This document shows positions 1-64,000 of a stretch of 64,000 nucleotides of DNA, in pieces. This DNA is from Chitinivibrionales bacterium (GTDB lineage Bacteria > Fibrobacterota > Chitinivibrionia > Chitinivibrionales > WJKA01). The notes beneath the pieces were generated by a model. It did no database searches, had not been told where the DNA came from, and saw only the letters and a program-made list of their open reading frames with translations. The stretch is taken from assembly GCA_038247415.1 (NCBI GenBank), contig JBBRUX010000005.1, forward strand, positions 59,504 to 123,503. Reading direction: 5' to 3'. A program made the translations under genes and the position numbers. The first letter of the stretch is position 1; each line of letters opens with the position of its first letter.

Positions 1-2
1 AC

Positions 3-524
3 AAGAGAGAGCTTTCTGAATTTCGCCAAAACAGGCGACTCATAGCAGAAATTGGGGCATTTGCCGTTCACCAAGATTTGCGAGCATTTACAACAACACT
101 CGTGCTGCATCTTCAAAAGCTGATGTTTTTATACACCTTTAGATACCTGAATCTCGATGATATTGTTTTGGTAATAAACCCGCGACACAAGCTTTATTAT
201 CAACATGTCTTATTAGCCAACCAAATTGGGCCCGAGCGCGTTTACCAAAAGGTAAAAGGAAATCCGGCCATTGCCATGTCGATGGATGTTCGCAAAGCAC
301 AAGATCGTTTTAAAGAAAGCTATTCTACCCTACCCGACAATAAAAACTTGCATCGCTTTTTTTACGAACATACAAGCGAATGCCTACAAATGCCTGAACT
401 TCGTCAGCCTATTGTCACGTGGAATCGCGCATTGCTGCATTATTTTTTCGAAGAACGGTCGAAACTTTTCGAGACAACAAGCGCCGATACCATAAAATTT
501 ATTCTTAGCCATTACGAGAATTAA
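3..524 (+). CDS. N-acyl amino acid synthase, FeeM-like GNAT-fold protein (5' partial, starts before window)
   Basis: Frame is open from base 3 (KRELSEFRQNRRLIAEIGAFAVH). It contains the FeeM/NAS-type segment DDIVLVINPRHKLYYQHVLL...GPERVYQKVKGNPAIAM. Confidence 0.7.
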   Translation, partial: KRELSEFRQNRRLIAEIGAFAVHQDLRAFTTTLVLHLQKLMFLYTFRYLNLDDIVLVINPRHKLYYQHVLLANQIGPERVYQKVKGNPAIAMSMDVRKAQDRFKESYSTLPDNKNLHRFFYEHTSECLQMPELRQPIVTWNRALLHYFFEERSKLFETTSADTIKFILSHYEN

Positions 525-525
525 T

Positions 526-1308
526 ATGTCAACTGCAACAAGTGCTGGTTACGTTTCTGCCGACTATCTCAAAGCACTTGCGCAGGCAGCAGAACCCATA
601 AAAAAGCGCATACGAGATTTGCTTGCGCTAGGCTCCAACTCAAAAATTCTTGATGCGGGCTGTGGTCCTGGCACCGATACTATTCCTTTAGCACGTTTAC
701 TGAATAATTCGGGCATAATTTGTGGCATGGATGCCGATAGATCTATGATTCAAGCCGCGCAAACCCGCATACAAGTAGAATGGTTCCAAAATCTTTATCA
801 TTATGTCGCTAACGCCACTGCAATTCCTTGCAAAACCAACAGTTTTGATGCAGCATTTTGTGATCGGGTATTACAACACATTAAAGATGCTCATAACGCA
901 GTCGCCGAAATGTGTCGTATAGTAAAGCCTGGTGGGAAAATTGTACTTGTCGATTCAGATCATTCCTCACTGAGCATTTCGACAAATAATTCATCAACAG
1001 AATGTGCATTGCGAACCTGGAGAACTCAAAGATTACACAATGGCCTCGCTGCTCGTAATCTTGGCACCTATGCAATTAAAGCAGGGCTATTACTAGAAAG
1101 TATAGAGTGCATCCCTTTTCTATCTCGCAGCTATGCAGGATTTAGGCTCGGAACAGCTGCAGATCTTGTTGAGCAAGAAGCCGTTACACGAGGGATTATA
1201 TCGTCCGATCAATTAGATTCATATAAATCTGACCTGGAAGATCTCGATCGCGCCAATGCATTTTATTCTGTAATTCCTATGATAATACTCTCAGCAACTA
1301 AACCGTAA
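526..1308 (+). CDS. Class I SAM-dependent methyltransferase (UbiE/Methyltransf_11-like)
   Basis: Motif I ILDAGCGPG; DRVLQH; RIVKPGGKIV. Starts 1 nt after the upstream stop. Confidence 0.85.
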   Translation: MSTATSAGYVSADYLKALAQAAEPIKKRIRDLLALGSNSKILDAGCGPGTDTIPLARLLNNSGIICGMDADRSMIQAAQTRIQVEWFQNLYHYVANATAIPCKTNSFDAAFCDRVLQHIKDAHNAVAEMCRIVKPGGKIVLVDSDHSSLSISTNNSSTECALRTWRTQRLHNGLAARNLGTYAIKAGLLLESIECIPFLSRSYAGFRLGTAADLVEQEAVTRGIISSDQLDSYKSDLEDLDRANAFYSVIPMIILSATKP

Positions 1309-1315
1309 TACAAAC

Positions 1316-1714
1316 GTGAACCAAAACACAACAATTCAAACGACTATTCAGATTGCAGTGAGGCATCCAGAATCTGCATCTGCGCTAATGGCTAAAACTT
1401 TTGCAGCGCATTTCGATGGTGCACAGTGGATAGATCGTGAGATGCGACTCCAATTTTGTATCTTATTTTTGGGCAATTTAATCGATAGCAATATCGAAGA
1501 ATCTGTTGGTGCGGCTCTTATAGACCGGTTAGAGGCTCGATCTCTTGAATTTGGAATGCGAATGCTTAAGCGCAATCCTGATACAGGACTAAAAATTCTC
1601 ATTGTTCTCATAATGAAAGAACTAAGAACCCGCCAAAAGTTCGAATCAGAAGAGCAAATGTCATTCTATAAAGAAATCCTTGCTCGCTTTTTCCCCGAAA
1701 TTAATTCTCACTAA
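1316..1714 (+). CDS. Hypothetical protein, 132 aa (GTG start)
   Basis: Tightly packed in the same-strand cluster; no recognisable motif. Confidence 0.6.
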   Translation: MNQNTTIQTTIQIAVRHPESASALMAKTFAAHFDGAQWIDREMRLQFCILFLGNLIDSNIEESVGAALIDRLEARSLEFGMRMLKRNPDTGLKILIVLIMKELRTRQKFESEEQMSFYKEILARFFPEINSH

Positions 1715-1829
1715 AAGTGCAATTCCTGCCTTTTAGCAGTAACAATCACCCATTTTTACTTGCTTATTACTATATTATCTTTTCGTAATAAATGTACCGA
1801 GTACCTTTTATTGTTTTAAGCAGACCTTC

Positions 1830-3134
1830 ATGAATGATGCAAACCTTCGTGGTACCACCGTGGCTCCTGAATTGGAATGGCATAGCAATCCGATGTTGCG
1901 CAATGTGTCAAAACGCATTGTTCAGCCCATGATCAGATATCTTGACGCTGAATTTGGTACTACCATTACGAATCAAATTATTGCCGAAAGTGATCATGAT
2001 CGTGATTTTTTTGAAGATGTTTATGGATTTATGCCCATTGAAACCACCGAGAAAATGTTTGCGAGTGCAATCCGCATAACTGATAACCCCGACTTCGCCT
2101 ACAAAATGGGAAAAGAAATCTGGAAATACACTCCAACAATTCAAGCCCTTCTTGGAATAACCGTAGCTACCCCTTCTTTGCTTTTTGAGAATATGAACAA
2201 CATCGAAGGAAAAGCCGTACGTACAACAATAGTTGACACTCAAAAATTTGGGGCTTCCAAATATAGGCTTAGCATTAGCTTTAGGGGCGGCTTTGTGGAA
2301 CCAGCCAATGCATGCCGTAATAGGCATGGAACCTACGAATCGGCCACACAAATGTTCGGTTTACCACCATCCAAAGTTGAGCACCCCCAGTGCCGATTTA
2401 GAGGCGACGATCACTGCGTGTACGATATTACCGTCCCTGAACAATCATTTTTTATTTATCAAAAAATTTCGTTTATAATTGGCTTTTTGGGTTTGGTAGG
2501 CTTTGGTCTCTTTGCACTTTTGCACTCCCCTATTCTTGCAATAGTTGGAAGTCTTTGCATCCCGTTAGCGCTCGGTTCGTACCTCTTTTTCTTGAGATCG
2601 CGCCTTACCGCAAATTTACGGTGGATTGCAAATGCAAAGCATTCAATTGAGGAGAATAGCAAAGATGTTTTAACTGAAATGAATCGCACGAAACATTTGC
2701 ATGAGCTTACAAGCAACCTCAATAGCTGCTTATCTCCCCTATCTGTCGCGAAAGCAGCAACACATTCCCTTACCCACGATTTCAATTACGGCTCTGGGCA
2801 AGTTTGGCTTCTTAAAGACGACGACTCCCTTATGTGTACAGCAACATCTGGGTTAGCACAAAATCTTGAAGCCTCGGTGAAAAGTATTTCGTATTCCATA
2901 TCCGAGGGAATGAATCGCCCCGAAAGCTTTATTGCACATGTTATAGGCCGTAAAGAAATTCTCCTCATTAATGATGTTAAGACAAGTACACAAACCTTCA
3001 TTGCACCCACTCAAGATTTGCTCCAATTGATCAATCCATCATCCTTTATTATTGTGCCGACTGCTTTGCTTTATTATTGTGCCGATTCTCGAAAAAAACA
3101 AAGCAGTCGGCATGATCATTGGCGCAAACCATGA
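1830..3134 (+). CDS. Sensor histidine kinase, N-terminal fragment (V4R/H-NOX-like sensor, 2 TM, partial GAF); frameshifted
   Basis: V4R-like Cys pattern ACRNRHG...VEHPQCRFRGDDHCVYDI; two hydrophobic helices; the GAF domain runs to SSFIIVP, where a 25-nt insertion shifts the frame. Confidence 0.75.
   Translation: MNDANLRGTTVAPELEWHSNPMLRNVSKRIVQPMIRYLDAEFGTTITNQIIAESDHDRDFFEDVYGFMPIETTEKMFASAIRITDNPDFAYKMGKEIWKYTPTIQALLGITVATPSLLFENMNNIEGKAVRTTIVDTQKFGASKYRLSISFRGGFVEPANACRNRHGTYESATQMFGLPPSKVEHPQCRFRGDDHCVYDITVPEQSFFIYQKISFIIGFLGLVGFGLFALLHSPILAIVGSLCIPLALGSYLFFLRSRLTANLRWIANAKHSIEENSKDVLTEMNRTKHLHELTSNLNSCLSPLSVAKAATHSLTHDFNYGSGQVWLLKDDDSLMCTATSGLAQNLEASVKSISYSISEGMNRPESFIAHVIGRKEILLINDVKTSTQTFIAPTQDLLQLINPSSFIIVPTALLYYCADSRKKQSSRHDHWRKP
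3044..3085 (+). repeat. 17-bp direct duplication (CTTTATTATTGTGCCGA at 3044-3060 and 3069-3085) with 8-nt spacer
   Basis: Read directly from the sequence. Removing 25 nt restores SSFIIVP-ILEKNKAVGMIIG. Confidence 0.95.
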
Positions 3135-4113
3135 GGCTGGTGTTCAAGTAAAATATCTGGATCGTGTTATTTTCGAAGCACTTACGCTTGTCGTTTCAAC
3201 AACATTGGCAAAGGCCAAAGTCTTTGAAAGCATGGAACGAAAACTCGAAAAAAGAAAGCAACTCTTGCGCGATCGTCAAGATGAATTGCTTATAGCCCGA
3301 AAGATATCAATTCAAAACGAAAAGGTCTCTGCGCTGGGGGAAATGGCCGCAGGCGTTGCGCACGAGATTAACAATCCGCTTAATTTCCTTGTTAATATAG
3401 TAAGCGAGCTCGAACGAGACACAAAAGGGTTGCATGAAATAGCTGCACTCGGTAACACGTTTGCACCACAAAACATTCGCCATGAAATCGATAAAATCTT
3501 TGTCGATTACAACCTTGCCGAGCGCATCACTGAATCGGACTATGTTTACACGCTCATCCGACAATCTCTTGCCCGTGCACAGAAAACGGTGAGTAGTCTG
3601 CGCATTTTTGCGCGCCAAGCCGGTAACGATGGAGTAAAACCCGAACCATTGTGCGAATTGATTCGTAGTGCATTCGAGATTATTCCACAAAAATATCGAG
3701 CAGATGTAACCCTTACGTGCGAGCTTGGTTCAGAGTGCGCGGTGCATGTTAATCGTATAGAATTCTCTCAGATAATTATTAATATCCTTACCAATTCCAT
3801 AGAAGCCATGAATGGCAAAGGATCAATAAAAATTGACTTAGAAGAAACAAATCGATCTCATCTGGTTTCAATTTCAGATACTGGTTGCGGGGTTCCTCCC
3901 GAAAATAGAGCACTTATTTTTAAAGCCTTTTTTACCACACAAAATAAAGAACAGCATACCGGCTTAGGGCTTACGGTTGCGCTGGAACTTTCTCATAAAA
4001 ATGGCGGTACTATCGAACTCGCACAAAAGCAACCCACTCTGGGAGCATGCTTTATAATTACTATACCTAAACCGTTCAAACCTTCGGCAGAGCTGGATGC
4101 CCATGCCGCTTAA
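3052..4113 (+). CDS. Sensor histidine kinase, C-terminal fragment (end of GAF, HisKA, HATPase_c)
   Basis: H-box GVAHEINNPL, N-box NILTNSIEAM, G1 DTGCG, F-box FFTT, G2 TGLGL. Confidence 0.85.
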   Translation: MCRLLCFIIVPILEKNKAVGMIIGANHEAGVQVKYLDRVIFEALTLVVSTTLAKAKVFESMERKLEKRKQLLRDRQDELLIARKISIQNEKVSALGEMAAGVAHEINNPLNFLVNIVSELERDTKGLHEIAALGNTFAPQNIRHEIDKIFVDYNLAERITESDYVYTLIRQSLARAQKTVSSLRIFARQAGNDGVKPEPLCELIRSAFEIIPQKYRADVTLTCELGSECAVHVNRIEFSQIIINILTNSIEAMNGKGSIKIDLEETNRSHLVSISDTGCGVPPENRALIFKAFFTTQNKEQHTGLGLTVALELSHKNGGTIELAQKQPTLGACFIITIPKPFKPSAELDAHAA

Positions 4114-5809
4114 AAAAGGATTGCTTAAAAAAATTGCTGCATCAACTGCTATTATACTGGCTTTGATAATTATTTGCATATCCATTTTCTCTCATCTGAC
4201 GTTGTGGTGGGGAACAGCCGAATTCTTTTTATGTATTGGCTTATTTATTATTATCTTCGATTGGCATGATCGTAGTTCGCTTCTCATGAAACAAAGCAAT
4301 GCTAAAACAATCGAATTAGAACAAACTCATAATAGCCTCGTTCGTGCCAATGAGCACATTGTTGCCCTTCATGGTTTTTCTCAACAAATAACCGGATGTG
4401 AAACTATACAATCGGTCTGCCACACCGTTACAACCGCACTTGTAAATAGTTTTTCATACGATGCGAGTATTTTTTGGCTCTGGGATAACACTCACAACAA
4501 GCTTATGGCAATTTCTGCGGCAGGCAATATCCCTGCTCTAATAGACCTTCCTGATACGCTTACCCAACATGATGGCCTCTTGGAATCAGTGATGCGCTCA
4601 AAGCAAACCGTGCTCATTCGACGTCGCGAAGAAAAATCAAACGATAAAAATAACGAAAAAATAAAACTTCTCGAAAGCGTTGGTCTCTATTCTGTTGTGG
4701 TAACCCCGCTCATGCACGAAAACGAGATTCTTGGGGTTCTCTTGGCAGGTTTTCAGGAAATTCAAAGTATGGATACTCACGATGCAAAGGTCATCGAATC
4801 GTTGCTCAACACAGCATCGGATCGTATGGCTAAAGGCCAGCTCGAGCTACTTGACGAAAAAGAAGAATCCGTTTTCAATTCGGTCTCTAACCTTGCAGGT
4901 AATGCCCTTGCGCGAGTAATCATGTTTTCGAGCATGGAAGCTCAAATTGAAAAGCGTGCCAAAGAGCTAACCTTAACCCACGAAAAACTTGCTCAAACAC
5001 GAGAAATAATCATTCAGGTCGAGAAGCTTTCATCTCTTGGGAAAATGGCTGCGGGCGTTATTCACGAAATCAACGACCCACTCAATTTTCTTGTTAATAT
5101 TTTGCCCGATCTTAAGCGCGACTTCGAGGGGCTCACACACATCAAAACGTTGCTGCTCACCCCAGACTGCCCTGCGGATTTAAAACAGAAAGTTCAAAAC
5201 ATTGTTGACGAGTACGAACTCGAATCTCATTTGGAAGAGCTGGACTTTATTTTTTCTCGAGCATCCGATGCACTAGGCAAAAGCTCTCGCATTGCTTCCG
5301 GGTTGCAGGTCTTTTCCCAAGGCGGCAAATCGGTGTCGAAATCATCAGATCTTATTGCGCTGGTTACCCAAACGCTCGAGCTTATTCCTCGCAAAACCAA
5401 AGGGGATATCGCCATACATCTCGATCCTGCTTCCGAAATACTATGGGAAGTAAACCCCGATAGATTTTCCCAGGTTTGCATGAATCTCATTATCAATGCA
5501 CTAGATGCCATGAATGGGCAAGGCACATTAACCATTGCTGGAACATCTTCTGGTACACAGGCCCACATAAGCTTTTCAGATGATGGACCAGGCATTCCCC
5601 TAGCCATCCAGAAAAAAATCTTCGATCCCTTTTTCACAACAAAGCCTGCCGGAAAAAGTACGGGACTTGGGCTTACTATCTGCGCTGAAATCGTGCGTGA
5701 TTATGGTGGCCGATTTGAAATCGATTCTGCACCCGGTACAGGAACCCGTTTCACCATATATTTCTCAGAAGAACAGCGCACAGCATTTAATCTGGCGCTT
5801 CCCGTATAA
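4097..5809 (+). CDS. Membrane-anchored GAF-domain sensor histidine kinase
   Basis: Two N-terminal TM helices; GAF (SVVVTPLMHENEILGVL); H-box GVIHEINDPL, NLIINALDAM, DDGPG, FDPFFTTK, TGLGL. Confidence 0.9.
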   Translation: MPMPLKKGLLKKIAASTAIILALIIICISIFSHLTLWWGTAEFFLCIGLFIIIFDWHDRSSLLMKQSNAKTIELEQTHNSLVRANEHIVALHGFSQQITGCETIQSVCHTVTTALVNSFSYDASIFWLWDNTHNKLMAISAAGNIPALIDLPDTLTQHDGLLESVMRSKQTVLIRRREEKSNDKNNEKIKLLESVGLYSVVVTPLMHENEILGVLLAGFQEIQSMDTHDAKVIESLLNTASDRMAKGQLELLDEKEESVFNSVSNLAGNALARVIMFSSMEAQIEKRAKELTLTHEKLAQTREIIIQVEKLSSLGKMAAGVIHEINDPLNFLVNILPDLKRDFEGLTHIKTLLLTPDCPADLKQKVQNIVDEYELESHLEELDFIFSRASDALGKSSRIASGLQVFSQGGKSVSKSSDLIALVTQTLELIPRKTKGDIAIHLDPASEILWEVNPDRFSQVCMNLIINALDAMNGQGTLTIAGTSSGTQAHISFSDDGPGIPLAIQKKIFDPFFTTKPAGKSTGLGLTICAEIVRDYGGRFEIDSAPGTGTRFTIYFSEEQRTAFNLALPV

Positions 5810-5927
5810 CTCTTTAAAAATTGCCCCATTAAAAAACGCCCTCCATTCTTGATCAAAATTGATTGAACCCTGCAGAATATTCCGCGATTGCGGCAGATTT
5901 TCCCCTCTCTTAATTCTGTAAATTTCT

Positions 5928-5972
5928 TAATCGATTGATTTAAAACAAACTCCTGTATGGCCCTTAGTTTGC
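5928..5972 (+). promoter_or_regulatory. Putative sigma54 (-24/-12) promoter with adjacent IHF-consensus site
   Basis: TGGCCCTTAGTTTGC at 5958-5972 (GG-N10-GC); AATCAATCGATTA (WATCAA-N4-TTR) on the minus strand at 5928-5940; about 35 nt before the ATG at 6007. Confidence 0.55.
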
Positions 5973-6006
5973 GTTTTACCTTAGCAACACCATAAGGAGG
6001 ATTTAT

Positions 6007-6231
6007 ATGAACGCCCTTAAAAAAAAGCTTATTAAACGTGCAACACAAGCGTACAAACACATTTATCCCTGTACCAACAAACGATCTCTCTACGAATGTT
6101 TTACCTCCGAAGGAGAGCGACTGCTTTTCTGGTTTAATACCGCTGATAATAATACGCATCTTCTTATAGGAGATATGAAACCTGTCCAACAATTTGCACG
6201 TCAAGCTTATCACTCTTCCACGTACACGTAG
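6007..6231 (+). CDS. Small hypothetical protein, 74 aa
   Basis: Strong SD (TAAGGAGG) before the ATG; protein-like sequence IYPC...ECFTSEGERLLFWFNTADNNTH. Confidence 0.75.
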   Translation: MNALKKKLIKRATQAYKHIYPCTNKRSLYECFTSEGERLLFWFNTADNNTHLLIGDMKPVQQFARQAYHSSTYT

Positions 6232-6262
6232 CCGATTGTATGGTTGGATGTATTTTTCTTGC

Positions 6263-7441
6263 ATGAATCAAAAAACGATTTCTTCCATTGATATTTTTTC
6301 TCACGTTATCGATAATTTTGGTGATGCAGGTGTCGCACTACGATTAGCCAGTGAGCTCTCGTACCGGATAGCACATCACCCTATCCGCTTATTTACCGAT
6401 GCATACGAACTCACCAACCGACTTCTTGGCGAAACATGTATTTGCGTAAACAACGCAGGTGCAAATTTGAGCATTCACCCTTGGACTTCTACCACGTGCT
6501 GGAACGACCTCACGCCAGCAGATTTGATTATTGAAACGTTTGGGTGCGACATTCCCACTGAGTACCTAAAAAAAGCCTATGTGCGTGGCGGGGTCTGGTT
6601 TAACCTCGAATATCTTTCGGCAGAAAGCTGGATAGAAGAGTGCCACCTTGGAGAATCGCTGCTGGATTCTGGCTCATTGCGAAAATTCTTTTTTATGCCA
6701 GGATTTACAAAAGCAACAGGAGGGCTCATTACCCGTGCGATAAAACTGACTTCACCACACACCGCTGTGCCCAATGCAGCTCGGGCAGTGCGCACTTTCG
6801 CCCAATCGTATGGATATACGCCAACCGAACCAGAATTCATTGGTTTCCTCTTTTGTTATGACTTTGAACATGCTTCCTTTTTTGATGCATTAGTAAATTA
6901 CCCGACACGCATTCTACTTATTGCCTGCGGAGATCAAGCTCATGAAGCAGTAAAAAACAACATGAAACAAGGAGTGAGGGAAACGAATTTTCTCATTCAC
7001 GAAAAAAACCTAACGGTGCTTCTTGCGCCTTTTGTAAATCAAGCTTCATTCGATACGCTCATTGCAGGCTCAGATTTTGCACTTATCCGTGGAGAAGATT
7101 CTCTTGCACAAGCAGTTCTTGCCCACGTCCCTTGTATCTGGGATATTTACAAACAAGAGCGATCGGTACATACTAAAAAGCTTATTGCATTTCTCGACCG
7201 AATAAAGCCGTTTTTTGCAGACCAACTCATTTTTACTGGGTACCAAGAACTCATGCACCAGTATAACAGCGATAGCGATCTTACTACCACTCTGCAATGG
7301 ATCTGGTTTTTAAATAACCTGAGCCCGCTCAAACAATCCGCAGTCGAGTTTGCGAGCTACCTCAATAAAAATTGCAATCTATGCGATCAAATGCTATTTT
7401 ATGCGACTCAATTTTTAAACCAGTCAAGGGAGCATTCATGA
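6263..7441 (+). CDS. earP: EF-P arginine rhamnosyltransferase EarP
   Basis: IDIFSHVIDNFGDAGVALRLA, WFNLEYLSAESWIEECH, FFMPGFTKATGGL, IRGEDS, WDIYKQE; ATGA overlap with efp. Start taken at ATG 6263. Confidence 0.95.
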   Translation: MNQKTISSIDIFSHVIDNFGDAGVALRLASELSYRIAHHPIRLFTDAYELTNRLLGETCICVNNAGANLSIHPWTSTTCWNDLTPADLIIETFGCDIPTEYLKKAYVRGGVWFNLEYLSAESWIEECHLGESLLDSGSLRKFFFMPGFTKATGGLITRAIKLTSPHTAVPNAARAVRTFAQSYGYTPTEPEFIGFLFCYDFEHASFFDALVNYPTRILLIACGDQAHEAVKNNMKQGVRETNFLIHEKNLTVLLAPFVNQASFDTLIAGSDFALIRGEDSLAQAVLAHVPCIWDIYKQERSVHTKKLIAFLDRIKPFFADQLIFTGYQELMHQYNSDSDLTTTLQWIWFLNNLSPLKQSAVEFASYLNKNCNLCDQMLFYATQFLNQSREHS

Positions 7442-7998
7442 GAGAAGCAGGCGATCTCAGACAAGGTAATGTGGTAAAAGTGGGCAACGATTTACTCCTC
7501 GTTGTGAAATCTATCTATAACGCTGGTGGTCGCAATGCTGCTACGGTTAAAATGAAGCTTAAAAATTTGGCCTCCAATGCCGTTACAGAAAATGTGTATC
7601 GTGCCACCGATAAGTTCGATAACATTATGCTCGATAAAAAAACCATGGCCTATTTGTATGGATCCAATGATTTTTATACCTTCATGGATCAAAACTCCTT
7701 TGAGCAGATCGATCTTACCAAAGAAGTTTTAGGCGATGCTCTCAACTATATCAAAGAGCAGATGGAAATCGATATTGTTTTCTACGGTGATAAGCCCGTT
7801 TCCATAGAACTCCCTACAAACGTAGATATGGAAATTACCTACACCGAACCCGCAACTAAAGGCGACACCTCTGGCAAAGTGTTTAAAGCAGCCACCATTG
7901 AAACTGGATTTGAAGTTCAGGTTCCTCTCTATTGTATGATTGGCGAAAAAATTCGCATCGATACGAGAAATGGTGAATTTGTAGAGCGCGTTAAATAA
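7438..7998 (+). CDS. efp: Elongation factor P (Arg32, rhamnosylated type)
   Basis: GGRNAATVKMKLKNL loop, YTEPATKGDT, IRIDTRNGEFVER. Confidence 0.97.
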   Translation: MREAGDLRQGNVVKVGNDLLLVVKSIYNAGGRNAATVKMKLKNLASNAVTENVYRATDKFDNIMLDKKTMAYLYGSNDFYTFMDQNSFEQIDLTKEVLGDALNYIKEQMEIDIVFYGDKPVSIELPTNVDMEITYTEPATKGDTSGKVFKAATIETGFEVQVPLYCMIGEKIRIDTRNGEFVERVK

Positions 7999-8014
7999 AA
8001 AAATAGCTATCAAT

Positions 8015-8055
8015 AAAAAAGGCAACTTTTAAGTGATTAAAAGCTGCCTTTTTTT
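8015..8055. terminator. Probable bidirectional intrinsic terminator between efp and the acyltransferase gene
   Basis: AAAAAAGGCAACTTTTAA-GTGA-TTAAAAGCTGCCTTTTTTT inverted repeat with A and T tracts, between convergent genes. Confidence 0.85.
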
Positions 8056-8074
8056 ATAGTGTGGCAAAGGCTCT

Positions 8075-9175
8075 CTAGCCCCGAACTTTTCTCCAAACCA
8101 GTGCACTTCCTACATATAACGAAACCATCAAAATGGTGACTCTTAGTGGAGAGTGCAACAGCATATGATAATGCAACACGCGTTCTGTAAAGAGGCATAT
8201 CAGAGAAATAAGAGGGATATGAATTAAAAATGGATAAAACGAACAAATACCGAGAGCACGAACAAGCGGAAATTTAAATACCCAGGCAATGATGCCAGTT
8301 CCACGGGCCAAAGCATACAAAAGCATGGCATATAAGGGTGTCATAAAAACATGATACCGAAAAAAACGTTCTTGCCAAACACAAACCTCAAATTCTTTAA
8401 CATTATAATAAATGCAGATAATAAGGACTGCGATAGCTATATCATTTAAAATCCAATCGTACCGCCCAATGCTTGCAAACCCTTTAGGATGACTTAGCAC
8501 AAAAAACCGAGCAACAAGCATCCCTATAAAAAACTCAAAAAAACGAAGTGGCGCAAAAATATGAAAAAAGGAATAATAATTCTGATTACTTATATACACA
8601 TAAGTAAACGACCAAGCAAGTATCGGCAGCATGGCAATACCGCTTGCCACAAGAACCGATCTCCTGGTTTTTAAACGAGCAACAACCTTAAGCGCTGGCC
8701 CAATAAGCGCATAGCAGAGGAAAAATGCAGAAAGTGCCCACGAAGGCGTATTAAGAGAACAGAGGGTTACAGGAAAAAAGGATGATAATCCTAAAAGATG
8801 AATGATCGCTGCCAGTGGAATATCAAAGAAGCCCAGCCCTTGCATTGTTGTCAAGCATATGGGAATCATGATAATGGTCATCGCAGCATGCAAAGGATAC
8901 AGAGCACGCAAACGTCGTTTAAAAAAATCCCATCCATTAAAGACTTTATCTGTTTTTCCAAACTTATATCCATAAATAAAGCCACCGATAATAAAAAAGA
9001 GCGATGCATGAAACGGAGGCCCTTTAATAACTGCAAAAAACCACCCTGGGGTGGCATGCATATCGTTAAGTCCACCAATTTGAACAATATGAAAGAGGAC
9101 TATGCCTGCGGATGCTACGAGCCGTAGTCCATCGATACAGGGAAAATAGCCCGGTTTCGCTGTTGTTTTAAGCAT
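8075..9175 (-). CDS. Acyltransferase family 3 (OafA-like membrane O-acyltransferase)
   Basis: IDGLR...VLFH, FFIIGGF, FFKRRLRALYP, NTPSWALS, GICSFYPFLIH; multiple TM helices. Confidence 0.88.
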   Translation of the reverse strand: MLKTTAKPGYFPCIDGLRLVASAGIVLFHIVQIGGLNDMHATPGWFFAVIKGPPFHASLFFIIGGFIYGYKFGKTDKVFNGWDFFKRRLRALYPLHAAMTIIMIPICLTTMQGLGFFDIPLAAIIHLLGLSSFFPVTLCSLNTPSWALSAFFLCYALIGPALKVVARLKTRRSVLVASGIAMLPILAWSFTYVYISNQNYYSFFHIFAPLRFFEFFIGMLVARFFVLSHPKGFASIGRYDWILNDIAIAVLIICIYYNVKEFEVCVWQERFFRYHVFMTPLYAMLLYALARGTGIIAWVFKFPLVRALGICSFYPFLIHIPLISLICLFTERVLHYHMLLHSPLRVTILMVSLYVGSALVWRKVRG

Positions 9176-9353
9176 TTCAGTGAGTTCTCGTGCGTCATCA
9201 TATAGTTACGTTAATTTTTAATATAATACATTAAATGCCCCATGGTTTTGGATTTTGATATTCTACCAACGAGAAGCCCATCATTTATATTTTGTTTGTT
9301 GTTTTCGAGAGCAAAAACTTCACGCGGCTTATATTTCAAAGGAGTACTATAGT

Positions 9354-9989
9354 ATGCAACATTCGATTATTAAGCCAATCATTCTCTTTGTAATAGTTCT
9401 CTCTCTGTTTCAATTTACGGGATGTGGTTATAATGCATTGCAATCGGGCGACGAAGACGTTAAAGCATCGTGGTCCGAAGTTGTGAACCAATATCAGCGT
9501 AGGTCCGATCTTATTCCTAACCTGGTTAATACTGTCAAGGGCTATGCTGCTCACGAAGAAGATGTTTTTACTTCCGTTACACAGGCACGCGCCCAGGTTG
9601 GCTCAATTAAAGCAACCCCCGAATTGCTCAACGACCCTGCTGCATTTCAGCGTTTTCAAGCAGTTCAAGGTCAAATGACAAGCGCACTCTCCCGATTGCT
9701 CGTGGTTTCCGAAAATTATCCTAATCTTAAAGCAGATGCCTCATTTCAGGCACTCCAGGCGCAACTCGAAGGCACCGAAAATCGGATAACCGTAGCTCGC
9801 AACAGATATATTGCATCGGTAAAGAGTTATAATACCAAGGTACGAACATTTCCAACGCTCATTACAGCCCGAATTTTTGGGATAACCACAAAACCAAACT
9901 TTTCGGTTGCTAACGAGGAAGCTATTTCTACTGCCCCATCTGTAGATTTTGCAAAACCAGCTGTTCCTGCCGCACCTGGAACACACTAA
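9354..9989 (+). CDS. lemA: LemA family protein
   Basis: CGYN, QYQRRSDLIPNLVNTVKGYA, ENYPNLKA, LEGTENRI; SD AAGGAG before ATG 9354. Confidence 0.93.
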   Translation: MQHSIIKPIILFVIVLSLFQFTGCGYNALQSGDEDVKASWSEVVNQYQRRSDLIPNLVNTVKGYAAHEEDVFTSVTQARAQVGSIKATPELLNDPAAFQRFQAVQGQMTSALSRLLVVSENYPNLKADASFQALQAQLEGTENRITVARNRYIASVKSYNTKVRTFPTLITARIFGITTKPNFSVANEEAISTAPSVDFAKPAVPAAPGTH

Positions 9990-9995
9990 ATTCTC

Positions 9996-10883
9996 ATGAG
10001 CACACTGCACACTCTCCGCGCGTTGCGTTTTTTTCGCCACGCATTTAGTACTCTGGCTATTCTCGCAGTATTTGTTGGTGCATATGCTCAAGAAAAAATT
10101 CCTGCGCTTACGAGCATGGTTACCGATCTTACGCAAACGCTTTCTGCCAACCAGATTCAATCCCTGACCACAGAATTATCTGCATTCGAGAAACGTAAAG
10201 GCTCTCAAATCGTTGTTCTTCTTGTGCCAACAACGCAGCCAGAAGCCATTGAGCAGTATTCTATTCGTGTAGCCGAAGCTTGGAAAATTGGCCGCAAAGG
10301 CACCGATGATGGCGCCATTCTTATTATTGCCACGAACGACCGTACTATACGCATTGAAGTTGGCTATGGGCTAGAAGGTATACTCACCGATTATGCAACA
10401 AAACGAATTATAGAAGAACAAATCGTACCTGCTTTTAAGCAAGGGCAGCTCTTTGCAGGTATTGTTGCGGGTGTTACTACACTAGAAAGGCTTGTTGACG
10501 GAGAAGAACTTCCCCCTCCAAAGCCACGTTCGCATTCGGGAATCCCAAAAGGCAAAGGCCTCGAAATACTCCTGCCCATTCTCTTTTTTGGAACCATTTT
10601 TTTACGATCTCTTTTTGGCAGGCTTTTTGGAGGAATCTGTGCAGGCGGGCTTGTTGGATTCATGATATTTCTTGTTTTTAGCTCTATGCTTGGGGCAGTT
10701 GCATTGGGTATTATCGCATTTATATTTATTCTGCTTGGCGGGATGGATTCTCGCGTAGGCGGAGCAGGCCCTCGAGGCGGTGGTTTTTTTGGTGGAGGAG
10801 GAATGGGGTCAGGTGGTGGGTTTAGCGGCTTTTCTGGTGGCGGTGGAGGTTTTGGCGGAGGCGGAGCATCGGGTCGATGGTAA
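9996..10883 (+). CDS. TPM domain protein (YgcG-like) with Gly-rich tail
   Basis: WKIGRKGTDDGAIL, RIEVGYGLEG, FSGGGGGFGGGGASGRW tail. Confidence 0.92.
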   Translation: MSTLHTLRALRFFRHAFSTLAILAVFVGAYAQEKIPALTSMVTDLTQTLSANQIQSLTTELSAFEKRKGSQIVVLLVPTTQPEAIEQYSIRVAEAWKIGRKGTDDGAILIIATNDRTIRIEVGYGLEGILTDYATKRIIEEQIVPAFKQGQLFAGIVAGVTTLERLVDGEELPPPKPRSHSGIPKGKGLEILLPILFFGTIFLRSLFGRLFGGICAGGLVGFMIFLVFSSMLGAVALGIIAFIFILLGGMDSRVGGAGPRGGGFFGGGGMGSGGGFSGFSGGGGGFGGGGASGRW

Positions 10884-10929
10884 GCAACCAAATGGCAAAT
10901 CTTTATACAAACTTTTTCTGTGATACACT

Positions 10930-11430
10930 ATGACTTTACTTATTAGAATTATTCGTCATCTAGTCTCCCCTGGGTGGATAGTACGCAAATACTTTTCTGT
11001 GCAGGCAATGGATTCTATTAAAGCTGCAATCTCAAGCTCAGAAAAAAAGCATTGCGGCGAAGTCAGATTTGCTGTTGAGCATGCCCTTCATGTACCCGAT
11101 CTCCTTTCGAACACATCCGCCCGAGATAGAGCACTCGAAGTTTTTTCTCTGCTGCGAATCTGGGACACCGAATGTAATAATGGTGTGCTTATCTATCTCT
11201 TATTGGCAGACAAATCTGTCGAAATAATTGCGGATCGAGGAATAAACAAAATCGTTGGTTCTCAAGAATGGGGACGCATTTGTTCTGATATAAAATCTCA
11301 GTTTAAAAAGAATGCATTTCCTCAAGGCGTACTCCATGGTATTGAGCAGATAACCGTGCACCTTTCCAAACACTTCCCCTATTCGTCTCTAGACACAAAC
11401 GAACTCGACGATTCGCCTATGATTTTATAA
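10930..11430 (+). CDS. TPM domain protein
   Basis: GEVRFAVE, WDTECNNGVLIYLLLADKSVEIIADRG, NELDD; third gene of the usual lemA trio. Confidence 0.9.
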   Translation: MTLLIRIIRHLVSPGWIVRKYFSVQAMDSIKAAISSSEKKHCGEVRFAVEHALHVPDLLSNTSARDRALEVFSLLRIWDTECNNGVLIYLLLADKSVEIIADRGINKIVGSQEWGRICSDIKSQFKKNAFPQGVLHGIEQITVHLSKHFPYSSLDTNELDDSPMIL

Positions 11431-11530
11431 GTTCTCTGCGCATCTTTTTTTAGGCTCCTCCCCATAGTCTTATCCCCAACGTATTTTAAATACAGACAAC
11501 TATACTCACATCATTTTTGGAGATAAAACA

Positions 11531-12931
11531 ATGATCCTGACTCTTGCCAAAAAATCAAAGAGCTCTACTTGTATAGAATTTATTACCAAAGACTCTATAA
11601 ACCCAATTCAAGATTTTGATGGCGAAGCTGGACAAATAGCAGTCCGCTACCTCGAAGCCCAAACTCTTATTTATTGTGGTTTAGGCGATGTTGCCAAGTA
11701 CACAACTGCAACATTACGCCGGGCAAGTGCAGTGGGCCTTCAACGCGCAAAAAGCCTCAAAAGAACCTCGATAAGCGTTATCCCGCCAGTATGTGCTGCA
11801 CAACAAGAATCTGTCGATGCCATTATCGAAGGACTCATGCTTGGCGACTACAGCTTTTCGACGTATAAACCTATCAAACCCCAATCGGCATTATCGGTAG
11901 AGCTCATTTCTAAAAGCTACACCCAAAAACGGTTAGATCGTATAATGTCAATCTGTTACGGAACAAATTATGCCCGTGCGCTAGTCAACGAAAATGCGCA
12001 TATTGTAACACCAGAATATCTTGCGCATCATGCCCGCGCAATTTCGCAAAGTCAAAAATGCAGCGTAACCATTCTCGACGAAACTCAGTTGCAAGCGCAG
12101 GGGCTCAATCTTATCTGTGCTGTTGGCAGCGGATCGGCCACTCCCCCGCGGCTTATCATTCTCAAGTACACTTCTCCAAAACCTAATGCACCCACCGTTG
12201 CCATTATTGGAAAAGGAATTACCTTCGATTCGGGCGGACAAAACCTTAAGCCCACAGGCAGTATCGAAACCATGCGATGCGATATGGCAGGTGCCGCAGC
12301 AGTTCTTGGCTTTTTCTCATCAATCAACGAAATTAATCCGAGCGTAAATATTATTGGTGTTATCCCTTCTGCCCACAACGCCATCGACTCTCTTTCTTAT
12401 TTTCCCGGCGATATCTATACTGCATACAATAAAAAAACCGTCGAGATCAATAACACCGACGCCGAGGGTCGCCTCGTGCTCGCCGATGCAATTTCGTACA
12501 CTATTGACAAACACAAGCCAGATGCGATTATCGATTTAGCAACCCTCACAGGCGGCATTCTTGTTGCCCTCGGAGATACCATAGCAGGCCTTTTCTGCAA
12601 CAATGACGCCCTTGCAAACAAGCTTTTTACTGCAGGGGAAACAAGCGGCGAAAGACTCTGGCGGTTTCCACTCTACCCCGAATATACCGAAGCCATGAAA
12701 AGTGATTGTGCCGATTTACGCAACAGCAGTAAACTCAAAAAAGGTTGGGCTAGCTCCATAACCGGAGCCGCGTTTATTCAAGAATTTGTAGCAGGAACGC
12801 CATGGGCACATCTGGACATTGCAGGAACTGCATTTAACGAAGGTGAAGCAAAAGGCGAAATTCCAAAATATGGTACCGGATTTGGCGTGCGACTCTTAGC
12901 ACAGCACCTAGGCAACTATTTGTCTGAATAA
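11531..12931 (+). CDS. pepA: Leucyl aminopeptidase (M17)
   Basis: GKGITFDSGG, MRCDMAGAA, NTDAEGRLVLAD, WAHLDIAGT. Confidence 0.95.
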   Translation: MILTLAKKSKSSTCIEFITKDSINPIQDFDGEAGQIAVRYLEAQTLIYCGLGDVAKYTTATLRRASAVGLQRAKSLKRTSISVIPPVCAAQQESVDAIIEGLMLGDYSFSTYKPIKPQSALSVELISKSYTQKRLDRIMSICYGTNYARALVNENAHIVTPEYLAHHARAISQSQKCSVTILDETQLQAQGLNLICAVGSGSATPPRLIILKYTSPKPNAPTVAIIGKGITFDSGGQNLKPTGSIETMRCDMAGAAAVLGFFSSINEINPSVNIIGVIPSAHNAIDSLSYFPGDIYTAYNKKTVEINNTDAEGRLVLADAISYTIDKHKPDAIIDLATLTGGILVALGDTIAGLFCNNDALANKLFTAGETSGERLWRFPLYPEYTEAMKSDCADLRNSSKLKKGWASSITGAAFIQEFVAGTPWAHLDIAGTAFNEGEAKGEIPKYGTGFGVRLLAQHLGNYLSE

Positions 12932-12961
12932 GTTTTAATCTTATAAGAAGGGACAACGACT

Positions 12962-13573
12962 ATGACCATTGAAACTATTGGCGGGATCCATCCCTTTGAT
13001 GCCATTGTTGTTATTGGCGCGATTATTTTTTTGATCCTTGGCATTAAACGTGGTCTCATAGAAGAATTATTTAGGCTCGCTGGTATTATTGGCGGTTTCC
13101 TTATTGCTGTCAGATTTAACCACGATCTCTCCCCAGCTCTTAACTTTATCAAAGTCCCCGAAAATACTCTTAATGCAATTGCATTTGGCATCATCTTTAT
13201 TGTTGCAGTAATTGTAATCATCGCCTTTGGATGGCTCTTTAAAAAGGTTGTTCATTTAACGCCTGCAGCCTGGGCCGATTGGCTATTTGGAGGGGTTTTT
13301 GGTATTGTCAAGGTTCTCTTTATAGCCTGGATATTTGTTCTCTCGGTAGAATCTTCACCTTTTCGCAGTATCAAAATCCAATTTGACCGATCTAAGCTCT
13401 ATCCGATTCTTGCTTCTATACCAGTCAAGTTCAAGGTTCCATTCATTGAAATGGGCAAACAAACCATTATTCATCAATCGTCTCGGATTATATCTGAACC
13501 CTCCTCTAAAGCACCTCTTATCAGAGAAGGCGTCAAGCGAATTCCTCCTCAACGCAAAAGTTCATTACCATGA
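12962..13573 (+). CDS. cvpA: CvpA family (colicin V production) membrane protein
   Basis: FDAIVV...GIKRGLIEELF, DWLFGGVFGIVK; four TM helices. Confidence 0.85.
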   Translation: MTIETIGGIHPFDAIVVIGAIIFLILGIKRGLIEELFRLAGIIGGFLIAVRFNHDLSPALNFIKVPENTLNAIAFGIIFIVAVIVIIAFGWLFKKVVHLTPAAWADWLFGGVFGIVKVLFIAWIFVLSVESSPFRSIKIQFDRSKLYPILASIPVKFKVPFIEMGKQTIIHQSSRIISEPSSKAPLIREGVKRIPPQRKSSLP

Positions 13574-14376
13574 TTCTTTTTTTTGGAGCACTGTTCGGCC
13601 TTCTTCTCGGATCATTTTTTAATGTGCTTATTTACCGTATTCCACGCAATGAATCAATTGCATTTCCCGCATCACATTGCCCGCAGTGCAAAAAAACGCT
13701 TAAACCCTGGCATAACATTCCTCTTGTAAGCTACCTCTTTCTCTTTGGGAAATGTTCTTATTGTAAAAAAACAATTAGCATCCGCTACCCACTACTAGAA
13801 GCACTCACAGGGATTCTCTGCGCGCTTTTATGCGCGTTCTATCTTGTTCCTAACATACTCTTGCATCAGGGTCTTTTTAGTATACTTGTATTCGGAATTA
13901 AGGCGCTCATTCTTCTTCTGCTGATACCCATTGCAATTATCGATTATGATCATCTCATAATACCCGATAGGTTTTCGATCGGCTCCATCGCAGCGGGGAT
14001 AATTCTTGCATTACTTCCTTCTGGCATTGGCATTATTCAATCACTACTGGGTCTGGTTGCTGGAGGGGGAACTCTTTTACTAATAGGAATGCTTGGCAAG
14101 GTGCTCTTCAAGAAGGATAGTATGGGCATGGGCGATATTAAGCTTATGGCAGGATTTGGTGCGCTTTTTGGTCCATCCATTGCCTTCTATGGCATAATGT
14201 TTGGCTCGGTCATTGGAGCTATCGTCGGGGTAATTCTTATTGTGTCAGGCCTGCTTAAACGAGGCGTTGTTATCCCTTTTGGGCCTTTTCTTGCAATGGG
14301 AATTTGGGTGGGTGTTTTCTTTGGGGATACCATACTGCAATCGTACACAAGCTTTCTCAATTCCCTCATTCGCTAA
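13570..14376 (+). CDS. pilD: Prepilin peptidase / N-methyltransferase (A24)
   Basis: GSFFNVLIYRIP, SHCPQC, GKCSYC, IIDYDHLIIPD, MGMGDIKL, IPFGPFL. Confidence 0.95.
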   Translation: MILFFGALFGLLLGSFFNVLIYRIPRNESIAFPASHCPQCKKTLKPWHNIPLVSYLFLFGKCSYCKKTISIRYPLLEALTGILCALLCAFYLVPNILLHQGLFSILVFGIKALILLLLIPIAIIDYDHLIIPDRFSIGSIAAGIILALLPSGIGIIQSLLGLVAGGGTLLLIGMLGKVLFKKDSMGMGDIKLMAGFGALFGPSIAFYGIMFGSVIGAIVGVILIVSGLLKRGVVIPFGPFLAMGIWVGVFFGDTILQSYTSFLNSLIR

Positions 14377-14493
14377 TATGCTCTCGTATAGCAGTGCGTT
14401 TGAGCTCCTTTGAAGCTTTTGGAAGATTCACCAACCTGCTAGACAGATACAATTTCTAAGGTGATAAATTCTTACCGCCCTGTATCACTTATT

Positions 14494-15621
14494 TTAGGAA
14501 GCTCTCCGTTGAAACGAACTAAGCGCTATCCAAAAAACAGCTATGCCAATAAAAAGCATGGCAAGTCCTTCACGCCACAAATCAACAAACGTTGCTCCTT
14601 TAAGTAAAATCGATCTCACGATAAACATAAAAAAGCGCACTGGATTTGCAGCAGTTACAATCTGAACCCACCCCGGCATATTTTCAATCGGGATAAAAAA
14701 GCCTGAAAGCATTATAAAAAAGATTAAAATGAACCACAGCAAAAAAAGGACTTGTTGACTTGTACGAGCAATCATGGAAGCCAATATACCAATACCCAAA
14801 GACGACATCATATAGAATATCGCAAATACAAAAAGTGCCACCGGATCACCTTTAAACGGTATACGAAACCATAAGAGCGAAACCGCAAAAAATGCAACAA
14901 TTTCAATCACGCCGATTATAACAAACGGTATAATTTTTCCCACGACGAGCTGAATTGGCGTAATGGGAGTAACCAGAAGCTGTTCAAAGGTCCCTTTTTC
15001 TTTTTCTTTAACTATAGAGAGTCCGGTTAAAAGCCCTGTAATAAGCGCAACTAAAATCACCACGAGCGCAGGAATCATGTACCATGTAGAATCCAGACGC
15101 GGGTTAAACATTACCACAGGAGACACTTTTATAGGAATCTGACTTTCAATATTCATACCTTGAGATTTTAAAATCAATGCTACCCTATCGAGCGAAAAAC
15201 GGGAGAGCACAGAATTCATGTATCCTACTGCTACTTGAGAGCTATTCGCATCTTCCCCATCGATGCGTAAATAAACCGAAGAAGATTTATTATTGCTTAT
15301 TTTCAAACCAAAATCAGGTGGAATAACAAGACCCACTCGAATCTCTCCCTTATCAAGCATAGTAGTTATGTGGCGTTCATCCGTTGTTAGTCCTACAAAA
15401 CGGAAAAGCTCGTTATACTTGAGATGCGTAATTAAATCGCGACTAACCGGAGTATTGCTGTAATCCACAACGGCAATAGGGGTATTTTTAACATCGGTTG
15501 TTATCGCATATCCTATAACAAAGAGCTGCACAAGAACCGGAAAAAATATGAGCCTCACCATGAGCGGATCCGCTTTAATATGAGCAAACTCTTTCCAAAT
15601 AAGAGTAAATATGCTTCTCAT
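14494..15621 (-). CDS. ABC-2 type transporter permease (YbhR-like)
   Basis: KEKEKGTFEQLLVTPI, LSGFFIPIENMP. Confidence 0.92.
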   Translation of the reverse strand: MRSIFTLIWKEFAHIKADPLMVRLIFFPVLVQLFVIGYAITTDVKNTPIAVVDYSNTPVSRDLITHLKYNELFRFVGLTTDERHITTMLDKGEIRVGLVIPPDFGLKISNNKSSSVYLRIDGEDANSSQVAVGYMNSVLSRFSLDRVALILKSQGMNIESQIPIKVSPVVMFNPRLDSTWYMIPALVVILVALITGLLTGLSIVKEKEKGTFEQLLVTPITPIQLVVGKIIPFVIIGVIEIVAFFAVSLLWFRIPFKGDPVALFVFAIFYMMSSLGIGILASMIARTSQQVLFLLWFILIFFIMLSGFFIPIENMPGWVQIVTAANPVRFFMFIVRSILLKGATFVDLWREGLAMLFIGIAVFWIALSSFQRRAS

Positions 15622-16742
15622 AATTTAGCCTTGAGGTTACGAATCGATAGTATTAAAAACAAAAATCCCATCCCCGACAAAATGCACAAAGGCTGCCATA
15701 GTTCAACTATCCCTACACCTTTGAGCATAATACCACGTATAAGCAGCAAAAAGTACGTGGCTGGCATTATATTGGCAAGCCATTGCAAAGCCTGGGGCAT
15801 ACTTGCAATTGGAAATATGAATCCCGAGAGCATTATCGTAGAAAGCATCGTAATAGGTATTACTAAGAGCATTGCCTGTTGCTGGGTTTTTGCCACAGTG
15901 CTAAAAATGAGACCCAAGGCAAGAGACACCAAAATGTAAACAAGACACGAAAGAATCAAAAACGCATAATTTCCAGCGCACGAAACCCCAAACCACACTT
16001 GTCCCACAAAAAGCATTAAACCTCCGTCAATTGCCGCAATGGCAACATATGCAAGGATTTTTCCAATAATAATTTCTATTGGTTTTAAGGGCGAAATAAG
16101 AAGTTGTTCGAGAGTGCCAAGCTCTTTTTCGCGGGTAAGCGTTAGCGAGGTAAGCATGGCCGGTATCATGATCAGAATAATTGCCATTAGTCCGGGAACA
16201 AAAAAGAGTGAGCTTTTCTGTTCGGGATTATACAAAACATCGGGAACAACATTGATCGAAGCTTGTGGTTTTATTCCTAATATTCCAAACGCGGCCTTTT
16301 GCATCAGAGGTTCAGCAAGATTACGAATAAGGGTTCCTTGATTAGGATCGGTTCCATCAATAAGAACCTGAATTGGCGCTGGAGTCCCTCCATTGCGTAC
16401 GTCTTTATCAAAATCGGGCGCAAACCGAAAGATTGCCTTGACATGCCAGGTTTTAAACACTTCTTCTACGTTATTTGCAGAATACACATACCCCAACACT
16501 TTAAAAGTTTGCGAAGCATCAATGTTACGACCGATATCTCGCACCACACTGCTCCCGCTTGGATCTTCGATAAGCACCGGTAAATCTGAAATATCAAGAG
16601 TTAGTGCATAGCCATACAAGAACATCATGAGGACTGGAAGCGCAATTATAATAATCAGCGTCTGCCAATCTCGCATAATATGCCATGTTTCTTTTATGAC
16701 AAGGGCACGTATACGCAAAGGAGAAATAGAGTGAGAATTCAT
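15618..16742 (-). CDS. ABC-2 type transporter permease (YbhS-like)
   Basis: KETWHIMRD, REKELGTLEQLLISP, LSGFIFPIASMP. Confidence 0.92.
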   Translation of the reverse strand: MNSHSISPLRIRALVIKETWHIMRDWQTLIIIIALPVLMMFLYGYALTLDISDLPVLIEDPSGSSVVRDIGRNIDASQTFKVLGYVYSANNVEEVFKTWHVKAIFRFAPDFDKDVRNGGTPAPIQVLIDGTDPNQGTLIRNLAEPLMQKAAFGILGIKPQASINVVPDVLYNPEQKSSLFFVPGLMAIILIMIPAMLTSLTLTREKELGTLEQLLISPLKPIEIIIGKILAYVAIAAIDGGLMLFVGQVWFGVSCAGNYAFLILSCLVYILVSLALGLIFSTVAKTQQQAMLLVIPITMLSTIMLSGFIFPIASMPQALQWLANIMPATYFLLLIRGIMLKGVGIVELWQPLCILSGMGFLFLILSIRNLKAKL

Positions 16743-17473
16743 ACTCTCCCCACACCAACTAATTTAATAAAAACATCATTAAGCGAATCGCATTCAAGCT
16801 TTTTTTTAAGCTCACGAGGCGTTCCCAACGCAGCAATTTTTCCATCTATCATTATTGATAAGCGAGTACAATATTCTGCTTCATCCATATGATGCGTTGT
16901 AATAAAAACAGTTGTTCCTTGTGCGGCGAGATTCCCAAGCAGATCCCAAAAATTACGACGGCTAACCGGATCTACAGAACCCGTTGGTTCATCGAGAAAC
17001 AAAATAGAGGGCTCATGGAGCAAGGCACACGCAAGGGAAAGTCTTTGCTGCCAGCCCCATGGAACATCATTGGTAATGCGCCCAAGCAACTTTGACAAAT
17101 CTAAAAAATGTGCCAATTTTTGTATTCGCTTCTGCAAAGTAGCACGAGGAACCCCATAGAGCGCGCCATAAATTTGCATATTTTGTAAAATGGTTAAATC
17201 GGTATACAAACTAAACTTTTGCGACATATAGCCAATGCGCGATCGAATTTTATCAGACTCACGCATAATATCGAAGCCTGCAACCTGTCCCGATCCCGAG
17301 CTAGGCATGAGCAAACCGCATATCATTCGAATTGCGGTAGTTTTACCCGCACCATTCGCTCCCAAAAAACCAAAGATCTCCCCTTGAGCAACCGACACAT
17401 TAATGTGATCTACCGCAACATAGCTGCCAAACAACTTGGTAAGATTTTGAGTTTCTATTGTTAATGGCGCCAT
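16739..17473 (-). CDS. ABC transporter ATP-binding protein
   Basis: Walker A GANGAGKTT, LFLDEPT, H-loop TTHHMDEAE; degenerate signature VPWGWQQR. Confidence 0.95.
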   Translation of the reverse strand: MAPLTIETQNLTKLFGSYVAVDHINVSVAQGEIFGFLGANGAGKTTAIRMICGLLMPSSGSGQVAGFDIMRESDKIRSRIGYMSQKFSLYTDLTILQNMQIYGALYGVPRATLQKRIQKLAHFLDLSKLLGRITNDVPWGWQQRLSLACALLHEPSILFLDEPTGSVDPVSRRNFWDLLGNLAAQGTTVFITTHHMDEAEYCTRLSIMIDGKIAALGTPRELKKKLECDSLNDVFIKLVGVGRV

Positions 17474-17475
17474 AC

Positions 17476-18402
17476 TTAGCCTACCATTTCCCCTTCAGAA
17501 ACAAGGGCAAAAAACAAATCTTCGATGCTTGGTTCAAGAGGTTCGATATGAGCATCGAGGGGCACTATTTTTCGAATAAGGAGTTCCGGATCCGCAACAT
17601 GAGGAGATACCCCAATATGAATACATCCTCCCACAGGATACGCTCGTTCTATGCCATGAGGCAACTCAACCGATTTTGATAGCGTCAAGGAACGCTCTGC
17701 ACACTCTGCTTTAAAAATTTTATAGGGATACTGTTGACGCAAGAACGTAGGCGTACCAGAAAGCAGAACAACTCCTTTATGAAGCAATGCCAGTTCATCA
17801 CAATATTCAGCTTCATCCATATAAGGAGTAGACACTACTATAGTTATACCATCGCGCTTAAGCTCCGATAAAATAGTCCAAAACTCTTTGCGTGAAACAG
17901 GATCGACTCCTGTTGTAGGTTCGTCAAGGATAAGAATTTGGGGAGTATGTATGAGGGCGCACGAAAGCGCTAATTTTTGCTTCATCCCTCCCGAAAGATT
18001 TTTTGCTTTACGATCTACAAAAGAAGATAGTCTCGAAAATGTCAAGAGTCTTGAAATGCGACTCGCGCGTTCTGTACCATACACCCCAAAAATATCAGCA
18101 AAAAAATGCATGTTTTCGCCAACACTTAAATCTTCGTAAAGCGAAAATTTTTGCGGCATATATCCGATAATGCTTCTAATGGTGCGCATCTGAGAATCGA
18201 TTGGATAACCGCCAACCTCTGCGTATCCGCTATCGGGATCGATAAGCGTCGTAAGAACCCGCATGAGCGTTGTCTTCCCGGCCCCATCGGCACCAATAAG
18301 ACCAAACATCGATCCCTTTTGTACCGAAAAAGATAAACCAGCAAGGGCATGGATATCTGCATAGTTTTTGCAGATATCGCGTACTACGAGAGCTTCATTC
18401 AT
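17476..18402 (-). CDS. ABC transporter ATP-binding protein
   Basis: GADGAGKTT, LSGGMKQK, LILDEPTTGVDP. Confidence 0.95.
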   Translation of the reverse strand: MNEALVVRDICKNYADIHALAGLSFSVQKGSMFGLIGADGAGKTTLMRVLTTLIDPDSGYAEVGGYPIDSQMRTIRSIIGYMPQKFSLYEDLSVGENMHFFADIFGVYGTERASRISRLLTFSRLSSFVDRKAKNLSGGMKQKLALSCALIHTPQILILDEPTTGVDPVSRKEFWTILSELKRDGITIVVSTPYMDEAEYCDELALLHKGVVLLSGTPTFLRQQYPYKIFKAECAERSLTLSKSVELPHGIERAYPVGGCIHIGVSPHVADPELLIRKIVPLDAHIEPLEPSIEDLFFALVSEGEMVG

Positions 18403-18408
18403 GGAGTA

Positions 18409-19314
18409 TTAACGCCATACTTCTACCGGCAGGCCACGTTTAAGCAGTAATGCTGGGTTTGCAGCTAAAGCCCTCACCTTGAACACGAGTTCATTGCGAG
18501 ACTGCCGCGTTTGAATGTTTTTAGGCGAAAATTCGGCATCATTGCTGATCCAGACAATGGTTGCAGGAACAAACTGCCCAGCACCATCCTGATTGTCAAT
18601 TCTAATTCTAACACCGAGACCAGGTTTAAGTTGCGCAAGCAACGTTTGAGGTACAAAAAAATCAACTTGAACAGTGTCATATTTGCCAAGCTCATAAATT
18701 GGCTGTCCTGGCAGCGAGATTTCGCCGACTCGTTTGAAGGTACTGATGACAAGCCCATTTTTAATTGCCTTTACAACGCAACGACGAATTTGATCCTCTA
18801 ATGTTGCTCGTTGTGCATCGATCGCATCTTTTTGTGCCAAAAGTGCTGCTGCCGACAATTGAGAAGATTTCATCTTTAGAAAAGCTGATTCATAGGTAGT
18901 TTTAAGGGCATCTTTCTGTTGACTTGGCGCAGAACCTTTATCAACAAGTCCGCCAATTCTATCAAACTCCCTTTTTGCACCCGACAAATCGGCTTCTCCC
19001 GACGATAACCCCGCTCGTGAAGCAGCTATGTGTGCTGCCAATTGCTCGGCTGTAGCAGCAAGTTCTGCACGTTTTAAATGAAAAGGAATAGTATCGATAA
19101 CCGCAATAATTTCGCCAGCCACAACAGGCTCGCCCTCTTCTTTGTTAACCATAATGAGTGGGCCAGACACTGTTGTTGCAGCTTGTGTTGTTTGTATTTC
19201 TACCACAGCAGAACCAAGAAAATCTTTTGAAATTTTGCCAGAACATCCGATATATCCTGCAATAAATGCCGTTACTGCAAGAATCTGAGCTGCTTTTTTT
19301 CCTGCCATTTGCAT
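18409..19314 (-). CDS. HlyD family efflux periplasmic adaptor (YbhG-like)
   Basis: AEFSPKNIQTRQSRNELVFKV, LKRGLPVEV; start placed at ATG 19314 after GAGGTG SD. Confidence 0.9.
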   Translation of the reverse strand: MQMAGKKAAQILAVTAFIAGYIGCSGKISKDFLGSAVVEIQTTQAATTVSGPLIMVNKEEGEPVVAGEIIAVIDTIPFHLKRAELAATAEQLAAHIAASRAGLSSGEADLSGAKREFDRIGGLVDKGSAPSQQKDALKTTYESAFLKMKSSQLSAAALLAQKDAIDAQRATLEDQIRRCVVKAIKNGLVISTFKRVGEISLPGQPIYELGKYDTVQVDFFVPQTLLAQLKPGLGVRIRIDNQDGAGQFVPATIVWISNDAEFSPKNIQTRQSRNELVFKVRALAANPALLLKRGLPVEVWR

Positions 19315-19364
19315 ATACACCTCGTTACGATAAATATTCTTATTCTCTACCTTAAAACTCATGC

Positions 19365-20705
19365 TTAAAATTCTAATCTTCGTCCTGCCGTAAAGTAAAT
19401 CTGGAGAACAACCATTTTTTGCGCAAGGAGAAGGACATCAAGTGAAGCTGACGATTTCAATACATTTATAAGTGCCGCTTGCAAATCGGTTTCGGTAATA
19501 AGCCCAGCATCAAAAGAGTTTTTTGCATCTGCAGCTACTGCCGCATAGGCATCGTATACAGTTTGTGCAGCAACGCGTTGCTTCTCACCTTTTTTAAATT
19601 GGCTCTTTAGCTGAACCAGATTTTTTTGAGCAGTTTGATACATATTCATTCTGGTTGTTTTTACAATATCTTCATTTTGTCGTGTTTGTTCTCGCTGAGA
19701 TTTGACTTTAAAACCATCAAAAATAGTAAAGCGCAATTGCGCACCAAGCATTCCATAGGCCATAAAAACCGTATCATTTAAAGCTAAGCCTGGATTGGCA
19801 ATTCTAAACCCACCGGTCAAAATCAAATTGGGATAGTGCTGACCAGACTGAACTTTTTCAAGTGCTCCAAATTGAGATGCTGCAATAGATAATGCATAAA
19901 GATCGGGTTTGAGCGTATCAACAGCCACGTTCAGTGGATCTCCCCAGCTCGAATCAAATGAAGAGGCAATTGGCTCACAAGTAGAGTCTTTTATTCCTGC
20001 TATTTGCATGATTTCCTGCTGTATTGAATCGGCAGAATTAACAAAAGAAACTAACTCATAGTTGCTTTGCGCAACTTTTGCAGAAGCCTCAAGAAGTCGC
20101 GAACGAGAAGCAATACCGCTCTCTTTTTGATTCTGTAAATTTTGATAAACCCGTTCGTGTTGTTGAATAAACCGTTTTTGAGTTTTGGCTTGCAAGCGAG
20201 CTATTTCCCATTGAAGGTAGAGCATCCCGAGTTTGAACGAAAGCACATTTTCAAGTTGTGTGATCTGGGTTTCTTTGAGGGAACTGCCCAGCGCGCGATA
20301 TTGAAGATTAAACTTATTAACAATTGCTTGAGTGAGCGGATAGGCTACATCAATACCAACATCTGCACGGTCATTATCCCCAAGTTTCACAGTTTTCGTT
20401 TTCCCAGTGGGCATAAGTATAAATGTATCAAGCGTAGGAAGATATTTTATAGCCGATTCCATTTGAATCATACGATTTCGCTCGGAAAAGTATGCATACG
20501 ATCCCACGAGATCGACCGTGGGGTACAATAGAGCGCGAGCTTCCGATTCTGCGTTCCTGCTTTTCCCCAATTCCTGAGTAGCAATCGAAATATCAAGATT
20601 CTTTTCTAACATGTGCGTTTGTAAATCACCAAGCGAAATGGGTTTACAAAACCCATACATTATTGTGCAAAAAAACAGAATGCACCCAAACAATCGGCGA
20701 TTCAT
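19365..20705 (-). CDS. TolC family outer membrane efflux protein
   Basis: Signal peptide; two OEP-like repeats (LYPTVDL; HYPNLIL...IFDGF); position within the efflux operon. Confidence 0.85.
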   Translation of the reverse strand: MNRRLFGCILFFCTIMYGFCKPISLGDLQTHMLEKNLDISIATQELGKSRNAESEARALLYPTVDLVGSYAYFSERNRMIQMESAIKYLPTLDTFILMPTGKTKTVKLGDNDRADVGIDVAYPLTQAIVNKFNLQYRALGSSLKETQITQLENVLSFKLGMLYLQWEIARLQAKTQKRFIQQHERVYQNLQNQKESGIASRSRLLEASAKVAQSNYELVSFVNSADSIQQEIMQIAGIKDSTCEPIASSFDSSWGDPLNVAVDTLKPDLYALSIAASQFGALEKVQSGQHYPNLILTGGFRIANPGLALNDTVFMAYGMLGAQLRFTIFDGFKVKSQREQTRQNEDIVKTTRMNMYQTAQKNLVQLKSQFKKGEKQRVAAQTVYDAYAAVAADAKNSFDAGLITETDLQAALINVLKSSASLDVLLLAQKMVVLQIYFTAGRRLEF

Positions 20706-21364
20706 ACATGCTCCTTAAAAAGCAAACCATCGGTAATCATATCCACAATATGTCGAATACGAATTTGGTAAAATGATTCATCAAATTCCAGAGTATTTCC
20801 ATTCATTTTTTTATGCACAACCCCAAGAAATGGCTGGACAATAAACGATGCTGCGCACATACCCACAATATTGATAATAACATGAGTAGGATCGCAGGGA
20901 AGTATTTTTTTTTCGGCAATGGCTTTACTAATTGCAGTAAAAATGATACCAGGAAAATGTTCGTTAGAAATAGGTATTTCCTCAAGGATATGAGCCAGAG
21001 CCTTACCGCCATCAGCCAAGTCCCGCAACATCATCCGAATAACCGTAGGATTCTCTCGCAACATGCCAATGTAGACAACTACAATGCCTTCTACAAGGGA
21101 TCTAAAGTCTTTTGCAGAACGAATGCGCTGTTCTTGAGAAAAAAAACTTGTCCAAATTATTTGAACAACATCGTGAATTGCGGCTTCATACAAGTTGCTT
21201 TTGGTACGAAAATAGTAGTGAATTAAAGCTTTGTTTACATTGGCCCGAAGAGCAATTTCTTGAATGCGCGCCCCAGCTTGACCTTTAGCAACAAACTCAT
21301 CTCGCGCAGCTGCAAGAATGCGTTTTTCGGTGGAGGCATCAATTGGCTTATCAACAGTCTTCAT
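20702..21364 (-). CDS. TetR/AcrR family transcriptional regulator
   Basis: RILAAARDEFVAKG...IALRANVNKALIHYYFRTKSNLY HTH. Confidence 0.95.
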   Translation of the reverse strand: MKTVDKPIDASTEKRILAAARDEFVAKGQAGARIQEIALRANVNKALIHYYFRTKSNLYEAAIHDVVQIIWTSFFSQEQRIRSAKDFRSLVEGIVVVYIGMLRENPTVIRMMLRDLADGGKALAHILEEIPISNEHFPGIIFTAISKAIAEKKILPCDPTHVIINIVGMCAASFIVQPFLGVVHKKMNGNTLEFDESFYQIRIRHIVDMITDGLLFKEHV

Positions 21365-21370
21365 AAAAAC

Positions 21371-21409
21371 TAACCATCTGTTTTAACTAAACGTTTTAAC
21401 CATATGACT
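21371..21409. promoter_or_regulatory. Putative TetR operator array (3 x 13-bp imperfect palindromes)
   Basis: TAACCATCTGTTT / TAACTAAACGTTT / TAACCATATGACT in tandem immediately upstream of the tetR start. Confidence 0.6.
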
Positions 21410-21472
21410 AAATATAGTTATACTCTTATAAAAATGCAAATCCCGAGCAGATTACAACAAATATTCCAGATG

Positions 21473-21627
21473 CCTCAATGCCCAGAAATTGGAACTGCAG
21501 ATCAGGGAACAACGGTAGAAGAAGCGTGGCAAATCTTAAGGAAGCGACAGAACTTTATCTTAAAGAATTTCCTACCCCGCACGTAGAACGCACTTTTATG
21601 ACAACCTTTGAAAAAAATTACAATTGA
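21473..21627 (+). pseudogene. hicB: HicB antitoxin remnant (5'-truncated, frameshifted)
   Basis: QCPEIGTADQGTTVEEA, then after a 1-nt frameshift ANLKEATELYLKEFP...FMTTFE. Confidence 0.8.
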
Positions 21628-21739
21628 TGGCGCTGTCGGTTGTGTTGTCCCGATGCACAAAGAAATAGCAACAGGGACTCTTCACAGTATACTCAAGCTA
21701 GCACAGATCACTCAAGCAGAGTTCCAAGAACATCTTTGA
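21608..21739 (+). pseudogene. hicA: HicA toxin remnant (C-terminal half only)
   Basis: LKKITIDGAVGCVVPMHKEIATGTLHSILKLAQITQAEFQEHL*; the N-terminus and GSH motif are absent. Confidence 0.78.
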
Positions 21740-21805
21740 GTTGACAACAAACAACATATTTTCCTAAGCAAGCAATGCCTTAGAACAAAGTTGCCTCGCG
21801 CTCCC

Positions 21806-24800
21806 CTAGTAAGCGCAACTTAATCGTGATGTAAACACCCCTAGCACATTACCCGAAACATCAAAAGCTTTCATACGCAGGATATACATTCCAGGAGTTA
21901 ATGGCTTGGAAGAAAGGTTCCAACGGAATGAACCAACCATTCCACGTGTCATTCCAGAAAGCACCGTCTGCCTAACAACTCTTCCTTTGAAATCGAGCAA
22001 TTCAAATCCTAAGAGCCCAACCCCACTCTGAGGAATAGAAAAACGCGCAACAATAAGATTTTTAAAAGGATTGGGGTAACACCCAACAAGCGACAGTTTA
22101 AGATTTTTAAGTATTGTAAATCGCTTGAAATCCTCTGTTGCAATTATGATTGATTTCTGCACATCAGAGGACTTTGGTACCATTACAGAAAGCGGTTGAT
22201 CGAAAGGTATAAAATTACCATCGTCTGTGCTGATAAAAACTTTTTGTTGAGCAGAGAGATTCGCATTTTCGGTTGTGAGCATAATGTGCTGATCGTTATC
22301 AGCATCATTATGAAGCACAAGTGTATACAACGCAAGCCCATTATCAAGCTTATGGTATACAAACATGCTTGCTTGACGTTTGGTAAGAGGCTCAATTGCA
22401 CCAATGCTTAAGGTACCAAATGACGGTGTTAAAGGAATAGTTGAAGCATTTGATGTTTCGTTTAATACAAACGCGCATCGAACTGATGATTTTTGGCCAT
22501 CTTTATTCGATGTTGCAACAACATCAACTCCAAACGAGTTCCCAACTATTTCTTTGTTGACGCTAGCACCTATGCTAGACATTGAAGCTGGGAGCGGTGG
22601 GAATCGGAGAATTTTTGCAGATGCGCTTTTATTAAGGATGGAGTATCCAAATCCCGAAGTTCCTTTAAGGGAGTCTGCAAGGTCTTTTTTGGTATCTGCT
22701 AGTCCCCAAAATACAAGTTTCGTTTTAAATTTTTTGGTTACAGGATCTAGATCCCACGCATAAATCGCAAGCGAATCGCCAGTAATTCCGCTTGCTTTTA
22801 GAACATCACCAATTTTCAAATCATACTTATAAGGAACATTTATGTCAGTCCATTGATTCTGTGGAGCGAGACCAACGTCTACAGTATCTTTTTGACTTAA
22901 CGTAACGCCATCGCCAAAATTAAATTGAACCGAATTTTTGGTTTTCAACCAAAACAATCTTCCCGGAAGCACCTTAAAGGTAGTATCAGAAAGTGAAGTA
23001 AATTCATTCCAATCCAGGCCACCCCACTTGTACAGTCTCATCTTCTTGTTATCGTAGATCCACCCAGAATTACCATCCCCAATACCTGCTTGCTTCGCAA
23101 GACCAGAAAGTGCCGCCCCAATTCCAATTGAATCTAAATTAGCCGTAACAGCTATGGGGGTCCAAACGTTGGCCTCTGGTGCGATCACATCCGATTCTAT
23201 ACGTTTAACTCTGCGAGAAATATTTACCGTATCGGAATGCGGCCCATCGCTTATGATCAAACGTGCCCGCAACCCGTTTTCTTCAGTAATAAAAGAATTG
23301 TCAATGGCGAGAATTGCCTTTTCGGGTGTAGCGCAATTTCCACATATAAACCCTGTTTGCATTTTTGACGAGCCGGTATTGTCATCGGTGAACGCTGCTC
23401 CATCTTTGGCATACTGCAGCTTCCACGACACATTGACAATTTGGTCTCCTATAGAAATGGTATCAGAGGAATTAGCACCTGTAATTAATACTTCACCAGT
23501 ATCTTGTTCACTTGCAAAAGAAAGTTTAGGTCTCTTTGTATCGAGCATAATCTGGAAAGGAATTCGTTTGCCAGCTGTAACATAAGCAGCAGGTTTAAAC
23601 CAGAGCGTTGAGGTTGCTTGATCGAGCGTAACATTGTACAGAGCAGATACTGCACCTGCTTCATTAACGCTATATATACCAATATCTTTCGATGTATAGC
23701 CAGAAGGCAGAGAATCATAACGTAGGCCAAGCGTAACGGTCGGCAGCCACTGAGCAAGCGAAAAGCCAACACCAACTGGAATCAAGTCTGCAGAGCCAAC
23801 AGGTTGACTAAATTTCAAGGTATCTTGTCCTGTTGGGGCAACAAACCCCAAATCTTTACGAACAACAACATTACTATTAAAACCATAAACCTGTTTTGCA
23901 GAAGTATCACCATAACTTAAAGTTTGAAAAGTATAATTTCCCGTTGCTGCGCTAGAACAAGAGGAGTCAAACGGCGGCGACCAAGGCCCTCCACTTTGAT
24001 CGCGCAACCATAACCCTACATAATATTTAGTATTAAAGAGAATTTTGCTCTCAAGAGGAATACTAAAAGCAAAAGATGCTGCTGCACCAATATCTATAGC
24101 CTGACTAGACGGTGTAGTAGCACGCACAGCAGCAGAATCCACCGATACAGAGCTTCCAATGGAGATGCTACTATTTTTTATGGGCGTTAAGGTACCTTCT
24201 ATATCAATACTATTAGTTGTCGCATTAAAGGTGGTTTTAGCAATTTTTATTGAATTAGTCAAGACAGACCCGCTCCCCAGCAACGTTTTAGCGGATGCCG
24301 TCTTTGCAACCACGATATCTGACCACAGCAAATTATTTTGTGTTTGCAAAGCAAAATAATATTGAGTATTCTGATCCAACCCAGTTACCAGCATAGGTGT
24401 GGCAGACGGAGAAGCGATGCTTCTTATTTGTAGAGTATCTGTTGGAACTTGACCTGCAACAAAAGGCCCTCGACTAATAAGCATTCTCATTTTCTGGGCT
24501 AGTGGAGCCGGCAACCAGGAGAGTTTGACCGAAAAAGCATTAATAGTATCAACAACGAGAGTGCTCTGATTGGCTATGCGAGGAAACCCTGCAACAAAAC
24601 TTGACTTAACAGAATCGCTCACAACACCGTTGCGCCCTGCTAATCTGACTATAACCGACACTGTTTGGGTATCGGAAAAAAGGAGCTGGCTTTTAATTCT
24701 TTTGCTATACGATCCAGTCACAAGCTGACTCACAAATGTTGCCCGGTCGATAGTTTCATCGGGGATGAGTGCCCCATTTTTGCCAATGATCGAAAGAGTG

Positions 24801-27181
24801 ACAGATATGGAATTTGTATCGGTTAAAGTAGACCCATTTCCAAGAGTTACAATTGCCGAATCGGCTTTGGAACTATCTGGCACGACAGACGGATAAACCG
24901 CAGTATTACCAAGATATTTGCCAGAAGGCACCAATTGGTTTCGGGGCTTCATAGCTACCGATTGTGCATCGGTTGCTACATAGGGACTCAAAGTACCATT
25001 GTTCCATGTTGCACCTGCCCAAAAGCCATAATACTGCTCGGTCGATTTAGTTGACGGAGGTACATTAACAGTATCTTTAAAAATAATGGTAACCGTATCC
25101 CCAACCTGCTTGCCCATAGCGCGTACAGAATATTTTGCAACAACAGCATTTGTCAAAGGATCTATCGGAGTTCCACCTGGGCGAAAATAAAGACGAACAG
25201 AGTCTGCGCCAAACGTAATTGGGGAGGAAGCAACAGGAAGTTTCCCTGCATAGGAAACTACTACCTGTGAAGACGACAAAGGCGAAACAACTATGGATAC
25301 ACCATTGAACGAAGGATTTGCAATCACAATGTCAATCGTCGAAGAATCTGAACCCGCAGGTCCAGGGCCACTCACAACAAGTTTAACCTTATAATGGCCA
25401 GTATCGGTATACGTAACGGTTTTTGTAGGAACTCGCACATCGTACATGGATTGGTTCCCATTCCCAAAACTCCACAACCATTTTGTTATAGTTCCTGTTG
25501 AACTATCCGTAAAAGTAATTGTGGCAGGTGCAGCCGAAAGGATTCTATCTGAACCGAATTTTGCATCAACAGGAATTGCTGTTGGGAAAACTTTAATAGT
25601 GGTGCTTACCGAATCTTGGGTGGTTGTACCTCTAACAATAAGCCAAACCACAAAAGTGCCACTATCAGCAAACGTGTGAGATTGCGTTGCTTTAGTGGTA
25701 GTATATCCCACGGTATCTGCAGGATTATTAGAAAAACGCCATTTCCAAGATACAATGGACCCAAGTGAATTGTCTGTGAAAGTTGGTGTAAATGGAGCAT
25801 ACCCAGTTGCATTAGGAGCTAGGAACGAAGCTTTTACACCTTTAATAGAAATAGTAGTGCTCGTTGAGTCTACAACTCCTTGATCACGGATAATCAGCCA
25901 CACCGTGAAAGCTCCGGTATCGGCAAAGGTATGCGCTTGTGTCGTTTTTCGAACTGTATATCCAATAGTATCAGCAGGATTATTTGAAAAGCGCCATTTC
26001 CACGAAGTAATAGCACCGGTACTATTATCGGTAAAAGTAATTATCTGAGGATTATATCCAGCGGCGGTAGAAGGAGAAAATCCTGCTTTGGTAGCAGTAG
26101 TCAAGGTTGTTTGGCCTAGGCGTTGAGTTTCAAAAGTCAATTTAGCTTCATCAGCAGAAATGACGCTTTTATTAAATCGAAGTTCATCAAGAAAACCTGT
26201 TGGGGCGGCTCTAAACCCGCCCCAAGCTGCAGAAACTGGTTGCGATGTTGGACCACCAACCAAATTTCCATTCTTGTAAAACCGACCATTTATTCCATCA
26301 AAGGTGTAGGTCATAAGCATCCAAGAATTATTAGGCCCAAAACCTGTTGAATCTATGGGAATTAGCATTGTAGTTGAAACATTACTTCCAGTCTTAACCC
26401 CCCATGGTCCCCCAGAAACGGTTTTTTGATAATAACCATTGGCTGCAGTACCGGTCTTAGAAATAGTATTCAGTGAATTAAAATTATTTGCATCGGGATA
26501 GTCGTTTGAAAAGGGATAAATCCAATATGAAATAGAAAAGGCGCTTGGCGCCCAGCTAAGCCCAGGAATATTAACAATCCCTGAAGTTTGATAACTATTT
26601 ACTCCTCCTGCGATGATTGGGGGATCAATTTCTTGAGCACGATAGAGAACGCTGTCCATTTTTGCAAGGAAATTATTTGAAGTTGCATCTTTAAATTTAG
26701 TAATTGTATCTCCGCCTATAATTCCATCATTAGTGCCTTTTTCATTAAAGTGATATGCTGCTTGAAACTTCGTATTGACAAACACACTAGTTGGATCTGA
26801 TTCGCTCACGGTTACCGAAGAATTCCCATAATGCATCTTTATTTTTAGAACGCTACTTTTATCGACAACATCAATTTTAATCCAAAAAATCGCTTGTTTG
26901 TTTACTTGACTAAATCGTTCGATTTCATACACAAGTGGTGTAATGCCATCCTCTTTTGAAAACCGAATATCTGCACCGGATGCTTGTGCTAAAAGAAAAA
27001 TTGAATCTGCCGGATCGATAATCCGAATCATGAGCGGAAAATCTGCTATATTACCAGATAAATTTAATGGGATCGGATTTAAATAGAAATCCACATTTTT
27101 CTTGTATCCACTATAATCAACCGCATACGCTGCGCCAGCGCTTAAGCATCCAATAATTAATGCCACTACTATTTTTCGCAT
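21806..27181 (-). CDS. Large secreted multidomain protein: DUF2341, LamG/ConA-like, 3 PKD, FN3-like, T9SS/FlgD-like C-terminal domain
   Basis: Signal peptide MRKIVVALIIG...AYA after AGGAG SD; GADIRFS...YEIERF...IFWIK (DUF2341); LDELRF (LamG); FTDxSxG..WxWxF repeats; CYPNPF...GRVVR...PGMYILRM tail. Confidence 0.85.
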   Translation of the reverse strand: MRKIVVALIIGCLSAGAAYAVDYSGYKKNVDFYLNPIPLNLSGNIADFPLMIRIIDPADSIFLLAQASGADIRFSKEDGITPLVYEIERFSQVNKQAIFWIKIDVVDKSSVLKIKMHYGNSSVTVSESDPTSVFVNTKFQAAYHFNEKGTNDGIIGGDTITKFKDATSNNFLAKMDSVLYRAQEIDPPIIAGGVNSYQTSGIVNIPGLSWAPSAFSISYWIYPFSNDYPDANNFNSLNTISKTGTAANGYYQKTVSGGPWGVKTGSNVSTTMLIPIDSTGFGPNNSWMLMTYTFDGINGRFYKNGNLVGGPTSQPVSAAWGGFRAAPTGFLDELRFNKSVISADEAKLTFETQRLGQTTLTTATKAGFSPSTAAGYNPQIITFTDNSTGAITSWKWRFSNNPADTIGYTVRKTTQAHTFADTGAFTVWLIIRDQGVVDSTSTTISIKGVKASFLAPNATGYAPFTPTFTDNSLGSIVSWKWRFSNNPADTVGYTTTKATQSHTFADSGTFVVWLIVRGTTTQDSVSTTIKVFPTAIPVDAKFGSDRILSAAPATITFTDSSTGTITKWLWSFGNGNQSMYDVRVPTKTVTYTDTGHYKVKLVVSGPGPAGSDSSTIDIVIANPSFNGVSIVVSPLSSSQVVVSYAGKLPVASSPITFGADSVRLYFRPGGTPIDPLTNAVVAKYSVRAMGKQVGDTVTIIFKDTVNVPPSTKSTEQYYGFWAGATWNNGTLSPYVATDAQSVAMKPRNQLVPSGKYLGNTAVYPSVVPDSSKADSAIVTLGNGSTLTDTNSISVTLSIIGKNGALIPDETIDRATFVSQLVTGSYSKRIKSQLLFSDTQTVSVIVRLAGRNGVVSDSVKSSFVAGFPRIANQSTLVVDTINAFSVKLSWLPAPLAQKMRMLISRGPFVAGQVPTDTLQIRSIASPSATPMLVTGLDQNTQYYFALQTQNNLLWSDIVVAKTASAKTLLGSGSVLTNSIKIAKTTFNATTNSIDIEGTLTPIKNSSISIGSSVSVDSAAVRATTPSSQAIDIGAAASFAFSIPLESKILFNTKYYVGLWLRDQSGGPWSPPFDSSCSSAATGNYTFQTLSYGDTSAKQVYGFNSNVVVRKDLGFVAPTGQDTLKFSQPVGSADLIPVGVGFSLAQWLPTVTLGLRYDSLPSGYTSKDIGIYSVNEAGAVSALYNVTLDQATSTLWFKPAAYVTAGKRIPFQIMLDTKRPKLSFASEQDTGEVLITGANSSDTISIGDQIVNVSWKLQYAKDGAAFTDDNTGSSKMQTGFICGNCATPEKAILAIDNSFITEENGLRARLIISDGPHSDTVNISRRVKRIESDVIAPEANVWTPIAVTANLDSIGIGAALSGLAKQAGIGDGNSGWIYDNKKMRLYKWGGLDWNEFTSLSDTTFKVLPGRLFWLKTKNSVQFNFGDGVTLSQKDTVDVGLAPQNQWTDINVPYKYDLKIGDVLKASGITGDSLAIYAWDLDPVTKKFKTKLVFWGLADTKKDLADSLKGTSGFGYSILNKSASAKILRFPPLPASMSSIGASVNKEIVGNSFGVDVVATSNKDGQKSSVRCAFVLNETSNASTIPLTPSFGTLSIGAIEPLTKRQASMFVYHKLDNGLALYTLVLHNDADNDQHIMLTTENANLSAQQKVFISTDDGNFIPFDQPLSVMVPKSSDVQKSIIIATEDFKRFTILKNLKLSLVGCYPNPFKNLIVARFSIPQSGVGLLGFELLDFKGRVVRQTVLSGMTRGMVGSFRWNLSSKPLTPGMYILRMKAFDVSGNVLGVFTSRLSCAY

Positions 27182-27430
27182 GGGTAACTCTCCTCTGCGC
27201 TTAATTAATAAAATTTTTGTACCCCTTTTAAAAAATTTAGTACATGCAACCTTAAAACTCAAGCGCTTAAATAAGCTATATTTCTAAATTCAAACAAGTT
27301 AGGGCATTCTATATTCTTTACTTTATCATAAAAACAAGCGTATATCCAATATTTTATTCAAACTCCCAAAAAAAATATCATTTTTTACATAACCTTACGC
27401 TTTTTATCGCTGCATAATTTATATTTTTTC

Positions 27431-27530
27431 GGGGCTAGGCCCTGCGCAATCAAAGACTGTGAACCCCGCCAGGCCTGGAAGGGAGCAACGGTAAGCAGAC
27501 ACCAGGTGTGCCGCAGGTAAACTTAGCCCT
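27431..27530 (+). ncRNA. ffs: Signal recognition particle RNA (small bacterial 4.5S type)
   Basis: GAACCCCGCCAGGCCTGGAAGGGAGCAACGGTAAGC domain-IV core; terminal stem GGGCTA/TAGCCC followed by a T-tract; upstream of dnaX. Confidence 0.95.
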
Positions 27531-27632
27531 TTTTTTTGAGTAAATACCGAGAATATCTGATCTTATTACGGCAGGTTGGCAATTGCCTCATTCCAGCGCC
27601 TTGGCACTGTTTTTGGCCGGAAACTTCCTTAT

Positions 27633-29390
27633 ATGAGCTATCTTGTTTTAGCCCGAAAATGGCGACCTCAGGTTTTTGAGGATGTTATCGGGCAAGAGCA
27701 CATAACCACGACCCTTCAAAAAGCTATTCAACAGCAGAGGGTAGCTCACGCTTTCATTTTTTCTGGCACACGCGGGGTAGGCAAAACCACAACGGCACGT
27801 ATTTTATCCCGAGCTCTCAATTGCGATAATGGCCCTACTCCTAATCCTTGTGGCACCTGCGCAACCTGCAAAAACATCCTCTCTGGAAATAGTTTTGATG
27901 TGCTTGAAATAGATGGTGCCTCAAATAATCGCGTTGAGGATATCCGTGAACTACGCGAAAATGTCAATTACTCTTCTATGGGTGGCAAATATCGCATTTT
28001 TGTGATTGATGAAGTACACATGCTCACAAAACAAGCATTTAATGCGCTTCTTAAAACACTCGAAGAACCACCTCCCAATGTAATCTTTATTTTTGCGACA
28101 ACCGAGCCTCACAAAATCCCCGACACCATTCATTCTCGCTGTCAACGATATGATTTTAGAAGAATAACAGCAGAGCAGATCCTAGCCCAGCTCGAAAAAA
28201 TCTGCACCGCCGAATCCATTACCTACGAGCGAACAGGCCTGCTTTTGGTTGCGCGCAAAGCAGAAGGTTCAATGCGCGACGCGCTCAGCCTTCTGGATCA
28301 AGTATACTCTTTTTGCCGTGAATCTATTGTAGAAAAAGATGTACGATCTGTTCTGGGTCTTGTTGACGCAGAGGTTTACTCTCTTGTCATGGATTCCATA
28401 ATCAATAAGCAACCAGAACCAGCTCTTGCAGCAATCCAAGATGCGCTCTATCATGGTTTTGATTTGTCGGATTTCTGCGGTGGCCTCGAAGAATACCTGC
28501 GCTCCCTCCTTTTTATTCATATACCAGCCATTGCAGAAAAAAGGCGTGTTGATCTTAACATCGACTCCGAACAGAGCCTCGCTACCGTTACCAGACAATC
28601 AGAACAAATTGACGAAGGACAATTACTTCGTATGATCGATCTTGTTCGAAGAACCCACAACGATCTTAAACGAAGTACATTTGGCAGATTTAGTGTTGAA
28701 GTAATGATCATGAAAATGTGTGCACTCGACGCTACGGTATCTCTTGAGAACCTACTGGGAGCACTTGGCGGTGGAACGCCTCCATCATTTACACACGCGG
28801 GACCATCGTTCACTTCCTTGCAGGATCAAAAAAAAAAAAATCCTGAGCTTCCAAGCGACTCCATAAAGCCAGAACCTCTTCTTTTAAAAGAATCCGTCCA
28901 AACAATCGAGCCACCAAACGACGATAGTCCACCAATTGCAGAGTGCATTGATATTCCCCAACCGCAACCTACTGTTTATTCGAAACCAGAGCCCATAGTA
29001 CCACTTGCACAAGAAATAGCCGATCCGATTTTGCGATGGCCCGACTTTCTTGAACATCTTTTGCACGAACGTCCCAATATCGGTTCTTTTTTGGCTCTCT
29101 CAAAGGTTAAAACATCAGATACCGATTCGATTGACATTCTTTTTCGTTACGCCTACCGATTTCAATACTCAGAAATTACTAAACGCGAAAACAAGGAAAC
29201 GGTAAACGAATATGTAACGGCCTTTATGCGAAGACCTATCGAACTGAGAATTCACCTCGAACCTGCGAGTGCACATCCATCTGCCGAAATTGAACCAGAC
29301 TTACCTCAACGTAAATCAATTGATGATGAAATAGCCCAGGAACCAATTATAGCATCGGTTCTTGAACTTTTTGACGGAGAAATACTTTAG
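27633..29390 (+). CDS. dnaX: DNA polymerase III subunit gamma/tau
   Basis: MSYLVLARKWRPQ, GTRGVGKTT, Zn module, DEVHML, SRCQ; A13 run at 28828-28840. Confidence 0.97.
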   Translation: MSYLVLARKWRPQVFEDVIGQEHITTTLQKAIQQQRVAHAFIFSGTRGVGKTTTARILSRALNCDNGPTPNPCGTCATCKNILSGNSFDVLEIDGASNNRVEDIRELRENVNYSSMGGKYRIFVIDEVHMLTKQAFNALLKTLEEPPPNVIFIFATTEPHKIPDTIHSRCQRYDFRRITAEQILAQLEKICTAESITYERTGLLLVARKAEGSMRDALSLLDQVYSFCRESIVEKDVRSVLGLVDAEVYSLVMDSIINKQPEPALAAIQDALYHGFDLSDFCGGLEEYLRSLLFIHIPAIAEKRRVDLNIDSEQSLATVTRQSEQIDEGQLLRMIDLVRRTHNDLKRSTFGRFSVEVMIMKMCALDATVSLENLLGALGGGTPPSFTHAGPSFTSLQDQKKKNPELPSDSIKPEPLLLKESVQTIEPPNDDSPPIAECIDIPQPQPTVYSKPEPIVPLAQEIADPILRWPDFLEHLLHERPNIGSFLALSKVKTSDTDSIDILFRYAYRFQYSEITKRENKETVNEYVTAFMRRPIELRIHLEPASAHPSAEIEPDLPQRKSIDDEIAQEPIIASVLELFDGEIL

Positions 29391-29409
29391 AACCAACCAA
29401 GGAGGTCGT

Positions 29410-29724
29410 ATGTCAAAAGATATGTCCAAACTTCTCAAACAAGCCCAAAAAATGCAATCCGATATGATGAAGAAGCAGGAAGAACTTGCTGCACAGCACA
29501 TCACAGGCACCGCGGGCGGCAATATGGTTTCGGTTACCCTCAGTGGAGGCGGTGATTTAATAGGTATTAAGCTCGATCCTGAAGTTGTTGACAAAGACGA
29601 TGTTGAAATGCTCGAGGATTTGATCGTTGCAGCGTTTCAAAACGCATCAGAAAAGGTTAAAGAAATGAGCAGCGCCACATTTGGAGCATTATCTTCTGGC
29701 CTTAAAATTCCTGGTCTCATGTAA
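29410..29724 (+). CDS. ybaB: YbaB/EbfC nucleoid-associated protein
   Basis: KQAQKMQ, GTAGGNMVSV, DVEMLEDLIVAA; GGAGG SD; dnaX-ybaB-recR synteny. Confidence 0.95.
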   Translation: MSKDMSKLLKQAQKMQSDMMKKQEELAAQHITGTAGGNMVSVTLSGGGDLIGIKLDPEVVDKDDVEMLEDLIVAAFQNASEKVKEMSSATFGALSSGLKIPGLM

Positions 29725-29725
29725 C

Positions 29726-30322
29726 ATGTTAAGCGTTCTTGAAAATGCTATAACCGCCCTTTCTGGGTTACCCACAATTGGTAAGAAGAGTGCGTTTCGA
29801 TTAGCACTCTTTCTTATAGAACAACCCGAAGAAAAAGTGCGAGAACTCGCACATGCGCTTCTGGCACTTTCACACGACATTCGTCATTGTAAAGAATGCT
29901 TTAATTTAAGCGATAGCGACCTTTGTTCGGTGTGTACTTCAACCACCCGAGACACAAAGGTGTTGTGTGTGGTAGAAAAACCACAAGATGTGATCACCCT
30001 CGAAAGCGCAGGACGGCACCGTGGTTTGTATCATGTTCTTGGTGGAGTACTCTCCCCTATCAACGGCATTACCGCTGATAAACTTCATATTAAAGAACTT
30101 CTCGATCGGATTCACAAACTGTCGCCTCAAGAAATTATTTTTGGGCTCTCTGGGAGCGCCGACGCAGATACTACCGAACACTACATAGCAAGACTATTGC
30201 GCTCTATGCCACTCATTCGCATTACTCGGCTCGCTCGAGGGCTTCCAGCAGGTATGGAGCTCGAATACGCAGATCAAATGACTCTGAGCGCAGCCTTAAC
30301 TCAGCGGGTTGAATTTACGTAA
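29726..30322 (+). CDS. recR: Recombination mediator RecR
   Basis: LPTIGKKSAFRLA, CKEC...CSVC, YHVLGGVLSP, RLARGLPAGMELEYAD. Confidence 0.96.
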   Translation: MLSVLENAITALSGLPTIGKKSAFRLALFLIEQPEEKVRELAHALLALSHDIRHCKECFNLSDSDLCSVCTSTTRDTKVLCVVEKPQDVITLESAGRHRGLYHVLGGVLSPINGITADKLHIKELLDRIHKLSPQEIIFGLSGSADADTTEHYIARLLRSMPLIRITRLARGLPAGMELEYADQMTLSAALTQRVEFT

Positions 30323-30331
30323 AGGAATATC

Positions 30332-30841
30332 ATGAATACACTTATTTTTTGGATACGCAAAACGTTTGCCTCAATGCTTTTTACCGGCTTCTTCCCTATT
30401 GCCTCTGGTACCGTAGGTTCGGCCCTTACCATTGGAATGATTTACGCAGCACACCAACGATTTCCTCAGGTTTTTAATCCCCAGTATACAGTCTGGCATT
30501 GGGTATTTCTTATTGTTGCTATTGGCATTAGTATTTTTCTCTCTTCGGATGCACACCGTATTTTTGGCTCCGAAGACCCATCTCCTGTGATTATAGACGA
30601 GTGGGCAGGTCAGCTCGTTACGTTTTTTCTAATACCAATATCGGTCCCTACACTCGTCTTGGGTTTTGTCCTTTTTCGTTTTTTTGATATTGTCAAGCCA
30701 TTCCCTGCTCATACCGTAGAATCGATCGAAGGGGGTGTGGGAATTACCCTCGATGATGTTATTGCAGGTGTGTACGCAAATATTTCCCTTATGGCAATGC
30801 TTGCTGGGTATCATTATGTACACAATCTTATTACACAATAA
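30332..30841 (+). CDS. pgpA: Phosphatidylglycerophosphatase A
   Basis: ASGTVGS, DPSPVIIDEWAG, FRFFDIVKP, GITLDDVIAG. Confidence 0.93.
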   Translation: MNTLIFWIRKTFASMLFTGFFPIASGTVGSALTIGMIYAAHQRFPQVFNPQYTVWHWVFLIVAIGISIFLSSDAHRIFGSEDPSPVIIDEWAGQLVTFFLIPISVPTLVLGFVLFRFFDIVKPFPAHTVESIEGGVGITLDDVIAGVYANISLMAMLAGYHYVHNLITQ

Positions 30842-30874
30842 CACTACAACGAATCACCTTTGTAAGGAATTTTA

Positions 30875-31768
30875 ATGACAAAACAAGATCCGATAATTAT
30901 TGGATGCGACCATGCCGGATACGAGCTCAAAGAACACATAAAGCGAACCCTTACCCAGCTCAAAATAATATTTAAGGATATTGGAGCTTTTACCAAGGAA
31001 CCCTCGGATTATTCTATTTACATCTCCGAAGTAGCCTCTGCGGTATCATCAGGTGAATTTACACGAGGGATAGCAATCGACGGAATGGGTATGGGGGCAA
31101 GCATGGTTGCCAATCGTTTTCCACGTGTTTACGCATCGCACTGCCTCAACTCAGATATGGCCCAGGTTGCCCGATCACATAACAATTCAAATATTCTTGT
31201 CATGGGCGGGCGCATTACATCTCCGTGGTATGCGGATCAAATACTCAAGCAATGGCTTGAAATGAAATTCGAAGGCGGAAGACATGCTAAACGTCTTTCT
31301 CTTATTGACGATAATACAAAGCTACAAATTGCCCTCAACCACCTCGATTCTATCGAGCCCAAAGACTTCTCTGCGGCAGGGGTCGATGAACAGCTTTTCC
31401 ACAAGGCAACCAAAGGTATCGAGCGCCTCAAGCAGCTCTTTACAGCCGATAGAAGAATGACCCATGAAACACGACTGCCCGAATCGTGTCCATCGTCTTT
31501 TTTCCACAATGGCATGCGCTACGAAGCGCTCATGGTCGACTTATCGGAGAGTGGGGCACAATTCCAGCTCGATACAGGCTCACACAAAATCAGCTTAGTG
31601 TCAGACGAAGAGCTGGAATTTTCTATTAAGACTCCCTATGGTCACTCAACCTGCAAAGGCAAAGTAGTGTGGGTAGATCGATCATTCTACTTAACATGGG
31701 GAATAAAATTTACCGAGCTCTCACCCGATAAGAACGACCCTCTTAAAAGTCTCATGGATTCGATGTAA
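30875..31768 (+). CDS. rpiB: Ribose-5-phosphate isomerase B family domain fused to a C-terminal PilZ domain
   Basis: GCDHAG, RSHNNSN, FEGGRHAKR; C-terminal DRRMTHETR...MVDLSESGA...GKVVWV...WGIKF. Confidence 0.85.
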   Translation: MTKQDPIIIGCDHAGYELKEHIKRTLTQLKIIFKDIGAFTKEPSDYSIYISEVASAVSSGEFTRGIAIDGMGMGASMVANRFPRVYASHCLNSDMAQVARSHNNSNILVMGGRITSPWYADQILKQWLEMKFEGGRHAKRLSLIDDNTKLQIALNHLDSIEPKDFSAAGVDEQLFHKATKGIERLKQLFTADRRMTHETRLPESCPSSFFHNGMRYEALMVDLSESGAQFQLDTGSHKISLVSDEELEFSIKTPYGHSTCKGKVVWVDRSFYLTWGIKFTELSPDKNDPLKSLMDSM

Positions 31769-32259
31769 TGTTTTCTGAGGAAATACTACTGTTGCGCGGG
31801 CGCCTTGCAGCCGAGCTTACATCTCAAAAATTTACTATTGCAACAGCAGAATCTTGCACCGGAGGTTTGATTGGTGCTATCCTGACCCATGCGGGAGGAG
31901 CTTCTGTATTTTTTAAAGGCGGGATAATAGCTTATGATAATAGTATTAAAGAAACCATTCTGTCTGTCCCAAAAGAAATTCTCGTAACGTATGGTGCAGT
32001 TTCCCCACAAACCGTAGTATCCATGGCCCTGGGCGCAACGAAACTACTTCAAACAGATTGTGCAATTGCGGTATCGGGAATTGCAGGTCCTGACGGAGGA
32101 ACTTTACAAAAACCAATTGGTACTGTTTGCATTGCAGTTTTGTGCCCACGACATTCGATTGAGCAACCATTCCTGTTTGAAGGGGATCGGGAATCGATAC
32201 GACTTCAAACAGCAATCAAAGCATTTACTATGATGCATTCTATTCTGCGTCTTGCCTAA
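31768..32259 (+). CDS. cinA: CinA C-terminal domain protein (NMN deamidase, PncC-like)
   Basis: ATAESCTGGL, GAVS, SGIAGPDGGTLQKPIGTV. Confidence 0.92.
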   Translation: MFSEEILLLRGRLAAELTSQKFTIATAESCTGGLIGAILTHAGGASVFFKGGIIAYDNSIKETILSVPKEILVTYGAVSPQTVVSMALGATKLLQTDCAIAVSGIAGPDGGTLQKPIGTVCIAVLCPRHSIEQPFLFEGDRESIRLQTAIKAFTMMHSILRLA

Positions 32260-32331
32260 AATAAATATAAAAACTAAATTAAATTACCCTTAAATATAGA
32301 AATTATTTTAAGTAAATTTTGAACCAGGGAA

Positions 32332-32547
32332 CTCTGCGAACGGCTCAAAACCGTACCCTGAGCGGAGCCGAAGGGTCTCGTGTCAAGCGCGTAAGGGAGG
32401 ACGGGATGTGCTGGGGAAAACGGCAGTGACACCCCCTCAGTGCAAAAAGACTCAGGCGCTTTGCGCCGCAAGGATTTTTGTACCGGCTTGCGAAGCAAGA
32501 GCATGGAGGAGGCCCGACGGCGAAGCCGGTACGCCCAAATTCTTGCT
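32332..32547 (+). repeat. GC-rich intergenic REP/MITE-like element, copy 1
   Basis: Shares CTCTGCGAAC.GCTCAAA.CCG.ACCCTGAGCGGAGC and GCCCGACGGCGAAGCCG.TACGCCC.AATTCTTGCT with the 35807-35930 region; contains REP-like CCCTGAGCGGAGCCGAAGGG (32356-32375). Confidence 0.8.
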
Positions 32548-32561
32548 CAATATCTCCAAGA

Positions 32562-33005
32562 CTAACGATTCAAAAAAATAATCAGCCCCAACCCCGATGT
32601 AAATGTTCCAAAAACGGTTGGATCGAAATCGAGCTTATATCCCACATGTCCATACAGTTTTAATTGAGGAACAATCTCATATTGTAAGCCATAATAATTT
32701 CTAAAACTAAAGCGAGCATCAACATGATCAGCAAAATTTAGTGCTGGTGAAAACCCGATGTAATGCTCTAAATTCGTAGCAATAGTTCCAAAAATAAAAT
32801 TATTTTCTAATTCTATCGACATATCATAGTCTCCATCTTTACGTATGCTCATTCCCACCTGTGGTCGCATTTCGTATACTGGACCAAAACGGATATCCGC
32901 ACCAACAGTCGGATGCTCGCCAACAGAAAAAAGAAGGCCGAAATCTGCTGCTAGCACTGTGCTGGCAAAAGTTACTACTGCTGCCAAAAGATACACAAAT
33001 TTCAT
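32562..33005 (-). CDS. Small secreted protein, probable outer-membrane beta-barrel
   Basis: Signal peptide, alternating amphipathic strands, C-terminal GLGLIIF; AGAGGAG SD. Confidence 0.65.
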   Translation of the reverse strand: MKFVYLLAAVVTFASTVLAADFGLLFSVGEHPTVGADIRFGPVYEMRPQVGMSIRKDGDYDMSIELENNFIFGTIATNLEHYIGFSPALNFADHVDARFSFRNYYGLQYEIVPQLKLYGHVGYKLDFDPTVFGTFTSGLGLIIFLNR

Positions 33006-33086
33006 AAAAACTCCTCTAATAAATTAGTAGATCCATATAATAATAATATAGATTAATCCCAAACCTGAGGGGGACTTCAAGAAAGC

Positions 33087-33524
33087 CTATGCAATAGTAT
33101 CACTCCACAACTGCCGAACCAAATCTAATATGATATGTTTTTGATCTTGGGCTATTGGGTATTTAGGTGAATTGTATGCAGTGGTGTCGCGATTTTCTAT
33201 TACAAGCACTTTTGCATTGCCACTCAACGAATGAGTGTGCCACCCAGACATCTTGACATTATACATTTTCCCAGGCACCATGTCAATTGCGTGAATTGCC
33301 TTAGGGGAAGTATCTCCTTCTGCAAGGAAAAGTATGCATCTTCCGGATAGGAGAACAAATACTTCATCTGTTTCCAAATGCCTCTGAAACGTAGTAAGGT
33401 TTTCGGGCAAAAGTTCGTCGATAAAATTTAAAACCGCAACGCGCCAGGCACCAAAGTCTACAACAGGCTTATACCCTGCGCCGTTATACTCGCTAATTTC
33501 AAGTAACGATTCTGGAATTGACAT
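33087..33524 (-). CDS. Cupin-like hypothetical protein
   Basis: RHLETDEVFVLLSG and YNVKMSGWHTH cupin-type motifs. Confidence 0.7.
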   Translation of the reverse strand: MSIPESLLEISEYNGAGYKPVVDFGAWRVAVLNFIDELLPENLTTFQRHLETDEVFVLLSGRCILFLAEGDTSPKAIHAIDMVPGKMYNVKMSGWHTHSLSGNAKVLVIENRDTTAYNSPKYPIAQDQKHIILDLVRQLWSDTIA

Positions 33525-33612
33525 ACACTCATCCTTTTCGCGTCATTTAGAGTAACCCTTATCCTTTACGACCAACTATACCCAAAAGTAATTTAAAAGA
33601 AATTGAAAAACC

Positions 33613-34707
33613 TTATGGAGTTACAGGTTTTTCAATTTCTAATCTGTGCAGTAGTTTCCCCCCCGGAGTGTAAAATTGCGTATTGTTAAACAGGTCTGTC
33701 CTCGATACGACTACTATATTCTTGGTATTATTATAAAGGACTCTTTTGCTTAGAACAGCTCTCCGATCTACTTTTTTACCTTGCTGGATAGCTGCCGCAG
33801 AAATGTAATCATAAGCGCACGACCCTTCAAGAATGGTTGAAAACGACCCAACCTGTGGATATCGCCACGCTTTTCCAGCGCCATCTATAAACGAAAAATA
33901 ATACGTTCTGCATAGCGTAAACTTATCGGTCAAAACCTGATAGCTGCCAGAAGCAGATTTTCCGAGTGTGCGCGTAAGTGGTAAACTAACCCCATTGATT
34001 ACTACCAAAGCTTGCTGTGGTGCTTTACCTGATGCATCAAAGTAGGCAGCCATAAACGTTGTTTTATTGGCATCGATAAAAAAATGAGACCCTGCAATAA
34101 TGGGAAACGGTGCATACGGGCTTGACCCACCACCAAAATCATGAACCCAAAAATAGGAGTATTGTACTTTTCCAGAATCGTAACCTGCACCAAGCTCATG
34201 ATATGCACTGCTCATGATATTTTTACGATGCCCATCAGTGCCCGAACCATCGGCTGCTGGAGGATTGCCATCCATCACCCACTGTTTCATGGTAGCAAGA
34301 GGACTAGAATTTCCAGAAGCAATATTTTCTGCCAAATTTCCGCTTTGTGTATAATACGAATTGATTCTGACAAATGCATCGGTTCCATTGCAGGAATTAT
34401 GTTGTAGTCCGCACTTGGATGCCATGTCAGTTGCATGCGCCCGAGAAGATCTGTTAAGATCGATATTCCAGTAAACGGGCCCCACAGCCGGGTACACCGA
34501 TGGCTGCAATATTGTGGTATACGCAGCACCTACATAGGCATTGCGATATCCAACCGGATCGAATCGACACGCGTTAGTCAATACAATTAAGCTTCTCTCG
34601 TGCCAATTAGGATACCCTGGATACGCAGCAGGGGGATCCCCATATCCAGCGTTCGAATATGTAACCCCGAGAACTAAAAGTGCAAAAAGCAAACAGTATC
34701 GACTCAT
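33613..34707 (-). CDS. Secreted CAP/SCP domain protein
   Basis: Signal peptide from ATG 34707 (AAGGAG SD); SRAHATDM, HNSC, AENIASG, GHRKNIM, ELGAG. Confidence 0.85.
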   Translation of the reverse strand: MSRYCLLFALLVLGVTYSNAGYGDPPAAYPGYPNWHERSLIVLTNACRFDPVGYRNAYVGAAYTTILQPSVYPAVGPVYWNIDLNRSSRAHATDMASKCGLQHNSCNGTDAFVRINSYYTQSGNLAENIASGNSSPLATMKQWVMDGNPPAADGSGTDGHRKNIMSSAYHELGAGYDSGKVQYSYFWVHDFGGGSSPYAPFPIIAGSHFFIDANKTTFMAAYFDASGKAPQQALVVINGVSLPLTRTLGKSASGSYQVLTDKFTLCRTYYFSFIDGAGKAWRYPQVGSFSTILEGSCAYDYISAAAIQQGKKVDRRAVLSKRVLYNNTKNIVVVSRTDLFNNTQFYTPGGKLLHRLEIEKPVTP

Positions 34708-34852
34708 GGTAAGCTCCTTGAATACCTTAATTATTGACTGTCCGAAAACACTTGTAACACCCCGTTGAAAGGAGTCGAAACAAGCTTCATTATCAAAAGA
34801 TACCTTGTGCAATTTCGGTATCCAAGAAAAACTCTCCAGAGCTACGCGCGAA

Positions 34853-35545
34853 TTATTTATTCTTTTTAGCAATCATGAACAAATTTGCATGGAACATAAC
34901 CTGTGCTTTAGCGAGCTTGTAATTAAACGGAAAAAATATTTTAAGCAGTGCACTCCCCCGCTTGACCAATTGATCTAAAAACCATCCTGGAATAAAATCG
35001 AAATGGGCATAAAAATGTTTCTTGTGTATAACGGCAAAATCCGAATCACTCAACATTGTCTCAAAGCGATAGGGTGTTACAATAAAGGCATGGGTATAAT
35101 CTATCCAGAAATCCATGCCCCATGAGTTAAAATCGGGAAAAAGAAAAACCGCTACACCCCCAGGCTTTAAAACCCGATGAATTTCTTTTAGTAAATCATA
35201 TGCTTTTTCGTGATTGGGCATATGCTCAAAAACATGACTTAACACAATACAATCGGCACTCTTATCATCTTGGATTATAGGCGGAACAAAGCCCAAATAC
35301 CCTTCGGCTCCTAATTTTTTTGCATTTTCTAAAATCAATTCGTTATTATCGAAGCACACATAGCTATGCCCATTTTCAAGACACCACCGTGTAAAATCTC
35401 CCTGCCCCGGGCCAACTTCAACAATGCGACTCGCTTTGGGAATTACCTTTGCAATAGCTCCATTTACTCTTGTTCGCAGGATAGAATTGGTCAATCGCCC
35501 TAAAGCCGTAGGCTTTTTGGTCATAAAAAAATCATATTTGCTCAT
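34853..35545 (-). CDS. Class I SAM-dependent methyltransferase
   Basis: IVEVGPGQG, SHVFEH, HRVLKPGG, DYTH. Confidence 0.85.
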   Translation of the reverse strand: MSKYDFFMTKKPTALGRLTNSILRTRVNGAIAKVIPKASRIVEVGPGQGDFTRWCLENGHSYVCFDNNELILENAKKLGAEGYLGFVPPIIQDDKSADCIVLSHVFEHMPNHEKAYDLLKEIHRVLKPGGVAVFLFPDFNSWGMDFWIDYTHAFIVTPYRFETMLSDSDFAVIHKKHFYAHFDFIPGWFLDQLVKRGSALLKIFFPFNYKLAKAQVMFHANLFMIAKKNK

Positions 35546-35733
35546 AAATCAATCTCCAACTAAATAAACTTTCCTAGAACCTAATTAAAATAATACGTGT
35601 AGCCTCCCTTTGGTTATTGCCTTATTAACCCACAAGAGAATTATGATTTGGGCGTTTAAGATTTAAATCTGGCGGTTGTTTCTGAATTTGGGGGGGGGGG
35701 GAATACTTAATAAATCTTAATAATCTTGAATCT

Positions 35734-35930
35734 GGGCACCACGGTTGCCACCGTCGGCCCCTCTCCGCTACCGTAATTGTAAAACTCCTTGTTCGCTTCT
35801 ACTCGGCTCTGCGAACCGCTCAAATCCGAACCCTGAGCGGAGCGCCGCATTGAGCGTCGTCGAAATGTCGAAGGGTTTCCCCCCGCTTCTGAGTGCCCGA
35901 CGGCGAAGCCGATACGCCCCAATTCTTGCT
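35734..35930 (+). repeat. GC-rich intergenic REP/MITE-like element, copy 2 (imperfect terminal inverted repeats, nested REP)
   Basis: Left end GGGCACCACGGTTGCCACCGTCGGCC is an imperfect inverse of right end GCCCGACGGCGAAGCCGATACGCCC; the REP core is interrupted by CATTGAGCGTCGTCGAAATG. Confidence 0.75.
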
Positions 35931-35992
35931 TTATTATTCTTGATTAAAGCAAATCCAAAATGCCGAGATCCTTATCCTTTTTTTTATCTTTT

Positions 35993-37054
35993 TTATATGC
36001 TTTTCCTCCTCGCATGAGGCGAATCCCCATACTGATTATACGCAATTGTTCTCCCTACCGACATAATGCGCCCACCGATACAGCTACTGCATTGAGTTGC
36101 GGTTTCATCGAGGCATGGTTTTCCATCGTATAATTGATAATTAGTACGTACATCGGTAGGAGTTACTTGCGGCATAATGACATTTGCACCATAGCGCAAA
36201 CCATCTTCACGTCCATTGGGATTCATTGCTTGCAATGCGGTAGTTGCCGCAATATTGACATCTTCTAAATAAAGTCTGGTTACAGCAATCATGTTTAAGG
36301 CAAGCTGATAAATGTAATCTTTTTGACTATCGATAAGCGGGCCATAATGGCTCATTGGTGTGGCATGATGCACAATGAATGGTCCCATTCCAATCATGTC
36401 AATATCGAGTATTTTAAAAAAGAGGATATCATCAGCAAGCATCTCAATAGTCTGATGAGGTAAACCAATCATGACGCCGGTTCCCACCTGAAAACCGATT
36501 TTTTTAAGCGTATTAAGACATTCGATGCGTTCTGCAAGCAGTTGCGAGGGCGGATGAATAGATTCAAAGAGAGTCGGGTTTGTTGTCTCTATACGTAACA
36601 AATAGCGATGTGCGCCCGCATCAAAAAAACGTTGATACGATTCCTGCGATTGCTCGCCCACGCATACGGTTATCCCAAGACCGCCGGGAAGTTTTTCTGA
36701 CACCGTGGAGCTTTTAATTACCATTATGACACTCTCAACAAAATTTATAAATGCACTATCTTTTCGTTCGCCCGATTGCAAAACGAGCGAGCCATAGCCT
36801 AGTTCTGCACACACTTTTGCAGCACGTACTATCTCTTCAAGAGTTAAGGTATACCGGCTCTGAACCTCGGTATTCTTGCCAATTCCACAATACAGGCAAT
36901 CGTTGACACATACATTGCTAAATTCTATAAGACCCCTCATGCTTACTGCTTTTCCGCAGTGGGCAAGCACCATTTCTTCTGCTTTTTTTCGCATATCCTC
37001 GATTGCACTAGGATTTTGCAAACTCAGCATCTGTATGATCTCGTGTCGAGTCAT
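35993..37054 (-). CDS. hydE: [FeFe]-hydrogenase H-cluster radical SAM maturase HydE
   Basis: RGLIEFSNVCVNDCLYC, YLLRIET, GANVIMP, YQLYDGK, C-terminal CX7CX2C. Confidence 0.95.
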   Translation of the reverse strand: MTRHEIIQMLSLQNPSAIEDMRKKAEEMVLAHCGKAVSMRGLIEFSNVCVNDCLYCGIGKNTEVQSRYTLTLEEIVRAAKVCAELGYGSLVLQSGERKDSAFINFVESVIMVIKSSTVSEKLPGGLGITVCVGEQSQESYQRFFDAGAHRYLLRIETTNPTLFESIHPPSQLLAERIECLNTLKKIGFQVGTGVMIGLPHQTIEMLADDILFFKILDIDMIGMGPFIVHHATPMSHYGPLIDSQKDYIYQLALNMIAVTRLYLEDVNIAATTALQAMNPNGREDGLRYGANVIMPQVTPTDVRTNYQLYDGKPCLDETATQCSSCIGGRIMSVGRTIAYNQYGDSPHARRKSI

Positions 37055-37146
37055 GTGTTTATCCTTATTCTTAAAAACGTTCCCCTTTGCAGAGAAAACT
37101 CGGAACTCATTTCATCGTTTAACAAGTGTGCAAAAGATACTCTCTA

Positions 37147-38646
37147 CTAGAAATACAAATCCCGTGCGCCTAAACGTGTTTCCTCGTAATTCTTGAAAAA
37201 AGCATCGTACACCTTAGGATTTTTTTCTTTAACCTGGGCAATTTCCATGGCAAGAATCTTTTCGCCAATTTCTTTTGTTTTGGGTGATGCAAAGTCATCG
37301 AGCCATTCCCGAAAGGTAAGGACTGCATTGAGTTTGCAAAATTTGCCTTCTTGGCCAGAACGCAGGAGATCCATAATACATTGGCCTGTTCTGCCACAGC
37401 GGTATCCTGCAGTGCAAAACGATGTAATATAACCGAGTGTTGCCAACTCGTAAACAACATCATCGAGACTTCGGGTATCACCTAAAGTAAACTGTTGTTT
37501 TTCAACATGCTGGTCGGTACCACGCGGACTTTCGGCATATGCACCCACGCCAATTTTAGAAGATGCATCTGTTTGGGTAATACCCAAAGGAAGTAAGCTC
37601 GTGCGCATTTCAGCGCATTCCCGAGCTGTCAGAATCATACCGGTATAAGGCACTGCAAGCCGAATTACGGTTATTGCTTTACGAAATTCTGCATCGGAAA
37701 CAAGCCACGGCGAATTGCTTGCAAAGGGGGTGCTCTCTGCGGGTTCCATGCGCGGAAATGAAATAGTATGCGGCCCGATGCCTAAAACCGATTCAAGCTC
37801 AATAGCATGGGACAGAAGCCCCAAAACTTCAAAACGCCAATTATACAAGCCGAATAACGCACCAATGCCCACATCATCGATACCAGCTTCCATAGCTCTA
37901 TGCATTGCATATAAACGCCATTGATAATTACCTTTAATAGTATTTGCTGGGTGCACTTTGGAATATGTTGCATGATGATAGGTTTCTTGAAATACCTGAA
38001 AGGTTCCAAGCCCGGCTGTATTAAGCTTTTTAAGGTCGGCAACAGAGAGAGGCGCTGCATTCACATTGACACGTCGTATTTGTCCAAAGTTCTTGCCCAC
38101 GGGGACCTTTACATCGTAGATGGCTTTAATTGTATCAACCATGTAGTCGATATCAGAATCGGGGTGTTCCCCATACACAACAATAAGCCTCTTATGCCCC
38201 GTTACACCTGCAAGTGATTCAACTTCTGCCTTTACCTGATCCAGAGATAATCGAGAACGATCGACAGCTTTATTCTCGTGCCGCAAACCACAATAGGCAC
38301 AATTATTAACGCAGTCGTTACTCAAATAAAGCGGAGCAAAGGTTACGATACGATTATCATACACTTTTTTCTTGATTTGGCCGGCAGCGACTTCCATTTC
38401 TGCAATAAGATCGGGGTCGGTAACTGCCATAAGGGTTGCAGTTTCTTCGTGAGACAGCGTTGCAATAGTCAATGACTTTGCAATAATTTCTCGTACGCGT
38501 ACAGCAGAAGTATCGTGATGTGCTACCAAAAGCGCTTCAAGTTTGGCATCATCAATAAAATCGATACCATTTTTAAGATACTTGTCAATCTCATCCTGCT
38601 TGATTTTAAGATTCTTATACTCTGCAAACCCATTTTCTTGTGCCAT
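37147..38646 (-). CDS. hydG: [FeFe]-hydrogenase H-cluster radical SAM maturase HydG
   Basis: FAPLYLSNDCVNNCAYC, FQETYH, GPHTISFPR, C-terminal CX5CX19C, RDLYF end. Confidence 0.96.
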   Translation of the reverse strand: MAQENGFAEYKNLKIKQDEIDKYLKNGIDFIDDAKLEALLVAHHDTSAVRVREIIAKSLTIATLSHEETATLMAVTDPDLIAEMEVAAGQIKKKVYDNRIVTFAPLYLSNDCVNNCAYCGLRHENKAVDRSRLSLDQVKAEVESLAGVTGHKRLIVVYGEHPDSDIDYMVDTIKAIYDVKVPVGKNFGQIRRVNVNAAPLSVADLKKLNTAGLGTFQVFQETYHHATYSKVHPANTIKGNYQWRLYAMHRAMEAGIDDVGIGALFGLYNWRFEVLGLLSHAIELESVLGIGPHTISFPRMEPAESTPFASNSPWLVSDAEFRKAITVIRLAVPYTGMILTARECAEMRTSLLPLGITQTDASSKIGVGAYAESPRGTDQHVEKQQFTLGDTRSLDDVVYELATLGYITSFCTAGYRCGRTGQCIMDLLRSGQEGKFCKLNAVLTFREWLDDFASPKTKEIGEKILAMEIAQVKEKNPKVYDAFFKNYEETRLGARDLYF

Positions 38647-38690
38647 ACATTCTCCTTGTTATTAAAGCTTAATTTTTAGAAATTTCTTGA

Positions 38691-39926
38691 TTATTTTTTA
38701 GTATATGCATATAAAGCAGCTGGAAAAGGTGATAATACACGCTCCACAACGCCTTGCAATGCCGAAATGCAAATTCCATAATTGGTAAGCGGAACATTTT
38801 GTTCAGATGCTGCCATCTGCCTATTCATGGTTTCCCTACGGGTCAACATGCACGATCCGCACCCGACCACAATTGCATAGGAAGTAAGGTCATCGGGAAA
38901 ATCTCGCCCACATGCAACATCAATAGTAAGATCGCATCCTGTATACTGTCGCAGCCAGCGGGGAATTTTAACCCGACCGATATCATCTTCTGCAGCATGA
39001 TGCGAGCAGGCCTCTGCAATGAGAACTTTTGCCCCATCCTTAAGAGATTTTATTGCCCGTGCCCCTTTGGCAAAAAGTACCAGATCACCTTTCGCGCGTG
39101 CAAATAAAATCGAAAAAGTTGTTGCAGGAATTGTAGACGGTGTATCTGCAACCATTTTGAGCACAACTTGCGAATCACATACAACCAGATCGGGCGGTGT
39201 GGTAAGCCTTGACAACATCGATGAATACTCGCGCTCCTTAACAACCATAACTGCGGCATCATTATCGAGAATATCGCGAATCGATTGAACTTGCGGCAGT
39301 ATCAAACGACCCTTGGGAGCCTGCAAATCTATCGGTACAATAAAAATTGCAAGTCCTCCCGGCCGCACAAGATCGCCCAATAAGGGCGGGGTCAAAAGAA
39401 AATCTGGTGGCAAAGCAGCGTGTACTGTAGCAATAAACTTCTGCCGATACTCCACCTGAGCATCCTGTTTTATTGACGAAACACACACTACCCCATTCAC
39501 TTTTTTGGTAAGCCTGGCAACAAAAGGCTCTGAGGGCATAGCTTCATCTATTTTATTGACTACTGCAACACACGGCAATTTTCTTTTTAAAGCTTCGTTA
39601 ACGATATTCTCTTCAAATTCTCCATACTTTTCTGCTTCGAGAATAAGAATTACAACATCTGCACGGTTAAAAAGTGCATGAGTTTTTTTAAGCCTTTTAT
39701 CTGCTAGTTGCGTAGCATCATCAATACCAGCGCTGTCAAGTAATACTACCGGTCCCAAAGGCAGAAGCTCCAGAACTTTTTCTACAACATCGGTGGTTGT
39801 TCCAGGAATAGGAGAGGTTACTGCAATATCCTGACCACACATCATGTTGAGAAATGAGGATTTTCCAACATTTGTACGGCCAAATATGCCGATTTGCAAA
39901 CGATTAGATTTTGGCGTTGCTTCCAT
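38691..39926 (-). CDS. hydF: [FeFe]-hydrogenase maturation GTPase HydF
   Basis: GRTNVGKSS, GTTTD, NKID, APKGRLILPQVQ, EACSHH...CGSC, TNYG. Confidence 0.96.
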   Translation of the reverse strand: MEATPKSNRLQIGIFGRTNVGKSSFLNMMCGQDIAVTSPIPGTTTDVVEKVLELLPLGPVVLLDSAGIDDATQLADKRLKKTHALFNRADVVILILEAEKYGEFEENIVNEALKRKLPCVAVVNKIDEAMPSEPFVARLTKKVNGVVCVSSIKQDAQVEYRQKFIATVHAALPPDFLLTPPLLGDLVRPGGLAIFIVPIDLQAPKGRLILPQVQSIRDILDNDAAVMVVKEREYSSMLSRLTTPPDLVVCDSQVVLKMVADTPSTIPATTFSILFARAKGDLVLFAKGARAIKSLKDGAKVLIAEACSHHAAEDDIGRVKIPRWLRQYTGCDLTIDVACGRDFPDDLTSYAIVVGCGSCMLTRRETMNRQMAASEQNVPLTNYGICISALQGVVERVLSPFPAALYAYTKK

Positions 39927-39927
39927 A

Positions 39928-41298
39928 TTAAACGTGTCCCAAGCTCATAATTTTTTGTGGGGATAAGGCCTTTTCAACAACACTATCACCAAGCTGTGCC
40001 TTTAGATACTTTACAAAAACTTTTTCCGATGAATTTTTAAACGACACGACAAGGTCCTGAGCCTTTTCATATCCAATAACCGAAACAAGAGCAGTAATCA
40101 TGGCGGTGCTTGACGTAGAATGTGCGTTGCAGCGATCTTCATCAACCTCACACTGGTCGATATGCGCTGCGAAAATTGAACACGCTTTGCATAAAAGCGA
40201 AATAGCCTTTAGCAAGGCATCCGAAAGTAGTGGCAAAAATTCATTAATCTGTAAAGTTCCCCTGCTTGCGCACTCAGCTACGACACTGCATTCGCTCCTA
40301 ACTCGCATACTGCATTGAATTATGCTCTCGAGTATAACGGGATTCACTTTACCGGGCATAATAGAAGACCCTGCTGCCACGGCAGGAAGTCTAATTTCTC
40401 CAAGCATATGAAGAAGACGTATGTCGTCTGCAATTTTGATAAGATTTGCTGCACATGCACCAAGAATGCCGGCAACTTCTACAAAACTATCTGCATTTGC
40501 CGTTGCATCAACAAGATTCTCTGCACGAGTGATGCCATATCCCGTCAACTCACGCAAAACATCGGTAACCGTAAAGATATAATCGCGAGGAGCAGTTAAA
40601 CCGGTACCAATGGCTGTTCCACCAAGGTTTACAACACGCAAACGCTCTTCACATTTAAAGGTTCGCCATCTGTCGCGTGCAAGAGCCTCTGCAAATGAAG
40701 AAAATTGGGCACCCATGGTCATAGGCACAGCATCCATGCATTCTGTTCGACCCATTATGATAACGTGTGCCCACGCACTTTCTTTTTTCTGAAAAGATCC
40801 CTGTAAAAGCGCGCACGCAGAACTCAACGCTCTCAAGAGGCCAATGGCACCAACTTTAATTGCAGTGGGAAAAACATCATTAGTTGACTGATGCAAATTA
40901 ACAGCTTCAATAGGATGGAGATATTCATACTCGCCTGCGTTTTTTCCTAATTTTTGTAAAGCAGTATTGGCAATTACTTCATTTACCATCATATTAACAG
41001 ATGTTCCAGCACCACCACAAAGGGCATCTAAACAAAATGCATCACCATTTTTTCCAGCTAAAAGGTCATCGCATGCAGCAATTATAGCAGCAGATTGAGT
41101 ATCATTAAGGTATCCTAGTCTTTGATTAGTAATGCAGCATGCTTTTTTAACAATTACAAGCGATTTTACAAGCGATTTTGAAAGCCTCGCATAATCAAAG
41201 GGGAAATTTTCGAATGCACGTAGCGTATGAATTCCATACAGAGCATCTTGCGGAAGTGATCTCTCCCCTAACAGGTCGTGTTCGATGCGCATATTCAT
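39928..41298 (-). CDS. aspA: Aspartate ammonia-lyase family protein (hydrogenase-maturation associated)
   Basis: RIEHDLLG, QSTNDVFPT, GGTAIGTG, GSSIMPGKVNP fumarase/aspartase signature. Confidence 0.88.
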   Translation of the reverse strand: MNMRIEHDLLGERSLPQDALYGIHTLRAFENFPFDYARLSKSLVKSLVIVKKACCITNQRLGYLNDTQSAAIIAACDDLLAGKNGDAFCLDALCGGAGTSVNMMVNEVIANTALQKLGKNAGEYEYLHPIEAVNLHQSTNDVFPTAIKVGAIGLLRALSSACALLQGSFQKKESAWAHVIIMGRTECMDAVPMTMGAQFSSFAEALARDRWRTFKCEERLRVVNLGGTAIGTGLTAPRDYIFTVTDVLRELTGYGITRAENLVDATANADSFVEVAGILGACAANLIKIADDIRLLHMLGEIRLPAVAAGSSIMPGKVNPVILESIIQCSMRVRSECSVVAECASRGTLQINEFLPLLSDALLKAISLLCKACSIFAAHIDQCEVDEDRCNAHSTSSTAMITALVSVIGYEKAQDLVVSFKNSSEKVFVKYLKAQLGDSVVEKALSPQKIMSLGHV

Positions 41299-41302
41299 AT
41301 CA

Positions 41303-41569
41303 TTACTTTCCGTTGGGTTTTGCCAAAGCCGATTTCACCGAAACACCTGGAACCTGACCGAGTGATCCTGTTAATACCCCGAGGGCATCGGTAGTTGCAT
41401 CAACCACCAAAGTAATAACGCAACATTGACGAGATTGGTACGGTATGCCAGTGCGAGCTACAATGATGGTGCCATGTTCATGCAAAATAGCATTGACTTT
41501 TTCGGCGCTTTTTTCGCGGTTTTCAATAATAATACCAACAAAACCGAGCCGTTTTTCCAGAGTTTCCAT
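41303..41569 (-). CDS. TM1266 family iron-only hydrogenase system putative regulator
   Basis: RLGFVGIIIENRE...VNAILHEHG..IVARTGIPY...LTGSLGQVPGVSVKS; heads the hyd maturation operon. Confidence 0.9.
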   Translation of the reverse strand: METLEKRLGFVGIIIENREKSAEKVNAILHEHGTIIVARTGIPYQSRQCCVITLVVDATTDALGVLTGSLGQVPGVSVKSALAKPNGK

Positions 41570-41591
41570 GCTTGATACTTTCTATCTCTAC

Positions 41592-41634
41592 AAAAAAAAA
41601 TCCCGCTTCCTCTTCTGAAAAGAGAAAACGGGAT
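41592..41634 (-). terminator. Intrinsic terminator directly upstream of the TM1266-aspA-hydFGE operon
   Basis: Minus-strand AUCCCGUUUUCUCUU-UUCAG-AAGAGGAAGCGGGAU-U8: 15-bp stem with two G-U pairs valid only on this strand. Confidence 0.85.
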
Positions 41635-41732
41635 GCACTATTCATGTAAGCCACACCTGCTGGCTTTATAAACTAACGCATTCCCTTGATCTCAGATACA
41701 GATCCTCGTCGCAGGAAAACTGAAAAGAACAC
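41630..41732 (-). ncRNA. Candidate cis-regulatory leader RNA (attenuator/riboswitch-like), family not recognised
   Basis: Hand-derived mutually exclusive helices, including an antiterminator overlapping the terminator 5' arm; see findings. Confidence 0.45.
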
Positions 41733-41775
41733 AGAAGTGCCCAGAATAATCTGAAAACTTCTTAATTATACAATC

Positions 41776-43524
41776 CTACTTATACTCCGGTCTGGCTGTA
41801 TACGATGTATGCAGCAATTCATGAGATTTATGAGAAAGCGGATGTTCCAAGAACTCCTTATAGAGCAATTGAATTTCCGGATTCAAGTGAGAACAACGCT
41901 TAATGGAACGTTCGTCGTCGGTATAGATACCAGCAGTACGTTTACGACGGACAGTATCGTCGGCACCATAGGGCTGACCACCACCACCAACGCAACCACC
42001 ACGACAAGCCATTACTTCAATAAAATGGTAGGGTGAAGGCTTTCCTTCTGCAATTGCCTTGCGCACTTTATCAAGAACACTGGCAATATGAATCATTCCA
42101 TGAGCAACGGCAACATTAACTTTTGTACCTTCAACATCTACGGTTGCTTCTTTAACACCTTCAAGACCTCGGACATCAACAAAGTTGACATCCCCTAGTT
42201 CTTTTTTGGTTATAAGAGTATAAACAGTACGAAGCGCTGCCTCCATAACACCACCAGTAGCTCCAAAAATAGTGCCCGCACCGGTGTAATTACCAAGAAT
42301 TGAATCTACATTTTCTTCTGGTAAATTTGCAAAATCAATTCCAGCAGACTTGATCATACGAGAAAGTTCGCGAGTTGTAAGCGAAACATCGATATCCTTG
42401 TGACCAGAGCTAAACATTTCTTTACTACGCGCAATTTCGAACTTCTTTGCTGTGCATGGCATAATCGAAACCATGAAGATCTTGGCAGGATCGATGCCAA
42501 GCTTTTGAGCATAATATGTTTTCGACATTGCACCAAGCATTGATTGAGGCGATTTGGCTGTCGAAAAGTAAGGAATAAGATCGTGATAAAACTTTTCGAG
42601 ATAATCGACCCATGCAGGACAACAACTGGTAATCAGCGGAAGCGTTTCTGGGGCTTCTGTAAACCTCTTTACAAACTCAGACCCTTCTTCCATAATGGTA
42701 AGATCGGCTGCAAAGTTTGTATCGAACACTGCCTTAAAACCAAGTTGACGAAGGGCCGCATAGAGTTTACCGGTTTGAAGCGAGCCAGATTCAAATCCAA
42801 AAGATTCTCCAATAGCAACACGTACAGCCGGAGCAATTTGAACAATCGGGTACAGATCTGATTTTTGGAGAGCGTTCCAAACAACATGACATTCTGATTT
42901 TTCGTAGATAGCCCCTACTGGGCAATGTGCAGAGCATTGCCCGCACTGAATACAAGGGCTATTTGCAAGAGATACATCCCCTGCAGGTGCTATACGAGTA
43001 CCATCTCCGCGTCCAAGAAACTCAAGCGCCCAAACGCCTTGAAGATCTTGACACACTTTTGCACAACGCCCGCAACCGATACACTTTTCAGGGTGCAGAA
43101 CAAGACCTGACGAAGAAGTATCTTCGGGCAAATTTCGCAAACGTTGCGGGAACGGATTCTCACGGATACCAAAATCGGCGGCGATTGTTTGCAATTCGCA
43201 ATTTTGATTTCGTGGACAGGTAAGACACTCATTGGGGTGTGATGCGAGAATAAGTTCAATAACAGTTTTTCGCACTTCAATGATTTCGGTATCATGGGTA
43301 ATAATACTCATGCCTTCTTCAACCGGAGTTGAACATGCACGAAGCATTTTAGGCGAGCCTTCAACCTTGACAACACACACGCCACAGGCTGCCCATGCCT
43401 CTAAATCGGGATGATAGCACAGTGTAGGGATCTTGATTTGAACTTTTTTAGAAGCATCCAGGATGCTAGTTCCAGCAGGAACAGTTACCTGACGACCGTT
43501 TATCTTGAGACTAACTTCTTTCAT
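41776..43524 (-). CDS. hndD: [FeFe]-hydrogenase catalytic subunit (group A, HndD/HydA-like)
   Basis: H-cluster motifs TSCCPAW, MPCTAKKFE, EVMACRGGCVGGGGQP; N-terminal 2Fe-2S, HX3CX2CX5C and 2x4Fe-4S; AAGGAG SD before ATG 43524. Confidence 0.95.
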   Translation of the reverse strand: MKEVSLKINGRQVTVPAGTSILDASKKVQIKIPTLCYHPDLEAWAACGVCVVKVEGSPKMLRACSTPVEEGMSIITHDTEIIEVRKTVIELILASHPNECLTCPRNQNCELQTIAADFGIRENPFPQRLRNLPEDTSSSGLVLHPEKCIGCGRCAKVCQDLQGVWALEFLGRGDGTRIAPAGDVSLANSPCIQCGQCSAHCPVGAIYEKSECHVVWNALQKSDLYPIVQIAPAVRVAIGESFGFESGSLQTGKLYAALRQLGFKAVFDTNFAADLTIMEEGSEFVKRFTEAPETLPLITSCCPAWVDYLEKFYHDLIPYFSTAKSPQSMLGAMSKTYYAQKLGIDPAKIFMVSIMPCTAKKFEIARSKEMFSSGHKDIDVSLTTRELSRMIKSAGIDFANLPEENVDSILGNYTGAGTIFGATGGVMEAALRTVYTLITKKELGDVNFVDVRGLEGVKEATVDVEGTKVNVAVAHGMIHIASVLDKVRKAIAEGKPSPYHFIEVMACRGGCVGGGGQPYGADDTVRRKRTAGIYTDDERSIKRCSHLNPEIQLLYKEFLEHPLSHKSHELLHTSYTARPEYK

Positions 43525-43559
43525 TATCGACTCCTTATGCGGCATCACGCCTGATGGCT

Positions 43560-45347
43560 TTAGGATTTAATAACCGCGTCAAATTTACACACTTGAAAAC
43601 ACTCTCCGCATTTGATACACGCTTTAGAATCAATCAAATGTGGCTTACGCTTTTCTCCGCTAATTGCATTGACAGGACATTTTTTGGCACATGCTCCACA
43701 TCCAATACATTTATTGGTTAGTATTGAATACGCTAACAAGTGCGAGCACTTTTTAGCAGGGCATTTTTTATCGTTGATATGCGCCAAATATTCATCTTCA
43801 AAATAGGTCAATGTTGACATTACAGGATTTGGGGCAGTTTGTCCAAGTCCGCACAGCGATGCCCGTCTCATGGCTTGACCAATTTTGCGCATTGAGCGAA
43901 AATCGTCCTCAACACCCTGACCCTTGGTAATACGCTCTAGGATATTGAGCATCTGCCGTCCACCGTTACGACATGGGGCACATTTTCCGCACGATTCGTC
44001 GACAGTAAATTCGAGATAAAAGCGGGTAACATCAACCATACAGTCATCCTCGTCCATGACAATCATACCACCCGAACCCATGATAGAGCCAAGCTTTAGT
44101 AGATTTTCATAGTCGATTGGTGTGTCGAGATATTCGGCCTTAATAACCCCGCCCGAAGGCCCCCCCGTTTGAACAGCTTTAAATTTTTTGCCATGAGGAA
44201 TCCCGCCGCCAATATCATAGATAATTTCGCGAAGTGTGGTTCCCATGGGAACTTCGATAAGACCGGTGTTATTAATTTTACCGGTAAGCGCAAATACTTT
44301 TGTGCCTTTGCTTGTTTCGGTTCCGATTTTAGCAAACCAAGCACCACCCTTTTGAAGGATAAGCGGAATATTTGCTAATGTTTCAACGTTATTGATAACA
44401 GTGGGTTTGCCCCAAAGTCCCTTAACAGCAGGGAACGGGGGCCGAGGAACCGGCATACCACGTTTACCTTCGATACTTGCCAAAAGCGCAGTTTCTTCTC
44501 CGCACACAAATGCTCCAGCACCAAGACGAAGCTCAATATCGAATGAAAAATCGGTACCAAGAATGTTTTTACCCAAAAGTCCGAGTTCATGAGCTTGCTT
44601 AATAGCAACTTCAAGGCGATGGATAGCTAAGGGATATTCGGCACGAATGTAAACAAATCCCTGTTTTGCCCCAATGACTTTTCCAGCAATAGCCATTGCT
44701 TCAAGAACTGAATGTGGATCACCTTCGAGTGTAGAGCGATCCATGTATGCGCCAGGATCTCCTTCGTCCGCGTTACAAACGATAAATTTTTCGTCTGAAA
44801 CAACGTCCTTTGAGAAAATCCATTTTTTCCAGGTAGGAAAACCCGCACCACCACGACCACGAAGGCCTGATATTTTGAGCTCGTTGATAATGTCGTCGTT
44901 GCTCATGGTAGTAAGCGCTTTTTCGAGCGCAACATAACCATCGCGAGCAATATATTCGTTTACATTTTCGGGATCGATTACACCGCAGTTACGCAGCACA
45001 ATACGCACTTGTTTCTGATAAAAATCGAGATCATCGATTTTTACTCGTGCTTTACTTTCGGTATTACCGTAAACCAGCCGCTTTACCTGACGTCCTTTTA
45101 CAACATGTTCAGCAACGATCTCTTTGGCATCGTCTGGTGAAACACGTACGTAAAGCGTTTCGTCGGGGATAATTTTAACAACTGGTCCCTTTTCGCAAAA
45201 ACCGAAGCACCCAGTCTTGACAACCTGTGCATCGCCAGCAACGCCCTGTGCTTCGAGTTCCTTGATAATACCTTTGTACACCGCATCGCTACGAGTACTT
45301 TCGCATCCGGTACCACCACAAACAAGAATATACTGTTTATAAGCCAT
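43560..45347 (-). CDS. hndC: NuoF-like FMN/NAD(P)-binding hydrogenase subunit (HndC/HydB)
   Basis: GLRGRGGAGFPT, CNADEGDPGA, GAGAFVCGEET, ESCGKCAPCR, C-terminal 2x4Fe-4S. Confidence 0.95.
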   Translation of the reverse strand: MAYKQYILVCGGTGCESTRSDAVYKGIIKELEAQGVAGDAQVVKTGCFGFCEKGPVVKIIPDETLYVRVSPDDAKEIVAEHVVKGRQVKRLVYGNTESKARVKIDDLDFYQKQVRIVLRNCGVIDPENVNEYIARDGYVALEKALTTMSNDDIINELKISGLRGRGGAGFPTWKKWIFSKDVVSDEKFIVCNADEGDPGAYMDRSTLEGDPHSVLEAMAIAGKVIGAKQGFVYIRAEYPLAIHRLEVAIKQAHELGLLGKNILGTDFSFDIELRLGAGAFVCGEETALLASIEGKRGMPVPRPPFPAVKGLWGKPTVINNVETLANIPLILQKGGAWFAKIGTETSKGTKVFALTGKINNTGLIEVPMGTTLREIIYDIGGGIPHGKKFKAVQTGGPSGGVIKAEYLDTPIDYENLLKLGSIMGSGGMIVMDEDDCMVDVTRFYLEFTVDESCGKCAPCRNGGRQMLNILERITKGQGVEDDFRSMRKIGQAMRRASLCGLGQTAPNPVMSTLTYFEDEYLAHINDKKCPAKKCSHLLAYSILTNKCIGCGACAKKCPVNAISGEKRKPHLIDSKACIKCGECFQVCKFDAVIKS

Positions 45348-45360
45348 GAAACCCCTCCGC

Positions 45361-45750
45361 TTACCGGACCAAGTCGGTCGCTGGTTTATCGAAAATATGG
45401 TCGTTTATGAGCTTTTTGTTAATGATATGTTCGGTGATAATTGCCCGAGCAACTTCTGGAGTTACGTTTCCGTAAATAATAGAAGGAATACCCGGAGTTT
45501 GAACCTCCACCGTTGGTTCGCTATAGCAAAGTCCCATACAACCCGTTTGAGTAACGGTTACTGTTGAGATTTTTTGCTTTGCAATTTCATCGAGGCAAGC
45601 ATCGAAAGCAAGCTTTGCGCCAGCTGCAATGCCACATGTCCCCATACCAATGATAATCTGTGAATCTTTACCATCTGATTCACGAGGAACCATTGCCTGC
45701 TTCCGCTCGTCGCGGAGTGTCTTAAGATCGGATAGAGTCAATTTTGCCAT
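45361..45750 (-). CDS. hndB: Thioredoxin-like [2Fe-2S] ferredoxin subunit (HndB)
   Basis: GMGTCGIAAGA, TGCMGLCYSEP. Confidence 0.9.
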   Translation of the reverse strand: MAKLTLSDLKTLRDERKQAMVPRESDGKDSQIIIGMGTCGIAAGAKLAFDACLDEIAKQKISTVTVTQTGCMGLCYSEPTVEVQTPGIPSIIYGNVTPEVARAIITEHIINKKLINDHIFDKPATDLVR

Positions 45751-45761
45751 ACACGTTCCTT

Positions 45762-46304
45762 TTAGAGAAGCGTTTCTTCTTCTAGCATCTGCACATACTC
45801 ACGAATTGCAAGTAACGATGCAGCATCATTTATTGTTCCTAACTCGGCAAGAATCTCGTTTCGACTAATAGAATAGCTTTTATCGCCGCGAGTCCGGTTA
45901 AATTTCAGTTCGTAAGTGCCACCAAAGGTGAGCAATGTCAGAACTGTACCAGCTACATCTCCCAAAGGTGGTGCATCGGGATGTGATGCATTGAAAATGC
46001 ATTTGACCGATGTTCCTACGCCTTCTTTAGAACTTATTTCGAATTCCCCCTGTGTTGCCTCTACGGCCTGTTTAACAAAAGGAAGACCAAATCCGGTTGA
46101 CCTTAATGGATGTTTGCGAGGGTCTGTCGAAAAAGGATCGACAGCCTTTGCAAGTACCATGGGACTCATTCCACAACCATTATCAGATATAAAGAGCGAT
46201 ATTTTATTATCATTTTCGCAAAAATCGACTATTACCAGACTCGATTGTGCCTCGAGCGAATTCTGCGACAAGTCGAGGATATAGTCGACAAGCGCTGCAT
46301 GCAT
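45762..46304 (-). CDS. Stand-alone HATPase_c (histidine kinase-like ATPase) in the hydrogenase operon
   Basis: ILDLSQNSLEA, DNGCGM, DPFST, GFGLPF, PPLGD; no HisKA domain. Confidence 0.88.
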   Translation of the reverse strand: MHAALVDYILDLSQNSLEAQSSLVIVDFCENDNKISLFISDNGCGMSPMVLAKAVDPFSTDPRKHPLRSTGFGLPFVKQAVEATQGEFEISSKEGVGTSVKCIFNASHPDAPPLGDVAGTVLTLLTFGGTYELKFNRTRGDKSYSISRNEILAELGTINDAASLLAIREYVQMLEEETLL

Positions 46305-46307
46305 TGG

Positions 46308-46790
46308 CTATGAACCATATTTTGCGAGAATCGTATGAAGCTTATCTTTGGTTAATGAACCAAATACTTCACCATCTATCGTGAGCACTGGCGCCAAACC
46401 ACAGCATCCTAAACAGCGCACAGTCTGAATGGAGAATTCCCCATCTTCGGTAACGCCATTTACACCAATGCCCAAAATATTTTCGAGTTCTTTAAGGACA
46501 TCATCACCACCACGAAGGTAGCAAGCTGTTCCCATGCACATCGAAATAATATGCTTGCCTGGTTTTTGTACTTTAAAGAAATGGTAGAATGTGATTACGC
46601 CGTAGATTTTTGCGAGTGGAACTTCGAGTTCGCGCGACACACTCATGGCAACATCACGAGGAATGTACCGATATGTTTCTTGCACTTTATGCAAAACCAT
46701 AATGAGATTGCCGGGCTTATCTTTCCACTCACGGATGAAAGCACTAAGTTCCGGTGTCAGTTGTGCCGACTGCGGTACTGCCTGATCCAT
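46308..46790 (-). CDS. hndA: NuoE-like [2Fe-2S] hydrogenase subunit (HndA/HydC)
   Basis: LIMVLHKVQE, GVITFYHFF, CMGTAC, CLGCCGLAP; GGAGG SD before ATG 46790. Confidence 0.93.
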   Translation of the reverse strand: MDQAVPQSAQLTPELSAFIREWKDKPGNLIMVLHKVQETYRYIPRDVAMSVSRELEVPLAKIYGVITFYHFFKVQKPGKHIISMCMGTACYLRGGDDVLKELENILGIGVNGVTEDGEFSIQTVRCLGCCGLAPVLTIDGEVFGSLTKDKLHTILAKYGS

Positions 46791-46969
46791 GGTAACCTCC
46801 AAAGAAGGAAGAACAATCTTGCAGATTGCTTCCATTGGCTGATTTAGATTATATTAAGAAAAAAGACACATTAACTTTTTTCAATTTCTACTAACGTTCA
46901 ATAATATACTCCTTCTTAAATAAAATTACAAGAAAAAAATGTGGTTTTTGTAATTAATCGGAACATAAA

Positions 46970-47359
46970 ATGACCAATAATGTGAAACGCGCAACAATAA
47001 ATTTATCCGTGAGCGAAATAGCGACAATAACGCAAGCATCGGGTATTGTTACACCCCAGGGTTGGGAAAATCGAAGCATAGGTGGCATTGAAATTTCTGA
47101 TCTTATGAGCGAGGTTCTCCTCACAGAATATGCAGGACTACTCCTTATAACATCGCTCATATCTGATCAAACGATCCGGACGGCGCACATGATCGATTGT
47201 GCAGCCATTTTATACCCATATCAAAAAACACTTCCATCAACAGTGCTTATTCTTGCCAATCAGCTTAATATGTGCGTTCTGGTATCCCCGTATTCGAAAT
47301 TCGAATGCTGTTACAAACTTACCCAGCATCTAGAAAGAACCCGTACCAATGCCGAATGA
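46970..47359 (+). CDS. DRTGG domain protein (start uncertain)
   Basis: SDLMSEVL...LLITSL...IRTAHM...YSKFECC. Confidence 0.85.
   Translation: MTNNVKRATINLSVSEIATITQASGIVTPQGWENRSIGGIEISDLMSEVLLTEYAGLLLITSLISDQTIRTAHMIDCAAILYPYQKTLPSTVLILANQLNMCVLVSPYSKFECCYKLTQHLERTRTNAE
46980..46997. promoter_or_regulatory. Possible Rex operator
   Basis: ATGTGAA-ACGC-GCAACAA is an imperfect match to TTGTGAA-N4-TTCACAA / TTGTTAA-N4-TTAACAA, near the divergent promoter region of a rex-containing cluster. Confidence 0.35.
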
Positions 47360-48278
47360 GTCGGGTAAAAACATCTCTACTGCAGCACTCTTTACCCAAG
47401 AGGCCCTTTTTCGGCTACGCGTATCCGATGTCATGACGCGTAATGTAGTTACCGCTTCCCCATCCGATACCTTACGTGTTGTTCAAAACTTCATGAAAAA
47501 GAACCGTCTCTCTGGTATCCCCATTACATTAGACAATAGAATCCTTGGCATTATTTCTGTTGACGATATCATACGAGCTCTCGATTTTAATTACATCGAG
47601 GATCGTGTTGAGGCACACATGAGTCGCAATATGGTTGCCCTCGAAGAAACTATGCCCCTCTCGTTTGCTGTGGCATATTTCGAAAAATTTGGATTTGGAC
47701 GTTTTCCGGTAATTTCTCCCGAAGGTTTACTGAGCGGCATATTGACGGGTGGTGATATTCTTCGCGCGCTCTTACAAGAAGTAAGCGCTGAAGCAGAAAG
47801 GCTCTCGAGCAGCCAGCCCCATTCGATAGTTTCACCACGCGCGCTCTACCGTTCCTTTGAAGTTTACAAATACGATTTTTCCAACGCCGGGAAAGCCAGC
47901 CAAGAAATTAAAGCAATTCTTACCGAAGCGCAGTTGGCTCCAGGCCTTATACGACGTATTGCCGTGGGTTCGTACGAACTTGAAATGAATCTTGCGCTTC
48001 ATTCTGATGGTGGAAACTTAAGCTTTAGCATGAGCCCTTCTGCAATTGATATTATTGCCCGCGATAATGGCCCGGGGATCCCCGATGTATCCCTTGCGTG
48101 TACCGAAGGTTTTTCTACCGCAAACGATTGGATAAAATCGATGGGTTTTGGGGCCGGCATGGGACTTCCTAATGTTAAGAGGGTTTCTGATGAATTTGAT
48201 ATTGCATCTATTGTCAAACTTGGAACGATAATAACCGCACGTTTTTTTATTCCACCCGAAAACAAAGGTTCACTATGA
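47349..48278 (+). CDS. CBS-domain protein fused to RsbT-like Ser/Thr kinase (HATPase)
   Basis: Paired CBS (VSDVMTRNVVT; FGRFPVI), then YELEMNLALH, DNGPGI, GFST, GFGAGMGLPN. Confidence 0.9.
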   Translation: MPNESGKNISTAALFTQEALFRLRVSDVMTRNVVTASPSDTLRVVQNFMKKNRLSGIPITLDNRILGIISVDDIIRALDFNYIEDRVEAHMSRNMVALEETMPLSFAVAYFEKFGFGRFPVISPEGLLSGILTGGDILRALLQEVSAEAERLSSSQPHSIVSPRALYRSFEVYKYDFSNAGKASQEIKAILTEAQLAPGLIRRIAVGSYELEMNLALHSDGGNLSFSMSPSAIDIIARDNGPGIPDVSLACTEGFSTANDWIKSMGFGAGMGLPNVKRVSDEFDIASIVKLGTIITARFFIPPENKGSL

Positions 48279-48613
48279 ACGCATTAGAATTTGCAACAGA
48301 AGTTCGGCTTCATCTTGTTGCAGGGGTCGATTCTTTAGCCATTATAGAAACAGGGTATTGCTCGGATTTGCTCTCGGATGCCATTGCCAATGCTCCTGTA
48401 AATTCGGTTTTTATCACCGTGCAGGCGCATAAGAACACCGTTGCGGTGGCAACCTTGGTTGGTGTACCACTTATCATTCTCTGTAATAATCGCATTGCAC
48501 CCCTTGACATGATCGATGCTGCAATCGATAAAAAAATTGGCATTGCGCAAACAGAAAAAAGCCAGTTTGAAATCAGCATTCTTGTGCACACCATTCTCAC
48601 CCAAACGCGATAA
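48275..48613 (+). CDS. DRTGG domain protein
   Basis: GYCSDLLSDAIANA...ITVQAHKNTVAVA. Confidence 0.88.
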   Translation: MNALEFATEVRLHLVAGVDSLAIIETGYCSDLLSDAIANAPVNSVFITVQAHKNTVAVATLVGVPLIILCNNRIAPLDMIDAAIDKKIGIAQTEKSQFEISILVHTILTQTR

Positions 48614-48621
48614 CTGTTATT

Positions 48622-50106
48622 ATGCCCATTTTTAAGGCAGATTTGCATATTCATTCATGCTTGTCACCATGCGCCGATCTTCTTATGTCTCCCCGTGCGA
48701 TTGTTAAAGCTGCCAAAGAACGAGGCATAGGCATTCTCTCGCTTACCGATCATAATTGTTGCGGAAATAGTGCCGTGATGGCTACGCTCTGTAAAGAAGC
48801 TGGAATTGGGTTTATTTACGGCATCGAAGCAACCACGTGCGAAGAAGTCCACCTCTTGTGCTATTTCGGTAACCAGCGCGATTGCGATGCTCTGGGTTCT
48901 TCTATTACTGCAACATTACCATCGCTTCCCTCTGTGCCGCTTAAGGACAAATGTCAAATTCTTGTCAATCGCAACGATGAGGTACTTGGCTTTATGGAGA
49001 GAAATCTCATGGGTGCGGCAACCATGAGCATGGATGAGATCGAGGATTTTGTTACGCATCGCGGAGGGGTTGTCATCCCTGCCCATATCGATAGACCTTC
49101 ATTTTCGATTATATCCCAACTGGGCTTTTTACCTGATGGAAAATCCTACCCTGCTGTAGAAATGATTAAAAGACCAAAACCAATTTCATTTCAGGGATAT
49201 GAGGTCATTGCCAATTCGGATGCTCATTCGCCTGAGAGGGTCGGAACATCGTTTACAGAACTACTGGTAGACTCTTTATCGCCGGCCTCAATTATATCTG
49301 CCCTTAAAAATTTTAGTTTTCAGCGAATTCGAAATAATGACGCGAGTCGATCAGAAAAAGCTCATGGCCAAGATTCATTGCCTTTATCAGCAATGGCTCA
49401 ACCACTCTACCCTGCCCCTCAAAAAGAAGTTGGATCCAAACATATGATAACAAACAAAAACTGTATCTTACGATTGTCTCGCTATAAAAATGCACTCCAC
49501 CGGTTCAAAATGCTCGGATTCATCAAAGTGTTTTCGGACTATTTAGCAGATGCCTGCGGGGTAACGTCTGTGCAAGTGCGTAAAGACTTCTCAATTTTTG
49601 GCATCATGGGAAATAAGCGGGGTGGATATCAGATAGACGCGCTCATTGAGCAGCTTAATAACATCCTTGGAAAAAACGAACTCCAAAAAGTGATCCTTGT
49701 TGGAGCGGGAAATCTTGGTTTTGCGCTCATGAAATATCGCAATTTCGAGATGGATGGTATAAAAATTGTTGCCGCTTTTGATATCGATCCATCAAAACTC
49801 AATCCAAAAGATACCGTTCCCGTCTTGCCCCTAGATTCGCTCATTGATTTTGTAAAAAATAATGGTGTTAAAATTGGTATCCTCTGCGTTCCCATTGTAG
49901 CTGCGCAAGCAACCCTCGACCTTATGATGACCGCAGGTCTTAAAGGAGTTCTTAATTTTGCTCCAATTCAGCTTAAAGCTGCTGATGACCGCGTAATAAA
50001 TAATGTAACCTTTGAAGTTGAGCTCGAAAATTTAATTTATTTCGTTAATGCCTTAGAAAAAGCTCCCAATCGAAGAATCGAGAAATTTGAGCCACAGCTC
50101 GATTAA
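48622..50106 (+). CDS. rex: PHP-domain phosphoesterase fused in frame to redox-sensing repressor Rex (Rex could also start at ATG 49444)
   Basis: ADLHIHSCLSPC, TDHN, PAHIDR, NSDAH; then RLSRY...QVRKDFSIFG...GY, GAGNLG, FDID, LNFAP, with no stop between. Confidence 0.88.
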   Translation: MPIFKADLHIHSCLSPCADLLMSPRAIVKAAKERGIGILSLTDHNCCGNSAVMATLCKEAGIGFIYGIEATTCEEVHLLCYFGNQRDCDALGSSITATLPSLPSVPLKDKCQILVNRNDEVLGFMERNLMGAATMSMDEIEDFVTHRGGVVIPAHIDRPSFSIISQLGFLPDGKSYPAVEMIKRPKPISFQGYEVIANSDAHSPERVGTSFTELLVDSLSPASIISALKNFSFQRIRNNDASRSEKAHGQDSLPLSAMAQPLYPAPQKEVGSKHMITNKNCILRLSRYKNALHRFKMLGFIKVFSDYLADACGVTSVQVRKDFSIFGIMGNKRGGYQIDALIEQLNNILGKNELQKVILVGAGNLGFALMKYRNFEMDGIKIVAAFDIDPSKLNPKDTVPVLPLDSLIDFVKNNGVKIGILCVPIVAAQATLDLMMTAGLKGVLNFAPIQLKAADDRVINNVTFEVELENLIYFVNALEKAPNRRIEKFEPQLD

Positions 50107-50143
50107 TTTAAAGTATTGGTCTTAACTAAACATGTAAAACCGT

Positions 50144-51781
50144 ATGAATATACCACTATCTGAGTTCATTCCCTTTTTTGCGCTTTACGCTGAAACTCAT
50201 TTCCGCTTTTTTAAGAGATTCCCTAATTTTCTTGCTAAGGCAGAGCCCGAGGTGGTTTTTGATCTGCCCCGTCGCGGGTTGCACGGATCCCCCATTCCGC
50301 TACTACTTCTGATTAATGATAGAGACAAGTATCCTATTGAATTAATTGAAGTTAAAATTGCGTATTGCATAATCGGCGACCGTCCCAAACTGCATCGGAT
50401 TCAGAATATCGCGCAGTATGTGATCGATCATCCGCTCAAACATCAATCAACCGCGTATAATATACCCCTTCCTGCCGACCTTTTTCTAGAGATATCCACC
50501 TACCAAATAAATTGTCTCGCAATACTCAAAACAAAGCATGGCCGAACTTTAGAGGTTCTTAACGACAACTATATTGGATCTTCTAAACGATCCTTCACTT
50601 GCCTCATCTCAAACAATACTTATCCGTCGCAAGATATTGTTTCATATGGAGATATGCATGTTCATTCACAGTTTTCTCAAAGCCACGTTGAGTTTGGCCC
50701 GCCACTCGAAATTCTTAAAGAATGGGCCAGAGCAAGTAGTTTAGATTTCTTAGGCATAACCGATCATTCCTACGATCTCGCCTGTAGTTTGAGCGATTAT
50801 TTCATCGAAGAAGAGTCGACCCCTCGGTGGGTGCTTATGAAAGCGGAATGTACCCGCCTCAGCGAAGCCCATTCAGCACTGCTTATCCCCGGTGAAGAAA
50901 TTTCTGTGCTTAATAAAAAAAACAAGGTAGTTCACCTGCTCAGATTTGGATCAGACAGATATATCCCAGGCTCTCTTGATGGCGCGCGCAAAAAGAAGGT
51001 TTTTAATAAATCCAGCACATTAGAACTCCTTGCTACTACCCAAGATAAAGATACTGAAGTGCTCTTGGCTGCACATCCAGGTTCGCGCGCAAGATTCATG
51101 CAATCGGTATTCCTCCACAGAGGAAATTGGGATACTGCTGATCTTGCCCAGCCCATTGATGGTCTTCAAGCAGTAAACAGCGGTTTTGGCAAGTCTTGGA
51201 AGTATGCTAAGATGTTGTGGATCAAAGAATTACTTAATGGACACAAACTCGCACTGGTGGCAGGTACCGATGCACACGGGGACGCAAATCGCTATAGATG
51301 TATTGGGATTCCTTTTCTGAGAATTCTCGAACTCTTTAACCGCTATTTGGGAAGTACTAGAACAGGGCTCTACGGCAAACCAAAAACCAAAACTGATGTT
51401 TTAGATGCAATAAGGAACGGCAAAACTTTTGTAACCAGTGGACCCTATGCAAACCTTTTGGATCGCAATAATCCATACTGCTCCCTTATTTCAACTCATG
51501 AGCTTAGACGTGAGATAACAGTTATAACATCAGAATTTAAAAGCACTTGTGAGTTTGGATATCTTCAGAGAATACGAGTTATGGGAGGGATAAAAGGAGC
51601 CAAACAAGAAGTTGTTATTGTCGACAAGCTTTTTGCGGAATCGCAGCAAATGCTCGAAGAGAGCTTGGATATTTCTCTCCCCGATCTCGCGTTATTTTAC
51701 ATTCGTGGCGAAGTTGGATGCTTCTCGAAAACGGGCTCTGAAGTAGTAGCCTTTACAAGCCCTTGCTACTTCCAAACCTAG
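50144..51781 (+). CDS. PHP-like (CehA/McbA family) metallohydrolase
   Basis: GDMHVHS, ITDHSYD, GEEIS, AHP, GTDAH, GKTFVTSGP. Confidence 0.8.
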   Translation: MNIPLSEFIPFFALYAETHFRFFKRFPNFLAKAEPEVVFDLPRRGLHGSPIPLLLLINDRDKYPIELIEVKIAYCIIGDRPKLHRIQNIAQYVIDHPLKHQSTAYNIPLPADLFLEISTYQINCLAILKTKHGRTLEVLNDNYIGSSKRSFTCLISNNTYPSQDIVSYGDMHVHSQFSQSHVEFGPPLEILKEWARASSLDFLGITDHSYDLACSLSDYFIEEESTPRWVLMKAECTRLSEAHSALLIPGEEISVLNKKNKVVHLLRFGSDRYIPGSLDGARKKKVFNKSSTLELLATTQDKDTEVLLAAHPGSRARFMQSVFLHRGNWDTADLAQPIDGLQAVNSGFGKSWKYAKMLWIKELLNGHKLALVAGTDAHGDANRYRCIGIPFLRILELFNRYLGSTRTGLYGKPKTKTDVLDAIRNGKTFVTSGPYANLLDRNNPYCSLISTHELRREITVITSEFKSTCEFGYLQRIRVMGGIKGAKQEVVIVDKLFAESQQMLEESLDISLPDLALFYIRGEVGCFSKTGSEVVAFTSPCYFQT

Positions 51782-51785
51782 CACA

Positions 51786-52940
51786 TTACATTATTATAAG
51801 CTGTCCGTGCAGAGCCCCAGCTTGTTTGATAGCCTGAAAAATAGTTATCACATCTCGTGGTGTTACTCCAAGTGAATTAAGGGCTTGTGCAAGATCAGAT
51901 GCTGTTGTTGTCCCATTAAGAACTACCATATCGGCTGGTTTTTCTTCTACATGCGTTTGACCCTTAAGAGCCATAGCAGTAGATCCTGCGCTAAACGGTT
52001 GAGGCTGAACAAGTTCGGGAGTATTAACGATTTCTACCTTAATACCTCCATGTGATACAGCAACTTCAGAGATTGTTGCGTTTCCTCCAGCAACAATAGT
52101 CCCTGTTCGTTCGTTAATAACTATCTTAGCAGTATTTGCCACTTCAAATTGAAGATTTTCCATGCGTGAAATGAATTCAACAAGCTCTATTTTATTCTTG
52201 ATAGAATCCTTTGCAAGTGTATTAAAATCAAGGTTTATGGTTGCCGCATCCACTGCCTTTGCAATGGGAATTGAGGTCATAGTTTCAAACTCTTTATTAA
52301 CCGCCGAAGCGAGCATGAGTGCTGATGTAAAATCTGGATTAGTAAGAGAAAGCGAAAGCTCATTTCCATCGAGAGCATCTAATGCAAATGCTTTTTGGAC
52401 TATTGCGCCATCAGGGATTAATCCAACAACAACATGGTTTTTTCTAATACTTGTAAGTCCAATATTATCAATGTTATAACCACCGGTTGATAAAGGCCCT
52501 TGTGCAGAGCCATAGATTTGTCCATCGGGCCCTTGAATAGTCGTTAAAATAAGCGTGCCCCCTTCTAAACTGGTGGCGTCGCCCATCGATGAAACACTCA
52601 CATCAAATCGAGTGCCTTTTTTCTTATACGGCTGCAAAGTTCCTGTAACCATAACCGATGCCACATTGCGCACACGAATATGCTGGTCTGGCATTTCTAT
52701 GCCCATGTTTTTCAACATATTAGCGACGGTTTGCTGGGTAAAAACACTCTGCGTTTTATCGCCGGTGCCCGCAAGACCTACAACAAGTCCATACCCAAAA
52801 AGCTGTAATTCTTCCACCCCCGATATTGACGCAACATCTTTAATGCGAACCCGTTGCTGAGCCCATCCTAGACTTGCCAGTATTGAAACGAGCAACAATC
52901 CAAAAACAGCTCTTTTACCTACTTGTAATCGATAAGTCAT
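51786..52940 (-). CDS. flgI: Flagellar P-ring protein
   Basis: RIKDVA...GYGLVVGLAGTGD, GDATSLEGGTL, INERTGTIV, AIKQAGAL. Confidence 0.97.
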   Translation of the reverse strand: MTYRLQVGKRAVFGLLLVSILASLGWAQQRVRIKDVASISGVEELQLFGYGLVVGLAGTGDKTQSVFTQQTVANMLKNMGIEMPDQHIRVRNVASVMVTGTLQPYKKKGTRFDVSVSSMGDATSLEGGTLILTTIQGPDGQIYGSAQGPLSTGGYNIDNIGLTSIRKNHVVVGLIPDGAIVQKAFALDALDGNELSLSLTNPDFTSALMLASAVNKEFETMTSIPIAKAVDAATINLDFNTLAKDSIKNKIELVEFISRMENLQFEVANTAKIVINERTGTIVAGGNATISEVAVSHGGIKVEIVNTPELVQPQPFSAGSTAMALKGQTHVEEKPADMVVLNGTTTASDLAQALNSLGVTPRDVITIFQAIKQAGALHGQLIIM

Positions 52941-52986
52941 ACGTACGTCCTTGCATAGATGAAAATCATGAAATGGTGCATTCTGG

Positions 52987-53559
52987 TTAAAAAATCCAAT
53001 TCAAGAAGCGCGCAATTAATCCCGGTCGCTGTCCCTCGTGGGCAGCTCCTTTTCCAGAATAGGTTATTTTTGCATCCGAAATATTATACGAATACACAAA
53101 GTTGTCTGGCTGAATATCTTGCGCTCTTACAATTCCTGATACAGAAATAATCTCTTTTTCGTTATTAATTTCTACCATTTTATTTCCGTCGATAACCAAA
53201 TTTCCATTATCCAAAACTTTTGAAACACGGGCTGTGACCTTTGCAAGCAATGAACCTTCTCTGGATGTAGACCCTTTTCCATCAAAACCAACCCCCACAC
53301 TTCCCGATGCGCCAAATGCAGGAATAAAACTTAATAACCCGGTGCCTTGAATCCCGTTAACACCAACTTGATTTTTCTTATCGGTGCTTGTTCCAGAATT
53401 TGATCCAGCTTTGGCAGATTCAACGATATACACGGTTAAGATATCGTCGACACGCATGGCTCTTTTGTCGGTATAAAGGCTATACATCGGCGCAGCGATT
53501 ACCCCTTGCACAAAAGCACCTATGAGAACATAAGCAACCACTGATATACCTTTTTTCAT
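52987..53559 (-). CDS. flgH: Flagellar L-ring protein
   Basis: SLYTDKRA..VDDILTV, VLDNGNLVIDG, SGIVRAQDI, DAKITYSG. Confidence 0.93.
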   Translation of the reverse strand: MKKGISVVAYVLIGAFVQGVIAAPMYSLYTDKRAMRVDDILTVYIVESAKAGSNSGTSTDKKNQVGVNGIQGTGLLSFIPAFGASGSVGVGFDGKGSTSREGSLLAKVTARVSKVLDNGNLVIDGNKMVEINNEKEIISVSGIVRAQDIQPDNFVYSYNISDAKITYSGKGAAHEGQRPGLIARFLNWIF

Positions 53560-54527
53560 AAAACCTCCCCCGCCACCGCAATGGCAACCTTAGATTTTCC
53601 GACAATTTTACCTTTTGCAATTTTATGACTTACTGCATTTTCAACAAGTATAATCGATCCAATTGCACCCGATTGTCGAGCAATGCCCGAGGCACTCAGT
53701 GATACATTTTTTTGCTTAACCACAAGCACTACCTCAGCACCTTTTTGTATATCGATTGTAGGCGCTAAAAGATCCTTTGATAAGATTGTTCCTTGTGATA
53801 TTGATCGAGCTAGTGTTCTACCCATTATATCGCCCTGATTTAGGAAATATTCTTTTTCATAAAATGTTATATCTTTTTGAGTTATGACAATATTCTGAGA
53901 ATTTAGAGTATCATTTCTCAAAAGCTTTGAACAAGCAACATATACAGGCATTACGACTTTTAGTACGCACACAACCGGCACCATGAGGTGCTTCCCATGT
54001 TGAGTAAGTTCGAGGTTAATTCTGAGGTGCCCTTTTTGATTTGAAGCAGAGTCCATACCGCTTATTGCATGTACAAAAGGTTTATCTAAAAGGTGAATCG
54101 TTTCGCTGCCGTTAATAAGCGCGAATTCAATATTCGTGTGAGGATACGCAGTCTTTTCACTGACATAAGATTTTATTGATTGCTCAAAATCACTGATCTT
54201 AATGATTCGTGATTGCGTTGAAATTGAAATTCTAGATATACTTTCTGATGAAGCAATAACAGAGATCCCAAGCTTCTGGGAAATTTTTGGGATAAGATCA
54301 GTTACGAGGGCTAGTCTGCTGTAACCTGCTGGGGCAGAAGGACCTATGCAAATTGCATCAACCTTTTTTTTAAGCTCCAAAGGAGCAGAATAGGATGCAA
54401 TATCTGAGAGATAAATAAGGGTGTCGTTTACCGAGGAGCTATCGTGAAAATTAAGAATCACCGGCTCAGACGCATAGGCGAAGGAGCACATCAACCCAAC
54501 GATAATGCCAAAATCCCTGGCAACCAT
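53556..54527 (-). CDS. flgA: Flagellar P-ring formation chaperone FlgA
   Basis: C-terminal SAF domain (GIARQSGAIGSIILVENAVSHK); lies between flgG and flgH. Confidence 0.88.
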   Translation of the reverse strand: MVARDFGIIVGLMCSFAYASEPVILNFHDSSSVNDTLIYLSDIASYSAPLELKKKVDAICIGPSAPAGYSRLALVTDLIPKISQKLGISVIASSESISRISISTQSRIIKISDFEQSIKSYVSEKTAYPHTNIEFALINGSETIHLLDKPFVHAISGMDSASNQKGHLRINLELTQHGKHLMVPVVCVLKVVMPVYVACSKLLRNDTLNSQNIVITQKDITFYEKEYFLNQGDIMGRTLARSISQGTILSKDLLAPTIDIQKGAEVVLVVKQKNVSLSASGIARQSGAIGSIILVENAVSHKIAKGKIVGKSKVAIAVAGEVL

Positions 54528-54565
54528 AAATACATCCCTTTCAACCTAGTTCAGAAACCAATAAC

Positions 54566-55354
54566 TTACCGCTTAAGATTATTTGCTGTCTGCATCATTT
54601 CTTCTGAGACCGAAATTGCCTTAGAAACTATTTCATAGGCTCGTTGAGCTGTTATCATATTGACCATTTCATCAATCATTTGGACATTGGAGGTTTCTAT
54701 ATACTGCGATTGTGTTGTGCCCATACCTTCTAAGCCAGGCGTTCCAATAATCGGCTCACCAGAAGAATCAGACTGACCATACAGATTCTCCCCTAAACCT
54801 CTAAGTCCCGCGGGATTAATGAACCGGGCCAGCTCAATTTGCCCAATTTCGGTTGAGTTTTGTTCGCCAGGAAGAATAGCAGTAACTAACCCATTAGCAT
54901 CAACACTAAAACTATCACCACCATCTGGCACCACAATTTGAGGTTCTAACTTATAGCCCGATGAGGTTACCAGAGTTCCATCGGAGGATAATTTAAATCC
55001 GCCATCACGAGTGTAACCAACATTCCCATCTGGTAGCGAAACTTGATAAAAACCATTGCCCGAAATTGCGATATCATACGGATTGCCTGTTGCATTAAGC
55101 GATCCTTGCTCAAAAATTCTTTGTGTTGCAGAATTGCGGACACCAAGCCCAACCTCAATACCAGTTGGAGCAACCGTGCCTTCGGCATTTTTGGTTCCTG
55201 GTTCCTTAAGAGACTGATACATAAGATCCTGAAACTCCATTTTCACCCGTTTATATCCTGTAGTATTTACATTGGATAAATTATGGGAAATTGTGTCCAT
55301 GTAAAGCTGCTGAGCTTCCATGCCAGTTGCCGCAGTGTAAATAGATCGAACCAT
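54566..55354 (-). CDS. flgG: Flagellar distal rod protein
   Basis: TAATGMEAQQ...ISHNLSNVNTTGYK, FQDLMYQ, YTRDG, MITAQRAYE. Confidence 0.97.
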   Translation of the reverse strand: MVRSIYTAATGMEAQQLYMDTISHNLSNVNTTGYKRVKMEFQDLMYQSLKEPGTKNAEGTVAPTGIEVGLGVRNSATQRIFEQGSLNATGNPYDIAISGNGFYQVSLPDGNVGYTRDGGFKLSSDGTLVTSSGYKLEPQIVVPDGGDSFSVDANGLVTAILPGEQNSTEIGQIELARFINPAGLRGLGENLYGQSDSSGEPIIGTPGLEGMGTTQSQYIETSNVQMIDEMVNMITAQRAYEIVSKAISVSEEMMQTANNLKR

Positions 55355-55384
55355 AATAACCTCTTAGGCGTTAAAAAATTGCTA

Positions 55385-56116
55385 CTAGATTTTTCCAACC
55401 ACATTAACTGCTTTATCCATCGACTCATCCTGTGCGAGCATTGCCTTTTGATCTGCTTCATAATTTCGATATGAGTTAATCATTTGCACCATATTTTTTA
55501 TAGGGTTCGCATTTGATCCTTCAAGAAATCCTTGCTTAACAACCCAGCCTGCAGCAACAACCGGTTCATTTTCCAATCCGTAAGGTTTTAGGATGCTATT
55601 GCCTTCTCGGGTTAGTGCATAAGGCTTTTTGAAATCGGAAATTTTTAAAAACCCTCTTGATTCTTTGTCCTGTATTACTTCCCCATCAGATGAAATTGTA
55701 ACTGCATTGGGGCCAGAGAGCTTAATAAAACCATCTCGGCCAAAAACCTTTGCACCATCCATTGTTGACAAAAAGCCGTTTGAATCGGTTGTAAAATTTC
55801 CATTGCGGGTATACCCAATTCCAGAATTAGTAAGCACGTTAAAAAATCCTGTGCCTTCGATCATCGCATCGAGAACATTATTTGTTGGTTGAGCAGGCCC
55901 TTGTGAATAATCGATAAAAACTTTATCGGTGGCAATCTCCCGATTAACATTTGGCTGGCGAGCATCATTATCGAGATATTTTTGCAGCGTTTTGGTAAAT
56001 GAGCTGCTTTGTTTAAAACCTGTTGTATTAATATTTGCCAAATTATTAGCGATCTGATCTTGCTTCTGCATCATGGCGGTCATTCCTGCAGCAGCGATAT
56101 AAACTCCCTGAACCAT
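55385..56116 (-). CDS. flgF: Flagellar proximal rod protein FlgF
   Basis: ANNLANINTTGFK, YTRNGNF, QGFLEGSN, RNYEADQK; GAGGAG SD before ATG 56116. Confidence 0.9.
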   Translation of the reverse strand: MVQGVYIAAAGMTAMMQKQDQIANNLANINTTGFKQSSSFTKTLQKYLDNDARQPNVNREIATDKVFIDYSQGPAQPTNNVLDAMIEGTGFFNVLTNSGIGYTRNGNFTTDSNGFLSTMDGAKVFGRDGFIKLSGPNAVTISSDGEVIQDKESRGFLKISDFKKPYALTREGNSILKPYGLENEPVVAAGWVVKQGFLEGSNANPIKNMVQMINSYRNYEADQKAMLAQDESMDKAVNVVGKI

Positions 56117-56161
56117 ATCCAACTCCTCAGGTATAGGTAGAATCCACATCCTATTCTAATA

Positions 56162-56178
56162 AGCATTTTCTGTGCCGA
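56162..56178 (-). promoter_or_regulatory. sigma54 (-24/-12) promoter of the flgFGAHI operon
   Basis: Minus strand TCGGCACAGAAAATGCT (GG-N10-GC), about 45 nt upstream of flgF; IHF-consensus AATCAAGTAGTTA at 56302-56314. Confidence 0.7.
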
Positions 56179-56587
56179 AAAAATAAAATCTCTGAGTTCA
56201 TCGAATTCGAATTCTTTTTCTTGCAACCTCACATTTGAAGATCATTCATAAAACCAGTCGTTATTGAGTATGTTTTAAACATAATGAAAGATTAATCATT
56301 GTAACTACTTGATTTTATTATAAAAATAATGCCTGAGCAACATTTTGTGATCTATTAAGAACCACTAGGTGGAATGATGTAGGCACCTGAAGATTATTTT
56401 TTTGGCAGAAAGCACGGGGGACTTTAATCAAAATCTTTTTGCTAAACACTCGGCAAGCACATGCATGTTGGGTAGACATTGCCGAAAGAAACGGAAAAGT
56501 TTGCCTCTTTAGCCCGATCTCTGGAGGTATGACGTTCAGATTGTAGCAAATCGGTTCTCTGTTTACTTCTCGGTTCCCTTCAATTTA

Positions 56588-56612
56588 AACTATTGGGAAT
56601 TTCCCAATAGTT
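56588..56612. repeat. Perfect 12-bp inverted repeat (AACTATTGGGAA-T-TTCCCAATAGTT)
   Basis: Read directly from the intergenic region between the sigma54 activator gene and flgF. Confidence 0.85.
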
Positions 56613-56677
56613 GCATCCTCTTCCAATTCACCGGTCTTATTTATGTTCTTTAAATGCTCATTTGCTGTTTTTCTGTT

Positions 56678-58420
56678 TTATTTTGTGGGCTCATTCATAG
56701 CTGCCAAATACCTAAAAAATGTTGCTCTACTCATTCCCAGAGTTTTTGCTGCTTCTTCCCTATTTTGACTGCACGCGCTAAGGGTGCGCATGATAAGTTG
56801 CGATTGAAACTCGCGGGTTGCGCTCTCTAGGGTTGCCACCCCTTGCAATTGGGAGCCATTTTCCAAATCGAGTTCCACAAACTTAGACTGGCTCGATAAA
56901 ACCGCTTTATGCACAGCACTTGATAGTTCGCGAATATTGCCGGGCCATTCATAAAAGAGCATAGCTTTTAGTGAATCGGGATGAAAATCGGTAATTTTTT
57001 TGGCAGGATAAAGAGTTCGAAATTTCTCTAAATAAAAATAGGCAAGCAGATGAATATCTGCGCCTCTTTCACGCAAAGGCGGCAATTGAATACGAAATTG
57101 ATCGATCCGAAAATACAAATCTTGACGAAAGAGACCTTCTGCAGCAAGACTTTTTAGATCACGATTGGTTGCACAAATGATTCGCACATTAATGGGATTT
57201 TCCGATGTAGCACCAACAGCCCTAACCTTGCCGGTTTCCAGAGTTCTGAGCAATTTAGCCTGAAGTGATAGCTCTATTTCACTTATTTCATCGAGAAATA
57301 ATGTTCCGTTTGATGCGGCAACAAATAAACCATCATGATCCCGAGTTGCCCCTGTAAAGCTGCCTTTTTTATGGCCAAAAAGCTCAGATTCGAGCAATTC
57401 TCCTTTAAGCGAGCTACAATTTACGGGAATAAAGGGAAACGAAGCACGAGAGCTCTTGGCATGAATTCGTTGAGCGATAACATCTTTTCCGGTCCCTGTT
57501 TCACCAGTCAACAAAACGGTAATATCAGCACCTGCTACCGAATCTATATCAACAAGGACTTTTTTCATAGCGTGTGAGCCGGCAATAAACCCGGCATCGG
57601 CGGTGTGAGAAGACAATTGACTAATAATGTCATTTTGCTGAGCAATAAAACCAACATGATCGATAAGCATGCCAGCCATGAGTGCATACAGACGCATCAT
57701 GGCCATATCACGATCGCCAAAGGATACGGTTGGGTTTTTGGAACCAACATACATAACCCCTAACACCTGTTGAGCAACCATCATCGGACAACACAAAACA
57801 GTTGACAGATTCAAATCCATGATACTTTGCGCTGCACCAAATCTGTTATCGGCTAAAACATTTCCAATACATAATGGGGATTTGTTGCGTAACACCTCTT
57901 GCACAATCGTATCGGAGAATCTATCGGTTGTTTCGGCAGGATTCGACGAAACAAAAACGCGGGGAACTTTGCGATCATCAAGGGTAAGGATAAATGCCTC
58001 TTCTGCATGCAAAGCGCTGAGCAAAATGGTAATGATTTTTTGAAGAAGCGTTGTCAGATCTCTTTCGTTGCCAACTGCTTCACTAAACCGCACAAATTCA
58101 TCAAATACTGGCTGGACTATGGTTTGTGCACTGTGCTCAACCATATCCTCAACAATATAAACCATATCTCCAATAGTTATTCGATTGCCTGGGGCACAAA
58201 TACACTCATGTATTTTTGCTCCATTAACTCGTATATCTCCATATTTAATTGCCTGCACTTCAATTCCCTGCGCATGCTGACACAATTTTGCGGACACATC
58301 AGCAATGCCTTTACCCAAAGCGACAATATCGTTTTCCTTGCTCGCCCCAATAAATTGAGCCCGGGCGCCAACGCGTATAAGCCGCGTTGCATTGTTATAA
58401 AATTCCTTCAGAATTGTCAT
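56678..58420 (-). CDS. sigma54-dependent enhancer-binding protein (degenerate FHA, GAF, AAA+, Fis HTH)
   Basis: GETGTGKD, ESELFGHKKGSFTGA, LFLDEI, FRQDLYFR, WPGNIREL, AAKTLGMSRATFFR. Confidence 0.93.
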   Translation of the reverse strand: MTILKEFYNNATRLIRVGARAQFIGASKENDIVALGKGIADVSAKLCQHAQGIEVQAIKYGDIRVNGAKIHECICAPGNRITIGDMVYIVEDMVEHSAQTIVQPVFDEFVRFSEAVGNERDLTTLLQKIITILLSALHAEEAFILTLDDRKVPRVFVSSNPAETTDRFSDTIVQEVLRNKSPLCIGNVLADNRFGAAQSIMDLNLSTVLCCPMMVAQQVLGVMYVGSKNPTVSFGDRDMAMMRLYALMAGMLIDHVGFIAQQNDIISQLSSHTADAGFIAGSHAMKKVLVDIDSVAGADITVLLTGETGTGKDVIAQRIHAKSSRASFPFIPVNCSSLKGELLESELFGHKKGSFTGATRDHDGLFVAASNGTLFLDEISEIELSLQAKLLRTLETGKVRAVGATSENPINVRIICATNRDLKSLAAEGLFRQDLYFRIDQFRIQLPPLRERGADIHLLAYFYLEKFRTLYPAKKITDFHPDSLKAMLFYEWPGNIRELSSAVHKAVLSSQSKFVELDLENGSQLQGVATLESATREFQSQLIMRTLSACSQNREEAAKTLGMSRATFFRYLAAMNEPTK

Positions 58421-59433
58421 TCCAGTTTCATTGCCCCTTTATCGATTGTAAGATTTGTAACTCTAAAAAATCGATCGTTTATCGAATTAGTGTTTGTAAG
58501 AGAAGATATACTTAAGTAAACCGGCTTGAGCGTAAATACATACGCCGAATTTGCAACAATATCTCGCTTTCCGGAATACGAAACTCGATATATTGTCAGC
58601 ATAGAATCCCGACGTTCCATAAATAAAGGGCCGTTTAAAATTTCCCGCGTTTGAAACCGATCTTCTTGACTCAATGCGCCAACATCGTATTCATATTTTA
58701 GAATATTTCCTTTTGCAACAATCCAGAGGTCAGCTATGCTGGCATCAAGGATGCTAGTATCGGTTGTTGTAGAAAGTTTAAAACCCACCCTAAACGTATC
58801 GGTAACACTGCCGATACTCATCAAATAATTTAAGGAAATTTTAAAGTCTCCACAAAGAGAAAACTTGCTTGTCAACGAAAGCAATCGCTCTTGAGCAGGT
58901 ATCGTGGCATCTGCTTTAAAATACAATGCTAAGCCTGTATAGGTTGACGTTGGATCGTGCCGGATAATCCCAATAGAATCTGAAGGATCATCAAAGCTTT
59001 TCCAATAGGTCATCGACGCAGGGTTATCTAAAAACTGATCCTGAAACATTTTATGTATATGATAGGGGACAGAAACATAGGCACCAGAGGGATCTGAAAT
59101 AAATACCGAATCGAATTTCCCAAAAGAATTAAGGGTATCAGAGAAAAGGCCCAATGAATCTGCAGGGAGCATTAAGGCGATTTTTTTCTCCCCAAGGCCT
59201 TCGTTGAGATACTCGCTGGTACCGGGCCACGAGGTGTCGGTTACCAATAAGCGCGTATCGTTAAGATCTTTCACCGATAATGTGCACACAGTAGAATCCG
59301 GATACCAGAGGGTGTCAATCAACTCGCGTGGACTATTAATTCCTAAGCTTGGGACGTTATTATGCAGCGGAACATCCAAGTCATGGGTGCAGTCAACCAG
59401 ACCTGCAAGCATACACAAAAGGAATATTCTCAA
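58417..59433 (-). CDS. Hypothetical exported protein / putative lipoprotein (start uncertain, 59433-59481)
   Basis: Hydrophobic N-terminus ending LAGLVDC; beta-rich body; ATGA-coupled to the downstream activator gene. Confidence 0.6.
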   Translation of the reverse strand: MRIFLLCMLAGLVDCTHDLDVPLHNNVPSLGINSPRELIDTLWYPDSTVCTLSVKDLNDTRLLVTDTSWPGTSEYLNEGLGEKKIALMLPADSLGLFSDTLNSFGKFDSVFISDPSGAYVSVPYHIHKMFQDQFLDNPASMTYWKSFDDPSDSIGIIRHDPTSTYTGLALYFKADATIPAQERLLSLTSKFSLCGDFKISLNYLMSIGSVTDTFRVGFKLSTTTDTSILDASIADLWIVAKGNILKYEYDVGALSQEDRFQTREILNGPLFMERRDSMLTIYRVSYSGKRDIVANSAYVFTLKPVYLSISSLTNTNSINDRFFRVTNLTIDKGAMKLE

Positions 59434-59443
59434 GTACCCTATG

Positions 59444-60280
59444 TTATAAAAACCAAACAAAAGAAACTCCCGTTGCATCAATTTTTAAGTGTGCCGAAGA
59501 TATCATTTTTACCTGCATACCATGTATGTTCTTTACAGTTAGAAAAGAAAACACAGTCCCACATCCTAAAGAAACTAATCCAACGCCTGTCGCAACCATC
59601 GTGATGAGATCGGATTTTCTCACTTTTATTTTTAATGCATCGTATTGAGCTCGATCCCCCACCTCTGCTGCGGTGAGAAAATCTTGATAATACTTTTTTG
59701 ATGCTGTAGCGCCTTCAATTAAAAATGCGCATGCACCTGCGGAAACTCCAAAAGAGACGATCGTTGATGCGAGATTAATTCCCACTCCCTGTCGTTTGTT
59801 CTGCAATTCGATGGAAGCAAGCAATTTGTGGTTAGATTCCAATTCTCGTTCATGAAGAGCCGAAAGAGAATCTTTAAGCGCTCCTTCTCGCCGTTTTCCA
59901 ATAACATCTAATTGAGCCGCCGTTATAAAATTGTACATTTCGGAAGAAATATATTCGGAATCGAGCCTAAAGAGGGAATCACACTGATACGCAGTCTCAA
60001 ATTCATGAGCAGCTTCTATCATTTTTTTTAAAGCATAGTTCGAAACACCCAAATAAGAATGCATCAAAGCACACAGAGCAGGATTCTGCAGAGAATCCGC
60101 TATATTGACAAAAGGAATTACACCTTCGTAGAGTTGTTTATATTCTCCCCACTCAAAATGTTGCCTAAGACTCGTTAGCGAATCCTCAACAGATTGTGAA
60201 AAAGCAAACGTCGAAGCAAGTAGCGTGAGTAGCAATGCTCTACAAAGGGATTTATTCAAAATTAGCACAGAAATTCCCAA
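59444..60280 (-). CDS. Hypothetical exported protein with TPR-like N-terminus and C-terminal hydrophobic segments
   Basis: Signal peptide; YLGVSNYAL...AAHEFETAY TPR-like helix pair; two C-terminal hydrophobic stretches. Confidence 0.65.
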   Translation of the reverse strand: MGISVLILNKSLCRALLLTLLASTFAFSQSVEDSLTSLRQHFEWGEYKQLYEGVIPFVNIADSLQNPALCALMHSYLGVSNYALKKMIEAAHEFETAYQCDSLFRLDSEYISSEMYNFITAAQLDVIGKRREGALKDSLSALHERELESNHKLLASIELQNKRQGVGINLASTIVSFGVSAGACAFLIEGATASKKYYQDFLTAAEVGDRAQYDALKIKVRKSDLITMVATGVGLVSLGCGTVFSFLTVKNIHGMQVKMISSAHLKIDATGVSFVWFL

Positions 60281-60411
60281 ATCTTGTTTTTTAAAACTTC
60301 ATCACCTCGCGCGTTTGCACACAACTTTATTTGTTGCTACACAAAGCTAGTATAATGAAATATACCTCATTGGCGAGCAGAGGCAATAGTACTGATCCTA
60401 CTATGGGGAAC

Positions 60412-62007
60412 TTAGTGATCTTGAAACGTGATTGAAGAATCAGACTGTTCTTCTTTTGCAAGATTTTTGCTAACCGTGAGCGTTTCGGCTGCTGCCAGAG
60501 AAAACTTCTCGATAATAGGCTGATGCATATCTTTGCGGATTTCGAAGGTATGAACGCCCTGATTTAATTCGATAACGTCAAGTGGTGTTTGTCCATATGC
60601 TTTGCCATCGATATACACTCGTGCAAAGGGCGGTCGCGTTTTAAATACAACATATCCTTTTTGATCGATGCCGGAAGCTTGCAAGCTTGGACTGCCTAGG
60701 CTTTGAGCAAGAAGAACACTTTCAATAATCTGGTTCTCCTTATGGATTTTTTTTCGTGGTGACCCTAAAAGAACCCCAGCAATAGAATCTTGGGCACGAG
60801 CACGTACGGCCGTACCCTGCGCTTTGGAAGCACTTGGTTTATGCGGCGCATTGCGAGGCGAAACGCCCACATGAGTTGCTTGGAGATACTTAATGAAGGG
60901 AGGAAGAACAACAACACCTCCCGTAAAGACAAGCAGAATGCTCCCTGCAAAAACGCCTATTTTACGCCAGTAAAAAAGTGTCGTTATTAAAGTCTGAAGC
61001 CTGGCATTCGCTCCTTGCAAAGGCAAAAAAAGATCGGCAGTAGAGAGGGCACGCAAAGCAACCACGAGTTTTCGGGATTTATATGCGCTATGCGCCTGCT
61101 TGCACAGGAAACTATAAATTTCAACATTTTCTTGAATCTTGACGGCTTGGGGGTTGCTACAAAAGCTTGCAAGTCTATTTTTCCCATGCGGGATCTGATT
61201 GACCTGAAAGAAGCTCTCAATTGTTGCGATACATTCTTCGATAGTTGCTCGCTGGGCAACTGGCTTAACAAGGCATCGATCTATTATGCGCGCCAAAGTA
61301 CTCAATACCCGACTATCGAAATCATCGGCTGGAGTATGTATTGAATTAAGAATAGCATACATGATTGCATGCGGGTTCTCTCCGGTAAACGGAAGTACCC
61401 CGGTAGCACACTGGTACAGCAGTGCTCCCGCAGAAAAAATATCTGTATGAACGGTAACTCTCTTGCCCTCGGACTGCTCTGGAGAAATGTATTGCGGGGA
61501 TCCAATGAGCGTGCCGGTCATGGTCATGCTTTCGGAATCGAGCAGATGCGCTATTCCAAAATCCATGATCTTCAAAGTTCCCGATTTGTCAATCATGATA
61601 TTAGTAGGCTTAATATCCCTATGGCAAATTCCTTTGGCATGCGCTGCCGATAAACCACTAAAAAGCTGTAAGGCTATTTCCAATAATACAAGATTAGGAA
61701 ATTTGGAATACGTCTGCAGATAATTCAGCAGGTTTTTGCCCTCGATATATTCCATAACAAGAAAGCGACTTCCACCTTTCTCTCCATAATCAAAAAGCTT
61801 AACAACATTTTCATGTGATAACGACGCAATGGCAAAGGCCTCATTGGTAAACCGCTTTATTGCATCGGGATTTTCCATCAGATGGGGATGAATAATCTTG
61901 AGGGCTACAGGCCTATTGAGTGTTGTATCGATACCATGAAATACCGTGGCCATACCACCGGAATCGATTTTTTCTATAATAGAATAACGTTGAGGAGCTT
62001 CGAACAT
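60412..62007 (-). CDS. Hanks-type Ser/Thr protein kinase with TM helix and C-terminal PEGA domain
   Basis: GGMATVF, VALK, HRDIKPTN, MDFG, GSPQYISPE, DIFSAG; TRPPFARVYIDGKAYGQTP (PEGA). Confidence 0.95.
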   Translation of the reverse strand: MFEAPQRYSIIEKIDSGGMATVFHGIDTTLNRPVALKIIHPHLMENPDAIKRFTNEAFAIASLSHENVVKLFDYGEKGGSRFLVMEYIEGKNLLNYLQTYSKFPNLVLLEIALQLFSGLSAAHAKGICHRDIKPTNIMIDKSGTLKIMDFGIAHLLDSESMTMTGTLIGSPQYISPEQSEGKRVTVHTDIFSAGALLYQCATGVLPFTGENPHAIMYAILNSIHTPADDFDSRVLSTLARIIDRCLVKPVAQRATIEECIATIESFFQVNQIPHGKNRLASFCSNPQAVKIQENVEIYSFLCKQAHSAYKSRKLVVALRALSTADLFLPLQGANARLQTLITTLFYWRKIGVFAGSILLVFTGGVVVLPPFIKYLQATHVGVSPRNAPHKPSASKAQGTAVRARAQDSIAGVLLGSPRKKIHKENQIIESVLLAQSLGSPSLQASGIDQKGYVVFKTRPPFARVYIDGKAYGQTPLDVIELNQGVHTFEIRKDMHQPIIEKFSLAAAETLTVSKNLAKEEQSDSSITFQDH

Positions 62008-62093
62008 ACACCGAAAACACCCTATTAGGTTGAAATACCACTATCAGACCATACTACATAAAGATACTAAGTACTAGTCTTTCGCCACCACAT

Positions 62094-62126
62094 AAAAAAA
62101 CCACATGCCTCAAAGACATGTGGTTT
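62094..62126 (-). terminator. Intrinsic terminator after the CoA-transferase gene
   Basis: Minus strand AAACCACATGTC-TTTGA-GGCATGTGG followed by a T-tract. Confidence 0.8.
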
Positions 62127-62158
62127 GCAAATAGAGAGCCAACGCAAAAAAAAAGAAA

Positions 62159-64000
62159 TTAGGCCCCTTCGATATCAAATGAAATCTTAAAATTTTCGCC
62201 TTCTTTTTGCGTTGAAATTTTAAACCCTGTATTATAAAAAACTGCAAGCATAGAGGGATTTTCACCAACTACATTGGCATCACATCCCTTGACACCGCGC
62301 TTTTTTGCTACCTCAATAAGAATATCGAACAGATACGTGCCAATACCCTTTGATTGCCAATCATCGCGCACCAGAAAAGAAATTTCGGCACGATTTGTTT
62401 CGGGATTAAGTGTGTATCGACTTAATGCGACAACTTGATCTCCACCTGTTTCCTGAACCACGGCAATAACCACCATGTCTTTGCTATAATCTACGTTTGT
62501 AAATTCTTGAACAAATCGATGCGGAAAGGATTTAATTGGCTTGAAAAAACGGAATGCTATTGAGCGTTCGGAACACCCGTACAACATATCGCGAATAATT
62601 TTTTCGTCGGTAACCCGGATAGGCCTAAAAAAGAGCTCTGTGCCATCCGAAAGAGGCATAAAACGCTCAATTTCACGAGGATATTGCACGGTTTTTCCGC
62701 CAAGAGCTAGCTGATCAGAGAAAACATATTTACGCGCTTTTGCTTGCTTAAGAATATCATCTCTAAAATCGGGATGTGCTATTTCTGCAAGAGCTACAAC
62801 ACGTTCGCGGATACTTTTACCTTCGAGATCTGCAATGCCATATTCGGTCACTACATAATGCACATCAGCCCGATTAAGAGCAACTCCCGAACCTTCTGGC
62901 AATGAAGCGACAATACGCGAACTTTTCCCATCGGAGCTTCTGGAAGGAAGAACAATAATCGATTTGCCCCCCTTGGAACGCAATGCACCTCTGCTAAAAT
63001 CTACCGCACCGCCTAGTCCCCCACAAAAATCATAGCCAATCGAATCGAAAACGACCTGTCCTGTCATATCGATCTGATGTGCTTGATTAATAGCAATGAA
63101 ACGGGCATTTTGACTTATGACAAAAGGATCTGCAACATATTCTGCAGGACGAAATTCAAACGTTTGATTTTCGTGGATGAGTGTATACAATTTTTTAGTA
63201 CCGCACGCGCAGCTAGCAATCACTTTGCCACGATTGATACTTTTACGTTTTCCATTAACAATGCCTTTTTCTATCAAACTGACAATTTCATCAGTTATCA
63301 TTTCGGTATGAATACCAATATCTTTTTTATCTGATAGAAAGCGCAACACCATTTGAGGTATATCACCAAGGCCTGGCTGAATAGTTGCCCCATCATCAAT
63401 CAATTGGGCGACATTGTTTGCAATTGCCTCAGAAACATGATCGGTATCTGGTAGCGTGCGCTCAACCAATGAATCTGAACTCTCAACAATCGCGTCGATC
63501 ATATCGAGGGAAAGCAGCGTATCACCTTGTGTTCGGGGAACATTTTTATTTACTTCTGCAATAACTAACACAGCATTTTGCACTGCCGATTTAACAATAT
63601 CAATAGAGACACCAAAACTTACAAAACCATTCGCATCGGGAGGGCTCACCTGAATCACAGCAGCGTCCAGAGGAATACGTCCTTTTGCAAAAAGGCTAGA
63701 AATTTCAGAGAGGGTAACAGGGAGATAATCGCCGTCGCCAGCCTGAATTGTAGTGCAGAGATTTTGACCAGCATAAAAGGCAACAGTCCGAAATTTTTTA
63801 GAATTTTCACCCGTTGCAATGGGCGCTGTTCCAAACGTAAGATACTGGTACAATTCTCCATCGAGAATATCGTGCTTTCCAGAAACGAGTTCAGTAACAA
63901 TTCCCTGTGGAACGCTACACCCCGAACCCACAAATACACGAGGCCCACCAGTTTTAATGAGCCGTATAGCCTCTTGCGCCGACATTAATTTAGTCTTATA
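62159..64000 (-). CDS. Acetyl-CoA hydrolase/CoA-transferase fused to C-terminal GNAT acetyltransferase (probably 5' partial)
   Basis: GIHTEM, GLGGAVDF, VVTEYGIADL, IAHPDFR; GNAT AEISFLVRDDWQSKGIGT. The frame stays open (YKTKL) to the window end. Confidence 0.9.
   Translation of the reverse strand, partial: YKTKLMSAQEAIRLIKTGGPRVFVGSGCSVPQGIVTELVSGKHDILDGELYQYLTFGTAPIATGENSKKFRTVAFYAGQNLCTTIQAGDGDYLPVTLSEISSLFAKGRIPLDAAVIQVSPPDANGFVSFGVSIDIVKSAVQNAVLVIAEVNKNVPRTQGDTLLSLDMIDAIVESSDSLVERTLPDTDHVSEAIANNVAQLIDDGATIQPGLGDIPQMVLRFLSDKKDIGIHTEMITDEIVSLIEKGIVNGKRKSINRGKVIASCACGTKKLYTLIHENQTFEFRPAEYVADPFVISQNARFIAINQAHQIDMTGQVVFDSIGYDFCGGLGGAVDFSRGALRSKGGKSIIVLPSRSSDGKSSRIVASLPEGSGVALNRADVHYVVTEYGIADLEGKSIRERVVALAEIAHPDFRDDILKQAKARKYVFSDQLALGGKTVQYPREIERFMPLSDGTELFFRPIRVTDEKIIRDMLYGCSERSIAFRFFKPIKSFPHRFVQEFTNVDYSKDMVVIAVVQETGGDQVVALSRYTLNPETNRAEISFLVRDDWQSKGIGTYLFDILIEVAKKRGVKGCDANVVGENPSMLAVFYNTGFKISTQKEGENFKISFDIEGA

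Follow-up and report, generated by a model that had tools for sequence, protein, structure and literature searches.

The 206-nt spacer between hydA and the TM1266-family gene, on the minus strand of the 64,000-nt stretch of DNA analysed here (the window), most likely carries a conditional transcription attenuator that stands between the [FeFe]-hydrogenase gene and the operon for its maturases. The leader consists of a conserved hairpin followed by a terminator, and both strands of the hairpin are complementary to the 5' half of the terminator in the same copy, which is the anatomy of an attenuator. Such a hairpin-plus-terminator leader matches no Rfam 15 family and is apparently undescribed. 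The element is conserved from Fibrobacterota to Omnitrophota, Planctomycetota, Verrucomicrobiota, Chloroflexota and Bacteroidota, placed exactly between the hydrogenase gene and the maturases.

In the window, the minus-strand genes comprise, in order, a histidine-kinase-like ATPase (45762–46304), a thioredoxin-like [2Fe-2S] protein (45361–45750), a NuoF-like subunit (43560–45347) and hydA, the [FeFe]-hydrogenase catalytic subunit (41776–43548; Pfam Fe_hyd_lg_C, E = 9.2e-94, and Fe_hyd_SSU), which is the last structural gene ahead of the leader and lies directly upstream of it. The first gene behind the leader encodes an 88-aa protein of the TM1266 family (41303–41569; PF21699, 101.4 bits against a cut-off of 27, E = 2.6e-29). 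It is followed on the same strand by an aspA-like Lyase_1 (aspartase-like) gene (39928–41298), hydF (38691–39926), hydG with radical-SAM and BATS domains (37147–38646) and a hydE-like radical SAM gene (35993–37054). Pfam thus agrees with the order TM1266–aspA–hydF–hydG–hydE that an earlier, sequence-only reading of the window had given. The TATAAT hexamer named in that reading is present at 41770–41765 (minus strand) and may be a -10 box; no promoter-like site with two hexamers scored on the minus strand of the spacer, and no -35 element was found there to match TATAAT.

A Rho-independent terminator, with a G+C-containing stem-loop and an immediate U-tract, is predicted at 41634–41591 (minus strand). 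Its 16-bp stem spans 41634–41600, with 6 G-C pairs and a loop of 3, and the U-tract (T9) follows at 41599–41591, 21 nt ahead of the ATG of TM1266, which bears out the earlier description of a strong terminator close to the start codon. Among the 16 terminator-like sites between 35000 and 48000 it is the longest and the strongest, the other 15 having 5–8 pairs. Folding of the 221-nt leader was more stable than that of all 200 of 200 dinucleotide shuffles (z = -3.34). Upstream of the terminator, the hairpin AAGCCA/UGGCUU (41666–41648, minus strand) bears a GCAGG loop (41660–41656) complementary to CCUGC at 41715–41711. This hairpin had been noted before, together with a possible pseudoknot to CCUGC; the hairpin is real, and the complementarity recurs in relatives.

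The antiterminator proposed in the same reading pairs 41685–41674 (GGGAAUGCGUUA) with 41640–41630 (UAGUGCAUCCC) on the minus strand. When the transcript was cut at 41617, before the 3' arm of the terminator exists, exactly this pairing was the minimum-energy fold (-31.1 kcal/mol); it lengthens the hairpin at 41666–41648 and uses up both the 3' strand of helix P1 (described below) and the base of the terminator. For the full window leader, the hairpin with the terminator was more stable than the enforced antiterminator (-43.1 versus -40.6 kcal/mol).

The putative sensor hairpin was matched by covariance models at 41673–41723 (minus strand; core 41715–41683) and is ~45 nt long. The window copy scored 40.8 bits with model R1 and 40.4 bits with model R2, both of which include the window. 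A leave-one-out nhmmer profile from the 94 other copies picked out 41720–41680 from the 64-kb window (E = 3.4e-7; second-best match, E = 1.5). Read 5' to 3', the motif runs UCCUG(C/A)GG, YNA, a short hairpin, CUGAANNC(A/G)AGGG and then the terminator. In the window, P1 pairs 41715–41713 with 41685–41683 (C-G, C-G, U.G); two tandem non-canonical pairs follow (G41712.A41686 and C41711.A41687), then P1a (G41710-C41688 and A41709-U41689), an internal loop (41708–41706 opposite 41693–41690) and P2 (41705–41702 with 41697–41694). The isolated window motif has this consensus fold, with P1, P1a and P2, as its minimum-energy fold. The consensus hairpin alone is weak (-5.2 kcal/mol for the window copy; median, -9.2 kcal/mol). 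Two elements of the sequence-only reading did not hold up against this fold: the 5' strand of the helix that it had called P1 (41732–41723 with 41687–41678) falls outside the conserved columns, and its GAUCU/AGAUC hairpin is a local alternative where the family has P1a and P2 instead.

Both P2, which covaries strongly, and P1a are supported by covariation, so that the conserved structure has the covariation-backed helices expected of a riboswitch. Across 91 distinct copies, 91.5% of cells form pairs against 79.9% in shuffles, and two-sided changes occupy 150 cells against 51 +/- 11 in shuffles, the observed value being reached in 0 of 500; alignments A4 and A5 are fitted to the models or structure, and related genomes are not independent, which limits how these figures are to be read. 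Sliding the partners lowered pairing to at most 72% in the same 91 copies. Within P1a, the pair G14-C62 of A4 is GC in 57 copies and GU in 9, and the pair 15-61 is GC in 39, GU in 9, AU in 4, UA in 1 and something else in 11, the latter counts coming from an alignment fitted to a model without the pair 15-61. The rare A41709 of the window is matched by U41689, and all four A4 copies with A at this position have U opposite.

In contrast with these covarying helices, P1 (C9-G67, C10-G66 and U11.G65 in A4) is nearly invariant and without covariation. Because its columns are invariant, the registers CCU/GGG and UCCU/AGGG are not separable; model R1 used UCCU/AGGG. The tandem step comprises G12.A64 and N13.N63, with C.A in 50 copies, A.A in 7, A.G in 7 and C.G in 1 at 13/63; G63 therefore accompanies A13 in 7 of 8 cases. 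The 3x4 internal loop is conserved as Y16 N17 A18 opposite G57 A58 N59 N60. Altogether, ~20 nucleotides are nearly invariant across at least seven phyla, and they are concentrated in the internal loops. A k-turn or loop-E reading of these loops gave no fit by eye, and whether the conserved AUGAAA pairs with the 5' flank, also judged by eye, differed from copy to copy.

Homologues of TM1266 occur in 38 of the 81 genomes of the window's order and in none of the six other genomes of its family. A search of relatives at the DNA level recovered coding flanks only and not the leader; reading of the upstream DNA revealed the same motif ahead of TM1266 in 25 of 29 other loci of the order. A first covariance model, for which 25 copies were used, was applied to 80 loci with TM1266 from Fibrobacterota, Verrucomicrobiota, Lentisphaerota, Kiritimatiellia, Planctomycetota, Omnitrophota, Dehalococcoidia, 'Hakubella', Moduliflexus and Bacteroidota. 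It found the motif upstream of TM1266 in 53 of the 80 (E <= 0.005), in at least seven phyla, and in all 53 the motif lies on the strand of the gene, 46–297 nt upstream of the start of the TM1266 alignment. These results, with the covariation of P2 and P1a, supply the conservation upstream of orthologous operons that the sequence-only reading had proposed to look for. The remaining loci comprise eight weak model matches, nine variant forms recognised by eye only, two with (almost) no upstream DNA, seven in which TM1266 abuts an ORF without the motif, and one odd case (L108). In the Pontiella-type variant the hairpin is rebuilt, and its 5' flank is complementary to the ribosome-binding site.

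In whole-genome scans, each genome with a strong match had just one; these genomes numbered 31 of the 81 in the window's order and 33 of the 151 Omnitrophota sampled. All 31 matches below E = 1e-4 in the order lie 100–450 nt upstream of TM1266. Six of the order's eight weaker matches were examined: four lie inside ORFs and, like locus L190, were dismissed as chance, and two, in the two genomes of genus g24, are intergenic. In g24 the motif stands directly upstream of a HydG-type gene, and TM1266–aspA is encoded elsewhere without the motif. Among 30 Omnitrophota loci that were fetched, TM1266 follows 60–450 nt downstream in 28; in another Omnitrophota genome (G320) hydG is downstream of the motif and TM1266 lies elsewhere in the genome. 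One Omnitrophota match (L219) is dubious, being without the invariant CCUG and AAGGG. By coordinates, three weak Omnitrophota matches (G235, G261 and G324) adjoin TM1266.

Linkage to hydG was also seen in genomes of the Lentisphaerae/Kiritimatiellia type whose TM1266 gene is leaderless: the motif lies directly upstream of hydG in three of five, and no motif was found anywhere in the other two. In two hydG-linked loci (L222 and L223), the 3' strand of P1, AAGGA, sits 8 nt before the hydG ATG, in the position of a ribosome-binding site; both have a -10-like box a short way upstream, and a terminator was noted in neither.

Elsewhere a terminator is the rule. By the criteria of a hairpin of at most -8 kcal/mol and a T-rich tail, 61 of the 66 copies have a terminator between the motif and the gene. 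In each copy, the 5' strand of the conserved hairpin (CCUGCGG with the bases after it) is complementary to a CCGCAGG-type element of the terminator, which lies either in the loop or high in the 5' arm; the corresponding GCAGG element of the window forms the loop of the separate hairpin at 41666–41648, whereas in other phyla it belongs to the 5' arm or loop of the terminator. Across 52 de-replicated copies, the 5' strand pairs better with its own target than with those of others (-15.98 versus -14.61 kcal/mol; 1 in 10,000 permutations). This pairing is long in copies from the PVC group and Omnitrophota, at -17 to -27 kcal/mol, and weak in the Fibrobacter-like family f5. For the 3' strand (AAGGG with the bases after it), the complement is the base of the 5' arm of the terminator, with GGGA/UCCC constant and an extension that varies from copy to copy, and this strand too prefers its own target (-8.80 versus -7.66 kcal/mol; 1 in 10,000 permutations; 47 copies). 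In the window, this pairing of 3' strand and terminator is exactly the antiterminator described above.

The permutations, the energetics of the window and the ribosome-site variant together indicate an expression platform that is mutually exclusive with the hairpin, as in riboswitches. The arrangement is equally that of protein-mediated attenuation of the PyrR, TRAP, HutP or BglG type, in that the putative binding site shares its base strands with an antiterminator ahead of a terminator. The earlier proposal of an unrecognised ligand- or protein-responsive switch that gates the maturases is thereby supported: the hairpin is conserved, a terminator follows in nearly every copy, both strands are complementary to it, and no Rfam family matches.

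We propose that the antiterminator would form first during transcription, giving read-through into TM1266–aspA–hydF–hydG–hydE. An effector that clamps the weak hairpin closed would withhold both base strands, the terminator would form and the operon would be off, making the hairpin an OFF switch that acts as an anti-antiterminator. Where a ribosome site takes the place of the terminator, the closed hairpin would keep the ribosome-binding site of hydG hidden. As closure would either terminate transcription or hide a ribosome site, it appears to correspond to the OFF state on both platforms. The element may set the level of the maturases relative to hydA or, where hydA is not upstream, from a promoter of its own.

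The position behind hydA could also be read without any switch, as a leaky constitutive terminator that fixes a low ratio of maturase to hydrogenase, with the hairpin acting as an element for 3'-end processing or stability of hydA or as part of a released small RNA. Within the window's order, 18 of 29 loci have HydA upstream of the motif and on its strand, and 26 of 30 Omnitrophota loci have it immediately upstream; motif and terminator together would make a discrete RNA of ~130 nt, and an excess of structural genes over maturases would be plausible. However, the motif keeps its place before TM1266 or hydG in ten loci where hydA is absent or far away and where it has -10-like boxes of its own (L018, L020, L023, L025, L026, L029, L036, L214, L222 and L223). 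A fixed terminator would also leave the complementarity of both hairpin strands to their own terminator without a purpose, and in two of these genomes the hairpin holds the likely ribosome-binding site of hydG with no terminator noted. We therefore regard a fixed terminator as unlikely.

Ribosome-mediated attenuation is more improbable still. It would start from a leader ORF that begins 5–8 nt after AAGGGGGAG in Fibrobacterota, with AAGGGGGAG, the 3' strand of the hairpin, as its ribosome-binding site; translation into the terminator would prevent termination, and the hairpin would only gate translation. By eye, most Fibrobacterota copies do have AUG or GUG and then AAA or AGA at a conserved spacing, and the ORF ends just before or inside the terminator. 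The ORF is absent outside Fibrobacterota, however, and in the window the AUG directly follows GGGA, which is too close. Its peptides share neither length nor sequence, and a sensor of the hairpin would still be needed. A conditional attenuator that acts through the hairpin itself remains our preferred reading.

The gene behind the motif offers one candidate for the effector that closes the hairpin. The TM1266 protein of the window matches PDB 2nzc (phmmer E = 2.9e-14), the structure of TM1266, solved in 2006 without a function being assigned; Thermotoga maritima has TM1266. The structural model of the window protein (pLDDT 90.3) superimposes on 2nzc with TM 0.87–0.94, consistent with membership of the PF21699 family, and contains no extra domain. 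After 2nzc, the model is matched best by the C-terminal domains of NikR (TM ~0.8, E = 3e-6, identity 12–20%). On this model, TM1266 is a stand-alone, NikR-C-terminal/ACT-like, sensor-like domain without a DNA-binding domain. NikR has an N-terminal DNA-binding domain and acts on DNA, and its C-terminal metal-binding domain is a tetramer-forming sensor; the likeness lies in the modelled fold of TM1266, which differs in being the sensor-like domain alone, 88 aa in length.

TM1266 may bind the hairpin, perhaps only when loaded with a ligand, and so exert feedback on H-cluster biosynthesis in the manner of PyrR. We slightly favour such TM1266-dependent attenuation, with TM1266 as the candidate effector, over a small molecule, a preference that is tentative and falls short of an even chance. 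TM1266 is present in all 33 motif-bearing genomes of the order and in all 33 of Omnitrophota (one match being dubious). Conversely, genomes with HydG and without TM1266 gave no match at E <= 0.001, neither among 22 in the order nor among 24 Omnitrophota, with one weaker match (G030, E = 0.009). Where the motif precedes hydG (G080, G036 and G320), TM1266 is encoded elsewhere in the same genome. The invariance of P1 is as expected for sequence-specific recognition.

The co-occurrence of motif and TM1266 largely follows from cis linkage, because the motif is nearly always TM1266's own leader: the two are separated in only 3 of ~65 unbiased motif genomes. None was seen in the 46 genomes that lack TM1266, where ~1.6 hydG-linked motifs were to be expected, a difference that is not significant among genomes that are related and not independent. 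The conserved Arg and Lys of TM1266 are kept in lineages without an adjacent motif, the residues being the same with or without it. Since these residues persist without the motif, and two of the five genomes with leaderless TM1266 yielded no motif, part of the function of TM1266 is independent of the RNA. To our knowledge, no RNA-binding activity has been described for the TM1266 fold family.

A protein-free riboswitch for a small molecule or ion, whose bound, closed form would terminate transcription or hide the ribosome-binding site, fits the RNA data as well as the TM1266 reading does, and we consider it possible, if somewhat short of probable. Possible ligands include Fe2+, cysteine, tyrosine, SAM, 5'-deoxyadenosine, ammonium, aspartate, cyanide and NADH. 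A length of ~45 nt is within the size range of small riboswitches. The ~20 near-invariant internal-loop nucleotides, flanked by covarying helices in at least seven phyla, point in this direction, such conservation across phyla being equally typical of small-molecule aptamers. So do the use of both terminator and ribosome-site platforms, as in validated classes, the motifs that precede hydG with TM1266 encoded elsewhere, and TM1266 residues that do not track the presence of the motif. The lack of a match at E <= 0.001 in all 46 genomes with HydG and without TM1266, and a P1 that is invariant rather than covarying, argue against it. Moreover, what the motif regulates first is usually a gene for a putative regulator and not for an enzyme or transporter, and with a single copy per genome and a single regulon, the gene context gives no hint of a ligand.

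A narrower version, a new riboswitch class for an H-cluster-specific ligand such as a product or by-product of HydG or HydE (cyanide or an iron-carbonyl-cyanide-cysteine species), seems improbable; if true, it would be the first case of an RNA that senses an organometallic cofactor pathway. We consider it roughly three times as likely that TM1266 is the founding member of a new class of attenuation proteins that are NikR-like, loaded with a ligand and bind RNA. Both outcomes would be new, the one as a riboswitch for a hydrogenase-related signal and the other as a case of RNA binding by a sensor domain of NikR type. The RNA of ~130 nt and the 88-residue TM1266 protein offer a direct experimental handle on the function of TM1266, and the element could be of use in the control of heterologous hydrogenase maturation.

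In logic, the closest known system is PyrR and the pyr leader (RF00515), which likewise has a small conserved hairpin and a regulator gene first behind the attenuator. In B. subtilis, PyrR loaded with its small ligand occupies an anti-antiterminator hairpin of the pyr leader, which lets the terminator form, and no gene stands between the first attenuator and that of PyrR. The window RNA shows no homology to the PyrR site (cmscan 19.6 bits against a gathering score of 54, E = 3.1), TM1266 is NikR-C/ACT-like whereas PyrR has a phosphoribosyltransferase fold, and RNA binding by TM1266 is putative. Unlike pyr, a single attenuator was seen per operon.

Among riboswitches, preQ1-I and HMP-PP (the thiS motif, mentioned in PMC7266159) share with the element a short aptamer of ~35–50 nt, a weak P1 and OFF logic, a 3' strand of P1 that doubles as antiterminator or ribosome-binding site, and both transcriptional and translational platforms. 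The element differs from them in fold and conserved nucleotides, has no Rfam match and has an invariant P1; unlike theirs, its 5' strand too is complementary to the terminator.

At gathering scores, Rfam 15 yielded only an SRP RNA at 27433–27531 in the whole window. For 41400–41950, six matches at E <= 10 all scored far below gathering, the PyrR match being the best of them, and the loci of 20 relatives gave two chance matches to miRNAs and nothing else at E <= 1. The comparison with Rfam that had been recommended for the leader thus returned no family at or above its gathering score. We found no description of the RNA element in the full-text literature covered, which excludes subscription journals and supplements, nor does one appear in the accessible parts of PMC3543383, PMC7266159, PMC9481103 and PMC11736057. 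In the full-text literature, TM1266 occurs as an annotation label only, and the words 'regulator', 'TM1266' and 'riboswitch' are absent from PMC11736057. That paper describes AspA, whose gene follows TM1266 in the window, as the source of ammonium for the dithiomethylamine ligand. The locus itself is represented only in DNA runs from sediment metagenomes.

Most copies of the leader motif from Fibrobacterota carry a conserved start triplet, AUG or GUG with AAA or AGA immediately after it, 5–8 nt past AAGGGGGAG (for example, in the relatives' loci L047:2421-2440, L061, L064 and L016). These starts open short open reading frames that end immediately before or within the terminator, and each may encode a leader peptide linking translation to termination. 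This feature is absent from motif copies of other phyla. In the window copy, an AUG directly follows GGGA and the leader start is not usable.

Inspection by eye of Pontiella/Kiritimatiellales loci (L080, L092, L098, L099 and L105) revealed a variant leader 60–150 nt upstream of TM1266, which was missed by the covariance models of the motif. Its parts are arranged in the order UCCUG(C/A)G, a differing G+C-rich hairpin and GCAAGGGAUC, with no terminator, and its 5' extension is complementary to the ribosome-binding site GGAGGAG. More variants, in which UUAGGG, UCAGGG or CCUACGG replaces the consensus, were present at L112 and L118 (Bacteroidota) and at L084, L087, L106 and L113. At another locus, L108, CUGACCCAAGGG is placed ahead of CCUGCGGCUAGGGG, an order suggestive of a motif that has been rearranged or permuted.

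Upstream of hydA on the minus strand (43560-46304), the window encodes a NuoF-like subunit, a thioredoxin-like [2Fe-2S] protein and a 180-aa HATPase_c protein; together with hydA, this layout is that of a bifurcating-type HydABC operon to which a kinase-like insert has been added. The hydE-like gene is followed immediately on its own strand by a class-I methyltransferase gene (230 aa; 34853-35545, minus strand). Outside the window, the same genome holds a second match to PF21699, the family of TM1266, at G000:C25:28876-29097 (plus strand), which is weak (27.4 bits, at the cut-off); weak PF21699 paralogues are likewise present in several relatives.

One relative (L021) carries ~700 nt of head-to-tail repeats with a unit of ~44 nt, located ~200–900 nt past the hydA stop, between the hydA terminator and the promoter region of the motif. 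The sole gathering-level Rfam match within the 64-kb window was the bacterial small SRP RNA (27433-27531, plus strand; 58.6 bits). The minimum-energy fold contained an additional minus-strand hairpin, GAAGU...ACUUC (41733-41761), which lies between the TATAAT hexamer and the motif, outside the conserved columns of the motif alignments.
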